This document shows positions 1 through 7,751 of a stretch of DNA of 7,751 nucleotides, one piece after another. Where the stretch lies: the IMG/VR virus record IMGVR_UViG_2690316343_000010. One strand, given 5' to 3'. Source of the DNA: a virus (Duplodnaviria > Heunggongvirae > Uroviricota > Caudoviricetes). The notes beneath the pieces are model-generated. The model saw nothing but the letters and a program-made list of their open reading frames with translations. It did no database searches and was not told the DNA's origin. Positions within the stretch are counted from its first letter, which is position 1; every line of letters starts with the position of its first letter. A program made the position numbers and the translations under genes.

Positions 1-787
<787 letters not shown>

Positions 788-883
788 ATATATATGTATT
801 TTCTCTGTTAAGCGTGAGCTACGTGAAAAATAATTTTTGGTGTGGGTATTAACTTTGCTTTATTCACGTAGAACACCGTTAAA

Positions 884-3064
884 TCATTCTTCCTCTGGAT
901 AGCTTGAACTTAAGAGCATATCCTGCGTGAACTGGTCATTAGCTGATTGATTGAAAGTAAAGAAAGATGGTTCATCTGGTCGAACGACAACTTGACCACC
1001 AAGTGAAACTTTCACTGGCTCCTGAATACGCTTACTCAAAGCACTAATTTCATCCCTCAGACCCTGAATATCTGCACTCGTTAATGCTGAATCTTGCTTA
1101 ATGTTGTTTAACTCTGGATGATTGAATCTTGCAATATTCATTGTGGCATTGTTAAACAATTCACCCATTGAACTAAAAATTCTACTCCATCCTTCGTTAA
1201 TCATATTCGGTTTATTAGGGTCACCAGAATACACGGGATTAAAGTCACTACCCACACCTACCCCAGACGGATGCATATTAGCGTTTTTGACTACTTCCTG
1301 ATTCATAAAATCCAGTGCTTTCTTCAATGCATATAAACCAAGAGTGACGCCTCTGATTTGTGGAATCATTGAAGCTAATGCTAACGCTGTTTCATAACCG
1401 TCATCAGCATAACCAATTGCAAGAGCACTACCTACACCACCAGCTACACCTTTCAGTTTTCCACCACCTTTACCAGTAGCTACCTGACCAGCCACCTGAT
1501 TAGCTCTTGTACCTAACGTTGTGATTGCTCTTGTCAGGTTCATAACCCCTGTAGTAGCACTGAATAGCGTCTTTGCAGATAACGCTATAGCAAGACCTTT
1601 GACGAAGTTGATAAAACCATCACCGACTTCATCAAGTAGTTTTCGTTTAGTGTCATCAAGGCTGTAATAGAACTTCTTAGTCTGTAAAATCCAGCCTTCA
1701 ATGGTGTTATTGAATACGCGAATATCATCTACACCAGCTTTAAGCATGTCGATAAGTCCACCGATAGCATCACCAGCGATAGAAGAACTCATCCCCATTT
1801 CACTAAGCAGGTTACTCAGGCTGGATAAGAAGCCGTTTAGCTCATCCTGTGAACCTGAGAAGATTTTCACCATCGTATCATCCCAATTGTTTGCTAACTT
1901 ACCTAAAGCTGTCTGAGTGCTCTTAGTGACTTCAGCCCAGCCACCCGCTTTATCAATCATCAAGCCCATCTGTTTAGCGACTTTAGGGAGAGTATCAGCG
2001 GAAAGTACCTTCCCGTTTTTCATGGCTGCATCAAGCTCTGTAGCAGTCATACCCAATGCTTCAGCGAATAGCTTAAATGCACCAGCCATACGGTCACCTA
2101 ACTGCCCACGTAATTCCTCAGCCTGAATCTTGCCCTTGCTCGCCATCTGCTCAAATGCTCTCAAAATGCCGTTTAGCTCATCGTTAGAAAGCCCCATTAA
2201 GCGACTCATAGCCGTTGCATTACCAAATAGCTCCTGTGTCTGTTCCTGTGACATAGAACCCTGAGCACCTGCTGCAAACTTAGCGTAGCTTGATAGCCCT
2301 TCAGAGATATTAAGACCTGTCTTGTCTGCTAAATTTCGAATAAATACCTCAGCTTCAGATGCTTTATCACCAAGTACAAACTTAGCGGCTCTCTGTGCGG
2401 AATCTCGTTTAAGACCTGCATTCATAATGGCCTTGTAAGCGTTAAGAGCACCCATCACAGAGTAAAATGCACCAGATAATTTAATCGCATTGCTTGCAAG
2501 ATTATTAAATGCGTCGCTTGTATTGTTAATGCTGGCGGTCTTTGTCTGTGACCTGAGTTTATTCAACGTTTCACGAAGAGATTGATTTAATTTTGCAAGT
2601 TCAGCGTTAAACTTTTCACTTCCAATATTACCAGCCTTACCGCTTAAGCTGTAATACTGTGCTTTAAACATTTTAGCCATCAGCGGATTAATATCACCAA
2701 GCTTAGACATATTCACGCTATGCGCTGCTGTGATTGCTCTGTTTCCGCTAATTCGTGGTTGCCTTGATTGTTTTGGAGGATTAACAGTGTCATTAAATCT
2801 GGTGGCAAACTGAAATGCTTTTGTGCTTCTTGCTCTCTGCTCAATCTTGTCAAAGGTCTTATTAAACTTCCTTTCAAGCTGCCCTAAAGAACTTGTCAGA
2901 TTGCTGTCAAGTTGCTTGGTATCGACCTTAAACGCTCTATTCAAATTGCGTTCAATTCTTTGTGCTGACTGCAAAGCTGCCTTTTCAACTCTTTGCAAGC
3001 CCTTAATAACGTTTTCACTGAAACTAAGTTCAACGATAAAACTATCAACTGTGAATTTGCTCAT
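884..3064 (-). CDS. Phage tail tape measure protein (726 aa)
   Basis: Coiled-coil-like N-terminus, then a segment (GNATAMSRLMGLSNDELNGILRAFEQMASKGKIQAEELRGQLGDRMAGAFKLFAEALGMTATELDAAMKNGKVLSADTLPKVAKQM) that matches my memory of the lambda-H-type tape measure domain, then Gly/Ala-rich hydrophobic segments typical of these proteins. ATG at 3064 with RBS AGAGGTGA upstream. Family call is from motif memory, not a search. Confidence 0.85.
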   Translation of the reverse strand: MSKFTVDSFIVELSFSENVIKGLQRVEKAALQSAQRIERNLNRAFKVDTKQLDSNLTSSLGQLERKFNKTFDKIEQRARSTKAFQFATRFNDTVNPPKQSRQPRISGNRAITAAHSVNMSKLGDINPLMAKMFKAQYYSLSGKAGNIGSEKFNAELAKLNQSLRETLNKLRSQTKTASINNTSDAFNNLASNAIKLSGAFYSVMGALNAYKAIMNAGLKRDSAQRAAKFVLGDKASEAEVFIRNLADKTGLNISEGLSSYAKFAAGAQGSMSQEQTQELFGNATAMSRLMGLSNDELNGILRAFEQMASKGKIQAEELRGQLGDRMAGAFKLFAEALGMTATELDAAMKNGKVLSADTLPKVAKQMGLMIDKAGGWAEVTKSTQTALGKLANNWDDTMVKIFSGSQDELNGFLSSLSNLLSEMGMSSSIAGDAIGGLIDMLKAGVDDIRVFNNTIEGWILQTKKFYYSLDDTKRKLLDEVGDGFINFVKGLAIALSAKTLFSATTGVMNLTRAITTLGTRANQVAGQVATGKGGGKLKGVAGGVGSALAIGYADDGYETALALASMIPQIRGVTLGLYALKKALDFMNQEVVKNANMHPSGVGVGSDFNPVYSGDPNKPNMINEGWSRIFSSMGELFNNATMNIARFNHPELNNIKQDSALTSADIQGLRDEISALSKRIQEPVKVSLGGQVVVRPDEPSFFTFNQSANDQFTQDMLLSSSYPEEE

Positions 3065-3096
3065 TCATGTTTCACCTCTTTAAGTGTTCATATACG

Positions 3097-3137
3097 AAAA
3101 AGGGAAAGACTACCGATATCACTCGATAATCTCTCCC
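3097..3137 (-). terminator. Weak intrinsic-terminator-like hairpin between the 68-aa gene and the tape measure gene
   Basis: On the minus strand, GGGAGAGA (3137..3130) pairs with TCTTTCCC (3109..3102) as an 8-bp stem with one G-U, followed by TTTTT (3101..3097). The 20-nt loop is long, so at most a partial attenuator. Confidence 0.25.
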
Positions 3138-3162
3138 GTAGATTTTCACCCAACCAATCTTG

Positions 3163-3369
3163 TTACCTAACCAGATAATAATTACCATCTTCACCAACAA
3201 TCTGACAATCACTTGGTAATTTATCAAGACACCACTTAGCTATTTTCCTGATTCTATTCTTTTGCTTAGAGGAGGTGAATGATTTGATTCGTTTTGGTTT
3301 GTTGGGTTGTTCTTTCAATCGTTCACTAATTGCTTTAATAAGCTCATAGCGTTCTGTTAAATCAATCAT
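3163..3369 (-). CDS. Hypothetical basic protein (68 aa)
   Basis: Complete ORF with an AAAAGGTGG RBS-like sequence upstream of ATG 3369. Lys/Arg-rich. No recognisable motif. Confidence 0.5.
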   Translation of the reverse strand: MIDLTERYELIKAISERLKEQPNKPKRIKSFTSSKQKNRIRKIAKWCLDKLPSDCQIVGEDGNYYLVR

Positions 3370-3393
3370 TCACCACCACCTTTTAATTATTAA

Positions 3394-4104
3394 TTAAATA
3401 GCCTTTGCATATTTGCTAGAAATCTTCGTAAGCTGCTCAATATCAGCCTGCATAGCAATCTTCTTAGCATCTTCATATTCTTTCACAAGCTCTTTCATAG
3501 CCTGAAGCTCTCTTGAGAGATACAACTTAACATTATCAAGTTGCTTGTTACGTGATGCCAAGATGTTCTGTCTAGCAATTTCAGCGAGTTCTTCATCGCT
3601 CTTATTAGTCATGTAAATAAACTGACCAGCACCTCTTGATGCCTTAACCATCTTCACAATTCGATGTCCAGCAGGAAGACTACTAATCACGGCTGCGACG
3701 TTTTCTTGAAAAGTACCAAAACCATCATTATCTTCGTATTGGTAATAGACAAATGGTTTCTGTGACAATTCATCCTGAATCTCAAATTCTGACGGCTCAA
3801 TAGCTGATTGCATCAAGGTAACTTTGCTGTAAGCGTCATCTAATCTAAGGCGCTGTTCTTTCAGCAGTTGGTAATATTTCTTTTCAAGCTCAAGTAATGC
3901 TTCACTCTTGCAAATATCAGGCATCTCTTGAGGCTCAGGAGACACAAAGATGGTTGTTTTTGGTGACATCTTTAGCGATTGCTCAAGCTCAATACGCTTG
4001 TCATGCTCTTTACGCTGAATAGTGATAGCTGGATGTTCAGTCTGTGGCGACCAGTCACTGAAGCTATCAATCACTTTGCCATTAATGTAAATATCATTTG
4101 TCAT
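3394..4104 (-). CDS. Hypothetical protein (236 aa from ATG 4104; ORF track extends to a GTG at 4152)
   Basis: ATG at 4104 is preceded by GAGGAAAAG with a 7-nt spacer. Coiled-coil-rich C-terminus. Function not recognised; sits just upstream of the tape measure. Confidence 0.6.
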   Translation of the reverse strand: MTNDIYINGKVIDSFSDWSPQTEHPAITIQRKEHDKRIELEQSLKMSPKTTIFVSPEPQEMPDICKSEALLELEKKYYQLLKEQRLRLDDAYSKVTLMQSAIEPSEFEIQDELSQKPFVYYQYEDNDGFGTFQENVAAVISSLPAGHRIVKMVKASRGAGQFIYMTNKSDEELAEIARQNILASRNKQLDNVKLYLSRELQAMKELVKEYEDAKKIAMQADIEQLTKISSKYAKAI

Positions 4105-4327
4105 TGCTTTTCCTCTTCTAAGCGGAAGTGTTTCAGTTTTTAAAAAGCACACCTGACAGCCTATCTAAACTTAGAAGAGACTTAAAAGGCGGTTTGCCAA
4201 GTATGCTTTTTAAAAGCTGAATAGCCCTAGATAATTTCTTATAAAGGGCCATTCATAAGGTGAAGAAATTAAAACATCTAAAGGATTCAAAAAGGATTCA
4301 AACGAATGAACAAGAGTACTTTTCGAG

Positions 4328-4383
4328 ATGACCTCTCAGACTAACCTGAAAGGTCATGTAGCGAAAAGCATTGCACCTTTCAG
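4328..4383 (-). promoter_or_regulatory. Mutually exclusive hairpin pair in the intergenic leader (candidate attenuator or riboregulatory element)
   Basis: Plus-strand segment 4346-4357 (ctgaaaggtcat) can pair either with 4328-4339 (atgacctctcag, 12-bp stem with one mismatch) or with 4375-4383 (acctttcag, 9 bp). It lies in a 350-bp non-coding gap between two minus-strand operons. Confidence 0.25.
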
Positions 4384-4502
4384 AATAACTATCATTGATG
4401 TAGAATGATTAATAGTTTAATTCAGGAAGAGTTGCTCTTCCCTATTACCATCATCTCATGCTTAAGGTTATTTGTCAACAGCTTTTTAACAGATTGGTAA
4501 CA

Positions 4503-4580
4503 TCAATTCTTATTTACCGTATTACCTACCCAGCAACCAACAAATAACCCTAAAGTCATCCAGAGAATAACGAGTGTCAT
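4503..4580 (-). CDS. 25-aa hydrophobic micro-protein (MTLVILWMTLGLFVGCWVGNTVNKN), predicted single transmembrane helix
   Basis: ATG 4580..4578 overlaps the TAA stop of the upstream 101-aa gene (TAATG) and is preceded by GAGGTG at a 5-nt spacing. Below the ORF-track length cutoff. I translated it codon by codon. Confidence 0.4.
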   Translation of the reverse strand: MTLVILWMTLGLFVGCWVGNTVNKN

Positions 4581-4885
4581 TACATCACCTCGCTGTAAGG
4601 GTTTAATTCATTCTGATAGGTCAAGAATACATTCAGCTTCAATAATTGCTCAGGGCTTAAATCAAGTCGATTGCACTCTTCAATGATAAAGCGCTTATTG
4701 TATGGGTCTGTTACTTCCAGCTTGTGAACATAGTCACCAAGTTTAATTTCGTTGATTATATGCTTGTCAATATACGTTGACGCTTCAAAACAATGCATGA
4801 AATAGATATTAAAGCCCGACCTGTTCAGGTCAATCAACCAATTCATGGTTTCTTGGTCAACCATAATTTGCATTGGGTAATTCAT
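4580..4885 (-). CDS. Hypothetical protein (101 aa)
   Basis: Complete ORF with AGGAAGGA upstream of ATG 4885. No recognisable domain. Confidence 0.6.
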   Translation of the reverse strand: MNYPMQIMVDQETMNWLIDLNRSGFNIYFMHCFEASTYIDKHIINEIKLGDYVHKLEVTDPYNKRFIIEECNRLDLSPEQLLKLNVFLTYQNELNPYSEVM

Positions 4886-5031
4886 TTTTAAAATCCTTCC
4901 TGTATCGCATTCTAAGACGTTTTAACCCCTTTTTTAGACCACTTAAGGCGATTCCCTAAGTTACCCTGATTAGGGGCTTAAAAACGTTTCTGGTGCGTCT
5001 GGTAAAGCCTGAGAGATATGTTTTGCTGTTT

Positions 5032-5247
5032 TTAGCTCAAGTCTGAGACTAATAGCCCCATCTGGTGACCGTAGTCTTTTAACCAGCTTTGCTTAACCGG
5101 AGTCTTCAGAGAATAGTTAGGGGCTGACAAGTGAAGATAGATATCATCTTTGCCGTGGATACTTCCCCATCCTTCGTATAACTCAAGCAAGTTTTCAAAA
5201 TAACGAAATGCTTTATTAGTCTGAAGTTGTACTGTGATAGTTTTCAT
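5032..5247 (-). CDS. Hypothetical protein (71 aa from ATG 5247)
   Basis: ATG 5247..5245 overlaps the TGA stop of the upstream gene (TGATG) and has a G-rich SD (GGGGTG). The ORF-track start at 5259 has no RBS. Confidence 0.55.
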   Translation of the reverse strand: MKTITVQLQTNKAFRYFENLLELYEGWGSIHGKDDIYLHLSAPNYSLKTPVKQSWLKDYGHQMGLLVSDLS

Positions 5248-5468
5248 CAAGCACCCCATTCAGAAATAAGCTTAATTCCCTGCTCAAGCTGTTCAGGGTC
5301 GTTATAGTCGAGTATTACCAGTGGCTTTAATTCGTGTTTAAGCTGGTGGATTTGAGAGGGTTTTAATCGTTTGTTTGCTTTGAGGGTCACATCTTCAAAT
5401 TCAGCATCTGCTAAATTCTGTCTGATTAGGTGGCGGCCAAGTGTGGAATATTGGAACCTATAACACAT
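5247..5468 (-). CDS. Hypothetical protein (73 aa)
   Basis: ATG 5468..5466 overlaps the TAA stop of the upstream gene (TAATG), indicating translational coupling. Confidence 0.55.
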   Translation of the reverse strand: MCYRFQYSTLGRHLIRQNLADAEFEDVTLKANKRLKPSQIHQLKHELKPLVILDYNDPEQLEQGIKLISEWGA

Positions 5469-5758
5469 TAAACCTCCAATCTATCCGCCAGTTGATGGAC
5501 CTTAGCGCTTAACACCTGAATCATTGAGCAACCTGCTACTGCGGACTGTGCTTTGAGTAGTTCCAGTTGGCCCGTTGTGATTCTGATGGCCTTAGAACCC
5601 TCTGCGACGCCCTTAACGTTATCGAAAGGGCTAAGGTTTACCGACTCTTTTAAAATCTCCCCAACAAGCGCTGTGTGCTTCATATCGGGATATTTGGCTT
5701 TGATTGCTGCCAGTCGTTCAAATGCCTCTGGCAAAAGGCGCGTAACTGTGTGAGTCAT
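5468..5758 (-). CDS. Putative ribbon-helix-helix DNA-binding regulator (96 aa from ATG 5758)
   Basis: ATG 5758 is preceded by AAGGAG with a 9-nt spacer. N-terminus THTVTRLLPEAFERLAAIKAKYPDMKHTALVGEILKES fits the beta-strand, helix, turn, helix pattern of Arc/MetJ/CopG-type ribbon-helix-helix proteins. It is the first gene after a divergent promoter pair. Fold assignment is from motif memory only. Confidence 0.55.
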   Translation of the reverse strand: MTHTVTRLLPEAFERLAAIKAKYPDMKHTALVGEILKESVNLSPFDNVKGVAEGSKAIRITTGQLELLKAQSAVAGCSMIQVLSAKVHQLADRLEV

Positions 5759-5794
5759 TGTAAAAATCTCCTTAAATCTCTTACTCATACTACA

Positions 5795-5823
5795 ATCTTA
5801 ACATCTATTTAACATATTGTCAG
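5795..5823 (-). promoter_or_regulatory. Sigma70-like promoter (leftward) for the regulator operon
   Basis: Minus strand: -35 CTGACA (5823..5818), 17-nt spacer, -10 TAAGAT (5800..5795), about 40 nt upstream of ATG 5758. Confidence 0.35.
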
Positions 5824-5845
5824 TACCTCATTTACATGATACTAT
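5817..5845 (+). promoter_or_regulatory. Sigma70-like promoter (rightward) with extended -10
   Basis: Plus strand: -35 TTGTCA (5817-5822), 17-nt spacer, TG-n-TACTAT (5837-5845). Its -35 overlaps the -35 of the leftward promoter, a back-to-back divergent arrangement. Confidence 0.4.
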
Positions 5846-5895
5846 GGTTGTAGGGGCTGATACAGGTGCTGTTTCCTTTCACAAAAGGAAAATTA

Positions 5896-6072
5896 ATGCA
5901 TGATTTTTTCACAGCAATTATTGAATCTCATCGTTTTAGCTCGTTGGGCTTTGCGGTATTTATTGTGCTATTGGTGTTTTGCGTTATGAATCGAGTCATT
6001 ACAAAAAAGACAAAGCTTACAATTCGACTTAAACTTCTTCGTGTTGAGATAGAGATTTCAGTAAATAAATAG
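5896..6072 (+). CDS. Small membrane protein (58 aa from ATG 5896): one hydrophobic helix followed by a basic C-terminal tail
   Basis: The only plus-strand ORF that lies in an intergenic gap. AAGGAAAA RBS 6 nt before ATG 5896, and the rightward promoter sits about 50 nt upstream. Sequence MHDFFTAIIESHRFSSLGFAVFIVLLVFCVMNRVITKKTKLTIRLKLLRVEIEISVNK. Convergent with the replication operon. Confidence 0.4.
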   Translation: MHDFFTAIIESHRFSSLGFAVFIVLLVFCVMNRVITKKTKLTIRLKLLRVEIEISVNK

Positions 6073-6159
6073 CTGGTGGCCTTACCGGCACTTTCCCTTG
6101 ATAATATTGGTGGCCCTCAGATTACCGGGGTCACCGTCTTTTAATCGTAGCTGGTGGAC
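6070..6159 (+). repeat. Cluster of Chi-like octamers: GCTGGTGG at 6072-6079 and 6150-6157, plus a partial copy attGGTGG at 6106-6113
   Basis: Exact matches to the E. coli-type Chi sequence 5'-GCTGGTGG-3', all in the same orientation on the plus strand. I found no other copy in the window on either strand. The three copies also form direct repeats (agcTGGTGGcc, attGGTGGccc, agcTGGTGGac). Confidence 0.5.
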
Positions 6160-6378
6160 TGAATCCCATAAATCGTAATGATACAGCACCGCAAACTTCA
6201 AAGCGTCAATCTTTAAATCTGTCACATCATCGACGAAATAATAATCCCTCCCTTCTTTCTTCGGTCGAATCCGGTAAACTTCCCCGTGAGTATCTTTCAT
6301 CAAGTAACCTTCACGAGAAATGCTGTAACGTCTGAGTAAATAGTCACGGTATTTTCTCTCGCCATTATAAGTTTTCAT
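6082..6378 (-). CDS. Hypothetical protein (98 aa), translationally coupled to the replication initiator
   Basis: ATG 6378..6376 overlaps the TAA stop of the upstream gene (TAATG) and has a GGAGGA SD. No recognisable domain. Confidence 0.6.
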   Translation of the reverse strand: MKTYNGERKYRDYLLRRYSISREGYLMKDTHGEVYRIRPKKEGRDYYFVDDVTDLKIDALKFAVLYHYDLWDSVHQLRLKDGDPGNLRATNIIKGKCR

Positions 6379-7331
6379 TAAAACATTCCTCCACCATAAA
6401 CACGTCTGACTTTAACTTTTTCTTTCTTTGGCTCGGTGTGAGTTTTCTTTTTTGGTGTAAAAGTAAAATCATCGTCACTATCATCAAAGTCATCGAGGTC
6501 ACTAACCTTGTTCTTTAGCTTCGCATTTCTGAATCTTTCTTTAATTTCTGCTTTACGCTGTTCACGTTTCAATTCCTTTTCAGGGTCTTCTTCATCATCA
6601 AGGTCAACATCCGGTAATTCATCATCAGTGGCGGGGCACTGTGTGTTTTTATGGTCACTACTAGCAATCACATCAGAGATTTTATCTTCCTTTTTAACGA
6701 CCTCTTTAGCAGCTTCACTATCAAGGTCATCTAAGTCAGATGTTTTAACAGTCTCTTTAATAGCCTCTTCAATACCAAGAGAATCACATTCATGTGAATC
6801 ACAGAGCGAAGCTCCCTTCTTAAAATATTCTTCTTCAAAGTCATCTTCTTTATTGTTATTAATAAGTTCTTTCTTGTTATTACTGTTATTATACGTGTCA
6901 AAGATTTTGACTGACTGAGTAAAAAATTTTGACTCAGTGGGTAAAGAATTTTGACTCAGTGGGTCATCTTTCTTGACTGACTGAGTAACTTTAGACTCCA
7001 GCTTTGCCTTTCTGGCTTCCTTAGCTGTAAGCTCTGTTAAAACCTCCGGTACTTCATCAAGTGAATAAACTTTAATAACACACTGATTGCTTGCAACGTT
7101 AGTTTTCTTGATTAAACCATGTGCCTCAAGTTGTTTCATACATGCAATCACGGATGTTCTTGTGATTCCAGCATACTGACCAAGATGAGCATATGAAGGG
7201 GTATAATATTGCCCCTTATCGTGATAAAACTTTTGTTCATTCAACATGACAGTGTAAATAATACGGTCGGCAGCTTTAACGCCATTAGTCATCTGATAAA
7301 TACGGTCATCAAACATGTGGAATTTTTCCAT
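6378..7331 (-). CDS. Lambda-O-like replication initiator / replisome organiser (317 aa from ATG 7331)
   Basis: ATG 7331 has an AAAGGA RBS; the ORF-track start at 7388 is a TTG lying inside a terminator hairpin. The N-terminal 100 aa (for example AHLGQYAGITRTSVIACMKQLEAHGLIKK) resembles the winged-helix DNA-binding domain of phage O-type initiators. Four phased iterons and an AT-rich tract lie inside the gene, encoding the inter-domain linker, as in lambda ori. The C-terminal half is low-complexity and rich in Asp, Glu and Lys. Confidence 0.7.
   Translation of the reverse strand: MEKFHMFDDRIYQMTNGVKAADRIIYTVMLNEQKFYHDKGQYYTPSYAHLGQYAGITRTSVIACMKQLEAHGLIKKTNVASNQCVIKVYSLDEVPEVLTELTAKEARKAKLESKVTQSVKKDDPLSQNSLPTESKFFTQSVKIFDTYNNSNNKKELINNNKEDDFEEEYFKKGASLCDSHECDSLGIEEAIKETVKTSDLDDLDSEAAKEVVKKEDKISDVIASSDHKNTQCPATDDELPDVDLDDEEDPEKELKREQRKAEIKERFRNAKLKNKVSDLDDFDDSDDDFTFTPKKKTHTEPKKEKVKVRRVYGGGMF
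6841..6896 (-). other. AT-rich tract flanking the iterons (candidate DNA-unwinding element)
   Basis: Strongly AT-rich stretch with three copies of TGTTATT, lying directly downstream of the iterons in the direction of gene transcription. This is the same order as in lambda ori (iterons, then AT-rich region). Confidence 0.4.
6905..6988 (-). repeat. Four 18-bp iterons with 22-bp phasing (putative initiator binding sites of an intragenic replication origin)
   Basis: R1 6905-6922 ttttgactgactgagtaa, R2 6927-6944 ttttgactcagtgggtaa, R3 6949-6966 ttttgactcagtgggtca, R4 6971-6988 tcttgactgactgagtaa. Two sequence types in A-B-B-A order; the type-A core ACTGAGT is the reverse complement of the type-B core ACTCAGT. 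Confidence 0.65.
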
Positions 7332-7344
7332 TATATTTTCCTTT

Positions 7345-7391
7345 TTAAAAATAAAACAAAGAAAGGGCTGACCACGTATAGTGACCAACCC
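7345..7391 (-). terminator. Strand-specific intrinsic-terminator-like hairpin plus U-tract immediately upstream of the replication initiator RBS
   Basis: In minus-strand RNA, GGGUUGGUCAC (7391..7381) pairs with GUGGUCAGCCC (7375..7365): 8 Watson-Crick and 3 G-U pairs, 5-nt loop, followed by UUUCUUUGUUUUAUUUUU (7364..7345). On the plus strand the equivalent positions are C-A and A-C mismatches, so the structure is specific to the minus transcript. Confidence 0.35.
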
Positions 7392-7486
7392 CAGAGGGAG
7401 TGAATTAATTAGAAGATGGACTGATAAAGGAACTCAGAAGCCTGAGCGATTACGCGAGTATTAACAGCAAAAGGAAAAGCCTTGAT

Positions 7487-7514
7487 TGAATAAGAGGCCG
7501 TGAAAATCTGTCAA
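7487..7514 (-). promoter_or_regulatory. Possible sigma70-like promoter for the replication operon
   Basis: Minus strand: perfect -35 TTGACA (7514..7509), 16-nt spacer, weak -10 TATTCA (7492..7487). It lies about 160 nt upstream of the rep gene and directly abuts the assembly gap. Confidence 0.2.
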
Positions 7515-7521
7515 TACCCTG

Positions 7522-7614
7522 NNNNNNNNNNNNNNNNNNNNNNNNNNNNNNNNNNNNNNNNNNNNNNNNNNNNNNNNNNNNNNNNNNNNNNNNNNNNNNN
7601 NNNNNNNNNNNNNN
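7522..7614. other. Run of 93 N (scaffold or assembly gap)
   Basis: Literal n characters in the sequence. The ORF-track entries 7450..7659 and 7511..7702 span it and are artefacts. Confidence 0.95.
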
Positions 7615-7751
7615 CCTCCCAACGTTGTAACCTCTTAATGTTCTGAGTTCTTTTATCACCCCATATAAAAACTATAACAGATGTGATTATAAATTGCAAC
7701 AATTATTTCACAGAATAATTACTGATTGGTCATTTATTGTTCACAGGGATA

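Follow-up and report, generated by a model that had tools for sequence, protein, structure and literature searches.

The 7,751-nucleotide stretch of DNA analyzed here (the window) is not a phage genome but the core, the central 7.7 kb, of an integrative and probably self-replicating chromosomal island found in Shigella and E. coli. By analogy with PLE of Vibrio cholerae, we consider it probable (about 0.6) that this island is a satellite of virulent Felix O1-like phages (Ounavirinae) that builds chimeric tails. A sequence-only reading had taken the window for a tailed phage with an atypical module order, which did not survive the analysis; of its three unranked alternatives, the evidence supports the one of a reduced or satellite-like entity with borrowed structural proteins. 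The evidence consists of the architecture of the island, its flanks and homologies, its conserved protein termini, purifying selection, and its spread across multiple sites and genera. No description of this island family was found in the open-access papers and bioRxiv preprints searched.

Results

Every gene between 884 and 7331 lies on the minus strand, on which a lambda-O-like rep gene is followed by small genes, the genes for a 236-aa and a 68-aa protein, and a tape measure protein (TMP) gene. The start of rep is 3.3 kb upstream of the TMP start, in agreement with the roughly 3 kb given earlier. No ORF in the window matched a terminase, portal, or capsid family, so the earlier claim that replication and accessory genes lead into a tape measure gene without such genes was upheld. 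The order proposed for 884-7331 was also right; what it missed is a tube initiator (TI) gene beyond position 884 that is near-identical to that of Felix O1-like phages. A Shigella sonnei contig matches the window at 99.97% identity, and a run of 93 N at 7522..7614, where the otherwise identical contig L007 has about 3 nt, is an assembly or masking artefact.

The window lacks head genes because, as its flanks show, it belongs to a small chromosomal island and not to a phage. In complete genomes of E. coli, these genes make up an island of ~11 kb, in the order serine recombinase, TI, TMP, terminator, 68-aa, 236-aa, variable small genes, Rep, and Dam methylase. One end is formed by the large serine recombinase (Resolvase, Recombinase, and Zn ribbon domains) and the other by the Dam methylase, sometimes accompanied by a small recombinase. 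Host genes are reached within 1-2 kb of the island on both sides. The source contig and three complete-genome loci are flanked by the host rut operon/ymdF, wrbA, yecE, and tonB/yciI, and no head genes or head-tail cluster were found in these flanks, which refutes the earlier suggestion of nearby morphogenetic genes. At least three chromosomal sites are occupied (tonB-yciI, wrbA-ymdF, and inside yecE), the window copy being at the wrbA/ymdF site, and one island (L004) is flanked on both sides by 7-bp TGATTTT direct repeats that lie 11.16 kb apart.

Related TMP DNA was present in 426 of 5,426 complete E. coli genomes (~8%), always on the chromosome and in at most five copies per genome, and island homologues were found in Salmonella, Citrobacter, Kluyvera, E. 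albertii, and E. marmotae. The order 236/68/TMP/TI/recombinase was kept in nine of ten IMG/VR loci (the tenth contig stops in the TI gene) and in all six metagenome contigs that reach the recombinase end, and it holds even where the 236-aa protein is down to 26% identity. Most metagenome contigs of about the size of the island seem to be integrated copies at whose ends the assembly stopped. A single contig is self-closing, across rep; it has no recombinase catalytic domain and may be an artefact of assembly. Across all genes dN/dS was 0.13-0.45, indicating purifying selection.

The replication initiator, Rep (6378..7331, minus strand), has 317 aa, as also annotated on the source contig. It matched PHROG replication-initiation and O-like families at 1.6e-10 to 9e-6, gave weak Pfam HTH and DnaD_N matches, and is built of an N-terminal winged helix and an acidic C-terminal half. 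Inside rep lies a putative origin (6846..6988, minus strand), in which four iterons of the form (TTAC)YCAsTsAGTCAA, spaced 22 bp apart at 6907-6988, are followed by an AT-rich repeat at 6846-6882. An iteron search allowing up to 3 mismatches returned three matches, where chance would give 0.10; the fourth copy comes from reading the sequence itself, outside these search matches. In lambda, four iterons are likewise followed by an AT-rich tract, and the origin lies inside gene O. The island Rep is similar in its N-terminal winged helix and in carrying iterons and an AT-rich tract within its own coding sequence, but it differs in that its profile similarity to O is weak (E ~1e-7 to 1e-10), its C-terminal half is acidic, and the island has no P-like helicase loader and instead a conserved 98-aa gene after rep. 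The start of this gene, which encodes a basic protein (6082..6378, minus strand; dN/dS 0.21), overlaps the rep stop codon (ATGA). A 106-aa protein (5468..5788, minus strand; dN/dS 0.25) is also conserved, with 93-94% identity among islands. The 73-aa (5247-5468), 75-aa (5032-5259), and 101-aa (4580-4885) ORFs, all on the minus strand, are variable accessory genes that are present, absent, or divergent depending on the island. None of the 98-, 106-, 73-, 75-, and 101-aa ORFs matched a family in profile searches. The best sigma-70-like promoter match, TTGACA-17-TG-GATGAT (4450..4478, minus strand), sits in a 475-bp spacer upstream of the 236-aa gene; it is a consensus match only, and the total of promoter matches in the window was not above shuffle expectation. 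Elsewhere in the island, a 79-bp non-coding stretch resembling a promoter/5'UTR shares 80% identity with an intergenic region of Ounavirinae.

The TMP gene (884..3064, minus strand) is intact and encodes 726 aa. Its product matched Pfam TMP_3 (2e-21), TIGR02675 (1.7e-15), and phrog_4036 (4e-93), and its best PDB match was Bas63 gp17 (3.4e-74). The best phage relatives all belong to Felixounavirus or its relatives, at 30-33% identity, and no phage TMP more than 60% identical to the window TMP was found. Identity to garuso gp118 is 33% overall and rises to 78% in residues 1-40, and the phage TMP ends in the same 10 residues, LLSSSYPEEE. The island TMP body is divergent, mosaic, and shorter than that of phages (679-726 aa for island TMPs versus 735-742 aa), and the gene is under purifying selection (dN/dS 0.20). 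In the cryo-EM structure of Bas63, the C-terminal 25 residues are the portion of TMP seen docked on the hub and the PA protein (PMC12609058). Judged by these matches, the island TMP keeps the phage N-terminal 40 residues and the predicted C-terminal hub-docking peptide.

The TI gene, which orthologue matches identify as encoding a Dit-like "baseplate protein", is a pseudogene in the window (42..728, minus strand). A 74-bp deletion at 579/580, evident against both island and phage copies and shared by two independent S. sonnei assemblies, shifts the frame, and an insertion sequence (IS) truncates the 3' end. Positions 1..41, at the contig edge, are the end of an IS21-family element (ISSso4-like), with a 95% match to sequence ~200 bp from istA of ISSso4 on S. 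sonnei pInv plasmids, and the TI reading frame leaves the conserved ...SVNPNKR-Y end where the IS begins. With its TI pseudogene and terminal IS, the S. sonnei island copy is decaying and may no longer be transmissible. Intact TI orthologues (L002-L004) matched Pfam Dit_like (7e-19) and PDB 9ndy_A, the Bas63 gp18 tube initiator (8.7e-110), and are ~98% identical to garuso gp119 over ~180 residues; at the DNA level, island and phage TI genes are 87-95% identical. By this measure, TI keeps the phage tube-like domain almost unchanged. TMP and TI are the only structural genes of the island, and their homologies indicate that both are built to fit the tails of Felix O1-like myoviruses. The spacer between them contains two inverted repeats (742..882, minus strand; arms 860-882/808-830 and 776-791/742-757) and holds an island-specific 20-mer, TTCACGTAGCTCACGCTTAA (808-827), that lies upstream of TI in all islands examined, in seven of them upstream of the TMP gene as well, and is absent from phage loci.

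The 236-aa protein (3394..4104, minus strand) and the 68-aa protein (3163..3369, minus strand; dN/dS 0.13) are both island-specific. The former, mislabeled "transposase" by PGAP, is a coiled-coil protein as previously proposed, given that its AlphaFold model shows a long antiparallel coiled coil tipped by a small alpha/beta domain. The latter is indeed basic (pI 9.7) and had no family match in profile searches; where the source of its ~200 homologues is named, it is Escherichia, Shigella, Citrobacter, or Kluyvera. Its model (pLDDT 70, pTM 0.29) had no fold match. An intrinsic terminator with a 15-bp stem and a U run (3102..3137, minus strand) separates the 68-aa gene from the TMP ribosome-binding site. 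It is kept in 14 of 14 islands as three sequence variants, each of which folds into a hairpin of 15-16 bp with dG of -23.6 to -24.4 kcal/mol and z of -5.5 to -7.2.

Discussion

PLE, the closest precedent, relies on a large serine recombinase and on a RepA initiator and is a parasite of a lytic myovirus; it encodes its own tail assembly chaperone (TAC), TMP, and baseplate hub and assembles chimeric, shorter tails (PMC12987554). Both PLE and our island are small chromosomal islands with a large serine recombinase and their own initiator and origin, both lack capsid, portal, and terminase genes, and both carry a TMP and an adjoining baseplate-core protein. In each, the TMP is shorter than that of the helper and distantly similar to it (20% for PLE, PMC12987554; 33% for the island), and the helper is a virulent myovirus, presumed in the case of the island. 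The island differs in residing in Enterobacteriaceae, with Ounavirinae as presumed helpers, and in being known from sequence alone. Its second tail gene encodes a Dit-like TI near-identical to that of phages, whereas that of PLE encodes the 41%-identical "BhuB", and its initiator resembles lambda O, with the iterons lying within the initiator gene, whereas that of PLE is described otherwise. The island is ~11 kb in size, and PLE is ~18 kb. No TAC homologue was recognizable in the island, whereas PLE has one, and the PLE proteins deposited in the PDB showed no detectable sequence relationship to island proteins.

In Felixounavirus and other Ounavirinae (Bas63 gp17/gp18, garuso gp118/gp119), TMP and TI are adjacent and in the same order as in the island, which shares with them the TMP_3 core, the TMP N-terminal 40 residues, the C-terminal LLSSSYPEEE, and the TI tube-like domain. 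The phage genes, however, sit in a full head-tail cluster, with a TAC pair before them and hub and wedge genes after, whereas the island genes stand alone with a 155-bp structured spacer between them. The island TMP has a body that is shorter by 9-63 aa and either unrelated or mosaic, and the C-terminal extension of TI is unlike that of the phages. PICI, cfPICI, and P4-like elements are also small integrated E. coli islands with a replication module and helper-supplied virion parts, and the legend of Extended Data Fig. 10 in PMC12987554 mentions putative tmp genes in some cfPICIs. Nevertheless, no island match was found to P4 alpha primase, Psu, Delta, or Sid, to PICI small terminase or Ppi, or to cfPICI capsid, portal, or protease. 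The island integrase is a serine recombinase, whereas PICI and P4-like elements have a tyrosine integrase and AlpA; their helpers are temperate, whereas the tail genes of the island point to virulent phages.

We considered whether the island could instead be a defense island, in which decoy TMP and TI enter Felix O1-like tails and poison their assembly without the island being packaged, the recombinase and Rep serving ordinary mobility and maintenance only. TMP and TI could purely be assembly poisons, and conserved termini around a divergent, mosaic TMP body are what an arms race predicts. Tail-assembly interference is already known from PLE11 Rta and from Tai systems (PMC11364771). Family searches identified no packaging function, with no recognizable small terminase, pac/cos mimic, or capsid-size-redirection gene in the island, and the S. 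sonnei copy has a broken TI yet an intact TMP gene. However, having an initiator and an origin of its own suggests that the island is amplified once induced, as is typical of satellites, and PLE uses its TMP as a working structural part. There were no PADLOC matches, and the TI tube domain is near-identical to that of phages and therefore looks functional rather than poisonous. We regard a pure defense island as unlikely, and interference can in any case coexist with satellite transmission. Far less credible is a decayed Felix O1-like or other prophage remnant, or a module junction with head genes just outside the window. Such an origin would fit the phage-type tail genes, the listing of related regions as proviral in IMG/VR, and the decay marks on the S. 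sonnei copy, but host genes lie within 1-2 kb on each side, the same compact 11-kb set is found again at three or more sites and across several genera, and its ORFs are intact and under purifying selection. Ounavirinae are moreover virulent phages of 85-90 kb, and the TMP, at only 33% identity to theirs, is therefore not a recent fragment.

Compatible with the satellite reading is the somewhat doubtful possibility that the island provides its TMP with tail assembly chaperones of its own, the 236- and 68-aa proteins, functionally equivalent to phage gp116/gp117 and the PLE TAC but made without a frameshift. In every island, their genes immediately precede the TMP gene, and both are under purifying selection, and the PLE TAC adjoins its tmp gene. 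Yet neither protein resembles any TAC or tube protein by sequence, profile, or fold, including the structure-based comparison proposed from the sequence-only reading. The slippery heptamer sought in that reading was also not found, given that no XXXYYYZ motif lies inside either ORF and the relative reading frame of the pair varies among related loci. The strong conserved terminator separates the pair from the TMP gene, and variants of the 236-aa protein do not track those of TMP; locus L015 has a window-type TMP but a 236-aa protein of only 27% identity. A capsid-size scaffold or a regulator is equally plausible for the pair, and P4 Sid, a capsid-size scaffold, is helical and similar in size.

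In summary, given that the island carries copies of two Felix O1-like tail parts, it most likely hijacks those viruses and makes hybrid tails. We infer that infection by a Felix O1-like phage would induce the island, which would excise and replicate from its own origin. The island TMP and TI would be incorporated in place of their phage counterparts into otherwise phage-built tails, giving rise to chimeric tails, and the island would be packaged and spread at the expense of its helper, interfering with the phage.

RESULTS

Gene content of the window and the island around it

All credible genes in the window are encoded on the minus strand. The replication initiator, Rep (7331..6378, -), comes first in transcription order, followed by a 98-aa ORF (orf98) overlapping the stop codon of rep, then by orf106, which encodes 106 aa, and by variable small ORFs of 73, 75, and 101 aa. 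Between these and the 236-aa ORF (4104..3394, -) lies a spacer of 475 bp; next come the 68-aa ORF (3369..3163, -) and the 726-aa ORF for the tape measure protein, TMP (3064..884, -). A gene for the tube initiator, TI (728..about 42, -), which is dead in the window, lies downstream of TMP. The sequence-only reading had noted that replication and accessory genes lead into a tape measure gene with no terminase, portal, or capsid genes in between. We confirmed this, given that the window has no match to such families, and no terminase, portal, or major capsid gene was found in the window, in the islands of three complete genomes (L002 to L004), or in the source contig. The gene order of the cluster it drew at 884 to 7331 held, but the TI gene below 884 had been overlooked. 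Its suggestion that the morphogenetic genes might lie nearby was rejected: in the flanks we inspected, host genes start no more than 1 to 2 kb from either end with no head or tail cluster, and therefore the window does not sit beside a conventional head-tail cluster.

A plus-strand 68-aa ORF (5866-6072) in the spacer between orf98 and orf106 encodes a hydrophobic segment and lies beside divergent promoter-like sites; a stop codon falls within it in L002 and L003, which makes it unlikely to be a gene. At 7522-7614, a run of 93 N stands in for about 3 nt of contig L007, which is identical in other respects; this run is a scaffold gap or masking artifact with no biology behind it. Rfam searches found no known RNA family in the window, and PADLOC matched no known defense system. 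A plasmid origin was discarded, since plasmid matches were limited to a 41-bp IS end.

The window is 99.97% identical to the Shigella sonnei contig DAJVYW010000105.1. Beyond the rep end, this contig runs through genes for a Dam methylase and a small resolvase-type recombinase into ymdF and the rut operon. In complete Escherichia coli genomes, the same gene block forms an island of about 11 kb. Its TI-side border is a large serine recombinase in convergent orientation, with Resolvase, Recombinase, and Zn-ribbon domains; at the opposite border is Dam, alone or together with the small recombinase. We found the island at three sites, each in one genome: the tonB/yciI interval, the wrbA/ymdF interval, and within yecE. 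The yecE island (L004) carries the 7-bp direct repeat TGATTTT on both sides of 11.16 kb, and the predicted attP junction of islands of this type joins CCTTGATGATTTT to TATTAGACACG. The large serine recombinase is seen in related complete islands; the window ends short of this end, which may have been lost behind an IS in S. sonnei.

TMP-related DNA is present in 426 of the 5,426 complete E. coli genomes (about 8%), always on the chromosome and in up to five places per genome, and the match spans at least 80% of the gene in 58 complete genomes. The 236-aa and 68-aa proteins have homologues in E. coli, Shigella, Salmonella, E. albertii, E. marmotae, Citrobacter, and Kluyvera. Nine of 10 IMG/VR loci, and every one of the six metagenome contigs extending to the recombinase end, had the order 236/68/TMP/TI/recombinase unchanged; this order remained constant even where the 236-aa protein was only 26% identical. 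Pairwise dN/dS values for TMP, the 236-aa and 68-aa proteins, orf106, orf98, and Rep ranged from 0.13 to 0.45. The island is a maintained mobile element and not prophage debris, and we regard its genomic description as secure.

In L003, an unusual fusion outside the window (15761-16423) joins a Dam-family methylase to a C-terminal resolvase-type HTH_7 domain. Distant variants carry HNH_3 endonuclease genes (L017 1944-2468 and 4956-5243), one of them with an AP2 domain, a type common among phage homing endonucleases, and in these variants a different, unrecognized gene holds the position of rep. A Shigella flexneri chromosome (L006 9935-11544) contains a second TMP variant, frameshifted and surrounded by IS elements, with 36 to 47% identity to the window TMP, C-terminal part included; it looks like a degraded relative of the island.

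TMP and TI resemble the tail-initiation proteins of Felix O1-type phages

The 726-aa protein is a genuine TMP. It matched Pfam TMP_3 (2e-21), TIGR02675 (1.7e-15), and phrog_4036 (4e-93), and it exceeded the curated cutoffs of PF20155 (77 bits versus 41) and TIGR02675 (57 bits versus 21.35). Its best phage relatives are all Felixounavirus or close relatives at 30 to 33% identity, and none of the 50,697 phage records contained a TMP more than 60% identical to that of the island. The similarity is unevenly distributed, with 78% identity to phage TMP over residues 1 to 40, about 60% identity across the TMP_3 core, and a C-terminal third that is mostly unrelated. The last ten residues, LLSSSYPEEE, are the same in garuso gp118 and Bas63 gp17, the TMPs of two Felixounavirus-like phages. 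From these alignments, the island TMP has kept both ends, with the hub-docking peptide, and has had its body replaced. The island TMPs (679 to 726 aa) are shorter than those of the phages (735 to 742 aa). Among islands, the N-terminal, middle, and C-terminal segments of TMP recombine freely, giving a strong mosaic; the window TMP combines an N terminus of the type found in island L010, a middle of the L011/L015 type, and a C-terminal tail of the L009 type.

Intact relatives of TI are 262-aa Dit-like "baseplate proteins" (Pfam PF21821 at 7e-19), and intact orthologues matched the tube initiator gp18 of Felixounavirus Bas63 (PDB 9ndy_A) at E = 8.7e-110. The tube-like domain shares about 98% of some 180 residues with the phage protein, and the DNA of the TI region in the window is 87 to 95% identical to phage DNA. 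This near-identity implies recent exchange with virulent Felix O1-like phages. Variation in TI is confined to a C-terminal extension of about 65 residues, and TI and TMP show opposite conservation patterns relative to the phage. In the window, TI has two lesions. Comparison with island and phage homologues revealed a frame-shifting 74-bp deletion at 579/580, and the 3' end has been removed by the end of an IS21-family (ISSso4-like) element at positions 1 to 41, where the contig also ends. The 74-bp deletion was found in two independent S. sonnei assemblies and is therefore real rather than a sequencing error. Judged by these lesions, TI is dead in the S. sonnei lineage and this copy of the island is partly decayed.

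Control elements around the tail genes

A strong intrinsic terminator (3102-3137, -) separates the 68-aa gene from the ribosome-binding site of TMP. All 14 of the islands compared share it, in three sequence variants that each form a 15- to 16-bp hairpin followed by a U run. There is no promoter space between this terminator and TMP in the window, and therefore expression of TMP and TI probably requires read-through or antitermination. Read-through would then be a plausible control point for an infecting phage. We also observed an island-specific element of about 70 nt (within window 742-882, -), composed of the inverted repeat CTACGTGAA...TTCACGTAG and the 20-mer TT(T/C)ACGTAGCTCACGCTTAA. This element lies 5' of TI in every island, is absent from the phage loci, and also precedes TMP in seven islands (L009, L011, L013 to L015, L017, and L018); it may have a regulatory or RNA-processing role.

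A hint of a further link to the phages lies outside the window. In L003, a 79-bp noncoding stretch between Dam and the small recombinase (16484-16562) resembles a promoter or 5' untranslated region and shares 80% identity with an intergenic region found in Ounavirinae phages, with matches in 220 phage records. Its counterpart in phage Sf17 (locus L020 2501-2578) is directly upstream of gp22. The aligned sequences share a TTGACA -35 box ahead of the stretch, which contains two GGATATCC palindromes and matches no Rfam family. It may be a shared promoter or operator by which the island senses the phage. Searches of the nontail half of the island for phage-like packaging signals or distant DNA similarity returned only this stretch and a host flank shared with wrbA prophages.

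Replication genes and circular forms

Rep matched PHROG "replication initiation O-like" families at 4e-7 to 9e-6 and "replication initiation protein" families at 1.6e-10. Its N-terminal DNA-binding domain resembles O/DnaD-like initiators, with Pfam matches below threshold and no match for the protein in PDB. Within the rep coding sequence, four iterons at 22-bp spacing (6907-6988) are followed by an AT-rich repeat (6846-6882), and we consider this a putative origin of lambda-type layout. The lambda origin has the same arrangement of iterons and AT-rich sequence inside its initiator gene.

In a search of metagenome contigs for free circular forms, none had an exact terminal overlap. In one contig (L024, SKEF01003551.1; 10,636 nt), the two ends overlap by 146 nt with one mismatch, and closing the contig on itself restores an intact rep. 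At its junction, the right end of the island is fused to codon 232 of the serine recombinase at the microhomology ATTT, so that the catalytic domain is missing. The contig is only suggestive and may represent either a deletion derivative, episomal or tandem, or an artifact of assembly.

The 236-aa and 68-aa proteins

TMP has the TI gene on its 3' side and the 236/68 pair upstream. It had been proposed that these two proteins could be divergent tail components and that a chaperone frameshift might be found there. Neither idea gained support. Searches against tail chaperone and tube folds were negative by fold and by profile; the pair showed no similarity to the phage chaperones gp116 and gp117 by BLASTP or profile comparison, and PDB profile searches returned neither 5IR0, the tail assembly chaperone (TAC) of PLE1, nor any other TAC at E<=1. 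A programmed frameshift or readthrough between the two ORFs was rejected because neither contains an XXXYYYZ heptamer, and their relative frame differs between loci (the same frame here, a different one in L002 and L004). In its predicted structure (pLDDT 78), the 236-aa protein forms an antiparallel coiled-coil hairpin that carries a small alpha/beta tip; the prediction for the 68-aa protein is weak (pLDDT 70, pTM 0.29), and no known fold matched it. For other island loci, structures were predicted on database homologues. The 236-aa protein belongs to a very small family, of which 1.8 billion clustered proteins include 23 representatives. Chaperone, capsid scaffold, and regulator are all candidate roles for the pair. 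The 236-aa protein (3394-4104; WP_201524571.1 and many other NCBI entries) is widely named "transposase," a name for which we found no support in Pfam, NCBIfam, PHROG, PDB, or fold comparison.

DISCUSSION

The window represents the core of a satellite-like island equipped with tail-initiation genes of the Felix O1 type. We propose that the island is a satellite whose TMP and TI are built into chimeric tails with the remaining tail parts of a helper, a well-motivated reading to which we assign a probability of roughly 0.6. What was observed is that the island is integrated at several sites and has att-like repeats, that its Rep is self-contained and has iterons, and that TMP and TI have interfaces compatible with a helper and are under purifying selection. 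In this model, infection by a Felix O1-like phage would activate the island, which would then excise, possibly with a phage-supplied directionality factor as in the PLE satellites of Vibrio cholerae, and replicate in theta mode from the intragenic origin. Read-through of the terminator would supply TMP and TI for incorporation into otherwise phage-made tails, island DNA would be packaged by some route, and the yield of the helper would be reduced. With about 1.5 Å of tail length for each residue, the chimeric tails are predicted to fall short of those of the phage by about 1.5 to 9 nm.

The main rival is that the element is a defense island in which TMP and TI act purely as poisons of phage assembly. 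This explanation fits most of the data, including the helper-compatible ends of TMP; it could hold alongside the satellite proposal and is not an exclusive alternative to it. A prophage remnant is very unlikely; the S. sonnei copy shows some decay, and in the loci compared the order from the 236-aa gene to the recombinase is constant and the coding sequences are under purifying selection.

To our knowledge, satellites were thought until 2025 to 2026 to steal phage tails unchanged. The PLEs parasitize the lytic myovirus ICP1; a large serine recombinase integrates these islands, which have an initiator of their own and encode their own TAC, TMP, and, in some variants, baseplate hub protein (Mathur et al., Nature 2026, PMC12987554). 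These tail proteins supplant the phage counterparts to give chimeric tails that are about 10 nm shorter, and deletion of the satellite tmp lowers transduction by 96 to 99.9% (PMC12987554). The PLE was reported as the first satellite family to build chimeric tails with its own TMP, and putative tmp genes elsewhere were noted only in Vibrio PLE-like elements and some cfPICIs (PMC12987554). The island likewise has a serine recombinase, its own Rep and origin, and no head genes, together with genes for a TMP and a baseplate-core protein that match a virulent myovirus, with helper-compatible termini. In contrast to the PLEs, it has another host and another presumed helper, no recognizable TAC beside tmp, a lambda-O-type initiator, and no detectable sequence relationship to the PLE proteins in PDB. 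Given this shared logic and these differences, we place the island outside the PLE family and consider that it probably works in a similar way. The island is also distinct from PICI, cfPICI, and P4-like satellites: its integrase is a serine recombinase rather than a tyrosine integrase, and searches of Pfam, PHROG, and NCBIfam detected none of their markers (tyrosine integrase, AlpA, primase-helicase, small terminase/Ppi, Psu/Delta/Sid, or capsid module).

No published description of these islands was found in the open-access papers and bioRxiv preprints searched. We suggest more tentatively, at somewhat under even odds, that they are an undescribed and widespread group of Enterobacteriaceae satellites of virulent Felix O1-like phages, in which replacement of the helper TMP and TI evolved independently of the Vibrio PLE. 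The range of this proposed family covers about 8% of complete E. coli genomes, as well as Shigella, Salmonella, and Citrobacter.

In summary, our analysis corrects two annotations, the label "transposase" on the 236-aa protein and the listing of the island as "provirus." Ounavirinae phages are widely used in biocontrol and therapy against Salmonella and E. coli. If our proposal is true, the islands would be a likely host factor lowering the efficacy of these phages, with a bearing on the use of Felix O1-type phages in Salmonella typing, biocontrol, and therapy. They would also be the first satellites of strictly lytic phages in E. coli, and K-12 with the BASEL phage Bas63 would provide a tractable model and a genetically easy system for examining how a satellite TMP is chosen over that of the helper. 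Follow-up is worthwhile because these islands are frequent in E. coli, Shigella, and Salmonella and because the host and phages are tractable. An unrelated family using the same trick would mean that tail substitution is a general, convergent strategy of phage satellites.

Follow-up and report, generated by a model that had tools for sequence, protein, structure and literature searches.

The five small genes at positions 4503-5758 of the window (the whole stretch of 7,751 nucleotides analysed here) can be read as the promoter-proximal early or regulatory operon of an island of ~11 kb that would exploit Felix O1-type virulent myoviruses (Ounavirinae) as a phage satellite or act against them as an anti-phage parasite. 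We assign to this reading a probability of about 0.45. The block is bracketed by two σ70-type promoters, each carrying 11-bp-phased TGTTR direct repeats, and the product of its first gene, g1, is likely the regulator that binds them.

Identity, Distribution and Gene Content of the Island

The window forms the core of a mobile chromosomal island of ~11 kb with serine recombinases at its flanks. The island is carried by roughly 480-530 of the 5,426 complete E. coli genomes (about 9%), at chromosomal sites that vary (wrbA/ymdF, tonB/yciI, yecE, dinB/lafU). One end is formed by the large serine recombinase gene, from which the gene order is Dit-like, tape-measure, a 68-aa gene, a gene of about 236 aa and the five-gene block, followed past the block by a replication gene, a Dam-like methylase gene and a small recombinase gene. 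In the window the block has on its 5′ side the replication initiator gene and a 98-aa gene and on its 3′ side a 252-aa gene, a 68-aa gene, the tape-measure gene and the Dit-like gene; its placement between replication and structural modules, as first proposed from the sequence alone, is thus borne out. The replication initiator is encoded by the island itself (PHROG matches at 1e-10) and the assignment of the Dit-like tail gene of the window is supported by a Dit_like Pfam match. The tape-measure and Dit-like genes are the only virion genes recognisable on the island; genes for packaging or for a capsid were not recognised. As expected of a satellite, this is a small integrated element that has its own recombinase and replication module and is devoid of most virion and lysis genes. 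Some copies are decayed: IS insertions are found in relatives and the Dit-like gene is frameshifted in the window.

The sequence-only reading had placed the block where lambdoid phages carry their variable nin-type region. This comparison is not sustained. No lambdoid genes were found in the window or its relatives (the Nin, Q, O and P families are absent in Pfam and PHROGs searches), the element is a serine-recombinase island, and the block is fixed, being syntenic in all 26 related loci examined. The likeness to the λ nin region is positional only, namely small overlapping genes that lie between a replication gene and a late-control point. The nin region is a deletion-tolerant accessory stretch whereas the block is a fixed core without a lambdoid backbone. 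Searches in Pfam, PHROGs, PADLOC and NCBIfam gave no match of island proteins to markers of described satellite families, and no published account of the island was retrieved from the literature searched, though one may still exist. It is apparently an undescribed mobile element.

Organization and Conservation of the Five-Gene Block

All five ORFs of the block are encoded by the minus strand, with the positions and lengths initially listed: g1 (5758..5468, 96 aa), g2 (5468..5247, 73 aa), g3 (5247..5032, 71 aa), g4 (4885..4580, 101 aa) and g5 (4580..4503, 25 aa). They had been described as a chain of five translationally coupled genes. The overlaps are present: the g2 start overlaps the g1 stop (TAATG at 5470-5466), the g3 start overlaps the g2 stop (TGATG at 5249-5245) and the g5 start overlaps the g4 stop (TAATG at 4582-4578), the latter arrangement being constant across loci. 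However, the chain is broken by a non-coding gap of 146 nt between g3 and g4 (5031-4886, minus strand), and the block is composed of two coupled gene sets, g1-g2-g3 and g4-g5. The g3-g4 gap is moderately structured (RNA fold z-score of -1.9) and occurs in at least three sequence types that track the upstream cassette and not the g4 allele (alignment of 20 loci). The length of 96 aa for g1 is considered correct because the upstream ATG at 5788 is lost in the relative L004 and the ATG at 5758 is preceded by an AAGGAG Shine-Dalgarno sequence.

Related loci keep every ORF of the block open, at amino-acid identities of 25-100%, and all five are under purifying selection (pairwise Nei-Gojobori dN/dS of 0.06-0.40 overall, with a range up to 0.57 for g3). 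The values per gene are 0.2 for g1, 0.14-0.4 for g2, 0.06-0.57 for g3 and 0.20 for g5 (114 pairs, median dS of 0.83). PGAP leaves g2 and g5 unannotated in relatives, but the selection data support both as real genes. The variability among relatives that had been anticipated for the block was found in part. It is limited to the gene content of the g2/g3 slot, which between islands holds {g2,g3}, {128-aa g2-HTH}, {g3c,HNH} or {HNH,g2b,g3b}. The gene order does not change, and g1, g4 and g5 are found throughout the island family, in the form of mosaic alleles.

Apart from the RHH-like first gene, the genes of the block had been reported as unrecognised, and database searches agree: g1-g5 have no match in Pfam, PHROGs, NCBIfam, PADLOC or PDB sequences. 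A concatenated tblastn search of 50,697 phage genomes, which speaks to close homologues only, gave no match for the five block proteins nor for the 98-aa, 236-aa, 68-aa and HNH proteins. Nothing was retrieved either when the concatenated g1-g5 allele alignment was used as one query in a large protein database search.

Promoters and TGTTR Repeats

Three promoters were located by a promoter scan. The block promoter P_g1 (5795..5826, minus strand) has a -35 CTGACA (5823-5818), which reads TTGACA in relatives, a 17-nt spacer and a -10 TAAGAT (5800-5795). Its phased TGTTA repeats (5814-5799) overlie the spacer and the -10, and in relatives a third repeat is fused to the -35 (TGTTGACA; alignment of 8 loci). 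The downstream promoter P_late (4450..4502, minus strand) has an invariant -35 TTGACA (4478-4473), a 17-nt spacer and a -10 GATGAT (4455-4450), replaced by CATAAT in most relatives. Three direct repeats, TGTTA/TGTTA/TGTTG, with an 11-nt period (4502-4476) run into its -35. The designation "late" is taken only from gene content because the hexamers are near consensus. The divergent promoter (5817-5845, plus strand; TTGTCA-17-TACTAT) shares bases of its -35 with the -35 of P_g1.

A search for TGTTR repeats in the window gave 3 matches versus 0.15 expected. The triple-repeat pattern was matched once in the window and never in 200 shuffles, and it is conserved in all loci. About 65 repeat occurrences were found in 20 island loci, nearly all at island promoters and irrespective of the g1 or g4 allele present.

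g1, a Predicted TraY-like Ribbon-Helix-Helix Protein

The g1 product is basic (pI 8.9) and its alleles form at least two divergent groups across the island family. Its AF2 model, which is of low confidence (pLDDT 59.6), has the topology E3-7 H10-22 H28-36 / E57-61 H62-75 H79-93, in which a β-α-α unit occurs twice in a single chain. The best nine Foldseek matches of this model are all TraY chains (probability 0.63-0.90, E 0.06-0.3, TM 0.49-0.56); the next matches are DndE and single-chain Arc (TM 0.51), and none is found at E ≤ 0.001. The residues of the two ribbons (H3 T4 T6 R7 and I58 R59 I60) are invariant between alleles that are only 32-35% identical. A few members of the g1 family have sub-threshold Pfam matches to Omega_Repress (E 0.034, two members) and DndE (E 0.023). 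For g1 of the window, no ribbon-helix-helix (RHH) Pfam model scored above threshold and the PDB profile search was negative. By hhalign, the N- and C-terminal halves of g1 are not significantly similar to each other, and the same applies to the halves of g4 and to g1 compared with g4 (best P 0.04-0.05), so that the tandem repeat proposed for g1 rests on predicted topology and not on sequence. With the low confidence of the model, g1 is predicted to be a single-chain double RHH protein of the DNA-binding type whose closest fold is TraY, a prediction that agrees with its original description as RHH-like.

TraY of the F plasmid (PDB 9f0x and related entries) is a relaxosome accessory protein built as a single-chain tandem RHH. 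Like g1 it is small and basic and has two β-α-α units per chain, and it binds repeated subsites, as would be expected of g1. The two proteins are without detectable sequence similarity, differ in length (131 aa versus 96 aa), have a model TM of about 0.5 and belong to different contexts, a conjugative relaxosome for TraY and a recombinase island for g1. Arc and Mnt (phage P22 immI) and the omega repressor (pSM19035) are small autoregulating RHH proteins whose operators lie over core promoter elements with binding units one helical turn apart. On the operators of Arc and Mnt, one RHH dimer follows another in consecutive major grooves at intervals of about 11 bp. Those repressors are homodimers acting on palindromic or heptad sites, whereas g1 would be a covalent pseudo-dimer facing asymmetric 5-bp direct repeats. 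An asymmetric pseudo-dimer is expected to read an asymmetric subsite in a direct-repeat arrangement.

Link to Felix O1-like Phages

The Dit-like and tape-measure segments of the island are 88-93% identical in nucleotide sequence to Felix O1-like phages (Felixounavirus tail genes), and phage garuso has its Dit-like and tape-measure genes in the same order as the island. The phased TGTTR motif has 18 matches in garuso versus 1.4 ± 1.3 expected, 13 of which lie within 49,434-50,157. This TGTTA-array region is non-coding and its conservation extends to 255 Ounavirinae records, Felix O1 among them; the conserved array of Ounavirinae genomes spans 1.6 kb. The array may function as an origin, in packaging or in regulation. 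A blastn search of the leader and promoter region of the island against phages gave no match, and the short phased motif alone is held in common. The temporal regulation of Felix O1 was stated as unknown in its genome paper (PMC3185647). No description of a satellite of Felix O1-like phages was found in the literature searched.

Two garuso proteins were inspected as possible relatives of g1 and discarded. The part of garuso_22 aligned by the g1 profile in a six-frame search of garuso (16.6 bits) is helical and lacks both ribbon motifs, while garuso gp8 ("transcriptional regulatory protein") has a Cro/C1-type helix-turn-helix (HTH) and is unrelated to g1.

A Model for the Control of the Island

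In the regulatory-operon reading put forward at the outset, the basic double-RHH protein g1, with its invariant ribbon residues, would bind the candidate TGTTR repeats head-to-tail. The repeats of P_g1 cover core promoter elements, which suggests that g1 may repress its own promoter. Those of P_late abut or overlap the -35, which similarly suggests that g1 may gate the tape-measure/Dit operon; the structured, terminator-bearing leader of this operon might insulate it further. Upon infection, the circuit would be switched by a helper protein that recognises this TGTTA code or, alternatively, g1 might act on the TGTTA array of the helper itself. The g2/g3 pair would be an exchangeable accessory cassette, and the occurrence of the g2 domain in fusion with a resolvase-type HTH in other islands suggests that the cassette may work with the serine recombinases of the island. 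As a guess, g4 and the membrane micropeptide g5 are a universal pair that modulates g1 or a helper protein. The repeats could also be bound by a host protein, by one encoded by the helper or by the basic 68-aa protein of the island. The boxes of PhoP and PhoB are likewise 11-bp-phased direct repeats of similar sequence.

A wider proposal, which we regard as doubtful, makes of the window the core of an undescribed family of Felix O1-type satellites or parasitic defence islands found in Escherichia, Shigella and Citrobacter, and of the five-gene operon its control module, with g1 reading a TGTTA code shared with the helper. Such an island would either sense the TGTTA-binding protein of the helper or sabotage the helper array, and its leader would gate the production of tape-measure and Dit proteins whose effect is to remodel helper tails or to poison them.

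If the island is what is proposed here, about 1 in 11 complete E. coli genomes harbours a mobile element that is connected with Felix O1-like phages, which are widely used in typing, biocontrol and therapy directed at Salmonella and E. coli. The five-gene block would be the switch of this element, and g1 with the TGTTA repeats would provide a handle on how the island senses the phage or interferes with it, as well as on the role of the 1.6-kb array of Ounavirinae. These islands could then alter the host range or the yield of therapeutic Felix O1-like phages.

g4 and a Possible Anti-Defence Function

The universal gene g4 has two alleles (101 and 107 aa) that are 25-35% identical and code strongly acidic proteins (pI 4.4-4.7 over both alleles; pI 4.7 and net charge -7 in the window). 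The predicted structure, of low confidence, has β-α-α twice plus an extra strand, a g1-like but weaker topology, and g4 is unlikely to bind DNA. DNA mimics of the Ocr and ArdA types are strongly acidic too. As was first suggested from the sequence, the small proteins of the block might have an anti-defence or host-takeover function; g4, acting as a mimic of DNA or against restriction, and g2/g3 alongside it would neutralise host defences or helper functions. The change in gene content of the g2/g3 slot between islands and the absence of any known family among the block proteins also speak for this explanation, which we nevertheless find unlikely. Indeed, g1, g4 and g5 occur universally and at a constant position, which genes of typical accessory hot spots do not; no PADLOC or anti-defence family was matched; the predicted DNA-binding-type fold of g1 adjoins operator-like repeats; and the five proteins lack a homologue in the phage genomes searched.

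The g2/g3 Cassette and Possible Control of Island Excision

g2 is an orphan domain that in other islands forms the N-terminus of the 128-aa protein, whose C-terminal HTH is of the resolvase type (sub-threshold matches to HTH_28 and HTH_7; γδ resolvase HTH at E 0.64). g3, an orphan small protein with three alleles, belongs to the swappable middle cassette, and its true relatives are found in only 3 clusters among 1.84 billion representatives. Matches of g3 in proteins of 780-1674 aa were rejected as motif-level noise, these being TPR/CUB repeat proteins that align over one 33-residue stretch.

Large serine recombinases require a small, family-unspecific recombination directionality factor (RDF) to excise. 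Since the island uses serine recombinases, one or more of the g1-g3 products might be RDF-like and steer the large or the small enzyme, the TGTTR repeats having an architectural role. The fusion of the g2 domain to a resolvase-type HTH would suit such a function, as would the architectural accessory role that TraY, the closest fold of g1, plays in a DNA-processing complex. However, the repeats lie exactly on promoter hexamers and not at the island ends, and known RDFs have no similarity to the block proteins in Pfam, PHROGs and PDB searches. Moreover, the RDF comes from the helper in the PLE/ICP1 system, so an RDF encoded by the island is not required. We hold this explanation to be quite improbable as the main function of the block; it is compatible with the regulatory-operon reading and the two are not exclusive.

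The Structured Leader and Possible Control of Read-Through

Between P_late and the 252-aa gene there is a structured leader of about 340 nt (4105..4445, minus strand) with covarying hairpins, terminator-like hairpins and an invariant 20-mer (GAAAGGTGCAATGCTTTTCG). Its minimum free energy is -111 kcal/mol versus -72 ± 5 kcal/mol for shuffles (z -7.5). The leader length is 340-520 nt across islands, most of which have intrinsic terminators, and the last long hairpin is devoid of a U-tract in one allele. A putative σ54 promoter at the leader TTGGCA was rejected as there is no GC at -12.

This organization raises the alternative that transcription into the tape-measure/Dit operon would depend on read-through controlled by g4-g5, by virtue of their Q-like placement, or by the leader RNA itself, in the manner of P4 CI RNA, in which case the block would mainly be the delivery vehicle of a late-gene switch. 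It is consistent with the consensus -35 and near-consensus -10 of P_late placed ahead of the hairpin/terminator leader with its invariant 20-mer, and with the fact that g4-g5 always adjoin P_late. We see little chance that it holds: g4 is acidic and without similarity to Q or other antiterminators, its alleles combine freely with leader variants, the hairpin without U-tract does not fit, and no Rfam family is matched within 3900-6200.

g5 and the Divergent Membrane Protein ORF

g5 codes a hydrophobic single-helix membrane micropeptide of three sequence types, one of them 21 aa long. Its lipobox-like LFVGC motif was considered as the mark of a lipoprotein and this assignment was rejected, the Cys being missing in the 21-aa allele and a basic n-region being absent. 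An ORF for a 58-aa single-pass membrane protein (5896-6072, plus strand) is kept in all islands as three alleles; it is annotated by PGAP in relatives L007 and L009 and has a dN/dS of 0.27 for allele c. Its Shine-Dalgarno sequence is covered by a hairpin that another allele keeps with a different sequence. That g5, possibly with the 58-aa protein, would constitute a membrane toxin module for abortive infection or addiction, g4 being its partner or antidote, is very improbable: the conserved hydrophobic helix of 21-25 aa coupled translationally to g4 and the maintenance of the hairpin would suit it, but no family is matched in PHROGs or PADLOC, the hairpin is no more stable than shuffles (z -0.34), and the proteins are too small for inference from sequence.

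Comparison with Satellites, λ and P4

The SaPI/PICI elements with their str-xis-rep operon and the V. cholerae PLE are, like the island, small integrated elements that code a recombinase and their own replication initiator. Satellites and island also resemble each other in their closely spaced series of small orphan genes, in being nearly devoid of virion genes and in being genetically linked to one particular helper lineage. PLE is similar in two further respects, namely that its recombinase is of the large serine type and that the phage it exploits, ICP1, is a virulent myovirus. The components of PICI, PLE and P4 have no match to any block or island protein. A master repressor comparable to Stl or CI was not recognised on the island, where the divergent gene codes the 58-aa membrane protein. 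To our knowledge, a tape-measure protein together with a Dit-like protein is not found in described satellite families, and for a satellite-like element to supply its own tape-measure and distal-tail proteins would be an unusual strategy.

The similarity to a Q-type module is one of layout alone, as no Q homology of g4 or g5 was found. In the λ Q/PR′-tR′ region and in the P4 CI RNA region, as in the island, a constitutive-looking promoter precedes the structural genes, from which it is separated by a structured leader bearing terminators, and small genes are located directly upstream.

Genomic Context

The five small genes g1–g5 (4503-5758) form a conserved, selected and syntenic block within an island that carries tail genes from Felix O1-like phages, and a phased repeat motif at the promoters bracketing the block recurs in Felix O1-like genomes. 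The window had been read as part of a lambdoid phage. Its relatives show instead a chromosomal unit of ~11 kb that includes a large serine recombinase, the block and a replication module, and megablast matched the window to the chromosome in 533 of 5,426 complete E. coli genomes; there is hardly any doubt that the context is this island and not a lambdoid phage. The unit also holds a “phage baseplate protein” gene, which is Dit-like (Pfam Dit_like, 7e-19), tape-measure, 68-aa and ~236-aa genes, a Dam-like methyltransferase and a small serine recombinase. Insertion sites vary among relatives (wrbA/ymdF, tonB/yciI, inside yecE, dinB/lafU). The 1.7-kb block region is matched in 478 of these genomes but, being mosaic, reaches 80% coverage or more in only 20. 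Genes homologous to g1 and g4 are confined to Escherichia (coli, albertii), Shigella and Citrobacter, every one being called hypothetical, and literature searches retrieved no description of the island. Several copies are inactivated by insertion sequences: ISEc12 interrupts the large recombinase, IS1203 the Dit-like gene and an IS3-family element the tape-measure gene (disrupted stretches at 3839-7948, 1223-3309 and 2268-5620 of the related loci L003, L006 and L007, respectively); many chromosomal copies are therefore decaying.

Every gene of the window is encoded by the minus strand. The first codes for a replication-initiator-like protein of 317-336 aa (7388/7331..6378) with PHROG matches (1.6e-10) and a winged-helix region. 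This N-terminal part is 37-77% identical among islands, while the C-terminal half (6378-7000) is an acidic, low-complexity tail rich in D/E/K that generates a spurious long serine-rich ORF on the opposite strand (6508-6918). Just upstream of the gene, 93 masked nucleotides (N; 7522-7614) make origin or promoter features unreadable. Its stop codon is overlapped by a 98-aa gene (86-89% identity among islands), separated by ~290 nt from g1 (96 aa, 5758..5468), which is followed by g2 (73 aa, 5468..5247) and g3 (71 aa, 5247..5032) and, after a gap, by g4 (101 aa, 4885..4580) and g5 (25 aa, 4580..4503). About 350 nt further lies a gene of 252/236 aa (3394-4152), then the 68-aa gene, the tape-measure gene (726 aa, 884-3064; Pfam TMP_3 2e-21, PHROG 4e-93) and, last in order, the Dit-like tail gene (34-727). 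Every island has the 236/252-aa protein, in highly divergent form (25-91% identity). PGAP names it “transposase” in several RefSeq relatives, a name that looks unsupported because the protein has no match in Pfam, NCBIfam, PHROG or PADLOC. The Dit-like gene is broken in the window: residues 1-49 and 77-255 of its homologue in the related locus L002 align in different frames, about 27 codons are replaced and the reading frame exits the left end of the window. Either the gene is a pseudogene or the assembly is in error here.

Identity and Conservation of the Five Genes

Reading of the sequence confirmed the five ORFs and their overlapping stop/start codons (TAATG, TGATG, TAATG), which couple g1-g2-g3 and g4-g5. 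The single unbroken chain that had been proposed breaks between g3 and g4, which are separated by 146 nt and are not coupled. A plausible Shine-Dalgarno sequence precedes each of the five starts. An upstream ATG of g1 at 5788 was rejected as initiation codon, its position not being conserved in relatives. Searches by tblastn in eight related E. coli loci, and then in 17 more, found all five as intact ORFs in the same order, with amino acid identities of 30-98% (g1), 53-99% (g2), 33-100% (g3), 25-95% (g4) and 60-92% (g5). For each of the five, pairwise dN/dS within allele groups falls in the range 0.06-0.40, with 0.20 for g5 (114 pairs; median dS 0.83). The five ORFs are very probably real genes. 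PGAP leaves g2 and g5 unannotated in RefSeq relatives; judging from dN/dS, which indicates selection, both should be annotated. The proteins are undescribed, as had been noted: none of the five has a match in Pfam, PHROG, PADLOC, NCBIfam or PDB sequences. For g3, only three true relative clusters were found among 1.84 billion representatives. The g5 product is a hydrophobic helix of 21-25 aa with three sequence types; in every island its start codon overlaps the stop of g4.

The layout is constant across 26 loci. It comprises a divergent small membrane gene and a replication module (of two types, Rep plus the 98-aa protein or a 185-aa protein), then g1, a middle cassette, g4 and g5, after which a conserved promoter and leader introduce the 236-aa gene and the rest of the downstream genes. 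Genes 1, 4 and 5 of the block are present in all 26 as freely assorting divergent alleles, and the middle slot alone varies in content. It holds g2 and g3; a 128-aa protein with an N-terminal g2 domain and a C-terminal resolvase-type HTH; g3c and an HNH endonuclease; or an HNH gene with g2b and g3b. The 128-aa protein replaces g2 and g3 in many islands (L008 7642-8028, L012 9468-9854, L017 318-698); its HTH matches Pfam HTH_28/HTH_7 below threshold and the gamma-delta resolvase HTH at E 0.64. The HNH endonuclease has 95 aa (HNH_3 at 1.8e-8). The comparison with the variable nin region of lambdoid phages thus fits at most g2 and g3, because only their slot changes content, and fails for the ever-present g1, g4 and g5. 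The block is core to the island and not an accessory region. The observation made by the sequence-only reading was largely right, its context and its “variable accessory region” wrong.

Relationship to Felix O1-Like Phages

Felix O1-like myoviruses are the only sequenced phages with similarity to the window. The Dit-like gene (268-703) is 92-93% identical in nucleotide sequence to about 200 Felixounavirus genomes, and in the tape-measure gene short patches match phage garuso at 88% nucleotide identity; garuso likewise has the two genes side by side and in this order. The tape-measure protein has only 33% identity overall to its garuso counterpart and varies from 42 to 96% among islands. Such a pattern suggests that these genes were repeatedly exchanged with different phages or matched to them. 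No tblastn match to g1-g5 or to the 98-, 236- and 68-aa proteins was found in 50,697 phage genomes. Given tail-gene similarity confined to Felix O1-like phages, the island resembles an element of satellite or defence type that exchanges tail genes with them; chances are about even that it depends on these phages as helpers.

Promoters and TGTTR Repeats

A promoter scan identified back-to-back promoters at 5795-5845, one (P_g1) directed into g1 and the other into a plus-strand ORF for a 58-aa single-pass membrane protein, and a near-consensus promoter directly after g5 (P_late; TTGACA-17-GATGAT, 4478..4450). The divergent promoter and ORF span 5817-6072 (plus strand; ATG 5896); the ORF is found in every island, in three alleles, and is annotated by PGAP in some relatives only. 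Its Shine-Dalgarno sequence is covered by a hairpin that another allele preserves with a different sequence; this hairpin is no more stable than in shuffled sequences.

In both minus-strand promoters, TGTTR recurs as direct repeats every 11 nt. P_late has three, the last running into the −35 (TGTTGACA; 4476-4502, minus strand); at P_g1 they lie over the spacer and −10 (5799-5814, minus strand), with a third repeat fused to the −35 in relatives. The two-repeat pattern occurs three times in the window, always at P_g1 or P_late (0.15 expected), and the three-repeat pattern once (none in 200 shuffles). Of about 65 occurrences in 20 island loci, all except three or four are at island promoters, and promoter-located repeats are also found in differently organised islands with the other g1 allele.

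Phage garuso has 18 occurrences of the motif (1.4 ± 1.3 expected), 13 of them within 49,434-50,157, inside a 1.6-kb non-coding region dense in (C/T)TGTTA(A/G) units in both orientations. Conservation of the region extends to 255 Ounavirinae records, Felix O1 included. The paper on the Felix O1 genome (PMC3185647) gives no description of the array; according to it, the temporal regulation of this phage is unknown. As some phage records begin within the region, it may lie near the genome ends; its candidate roles are those of origin, packaging site and regulatory site. The phased motif is all that the island promoters and leader have in common with the phages, no extended sequence similarity being found.

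Possible Role of the Block

The g1 product is basic (pI 8.9-9.8) and is predicted to fold as two beta-alpha-alpha units joined by a disordered linker (AF2, 36 close homologues; pLDDT 59.6). The nine best PDB matches of the model (Foldseek; probability up to 0.90, TM about 0.5) are F-plasmid relaxosome chains, verified as TraY, followed by DndE and single-chain Arc. TraY is the classical single-chain tandem RHH protein. Neither predicted ribbon (HT.TR, IRI) varies between alleles with 32-35% identity elsewhere. The model points to g1 probably being an RHH-type DNA binder; that TGTTR is its target is a more tentative proposal, at somewhat below even odds.

We favour, with a probability of roughly 0.45, the reading that the block is the control operon of the island. 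Gene 1 would encode a repeat-binding regulator, each asymmetric pseudo-dimer reading one asymmetric 5-bp subsite. Neighbouring units would be spaced by one helical turn, like RHH dimers on the Arc and Mnt operators. It would regulate itself at P_g1 and gate P_late, the switch being flipped by a helper protein that reads the TGTTR code, or g1 might act on the array of the helper. Genes 2 and 3 would provide exchangeable accessory functions, possibly tied to the serine recombinases of the island, while g4-g5 would be a universal pair. An anti-defence or takeover role, mainly of g4 and the cassette, is unlikely, and recombination directionality or a Q-like or P4-like antitermination switch are each a little less likely still; a membrane-toxin module is very improbable. 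These alternatives are not mutually exclusive with a control operon. The block itself resembles known control operons of satellites and islands with an RHH regulator. Its interest lies in the Felix O1-linked, apparently undescribed island around it and in the common TGTTA code, which make the system directly testable.

The Leader Downstream of P_late

The stretch from P_late to the 236/252-aa gene is the best-conserved DNA of the island family. Its leader of ~340 nt (4105-4445, minus strand) has no match to an Rfam family and folds far better than shuffled sequences (−111 versus −72 ± 5 kcal/mol; z −7.5). Near the promoter it has a hairpin that is retained through 18 sequence variants. An invariant 20-mer (GAAAGGTGCAATGCTTTTCG) is present once per island and absent from phages. 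A further hairpin, of 11-13 bp, persists in 15 variants that differ on both arms. Most islands have intrinsic terminators (terminator-like stems in the window), and a long stem with compensatory alleles lies directly ahead of the ribosome-binding site. The leader is outside the block coordinates, and transcription of the block runs into it.

Follow-up and report, generated by a model that had tools for sequence, protein, structure and literature searches.

The 7,751-nucleotide stretch of DNA analyzed here (hereafter, the window), which is recorded as part of a tailed virus, contains a short intergenic region from which genes are read in both directions. An earlier note on this DNA had proposed that the region is a genetic switch or toxin-like module, flanked by a ribbon-helix-helix (RHH) regulator on one side and a small membrane protein on the other. 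The question is, then, whether such a switch exists and, if so, how it might work and to what kind of element it belongs. Judging from the comparison of related loci, the back-to-back promoters and the repeats found in this region are a real and strongly conserved control region of a small mobile island of Escherichia coli. The coordinates of its components are collected in Table 1.

Table 1. Features of the control region and its surroundings (positions in the window; +, rightward; -, leftward).
Feature	Position	Strand	Remarks
Tape-measure protein gene	884-3064	-	TIGR02675 at 1.7e-15
96-aa protein gene	5468..5758	-	Open reading frame (ORF) 5758 to 5471, stop to 5468; first gene of the leftward operon
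P_left (predicted)	5795..5823	-	-35 CTGACA 5823-5818; 17-nt spacer; extended -10 TGtTAAGAT 5803-5795
Four direct repeats, 11-bp spacing	5799..5837	+	Candidate operator
Repeat 1	5799-5804	+	TAACAT
Repeat 2	5810-5815	+	TAACAT
Repeat 3	5821-5826	+	CAGTAC, degenerate in the window
Repeat 4	5832-5837	+	TTACAT
P_right (predicted)	5817..5845	+	-35 TTGTCA 5817-5822; 17-nt spacer; extended -10 TGaTACTAT 5837-5845
Invariant box GGGGCTGATACAGG	5853..5866	+	5' end of the predicted P_right transcript
Hairpin sequestering the Shine-Dalgarno (SD) sequence	5872..5891	+	TTTCCTTT-CACA-AAAGGAAA; pairs the small-ORF SD sequence, 5885-5890
58-aa single-pass membrane protein gene	5896..6072	+	Only rightward gene in the window
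Convergent replication operon	6082..7331	-	Rep (317 aa) and a 98-aa protein
P_right terminator-like hairpin	6108..6142	+	10 pairs, 9-nt loop, UCUUUU; within the 3' end of the 98-aa gene

Regarding the promoters, a consensus promoter scan finds the two that had been claimed, CTGACA-17-TAAGAT (leftward) and TTGTCA-17-TACTAT (rightward), exactly in their places: each scores 9/12 and has a TG before its -10, and the two -35 hexamers do overlap, with TTGTCAG (5817-5823) common to both. The predicted transcription starts are at ~5788 for P_left and ~5852 for P_right. Taken alone, the window proves nothing, since its promoter-like sites are not above chance (7 observed vs. 9.1 expected) and only two of its repeats are in register, an arrangement matched by half of the shuffles. 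Among related loci, the promoter pair is conserved: (i) in most of them, P_left has a perfect -35 (TTGACA), a spacer of 17 and the -10 TGTTAAAGT, for a score of 10/12; (ii) P_right is kept as TTGTCA-17-TGnTA(T/A)TAT in all E. coli and Citrobacter-type loci, its consensus (TTGTCA-17-TGnTATTAT) also scoring 10/12; and (iii) in the common version of the locus, P_left and P_right are the top two promoter sites in the 2.3 kb scanned.

The array of direct repeats spans the left -10, both -35 hexamers and the right extended -10. Its consensus (TAACATAT, TAACATAT, CAACATCT and TTACATGA) keeps an exact 11-bp register and, in one of the loci (L009), four ACAT cores lie exactly 11 bp apart; four in-phase copies of any 4-mer appeared in 0 of 300 dinucleotide shuffles. 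The copy of the array in the window is slightly degenerate, as indicated by its repeat 3 and its left -35: repeat 3 is CAACAT in every other aligned E. coli/Citrobacter-type locus, and the change to CAGTAC also converts the left -35 from TTGACA to CTGACA. Two direct repeats had been put forward by the earlier note as operator half-sites. Both indeed belong to the candidate operator, as repeats 2 and 4, but this operator is an array of four repeats; ATTTACAT lies at 5830-5837, as claimed, whereas ATTTAACAT lies at 5807-5815 and not, one position off, at 5806-5814. The sequence TGTTAA in the left -10 is the complement of the TTAACA repeat sequence. On the other hand, no further copies of TAACATnT were found near the rep promoter, and the rep iterons (~6900-6990), considered as possible TAACAT-type repeats, turned out to be of unrelated sequence.

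The intergenic DNA of 20 loci was aligned. Across 18 aligned loci, the mean pairwise identity of the core (5800-5868) is 0.90-0.94. The corresponding values are 0.84 in the 96-aa gene, 0.77 in the small ORF and 0.63-0.75 in the two leaders; in other words, the non-coding core is better conserved than its coding flanks. The leaders and flanking genes fall into several diverged types, and the alleles of the small ORF and of the 96-aa gene combine differently across the core: L014 has the type A small ORF together with the other 96-aa leader type, while L015 is the reverse. As these alleles are combined differently on either side of it, the core behaves as a shared regulatory joint.

The repeat array is not universal in the family, as can be seen in the following variants: (i) the E. 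albertii loci, which keep the RHH beta-strand residues and the small ORF but whose genes are separated by only 76 bp, with neither a repeat array nor a leftward promoter that can be recognised; and (ii) the distant L022 variant, with a 58-bp gap between the genes. In another distant locus, L024, two TAACA(A/T) repeats 11 bp apart precede an equivalent promoter (TGgTATAAT), and a different small membrane ORF lies ~350 bp upstream; in the L023-L025 variants, the RHH homologue is the second gene of its operon. According to this comparison, an RHH-led operon opposite a small membrane-protein gene is a conserved theme, and only the E. coli/Citrobacter group has the array of four repeats.

It could be argued that there is no switch at all: the leftward genes would form one unit transcribed from the rep promoter, the hexamers would be fortuitous, and the core would be kept for another reason, for instance, as a recombination joint. 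The chance frequency of promoter-like matches in the window is compatible with this reading, and so are the E. albertii and L022 variants, without a leftward promoter or an array, and the operons without a terminator between them. Nevertheless, it is highly improbable: the consensus promoter pair is nearer to canonical than the copy in the window (a perfect TTGACA and a TGn extended -10 in both promoters), the small ORF needs a promoter for which there is no other candidate, and the phasing of the repeats goes far beyond chance.

If the region is a switch, its candidate regulator is encoded by the first leftward gene, whose operon continues to the tape-measure and Dit genes. This ORF has AAGGAG 8 nt upstream of its start; an alternative 106-aa reading, from an ATG at 5788, was discarded, as that ATG is not conserved (P0063). 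The 96-aa product had been described as a putative RHH protein and related to the P22 repressors Arc and Mnt. Fold prediction bears out an RHH-type protein, but not an Arc/Mnt-type dimerising monomer: in the AlphaFold2 models, the single 96-aa chain folds as a tandem RHH, with two beta-alpha-alpha units that form an intramolecular pseudo-dimer and whose strands pair, as in RHH proteins, as a two-stranded antiparallel ribbon. The pLDDT was 59 with a shallow alignment and 70.5 (pTM 0.59), i.e., of moderate confidence, with the distant members P0061 and P0065 added; the two models agree in topology, with two strand-helix-helix units connected by a disordered linker of ~20 residues.

The closest structural matches of the model are TraY, single-chain Arc and AvtR, the best one being TraY, from the F relaxosome; weaker matches, with one half aligned, include PutA, MazE, CopG, AmrZ, NikR, omega (2bnw, 1irq), ParG and Arc. 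The beta-strand residues HTVTR and KAIRIT are invariant in 29 homologues, and the DNA repeats of the array hardly vary either. RHH proteins have a G-x-S/T/N turn between the two helices; at this place, the second repeat of the 96-aa protein has an invariant G76-C77-S/T78 and the first repeat has K/S27-H28-T/S29, without the glycine.

Sequence methods did not confirm the fold and, in consequence, it is the predicted structure that carries the RHH assignment. The 96-aa protein has no Pfam, NCBIfam or PHROG family at E <= 0.1 and no PADLOC match; profile searches of the PDB with the whole protein and with each half gave at best E 0.5-0.7, the nearest RHH (that of MazE7, E 0.72) being matched by the second half; and hhalign of the two halves gave an internal-repeat probability below 1%. 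A lectin match in the PDB profile search was set aside as an artefact of coiled-coil sequence, in which no stretch passed. The family is very small: 41 close homologues were found, and a profile search against 1.84 billion proteins returned eight cluster representatives. As far as these searches reach, it is an orphan, unrecognised by any profile library searched. The balance tips modestly toward the 96-aa protein being a DNA-binding regulator of the divergent promoter region.

RHH repressors acting on divergent promoters are textbook material, and natural single-chain double-RHH regulators are rare. The comparison with P22 immI made by the earlier note holds for the layout: both have RHH regulation (predicted in the case of the island), overlapping back-to-back promoters, one of them driving the regulator's own gene, and the form of a small accessory control region located, within a mobile element, apart from replication control. 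In P22 immI, Pant and Pmnt are divergent and overlapping, and two homodimeric/tetrameric RHH proteins use palindromic operators to control an antirepressor. In contrast, the region described here combines one (predicted) single-chain double-RHH protein, direct repeats and a small membrane protein partner; the island has a single RHH-like gene and no Ant-like protein, and the 96-aa protein has no sequence homology to the P22 RHH repressors.

The other relatives are structural or concern the operator. TraY of the F plasmid is also one polypeptide with two RHH units, as predicted for the 96-aa protein, but their identity is 11%, TraY is a component of a conjugative relaxosome at oriT, and nothing like the repeat array is known for it. 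AvtR, from an archaeal virus (Acidianus filamentous virus 6), and the engineered single-chain Arc, an artificial protein, show a structural likeness but no sequence relationship. Omega (pSM19035) and ParR/parC (R1) share with the model proposed below the cooperative placement of RHH units on head-to-tail repeats that overlap promoters, as well as autoregulation. Omega binds 7-bp heptads and ParR binds 11-bp iterons, in both cases as dimers, and both are linked to partition or copy control. By contrast, the 96-aa monomer would hold both halves, the array has only four repeats and the island encodes no partition NTPase.

Due to these likenesses, the tandem-RHH protein might also be regarded as an architectural accessory of DNA processing (TraY-, ParR/omega- or directionality/packaging-type), with the array as its assembly site. 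TraY is its top structural match, ParR of plasmid R1 binds parC via ~11-bp direct repeats around a promoter, and the island requires excision, replication and, presumably, packaging functions that have not been assigned to its genes. Yet this role is very unlikely, given that relaxase, partition NTPase and terminase are absent from the island and that the array falls exactly on the core elements of two promoters. Besides, TraY, ParR and omega regulate promoters as well, so that such a role overlaps with promoter control by the 96-aa protein.

On the rightward side, AAGGAA lies 5 nt upstream of the small ORF. The description of its product as a membrane protein with one helix and a basic tail is well founded in view of its hydropathy, the purifying selection acting on it and the fact that it is open in all carriers. 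The 58-aa protein has a conserved N-terminal I-x-E-S-H-R-F, a helix at about residues 17-35 and a basic amphipathic tail. Four alleles can be distinguished, only 39-46% identical to each other, whose proteins are 56-62 aa long, with a Kyte-Doolittle maximum of 2.2-2.6 over 19 residues and K+R mostly on the C-terminal side. That the small ORF is translated follows from three facts: (i) it is open in 22/22 loci with the module; (ii) its dN/dS is 0.19-0.35 in every informative comparison, which means purifying selection; and (iii) one variant contains an in-frame 4-residue duplication. As read from these sequence features, the small ORF very probably encodes a membrane protein; any specific role for this protein is doubtful at best. 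A profile search found 33 relatives, all of them enterobacterial and unnamed, and there was no Pfam, NCBIfam or PADLOC match, the best PHROG hit being non-significant (E 0.099).

The SD-sequestering hairpin appears in the minimum free energy fold whether the leader or the entire transcript is folded, and alleles B, C and that of E. albertii form an equivalent anti-SD hairpin from different SD and anti-SD sequences. An ungapped MAFFT alignment of the leaders left the anti-SD segments out of register; SD pairing was tested per allele against shuffled upstream sequence. In the window allele, the SD pairing probability is 0.98 vs. 0.55 in the shuffles (p 0.003). The excess is also found in allele B (p 0.007) and in the E. 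albertii allele (p 0.04), while allele C is not significant, so that three of the four allele types exceed the controls.

At the other end of the transcript, the sequence of the 6108-6142 hairpin is conserved in E. coli loci, and there is a weaker hairpin at 6072-6089. Allele C loci have a clean terminator, GCTGGTGGTTCGTCACCAGC plus TTTTT, directly after the stop of the small ORF. With its own predicted promoter upstream and its own predicted terminator downstream, the small gene has the layout of a moron.

These features invite a reading in which the small ORF encodes the toxic component of an addiction module, similar to type I toxin-antitoxin systems, that keeps the island stable; the SD hairpin would block translation and the antitoxin would be the read-through antisense RNA of the rep operon instead of a dedicated small RNA. 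The 58-aa protein is single-pass and hydrophobic, with the size of the small toxins of such modules; SD sequestration is typical of toxic small-protein mRNAs; a convergent operon without an intervening terminator would yield a full-length antisense RNA; and the gene is intact in every locus examined. In spite of this, the addiction module is unlikely. The dedicated antisense RNA that characterizes type I modules is not found: in three alleles, the strand opposite the ORF shows no promoter-like site inside it or immediately beyond it, let alone a conserved one, and the small-ORF region has no Rfam match. Nor is there similarity to toxin, holin or defence families, including Hok, Ldr, TisB, Ibs and Zor. 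Finally, the conserved polar ESHRF and the amphipathic tail, which differs between alleles, point to a specific partner and not to generic membrane damage.

The 58-aa protein resembles the moron exclusion protein gp15 of HK97, LidI of PLE, Hok and TisB in size and in having a single helix, a likeness of architecture only. Their systems also show parallels in the possession of an own promoter and terminator, the opposite orientation and a tightly limited translation. Unlike these proteins, however, it has no detectable homology to them, no dedicated antisense RNA and no nearby lysis genes; consideration of a lysis module found no endolysin/spanin-type lysis enzyme annotated or detected in the island.

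The rightward gene runs, as had been claimed, convergently into the replication operon, and 10 nt separate the end of the 58-aa ORF from the stop of the 98-aa gene (6082-6378). Rep (7331-6378) is a winged-helix protein that matches PHROG replication-initiator families at 2e-10 and has iterons at ~6900-6990; the leftward 98-aa gene (6378-6082) follows it. As no minus-strand terminator was found between 5760 and 6082, antisense read-through across the small gene would follow. The region upstream of rep is extremely conserved and contains: (i) a promoter-like site (TTGCAA-17-TATAGT); (ii) a leader of ~290 nt, which folds with z = -5.2; and (iii) a terminator immediately before the rep start. Two diverged types of rep leader share the basal stem, in which three pairs show compensatory changes, and both have a terminator, of a different sequence in each.

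The 5' arm of this basal stem is GGGCUGAUAAAAG, which the box at 5853-5866 resembles; due to this match, the P_right RNA could pair with the 3' arm. Within the box, GGCTGATACAGG is found with <=1 mismatch in 19 loci, while the remaining leader differs between alleles. The consensus sequences of LexA and IHF sites were compared by eye with the box, and neither fits; the repressor model proposed below does not account for the box. The pairing of the box with the rep leader could be a lead, although a statistically weak one, toward RNA control of the P4 type.

In line with this lead, the P_right transcript might act mainly as an RNA, the peptide being secondary, either by keeping the rep operon apart from the operon downstream of it, through antisense or collision effects, or by acting in trans, through its invariant box, as a riboregulator of the structured rep leader, much like the CI RNA in P4 immunity. 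The box (GGGGCUGAUACAGG) is invariant at the predicted 5' end of an otherwise variable leader, GGGCUGAUA is also the 5' arm of the rep-leader basal stem, 12/13 positions of the box could pair with the 3' arm, at 7418-7430, and the convergent layout makes the 3' ends overlap by ~60 nt. However, protein-level selection on the ORF excludes an RNA-only function, and a predominant RNA role is quite unlikely: duplex energies are only marginally above those of shuffles (p 0.005-0.3), a match to the box elsewhere in the window has p ~0.04, the boxes are invariant and hence carry no covariation signal, and a DNA site for some protein accounts for the box equally well.

The earlier note missed the genomic context. 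Judging by its gene content, this looks like a ~11-kb integrative, satellite-like island and not a phage. In JNEC-KY173, an insertion of ~11 kb splits yecE (DUF72), with the following gene order: a 507-aa large serine recombinase, Dit-like, tape-measure, small ORFs, the 96-aa gene, the small rightward ORF, the 96/98-aa gene, Rep and a Dam methyltransferase. Other strains that carry the island are MRE162 and FORC_043. Several small leftward ORFs are also present in the window. The same island gene order is found in E. albertii, in Citrobacter-type contigs and in other Escherichia. The island is often located in yecE, a known attachment gene of Stx phages, and sometimes at other integration sites, with a different recombinase. 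No capsid, portal, terminase, packaging or lysis genes were found in it, and no relaxase, transfer genes or partition NTPase; its resemblance to phage satellites derives from an integrative gene set without capsid, portal, terminase or lysis genes.

Concerning distribution, a near-identity search of phage and plasmid collections gave no match. Parts of a 3.3-kb query were found in 477 of 5426 complete E. coli genomes (~9%), on the chromosome only; a 961-bp stretch around the control region was found in 127 genomes, with 72-96% identity, and the RHH/small-ORF module in ~2% of complete E. coli genomes. A collection with one genome per species yielded a single locus. The four matches in IMG/VR all lie at the margins of proviruses predicted in isolate genomes and, for that reason, are not evidence of packaging. 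In the searchable literature, no description of the island was found: for a satellite that carries tape-measure and Dit genes, as for an element located in yecE, only papers on Stx phages came up.

The computed elements (real genes, the fold of the regulator, conserved promoters, phased repeats, the SD hairpin and the layout) are best explained, with somewhat better than even probability, by a control region of a satellite island in which a tandem RHH protein on the array represses both promoters. We infer DNA binding, the sign of the regulation, the times at which the promoters fire and the role of the membrane protein in the following way. The two halves of the 96-aa pseudo-dimer differ and, therefore, each molecule would be expected to read an asymmetric site. 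Four TAACAT-type sites, placed head-to-tail and one helical turn apart, would bring the bound molecules onto one face of the DNA, an arrangement that fits cooperative binding along that face. Because the array overlies core elements of each promoter, its occupancy would shut off both, and the 96-aa protein would then be a negative autoregulator of its own operon as well as the repressor of the small membrane-protein gene.

With nothing bound to the array, the overlapping -35 hexamers would allow RNA polymerase to occupy only one of the two promoters at a time. The small gene would have the anatomy of a moron, namely a promoter and a terminator of its own and an orientation opposite to that of its neighbours, and the SD hairpin would throttle its translation by hiding the ribosome-binding site. 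Upon activation of the island, leftward transcription from the rep promoter would run antisense through the small gene and silence it. As a guess, the small protein would be a low-abundance, inner-membrane factor of the resident state, involved in exclusion or in the timing of lysis rather than acting as a classic toxin.

A more ambitious, and improbable, version of the repressor model would see here a two-part immunity circuit in a previously undescribed family of phage satellites that carry tail genes, with a bifunctional P_right transcript. On the one hand, the membrane protein may hinder DNA entry or the lysis timing of a helper or competitor phage, an interference that could perhaps be specific to the tape-measure protein supplied by the island itself. 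On the other hand, the box GGGCUGAUA would pair with the basal stem of the conserved, terminator-ending rep-leader RNA and would couple the resident state to a block of island replication, in the manner of the P4 CI RNA. The tandem-RHH protein would flip this circuit once leftward transcription begins.

In any case, the control region belongs to no curated family, and the defining features of immI, of type I toxin-antitoxin systems (a dedicated antisense RNA) and of holin modules are not found in it. By analogy, it would work like an RHH-controlled divergent-promoter switch, with a regulator of the TraY/AvtR type and an operator logic similar to that of the omega and ParR arrays; the logic of the switch is familiar and its parts are new. 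An asymmetric pseudo-dimer matched to head-to-tail repeats would be, if the prediction is right, a clean case of an RHH protein reading direct, and not palindromic, sites. The wider context of the island matters more than the switch itself. The ~11-kb serine-recombinase island, with Rep, Dam, tape-measure and Dit genes, has no other obvious point of internal control, which makes the switch an entry point for asking whether this island is a new kind of phage satellite.

Upstream of the 96-aa start of the RHH gene (predicted single-chain tandem ribbon-helix-helix protein), an in-frame ATG (window 5788-5786, minus strand) coincides with the predicted transcription start of the leftward promoter P_left and would give a leaderless 106-aa form. 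Since this ATG is not conserved in other alleles, the longer form was rejected in favour of the 96-aa one.

No other aligned E. coli/Citrobacter-type locus has the CAGTAC that replaces CAACAT in the window copy (5818-5826). This change weakens two elements at once: (i) the third repeat of the candidate operator array; and (ii) the leftward -35 (TTGACA to CTGACA). Such a change could be a regulatory variant or incipient decay.

Both the RHH gene and the small ORF (58-aa membrane protein) are retained in E. albertii (L002 and L003, 1690-1800; 76 bp apart) and in the distant variant L022 (5943-6000; 58 bp apart), and neither the repeat array nor a recognisable leftward promoter is present between the two genes in these three loci. 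In L003, an extended -10 (TGTTAAAAT) is directed toward the small ORF instead. The RHH homologue of the most distant variants lies behind one other gene in its operon. One of them, L024 (4921-5445), carries on the opposite strand, some 350 bp upstream, a different 58-aa membrane ORF (MVNLPPELG...), preceded by a promoter (TAACAA-N5-TAACAT-N5-TGgTATAAT) similar to the rightward P_right.

The leader upstream of the replication initiator gene (rep leader) has a promoter-like site, TTGCAA-17-TATAGT. It also contains a long hairpin (fold z = -5.2), in which three compensatory pairs are found when two leader types are compared. The leader, which has no match in Rfam, is a candidate for an attenuator or regulatory RNA in the control of island replication. 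A run of 93 N (window 7522-7614) falls within this conserved leader, and its place is taken by just 3 nt (ACG) in six aligned homologous loci; hence, it is read as an assembly gap or mask, not as known extra sequence. A GG(G/A)CTGATA(A/C)A(A/G)G-like box, which occurs in three copies, is shared by the leader and the small-ORF transcript, and could serve RNA-RNA cross-talk or be a common protein-binding site.

Features in the window and in the homologous locus L001
Feature	Position	Strand	Remarks
237-aa protein gene	3394-4107	minus	
Box copy 1	5853-5866		5' end of small-ORF transcript
rep leader	7332-7710; L001 23040-23330	minus	~290 nt, near-invariant, 5' of rep
Terminator, strong	7392..7364	minus	closes rep leader, immediately 5' of rep start
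Box copies 2 and 3	7418-7430 and about 7640-7655	minus	the two arms of rep-leader basal stem

Homologues of the 237-aa protein are labelled "transposase" in several RefSeq records (e.g. WP_072644986.1) and "hypothetical protein" in others; the former name has no backing from any Pfam, NCBIfam or PHROG family.

The window belongs to a compact integrative island of ~11-12 kb (whole window; L001 14010-25205; L004, L005, L006 and L022-L025), inserted in yecE or at other sites, with a conserved gene order: large serine recombinase, Dit-like protein, TMP_3 tape-measure protein, small ORFs, RHH gene, small membrane ORF, Rep with iterons, and Dam. The island lacks genes for capsid, terminase, portal and lysis functions. 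In L001, a lambdoid prophage adjoins the yecE-inserted island. The island looks like a member of an undescribed satellite family that carries tail genes.

Follow-up and report, generated by a model that had tools for sequence, protein, structure and literature searches.

Over-represented, co-oriented Chi octamers beside the putative origin of a satellite-like integrative island in Escherichia coli

The Chi octamer GCTGGTGG is over-represented on one strand of an apparently self-replicating island carried in Escherichia coli chromosomes, an island in which no recombination or RecBCD-inhibitor genes are detectable. Two copies, at 6072 and 6150 of the DNA analysed here (the window: 7,751 nucleotides, numbered from the first letter, the strand as written being the + strand), form a local peak of this enrichment, which probably serves RecBCD-mediated protection or recombination. 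The sequence of the sites, the host, the enrichment, the strand bias, the position relative to the origin and the lack of detectable Rec or Gam genes are observed; from these we infer the action of RecBCD, the direction of the replication fork and the selective benefit.

The two copies, Chi1 (6072–6079) and Chi2 (6150–6157), are exact and both lie on the + strand, as the first-pass annotation of this DNA had reported. That annotation had also placed one copy between convergent stop codons, and Chi1 does occupy the 9-nt gap between the TAG of a small + strand ORF ending at 6072 and the TAA (6082–6084) of a 98-aa gene on the − strand. Chi2 is antisense to V/I-H-Q-L codons near the 3′ end of the same gene, which in the window read GTC CAC CAG CTA (V-H-Q-L). 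The octamer had been thought to occur nowhere else in the window; however, a third co-oriented copy is present at 5342–5349 (+), within a 73-aa ORF of the − strand, and a sole copy of the opposite orientation is present at 1437–1444 (−), where it reads in sense with the tape-measure gene over codons A-G-G. The partial copy described between Chi1 and Chi2 is ATTGGTGG at 6106–6113 (+), which differs from Chi at two positions, is missed by a search allowing one mismatch, and belongs to the coding sequence of the 98-aa protein (T-N-I), being conserved as such.

Four exact copies in the window compare with 0.12 ± 0.34 expected, and none of 200 dinucleotide shuffles reached four; for the + strand, Markov models predict 0.03–0.14 copies. 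The 78-bp spacing between Chi1 and Chi2 is weak evidence when taken alone (P ~0.06 for so short a gap if three + sites fall at random in 7.75 kb). On the 3′ side of Chi, cutting by RecBCD is favoured by A (or G) at +4 to +7 (PMC5041463); purines occupy three of these four positions at Chi2 (GAAT) and one of four at Chi1 (TACC). This context is not enriched over 13 + strand sites, where A accounts for 13 of 52 positions, about the background.

By its genes and occurrence, the window is part of a satellite-like integrative island of ~12 kb (11–12 kb, 39% GC) in E. coli chromosomes and not, as first supposed, of a phage. Near-identical islands are found in 125–534 complete E. coli genomes, one copy lies in an Escherichia sp. 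contig, and at least four integration sites are used in E. coli chromosomes. The host is therefore E. coli and GCTGGTGG, which is recognised by E. coli RecBCD (PMC5041463), is the cognate Chi; by sequence and host, Chi1 and Chi2 are true Chi sites of this species. The island encodes a large serine recombinase (PF07508, PF00239), Felixounavirus-like Dit and tape measure proteins, an O-like initiator with intragenic iterons, and a Dam methylase. Its phage-like genes are limited to the last four of these: capsid, terminase and lysis genes, and the lambda-like gene order by which lambdoid phages are recognised, are all absent. With an integrase, a replication module of its own, no capsid or terminase genes and a length within 5–20 kb, the island has the make-up of a PLE- or PICMI-like phage satellite. 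A search with the 98-aa protein returned one locus each in genome contigs and viral contigs, and with an alignment as query 40 in metagenome contigs. Metagenome contigs of 11.6–12.2 kb span the island end to end, the outcome expected if assemblies break at island boundaries; no terminal overlaps indicative of circular or excised forms were found in island-sized metagenome contigs.

The 98-aa core gene (6082–6378, −) closes the rep operon and has annotated homologues in every island; its product matches no Pfam, PHROG, NCBIfam or PADLOC model. Ahead of it lies the gene for a lambda-O-like / DnaD-N-like winged-helix replication initiator (longest ORF 6378–7388, −, with the true start probably near 7331–7355), assigned by matches to PHROG 8102, 428, 678 and 345 (“replication initiation (O-like)”) and by a weak match to DnaD_N. 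A putative origin at 6846–6984, wholly within the rep gene, comprises four tandem 22-bp iterons (6897–6984) and adjoining AT-rich repeats (6846–6891). Every rep allele class has three to four tandem iterons of 22–23 bp at the same intragenic place, each class with its own sequence. Convergent with the operon is a gene for a small hydrophobic protein (5896–6072, +; 58 aa from ATG), whose TAG overlaps Chi1 by one base; it has a homologue in a divergent clade of islands, and type B islands have a different annotated 61-aa ORF in its place. Candidate divergent sigma-70 promoters at 5795–5845, between this gene and the leftward operon, are consensus matches no commoner than in shuffled sequence.

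The first-pass description of a replication operon thus stands for the rep and 98-aa gene pair and fails for the 726-aa ORF (884–3064, −), which encodes a tape measure protein (PF20155, phrog_4036, TIGR02675), a chimeric protein related to the tape measure of Felixounavirus, with 33% identity to gp118 of garuso and a near-identical N-terminus. Readings of this large ORF as a replication protein, of the host as Haemophilus and of the element as P2/HP1-like are ruled out accordingly. A Dit-like distal tail protein gene (13–727, −) is disrupted in the window by a deletion of ~73 nt and a frameshift, such that tblastn splits this copy into two frames; the L002 homologue matches PF21821. The protein is 72% identical to garuso gp119, rising to ~93% in its first 185 aa, and the gene has 92–93% nucleotide identity to many Felixounavirus genomes. 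More broadly, the island contains patches of 88–93% nucleotide identity to Felixounavirus tail genes, with equal GC content. No protein of the window or island matches a phage homologous recombinase, annealing protein, Gam or Abc2 model in Pfam, PHROG or NCBIfam, nor are there matches to the defence-system models of PADLOC. Despite these negative profiles a novel RecBCD inhibitor or annealing protein may be encoded among at least six small ORFs that have no assigned function.

Across 56 island copies the + strand carries two to seven Chi per island, as against 0.05–0.3 expected under Markov models of order 0–3, an excess of 10–30 fold; because the copies are related, counts from different islands are not independent of one another. 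In six of the seven islands tested, either Chi or its one-base shift CTGGTGGA stands first to sixth among all + strand octamers, and Chi density in the islands is about one per 2.0–2.4 kb compared to one per 4.6 kb in E. coli K-12. This enrichment lies on the G-poor strand. Shuffles that preserve both the protein and its codon usage gave 0.12–0.50 + strand sites versus the two to five observed, with a fraction of at most 0.0045 of 2000 shuffles reaching the observed number; − strand counts fit the same null model. Codon constraints, which the first-pass annotation had raised as a possible explanation, do not account for the strong enrichment and ~4:1 orientation bias found when Chi is counted over the whole element. 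Among controls, Felixounavirus garuso (85.8 kb, 39% GC) has one Chi, P4 none, the K-12 O-antigen cluster (12 kb, 39.5% GC) none, and CP4-6 five in 34 kb.

The sites differ in how widely they are held. All 15 E. coli islands retrieved carry Chi2, as do 44 of 46 distinct sequences of its gene; among the 56 island copies, Chi1 is confined to the 20 with “type A” alleles and the 5342 site is found in nine. Since Chi is spread over the whole island, the Chi1/Chi2 pair is not the unique cluster it had been taken for, but part of a dense zone by the origin.

Occurrences of Chi number 53 on the + strand versus 17 on the − strand in 14 genome islands, and 158 versus 36 in 42 further, mostly metagenomic, loci. 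Reduced to distinct sites the counts are 18 and 4 (P = 0.002), although near −3.65 kb some sites counted separately may in fact be homologous, with flanks that have diverged. Three unrelated resolvase-type cargo alleles (34–42% identical) carry one Chi each, at different positions and always on the island + strand despite the genes lying in either orientation: the orientation of Chi tracks the island, not the gene. It is also independent of the direction of host replication: at three of four integration sites, the island + strand has the sequence of the lagging strand (directions were taken from K-12 gene orientations, the GC skew of the short host flanks being too noisy).

These data bear directly on passive amelioration as the source of the sites, which they render most unlikely. 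The bias is fixed to the island and falls on the “wrong” (lagging) strand at three of the four integration sites; GC content is still 39%; Chi is about twice as dense as in the host; and the K-12 O-antigen cluster, AT-rich and long resident, lacks Chi throughout its 12 kb. In favour of amelioration, many island copies carry IS insertions or frameshifts.

Placement along the island is similarly uneven. Seven of the 18 distinct + sites fall in the 1.5 kb immediately to the left of the rep operon and origin, which is the downstream side (P = 0.005). Chi2 is missing from a divergent clade (represented by L060 and L061), which has three other + sites in this 1.5-kb zone; one of these, although non-homologous to Chi1, occupies the same stop-codon junction.

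At this junction Chi may have two roles, because Chi1 also supplies the 5′ arm of a hairpin that may terminate transcription of the small convergent gene. In the window the hairpin (6072–6089, Chi1 pairing with 6083–6089) is weak: at −9.8 kcal/mol it was flagged as terminator-like, its 7-bp stem includes two G-T pairs, its stability is no better than that of shuffled sequences (z = −1.1), and the T-run is poor (tail ACTTTCCCTT). Folding energies over 6055–6125 and the opposite strand are likewise no better than those of shuffles (z from −0.04 to +0.5). In L060 the octamer is the 5′ arm of an 8-bp stem, GCTGGTGGTTCGTCACCAGC, followed by GTTTTT, which is an intrinsic terminator by definition. 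The hairpins of the two clades have different 3′ arms and loops, and the same Chi octamer as 5′ arm.

Such structures invite the explanation that Chi1 is no more than a terminator stem and Chi2 a by-product of conserved V-H-Q-L codons, the identity of both as Chi being a coincidence, however rich in Chi the whole island may be. The textbook terminator of L060 and the terminator-like energy of the window hairpin fit this explanation, as does the fact that codon invariance at Chi2 does not significantly exceed the background: since 42–66% of degenerate codons vary, synonymous-site conservation at Chi2 and at the Chi within the Dam gene reaches only P ~0.04–0.2 per site and is not significant alone. 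Nevertheless, we consider it quite unlikely. The window hairpin folds no better than chance and lacks a good T-run, two clades use the same octamer with different 3′ arms and loops, and type B islands do without Chi1 altogether. The codons CTA and CGA beside Chi2 are rare, yet kept, and the concentration of distinct + sites in the 1.5-kb zone is not what incidental identity would lead one to expect.

A further alternative, raised in the first-pass annotation, is that three GGTGG-containing direct repeats form a binding array for a protein of the island, for instance the initiator or a regulator. A 13-nt direct repeat, TAGCTGGTGG(C/A)CT, does indeed contain both Chi and runs five bases past the octamer (copy 1 at 6070–6082, copy 2 at 6148–6160, both +); the two copies are identical (TAGCTGGTGGACT) in L008, L009, L011 and L007, and A at +1, found in eight of 13 + sites, is above composition. 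But there are two copies only, the supposed third being a match of six bases in coding sequence, and Chi1 is missing from most islands. The iterons of the initiator are unrelated sequences elsewhere and the octamer occurs at 18 dispersed sites, unlike a local operator. A binding array is thus extremely unlikely.

We return to the reading we prefer, that the enrichment serves RecBCD-mediated protection or recombination. The island would replicate autonomously from a lambda-type origin made up of the O-like initiator and the iterons inside its gene (6897–6984). A double-strand end to the right of the sites would admit RecBCD, which would move leftwards and meet GCTGGTGG from its 3′ side; entry from the right of the window had been proposed in the first-pass annotation, and matches the accepted polarity rule (PMC12315714). 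Such an end could arise where a fork breaks, where terminase cuts, or at the tip of a rolling-circle tail produced as a fork runs left from the origin. On reaching Chi, RecBCD would cease degrading and load RecA. DNA to the left would be preserved and RecA-dependent recombination would generate concatemers or multimers, for packaging or for the maintenance of a small element. A single Chi is recognised in only about one third of encounters, and for this reason the doublet or triplet 0.7–1.5 kb downstream of the origin would raise the chance of capture.

The same actors, Chi, RecBCD and RecA, could deliver a different benefit: the sites may be hotspots that shuffle modules among islands or with an infecting Felixounavirus. 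The island is highly mosaic, with several alleles of rep/iteron, tape measure and cargo, and its patches that match Felixounavirus tail genes at 88–93% nucleotide identity imply that exchange was recent. The boundary between the unrelated “type A” and “type B” cassettes, at ~6095–6100, lies ~50 bp to the left of Chi2, the side on which exchange is stimulated, though this boundary is also a gene end. A dense Chi zone has been tied to the hypervariable nin region by Bobay et al. (PMC3784561), which we count in favour of hotspots. Selection for evolvability, however, is second-order and usually weak, and we regard shuffling as an unlikely cause of the enrichment. Protection and shuffling are compatible and, by the present sequence analyses, are not separable.

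One-stranded Chi enrichment without recombination genes is a pattern already known from some phages. Lambdoid phages devoid of recombinases over-represent Chi and concentrate it near the origin (PMC3784561), with an orientation bias of ~7:1; density is ~1 per 1.9 kb in phage LLS and in P1 (PMC12315714). The island shares with the Chi-rich lambdoid phages (Bobay et al. 2013, PMC3784561; Zheng et al. 2025, PMC12315714) the lack of a detectable homologous recombinase or RecBCD inhibitor, the rank of Chi among the top over-represented octamers, a density of ~1 per 2 kb (about twice that of the host), a strong bias to one orientation, and sites concentrated beside the origin within the O-type initiator gene, adjoining a mosaic region. 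It differs from them in its length of 12 kb and its lack of capsid, terminase and lysis genes, in a GC content of 39%, which makes chance Chi far less likely, and in that its Chi is antisense to the initiator gene, whereas in LLS and lambda it is sense. Lambda red gam Chi+ mutants, from which Chi was originally defined, share the octamer and the polarity rule (RecBCD arriving from the 3′ side), and there too a lambda-type replicon without Gam and Red needs RecBCD and RecA for packageable multimers. They are laboratory mutants with single sites; those of the island are natural, multiple and conserved in the family. According to Dabert, Ehrlich and Gruss, in 1992, a correctly oriented Chi reportedly lets linear multimers accumulate in recBCD+ cells from the tails of rolling-circle plasmids. 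Such tails are a model for the leftward-fork tail of the island, where we infer rolling-circle replication. Phage P1, with 50 Chi in 94.8 kb and a requirement for RecBCD and RecA (PMC12315714), is non-lambdoid and of similar Chi density, with Chi as its top octamer; unlike the island it is a complete phage, and it circularises by recombination between terminal repeats.

A more specific interpretation, which we offer tentatively and with some doubt, is that the island represents a new PLE-/PICMI-like satellite family parasitising virulent Felix-O1-like phages (Felixounavirus). It would contribute a chimeric tape measure and Dit of its own and, having no Gam or Red, would rely on oriented Chi and host RecBCD–RecA to form and protect ~7-unit concatemers that fill an 86-kb helper capsid, the Chi doublet being the first protection point of the rolling-circle tail. 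Like PLE of Vibrio cholerae and PICMI (PMC10803314), the island is small, has a replication module of its own but no capsid genes, and is closely tied in sequence to a virulent phage; with PLE it also shares a large serine recombinase. It differs in carrying tape measure and Dit tail genes. Dependence on a Felixounavirus helper would fit, indirectly, the identity patches in the tail genes and the equal GC content. PICMI is packaged as an 8-mer concatemer (PMC10803314), which shows the importance of concatemers to such elements. The words “Chi” and “RecBCD” do not occur in that paper, and the literature searched contained nothing relevant on satellites of Felix-O1 or on Chi in satellites.

Until now, lambdoid phages and P1 were the documented cases in which enrichment of Chi marks an element that depends on RecBCD, as opposed to inhibiting it. 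The same signature – density, polarity, clustering by an O-type origin and no detectable Rec or Gam genes – is seen here in a satellite-like island that is AT-rich and 12 kb long, which carries the rule over to elements of a far smaller class. It also offers a predictor of lifestyle from sequence: a linear, RecBCD-exposed intermediate, with its end on the Dam/cargo side. Because the AT-rich background yields a clean signal of 10–30 fold, the island family is a good natural test bed for the function of Chi. Felix-O1-like phages are used in Salmonella and E. coli typing and in biocontrol, and an island with tail genes derived from Felixounavirus could prove relevant in practice, as a new satellite or a defence element.

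Megablast places the window in Escherichia coli chromosomes, and a phage genome was rejected as its identity: 534 E. coli records contain partial matches, the best with 92% identity across 83% of the window. Annotated relatives define an island of 11–12 kb with 39% GC, in which gene order is fixed. It runs from a large serine recombinase (PF00239 and PF07508) through genes for a Dit-like distal tail protein (PF21821) and a tape measure protein (PF20155 and phrog_4036) to six or seven small genes without assigned function and a divergent promoter region. Next come a gene for a small hydrophobic protein, on the opposite strand, a 98-aa gene (6082–6378, −), a replication initiator of lambda-O/DnaD-N type (rep, 6378–7388, −; phrog_8102, 428, 678), a Dam methylase with a fused helix-turn-helix domain (PF05869) and variable cargo. 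Islands occupy four or more integration sites, among them tonB/yciI, wrbA/ymdF, the interior of yecE, and mdtG. The first-pass annotation had set the octamers at the 3' end of a replication operon, which is right for rep plus the 98-aa gene, but the 726-aa ORF is the tape measure protein.

Several further features of the element were recorded. A run of 93 Ns, masked or unsequenced, lies upstream of rep (7522–7614). A 430-bp non-coding gap (4153–4579), which may have a regulatory or packaging role, holds a perfect tandem repeat, AAAGGATTCAA x2 (4280–4301), together with a number of short inverted repeats. Five human-gut metagenome contigs (L029, L038, L042, L047 and L052; 11.6–12.2 kb) have near-exact island size and island GC; they span one island end to the other, lack host flanks and show no overlap between their termini, which is what breaks in assembly at the attachment sites would produce for an island present in several contexts.

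The octamer GCTGGTGG occurs exactly at 6072–6079 (Chi1) and 6150–6157 (Chi2), both on the + strand, as first reported; the accompanying claim that it is found nowhere else in the window does not hold, for the octamer recurs at 5342–5349 in the same orientation and at 1437–1444 on the − strand. Against these four exact copies, 200 dinucleotide-preserving shuffles gave 0.12 ± 0.34 and never as many as four, and Markov models predict 0.03–0.14 on the + strand. Chi1 and Chi2 share a 13-nt repeat, TAGCTGGTGG(C/A)CT. Their 78-bp spacing is weakly unusual taken alone (P ~ 0.06 for three random + sites, by our own calculation). The supposed partial copy between them, ATTGGTGG (6106–6113), was missed by a one-mismatch search because it has two mismatches; it encodes T-N-I of a protein. 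By sequence and by host, the octamers are Chi.

Counting the octamer and its orientation across the whole element, a check proposed in the first-pass annotation, showed Chi to be enriched and biased to the window + strand. The 14 islands from complete genomes each carry 2–6 Chi on this strand and 0–2 on the other (expected, 0.05–0.3 per strand), and another 42 loci, of which 40 are metagenomic, contain 158 + and 36 − Chi in 367 kb; near-complete islands (n = 24) average 4.4 and 1.2, respectively, all of these being counts over kin, since island copies are mutually related. When sites were grouped by flanking sequence there remained 18 distinct + and 4 distinct − sites (P = 0.002). Among + strand octamers, Chi or its one-base shift CTGGTGGA ranks first to sixth in six of seven islands, and 19th in the seventh. 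Other over-represented + strand octamers in L002, L003 and further islands are CTGCATAG, with 5–6 copies per island (602 and 3448 in the window), and ACTATCAA(G) (3041 and 6717).

Neither codon constraint nor composition accounts for the bias. With synonymous codons shuffled 2000 times, keeping protein sequences and codon usage, coding regions yield 0.12–0.50 + strand Chi against 2–5 observed, a value reached by a fraction of at most 0.0045 of shuffles; − strand counts are consistent with this null. The + strand is the G-poor strand, so that composition opposes the bias. Three unrelated resolvase-type cargo alleles (34–42% identical) have one Chi each, at differing positions and always on the island + strand, whichever orientation the gene has. 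Combining K-12 gene orientations with the known replichore map, the island + strand is lagging-strand sequence at tonB/yciI, yecE and mdtG, and leading only at wrbA/ymdF; this mixed, mostly lagging placement means that the strand bias belongs to the island and not to the host chromosome.

Chi density in the islands is approximately 1 per 2.0–2.4 kb; the published density is 1 per 4.6 kb in E. coli K-12, and phages LLS and P1 have 1 per 1.86 kb and 1 per 1.9 kb, respectively (PMC12315714). As controls, the Felixounavirus phage garuso (85.8 kb, 39% GC, as in the island) has one Chi, satellite P4 (11.6 kb) and the K-12 O-antigen cluster (12 kb, 39.5% GC) none, and the cryptic prophage CP4-6 (34 kb) five.

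Distinct + sites concentrate near the end of the rep operon: family-wide, 7 of 18 fall in a 1.5-kb zone around the 98-aa stop codon (1 kb to its left and 0.5 kb to its right; P = 0.005), which holds ~1.8 + sites per island. The + sites that are frequent elsewhere are at +1.9 kb, within the Dam gene, and at −3.65 kb, within the gene for the tape measure protein. At about −3.65 kb (for example L003 5325, L006 5670 and L001 22572, in three island copies) an intact + Chi lies within ~50 bp of one position in three tape-measure allele classes, despite strongly diverged flanks; either the octamer was conserved through flank divergence or it was gained convergently. The 3' context favouring RecBCD cutting (PMC5041463) is not enriched at island Chi sites.

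Chi2, antisense to GTC CAC CAG CTA (V-H-Q-L), is found in 15/15 copies from genomes and in all but two of 46 distinct gene sequences, and its synonymous positions are invariant in those 44; this invariance alone is not significant, because 42–66% of the gene's degenerate codons vary. Chi1 is confined to islands bearing one of two unrelated cassettes at the small convergent gene (type A; 20/56 copies), and type B islands have unrelated sequence left of ~6095, without Chi1. Chi2 is missing from L060 and L061, the most divergent pair of islands; these carry a different + Chi five bases past the 98-aa stop codon, at Chi1's junction, and L060 has two more + Chi within 750 bp. In this clade the small gene has a clean intrinsic terminator (GCTGGTGGTTCGTCACCAGC then GTTTTT) with the octamer as its 5' arm, and in the window Chi1 pairs with 6083–6089 in a weaker hairpin (−9.8 kcal/mol, z = −1.1), whose T-run is poor. 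A second role for Chi1 as a terminator stem is therefore possible, and the octamer is kept in the two clades although opposite arm and loop differ.

The small gene itself (58–62 aa; window 5896–6072, +; L060 ~530–725, read on its − strand) is convergent with the rep operon, and its hydrophobic product, which could be a membrane toxin or exclusion factor, is kept across divergent clades with the common motif ESHRF..LGF. In type B islands this position holds a different ORF, 61 aa long (WP_000506009.1).

The Chi pair lies 0.75–0.9 kb from a putative origin, toward the direction of rep transcription. The rep gene contains four tandem 22-bp iterons (6897–6984), each in the window with an internal inverted repeat, and adjoining AT-rich repeats (6846–6891), the same layout as lambda ori, with its iterons within the initiator gene. 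Other rep alleles have their own 3–4 iterons of 22–23 bp at the same place; iteron and initiator co-vary, and the pairs look like specificity (incompatibility) types.

Under the accepted polarity of Chi recognition, + strand sites act on RecBCD entering from the right and moving leftwards. Searches of the island proteins detected neither a recombinase or annealing protein nor Gam or Abc2, several small ORFs having no assigned function, and a defence-system search returned zero matches. The island thus fits the class of elements without recombinase or RecBCD inhibitor, in which Chi is over-represented and concentrated near the origin (Bobay et al. 2013, PMC3784561) and oriented ~7:1 (Zheng et al. 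2025, PMC12315714). It agrees with such elements in every feature that the analysis could test, but differs in not being a lambdoid phage.

The best explanation, which we hold to be somewhat probable, is that these are functional, oriented Chi serving a recombination-dependent replicon that lacks a RecBCD inhibitor. RecBCD would attack island DNA at a double-strand end on the side of the origin and the Dam gene. The simplest candidate for such an end is the tip of a rolling-circle tail, with the fork moving out of the origin leftwards, the direction of nearly all island genes. The first Chi on the enzyme's path would be the two or three at 6150, 6072 and 5342, where a switch to RecA loading would protect DNA to the left and promote multimers. 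Headful packaging of a 12-kb element would need concatemers; in the satellite PICMI the packaged form is an 8-mer (PMC10803314). The initial interpretation is partly supported: enrichment and orientation extend to the whole element and the polarity, with RecBCD from the right, stands, but the window is not phage. A related reading would place the main benefit in module exchange via the same molecules; both the mosaic alleles and a cassette boundary ~50 bp to the left of Chi2 are consistent with it.

Tape measure and Dit-like genes (window 13–3064, −; island copy L017 37022–40029) follow the order of garuso gp118 and gp119. The Dit-like protein is ~93% identical to its garuso homologue over the first 185 aa and diverges after; the tape measure protein has a near-identical N-terminus and central core, with 33% identity overall. 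At the DNA level, 268–703 is 92–93% identical to more than 100 Felixounavirus genomes. The window's own Dit-like gene (13–727, −) has a ~73-nt deletion and frameshift relative to intact homologues, and may be defective or reflect a sequence error. Because gene order, protein and DNA identity, and a GC of 39% are common to island and Felixounavirus, the comparison suggests a satellite, or tail-assembly decoy, of Felix-O1-like virulent phages.

The principle of Chi enrichment in such elements is already published. Our literature search found no paper tying Chi to phage satellites and no description of a Felix-O1-associated satellite. New here are the small size, AT-richness and satellite-like nature of the element, whose signal is 10–30 fold above expectation. 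Tentatively, the island may be a new family of Felixounavirus satellites that forms concatemers via Chi and RecBCD.

Follow-up and report, generated by a model that had tools for sequence, protein, structure and literature searches.

A putative replication origin inside the initiator gene of a phage-satellite-like island of Escherichia coli and Shigella

A protein widespread in E. coli and Shigella, of which an identical copy exists in Shigella sonnei, is known in RefSeq merely as a 'helix-turn-helix domain-containing protein', and its 317-aa reading frame contains a tandem array of short DNA repeats next to an AT-rich tract. What does this array do, and what does it say about the protein that it encodes? 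Within the 7,751-nt stretch of DNA analyzed here (hereafter, the window), positions 6842-6989 probably constitute the vegetative replication origin of an ~11-kb integrative, phage-satellite-like E. coli/Shigella island, lodged inside the island's own initiator gene. Sequence comparison would thereby identify the protein as a replication initiator and pinpoint a putative origin in an island of hundreds of genomes. The layout as such, i.e. intragenic iterons with an AT-rich tract, has precedents in phage lambda and in RepA_N plasmids.

A repeat search of the window retrieved a 22-nt unit in four copies at 6897-6984 (spacing 22/22/22), and TRF reported a period of 22 with a score of 95. Exact matches to the degenerate motif TTGACTSASTGRGTMA are confined to four positions of the window (6907, 6929, 6951 and 6973), and seven matches were obtained at up to two mismatches on both strands as compared to 0.07 expected. 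The resulting four iterons span 6907-6989 with an exact 22-bp period and lie in the linker-coding part of the gene, where the array encodes VTQSVKKDDPLSQNSLPTESKFFTQSVKIF (codons 115-144). Their four-copy periodic statistic amounted to 41/48; when the gene was dinucleotide-shuffled 1000 times, the statistic averaged 24.4±1.4 and never exceeded 30. Thus, the phased repeats that a sequence-only reading of this DNA had placed within the initiator coding sequence are present. So is the A-B-B-A order that it described, with type A iterons (TTGACTGACTGAGTAA, at 6907 and 6973) flanking type B iterons (TTGACTCAGTGGGTMA, at 6929 and 6951) and with core heptamers, ACTGAGT and ACTCAGT, that are reverse complements of each other. 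Each iteron is a 17-bp pseudo-palindrome of the form TTGAC-N7-GTMAA, self-complementary at 10-12 of 16 positions and matched by the motif on both strands, a dyad symmetry consistent with binding by a dimer. Given that the units are read in three different frames and yield different peptides (VTQSVK, DDPLSQ, LPTESK), their likeness reflects selection on the DNA itself; the repeats are DNA signals, not protein repeats.

Adjoining the array, codons 146-164 of the gene make up the AT-rich tract, in which the three TGTTATT repeats of the sequence-only reading were recovered as one repeat family (TGTTATTA at 6854, 6875 and 6884). Positions 6843-6892 have a GC content of 0.18, the joint lowest of any 50-nt stretch of the window (overall GC 0.39). 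With a GC content of just 39% across the island, the tract is only modestly AT-rich in absolute terms. Control by Dam/SeqA via GATC clusters, as in oriC and P1, was considered and discarded, since GATC is missing from the origin and nearly so from the island as a whole. The features of the locus are listed in Table 1.

Table 1. Features of the initiator locus in window coordinates.
Feature	Position	Strand	Remarks
Initiator gene, 317 aa	6378..7331	-	ORF and translation; predicted N-terminal winged helix (aa ~1-113), linker (aa ~114-165), C-terminal half
C-terminal-half coding region, putative replisome-recruiting domain	6378..6841	-	Common to all three cassette types
AT-rich tract, putative DNA-unwinding element	6842..6900	.	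Three TGTTATTA; encodes low-complexity DTYNNSNNKKELINNNKEDD
Putative exchangeable specificity cassette (AT-rich tract, iterons, N-domain coding, 5' leader)	6842..7614	.	Conserved flanks on both sides
Iteron 4, type A	6907..6923	-	Plus strand TTGACTGACTGAGTAAA; codon phase 1; encodes FTQSVK
Iteron 3, type B	6929..6945	-	Plus strand TTGACTCAGTGGGTAAA; codon phase 0; encodes LPTESK
Iteron 2, type B	6951..6967	-	Plus strand TTGACTCAGTGGGTCAT; codon phase 2; encodes DDPLSQ
Iteron 1 in gene order, type A	6973..6989	-	Plus strand TTGACTGACTGAGTAAC; codon phase 1; encodes VTQSVK
Predicted N-terminal winged-helix coding region, putative iteron-binding domain (aa 1-114)	6990..7331	-	
Initiator-gene leader, type-specific	7332..7699	-	Consensus scans and alignment with homologues

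The protein had been called an O-like initiator, a designation that holds in part. On the one hand, residues 9-168 match PHROG families of the class 'replication initiation protein / O-like' with E-values down to 2e-10 (phrog_678, 345 and 391 for the window protein; 678 and 18020 for homologues of the types II and III introduced below), and lambda O itself matches some of these families (678, 345 and 391 are shared; the relation is remote). On the other hand, TIGR01610, which lambda O matches at 5e-39, was missed by the window protein and by types II and III at E≤0.1, PF04492 (Phage_rep_O) gave no match to the window protein in Pfam, and BLASTP revealed no similarity to lambda O (E 2.4), nor were the two C-terminal halves similar. 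By these comparisons the protein lies outside the lambda O family. Pfam at E≤0.1 yielded weak HTH and DnaD_N matches (DnaD_N E 0.005), PF06970 (RepA_N) not being among them, and NCBIfam nothing informative on the initiator. The C-terminal half, acidic and of low complexity with a basic tail, has no family match in Pfam, PHROG or NCBIfam. No match to the full initiator was obtained by tblastn against phages and plasmids, and a search for related loci with the initiator alignment, whose patterns were back-translated from the low-complexity C-terminus, returned one spurious Glycomyces match in genome contigs and none in viral contigs.

At E≤1e-3, an exhaustive search of representative sequences yielded no more than 20 clusters, which makes the N-domain family a narrow one and a deep alignment for structure prediction unobtainable. 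Modeled from a 3-sequence alignment with moderate confidence (pLDDT 76), the N-domain found its best structural match in the RepA_N initiator of the Vibrio satellite PLE (PDB 4RO3), and is accordingly predicted to have the winged-helix fold of RepA_N and DnaD N-terminal domains. PLE RepA was likewise placed in RepA_N by structure rather than by sequence (PMC7145576).

How does the locus compare with intragenic origins of proven function? In lambda, iterons followed by an AT-rich tract within gene O have been experimentally established as the origin (PMC7466680). [quoted passage not shown] Unlike the exact 22-bp period found here, however, the lambda spacing is irregular (20/24/23). The setting differs as well, in that the window element is not a lambdoid phage, and no P-like helicase-loader gene is recognizable downstream, the 98-aa ORF there (6082-6378) giving no loader or helicase match in Pfam or PHROG.

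The second comparison concerns the RepA_N plasmids. The 319-aa Rep of pSK41 consists of an N-terminal domain (residues 1-120), a central, origin-encoded linker with four Rep boxes and a host-specific C-terminal domain (PMC5703833), an arrangement that parallels the window gene with its N-domain, origin-bearing linker with four boxes and C-terminal domain. RepA_N plasmid replicons such as those of pSK41 and pTZ2162 are theta replicons of Gram-positive hosts, whereas the element of the window is no plasmid but an island integrated in a gammaproteobacterium, and its C-terminal domain is unrelated to that of the plasmid proteins. The iterons of the window also lack the central A-tract typical of RepA_N iterons: they are semi-palindromic with a 7-bp center (TCAGTGG or TGACTGA), and A/T runs fall between the sites. 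The RepA_N iteron form is matched, however, by the arrays of the related type II (AACCAAAAATTGGTT) and type III (GTGACAAAATGTCAC) islands. The findings would extend the RepA_N/PLE-type replicon with intragenic origin, a layout hitherto characterized in Firmicute plasmids, to enterobacterial islands.

The co-variation of protein and repeats was assessed in 17 E. coli island loci. Protein alignment distinguished three types of N-domain, with type I defined by that of the window (identity to it 37-44%), and a C-terminal half common to all. Each type has its own four-repeat array, and the three sequences are unrelated (TTGAC-N7-GTMAA, AACCAGAATTTGGTT or GTGACAAAATGTCAC); all arrays begin at codons 115-118 with a spacing of 22-23 bp, and each is followed downstream by its own tract of GC 0.23-0.24 with type-specific short repeats. 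In other words, homologues conserve four phased DNA repeats in the same place while neither the repeat sequences nor the encoded peptides are related, which is the opposite of repeats conserved at the protein level in the absence of DNA periodicity. In blastn of the window against type II and III islands, homology ends at 6841 or 6793 and restarts at 7615 or 7651, and many E. coli matches stop at query position 3842, corresponding to window position 6841. The ~770 bp comprising AT-rich tract, iterons, N-domain coding sequence and leader thus appear to be swapped between islands as a unit. As judged by consensus scans, the leader contains a site resembling a promoter at 7699-7671 and hairpins resembling terminators at 7447-7432 and at 7392-7364, the latter located 33 nt before the ATG; a run of Ns (7523-7615) falls within it, and an Rfam scan of the window returned nothing credible.

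Within types, polymorphism density in the arrays (~5-6%, from few independent sequences) was about equal to that of N-domain coding DNA, so that in this small sample the iterons showed no clear excess conservation over flanking coding DNA. In locus L008 precisely one unit of 22 bp is missing, with an annotated frameshift, which fits a slippage-prone iteron array. The AT-rich tract of L013 is longer by 18 bp, i.e. two additional TAATAACAG units in frame. Backed by the cassette comparison, the proposal of an iteron-plus-AT-rich origin embedded in the initiator gene is very probable. Three N-domain/iteron cassettes on one C-terminal domain also represent a natural experiment for initiator-iteron specificity and incompatibility, and the cassettes might serve as orthogonal compact replicons.

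These observations suggest the following mechanism. The winged-helix N-domain, with its RepA_N/DnaD-like fold, would bind as dimers to the four dyad-symmetric 17-bp iterons, which at a spacing of 22 bp, or about two helical turns, would all lie on one face of the DNA. The nucleoprotein complex might then bend the DNA and open the neighboring AT-rich tract at 6842-6900, while the conserved C-terminal half may recruit a helicase and/or primase not encoded by the island. Such enzymes would be supplied by the host or, as for the Vibrio PLE, by a helper phage, probably a Felix O1-like virus. No helicase, primase or loader was recognizable among the island ORFs by Pfam or PHROG, and autonomous replication is therefore not to be assumed. 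As the proposed origin doubles as coding DNA, the reading frame would constrain the iteron sequence, an A variant being used where B would give TGA.

Alternatively, the repeats could be sites for the N-domain with a regulatory role—in autoregulation or as a transcriptional roadblock of the initiator gene, in copy-number handcuffing or incompatibility, or in partition or packaging recognition—and the true origin could lie elsewhere in the island. Plasmid iterons commonly double as sites of copy control and autorepression, with pSK639 as a case in point (PMC5703833). Moreover, the origin of the Vibrio satellite PLE is non-coding and located outside repA (PMC7145576), and another E. coli satellite type, represented by locus L020, has an intergenic array of 23-bp iterons. 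Yet, outside the array the motif has no further copy, whether in the window or across a homologous locus of 43.7 kb with its whole island, and no second comparable array was detected in the window by repeat search or TRF. In addition, an AT-rich tract adjoins the sites and co-varies with them in all three types, which a pure operator would not need, and the position and number of the sites match those of two proven intragenic origins. We consider a purely regulatory role unlikely.

The sequence-only reading had further suggested that the outer and inner sites are bound in opposite orientations. If so, A and B would differ in function, and the initiator might assemble on them head to head into a symmetric complex that matters for opening the origin or for its directionality. 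The central heptamers are indeed exact reverse complements, a flipped B aligns with A in register over 12-13 of 17 positions, the A-B-B-A pattern is kept in the type I relatives L001, L006 and L013, and in lambda the inner two iterons are preferentially bound (PMC7466680). However, direct alignment of A and B is as good or better (12-14 of 17), and given that each of the four sites is a pseudo-palindrome, orientation is nearly undefined for a dimer and cannot be read from the sequence. The order of the sites follows more simply from the reading frame. A period of 22 places the iterons in codon phases 1, 2, 0 and 1. Sites 1 and 4 thus have the same phase, where a B-type sequence would read FTH*VK, i.e. 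introduce a TGA stop; phasing (22 mod 3) and TGA avoidance at sites 1 and 4 thus fully predict A-B-B-A. The same stop-avoidance rule explains the degenerate first iteron of type III, for which the consensus in that phase gives V*QNVT, and neither type II nor type III has A-B-B-A symmetry. Opposite orientation is hence a distinctly improbable and unnecessary model, and codon phase dictating iteron variants a testable rule. The objection that an 'inverted heptamer' would entail uneven spacing (18/22/27 bp) does not hold, A resembling flipped B about the same 17-bp center.

A last possibility is that the repeats have no DNA-level function and merely reflect a repetitive protein linker or slippage during replication. 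It might be argued from the low-complexity linker that the region encodes and from natural variation in unit number (-22 bp in L008, +18 bp in L013). This idea is effectively refuted by the frame analysis, since the 22-bp period is not divisible by 3 and three frames yield different peptides from the units, and is further countered by three unrelated repeat sequences sharing position, number and phasing, by the destruction of the reading frame upon loss of one unit, and by shuffles that exclude chance.

If the repeats are an intragenic origin, what kind of element do they replicate? The islands in loci L001 and L002 are ~11.2 kb long and, by RefSeq annotation, contain a recombinase-family protein (507-547 aa), baseplate and tape measure genes, small ORFs, the initiator and an adenine methyltransferase, which is the gene content of a PLE-like phage satellite. 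About 9% of complete E. coli genomes contain homologous DNA. Segments of the tail genes of the island are 74-95% identical in nucleotide sequence to Felix O1-like phages, with which the island shares its GC content (0.39) and a total absence of GATC. The link to these phages, the putative helpers, is thus an indirect one. The locus may be relevant to a possible mobilization of the islands by Felix O1-like phages, which are used in biocontrol of Salmonella and E. coli.

Putative E. coli satellites with RepA_N initiators and tape measure and baseplate genes have been reported by Barth, Dunham & Seed 2023 (NAR Genom Bioinform; PMC10448857). Those elements resemble the present island in gene order (recombinase, baseplate, tape measure, small genes, replication module), in a modular RepA N-domain, in size (~11-13 kb) and in occurring in E. 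coli. Their example from NGF1 (L020), however, has an intergenic iteron array where that of the window is intragenic, and tblastn of the window proteins against this element gave no match. Of five loci of the present family checked against the table of Barth et al., four are absent, and their NGF1 entry sits elsewhere in the genome than the locus of the present family. A literature search returned no description of this exact island family, the nearest being the elements of Barth et al., which are not sequence-related.

Tentatively, and with somewhat less than even confidence, we suggest that the islands form an undescribed satellite family of Felix O1-like virulent phages, in which a PLE-like RepA fires an intragenic origin with replisome parts of helper or host, and in which at least three interchangeable cassettes arose from a phage-satellite arms race in which the origin is a target (e.g., of origin-directed nucleases like Odn of ICP1) or from incompatibility between co-resident islands. 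If so, the intragenic origin would force the joint inheritance of DNA-binding domain and binding sites as one unit, and the stop-avoidance rule would let the reading frame visibly shape the iteron sequence. Neither a coliphage match nor an Odn-like phage mimic was found when the three N-domains were compared by tblastn with 50,697 phage records; the N-domains of types II and III weakly matched a Parageobacillus phage (E 3e-4 and 6e-6).

Repeat search returned a 22-nt unit present four times, with start-to-start distances of 22, 22 and 22, in line with an array of period 22 called by TRF (score 95). A 16-nt degenerate motif, TTGACTSASTGRGTMA, matches the four iterons perfectly (form A outside, form B inside) and nothing else in the 7.7-kb window; allowing up to two mismatches on both strands yielded 7 matches against 0.07 expected, and a homologous E. 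coli locus of 43.7 kb likewise has it in the array alone. The summed matches between successive 16-mers of four equally spaced copies amounted to 41/48; when the gene was shuffled 1000 times with dinucleotides preserved, the sum was 24.4±1.4 and at most 30. On its low-coordinate side the array adjoins an AT-rich tract that carries TGTTATTA three times and includes the joint-lowest 50-nt stretch in GC (0.18; overall GC 39%). Array and tract both lie inside the initiator ORF, the repeats encoding VTQSVKKDDPLSQNSLPTESKFFTQSVKIF at codons 115-144. This confirms in every detail the observation of the sequence-only reading: four repeats at 22-bp spacing, flanked by an AT-rich tract with three short repeats, within the initiator CDS.

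Features of the window
Feature	Position	Strand	Remark
Baseplate-like gene fragment	~1-760	minus	region 1-3085
GATC site	10-13		
Phage-like segment	268-703		to Felix O1-like gene after tape measure
Phage-like segment	869-912		to tape-measure/next-gene junction
Tape measure	884-3064	minus	
Phage-like segment	2010-2158		internal
Phage-like segment	2930-3073		to tape-measure 5′ end
Initiator ORF	6378-7331	minus	317 aa
Initiator C-terminal ~60 aa	6378-6560	minus	
AT-rich tract, lowest-GC stretch	6843-6892		GC 0.18
Equivalent of extra units in L013	6880-6895		
Repeat array	6897-6989	plus	
Iteron 4 (A)	6907		codon phase 1, FTQSVK
Iteron 3 (B)	6929		codon phase 0, LPTESK
Iteron 2 (B)	6951		codon phase 2, DDPLSQ
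Iteron 1 (A)	6973		codon phase 1, VTQSVK
Initiator leader	7332-7699	minus	~340 nt
Terminator-like hairpin 2	7392-7364	minus	12-bp stem and T-run, ends 33 nt before ATG
Terminator-like hairpin 1	7447-7432	minus	
N-run	7523-7615		93 bases
Promoter-like site	7699-7671	minus	

The window is ~90% identical to E. coli chromosomal islands; a 4.5-kb query from it matched 498 of 5426 complete genomes, and a query limited to the C-terminal part of the initiator gene found 150. Initiators of the 17 E. coli island loci retrieved for comparison have a common C-terminal half and three types of N-domain, 37-44% identical to that of the window (type I). Each type has its own repeat (type I, gene strand, TTAC[T/C]CA[G/C]T[C/G]AGTCAA; type II, AACCAGAATTTGGTT; type III, GTGACAAAATGTCAC), present four times with the first copy at codon 115-118 and a spacing of 22-23 bp, and followed in the direction of transcription by a tract of GC 0.23-0.24 with a short motif of its own (TAATAACA ×3, AATACTGAA ×2 and TAGATAA ×4). 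Looking for intragenic iterons in homologous initiators had been proposed as a check; all three types have four in-gene repeats, and what the homologues conserve is the DNA periodicity, not the peptide. DNA homology between types ends at window position 6841 (type II) or 6793 (type III) and restarts at 7615 or 7651, indicating that AT-rich tract, iterons, N-domain and 5′ leader form a ~770-bp cassette exchanged as a unit, which is precisely what recognition of the repeats by the N-domain would produce. Two distant representatives, P0134 and P0138 (N-domain identity 33-42%), carry in-frame tandem peptide repeats at the same linker position (VSPEDTGEVSPEDT and TPLKAxxYTSQST ×2, respectively, from the protein sequences alone), which suggests that intragenic iterons are likely in these relatives as well, with a period divisible by three.

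Individual loci show variation. In the type I locus L008:1501-2447 (NZ_CP042298), exactly one 22-bp iteron is missing and the frame is shifted (RefSeq 'frameshifted'), showing that the array is prone to losing units and that in an intragenic origin such a loss is lethal for the gene. In L013:1495-2484 (NZ_CP027325), the AT-rich tract is longer by two TAATAACAG units (+18 bp), which insert NSNNSN and keep the frame; the copy number of these short repeats is therefore variable. L017:1367-2403 (NZ_CP016007, strain NGF1) is a decayed island copy beside lafU, comprising only a baseplate-gene fragment and a type III initiator.

The sequence-only reading had likened the arrangement to the lambda origin within an O-like initiator. 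As to layout, this stands. Ori-lambda, located midway along gene O, comprises an AT-rich tract and 19-bp iterons, each of them an imperfect inverted repeat (PMC7466680); measured alike, the four annotated O-binding iterons of lambda (J02459) start at codons 117, 123, 131 and 139 of 299, with a spacing of 20/24/23 and a tract of GC 0.23 directly after, i.e., the same architecture. The relationship to O itself fell away: BLASTP of the initiator against lambda O gave no similarity, the initiator did not match TIGR01610 (lambda O does, at 5e-39), and the two share remote PHROG matches only. Residues 9-168 match several PHROG families annotated as 'replication initiation protein' or 'replication initiation O-like' (E down to 2e-10); Pfam returned winged-helix and DnaD_N matches, all sub-threshold, and NCBIfam no useful match. 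An identical protein is present in Shigella sonnei, and ~2400 close homologues in Escherichia, Shigella and Salmonella are labelled no further than 'helix-turn-helix domain-containing protein'. An exhaustive search of residues 1-150 against 1.8 billion cluster representatives gave 20 clusters at E≤1e-3, indicating a narrow N-domain family.

A RepA_N replicon is the closer match. In pSK41, the NTD (1-120) of the 319-aa Rep binds four Rep boxes central within the rep gene, the origin codes for the central domain (121-199), which is dispensable as protein, and the CTD, conserved within the host genus, contacts primase; pPR9 is a natural swap of NTD plus ori (PMC5703833). RepA_N iterons are described as direct repeats of semi-palindromic form that converge on an A-tract (PMC7145576), a format that types II and III fit exactly and type I only in part. 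PLE RepA differs in that its origin lies outside coding sequence (PMC7145576). Barth, Dunham and Seed (2023) reported 224 putative satellites in E. coli that combine a RepA_N initiator of modular N-domain with tape-measure and baseplate genes (PMC10055350). Their NGF1 example, which sits at a different site from the decayed island copy in that genome, has no sequence relationship to the window island. Its 23-bp × 3.6 iteron array with palindromic core (TAACAGAATTCTGTGGGGGTGTC; L020:14453-14572, NZ_CP016007) adjoins AT-rich 12-bp repeats in a ~2-kb region without an ORF of at least 80 aa, an origin format like that of the window, but intergenic.

The feature is real, and we consider it highly likely to be an origin, namely an iteron origin lying within the gene of a RepA_N/PLE-like initiator, in lambda-like layout. 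Its kind is already known; new are the assignment of the initiator to a predicted RepA_N/PLE fold rather than to O, the three exchangeable specificity cassettes and the codon-phase explanation of iteron variants. Judging by co-variation, dyad symmetry and fold, N-domain dimers would occupy the four phased iterons; by analogy with lambda and RepA_N, the complex may then distort the DNA and open the adjacent AT-rich tract. The shared C-terminal half could recruit a helicase/primase of host or helper, the island having no such genes, and, more speculatively, the passage of initiator-gene transcription across the origin, which also happens in lambda, may aid activation. That the iterons, with a low-GC tract beside them in all three types, are purely regulatory or serve incompatibility is unlikely.

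The A-B-B-A order follows from the reading frame. With a 22-bp period, iterons 1 and 4 share a codon phase (3×22 = 66), in which the B sequence would read FTH*VK with a TGA stop; A is free of stops in any phase. The stop-avoidance rule holds in type III as well, where the consensus palindrome in the phase of iteron 1 would give V*QNVT and iteron 1 alone is degenerate (AAGACAAAATGACAC). Binding of A and B in opposite orientations, as had been suggested, was not borne out, since A aligns to B as well directly (12-14/17) as flipped in register (12-13/17). Flipped B likewise avoids the stop, so that sequence alone leaves the orientation undecided. Type I sites are 17-bp pseudo-palindromes (TTGAC-N7-GTMAA), each self-complementary at 10-12 of 16 positions and matched by the motif on both strands; to a dimer on such a dyad-symmetric site the orientation would hardly matter, and an orientation-specific A/B architecture is very unlikely. 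Finally, the sites are read in three phases as different peptides, so their similarity is maintained at the DNA level, and this frame analysis essentially excludes a non-functional protein or slippage repeat.

The initiator leader gave no Rfam match. It contains a promoter-like site and two terminator-like hairpins and differs between cassette types up to 7614, which suggests that each type has attenuation or antisense control of its own, of the sort seen in pSK41-type replicons. Where the window has the N-run, the closest homologues, L001, L006 and L013, have just 3 bases (ACG); the run does not hide conserved sequence but represents a gap in the assembly or a stretch or insertion that was masked, and on the right it ends where inter-type homology restarts. 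At the other end of the gene, the shared half closes with a very acidic stretch, DLDDFDDSDDDFTF, and an invariant basic tail, KKKTHTEPKKEKVKVRRVYGGG. The acidic motif may resemble the SSB C-terminal tip (DFDDDIPF), a docking site for replication proteins.

In the complete island (~11.2 kb; L001:14539-25734 and L002:1300-12464), genes for a large recombinase-family protein, then a baseplate protein, then a tape measure come first; several small ORFs of no assigned function follow, and after them the genes for the initiator and a DNA N-6-adenine methyltransferase. Insertions lie within yecE, beside wrbA or near tonB. Pfam and PHROG searches recognised no helicase, primase or loader in the island, and we found no description of this island family in the literature. 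Felixounavirus phages match segments of the baseplate and tape-measure genes at 74-95% nucleotide identity, with the whole tape-measure protein only ~30% identical to those of Felix O1-like phages. The island looks like a satellite that would bring along a tape measure and one baseplate protein of its own, with ends suited to the helper. GATC occurs once in the window (24±5 expected), and 0 times in the two complete islands (35-37 expected) and in the Felixounavirus garuso (L021, 36000-85798, 49.8 kb; 141 expected); counts are normal in the flanking host chromosome and in the unrelated satellite L020. Together with the phage-like tail segments and a GC of 0.39 in both island and garuso, this absence points to the island and Felix O1-like phages as putative satellite and helper. 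A GATC-free island linked to Felix O1-like phages may be a more novel object than the origin. Despite the near-absence of GATC, the island has its methyltransferase gene, beside that of the initiator.
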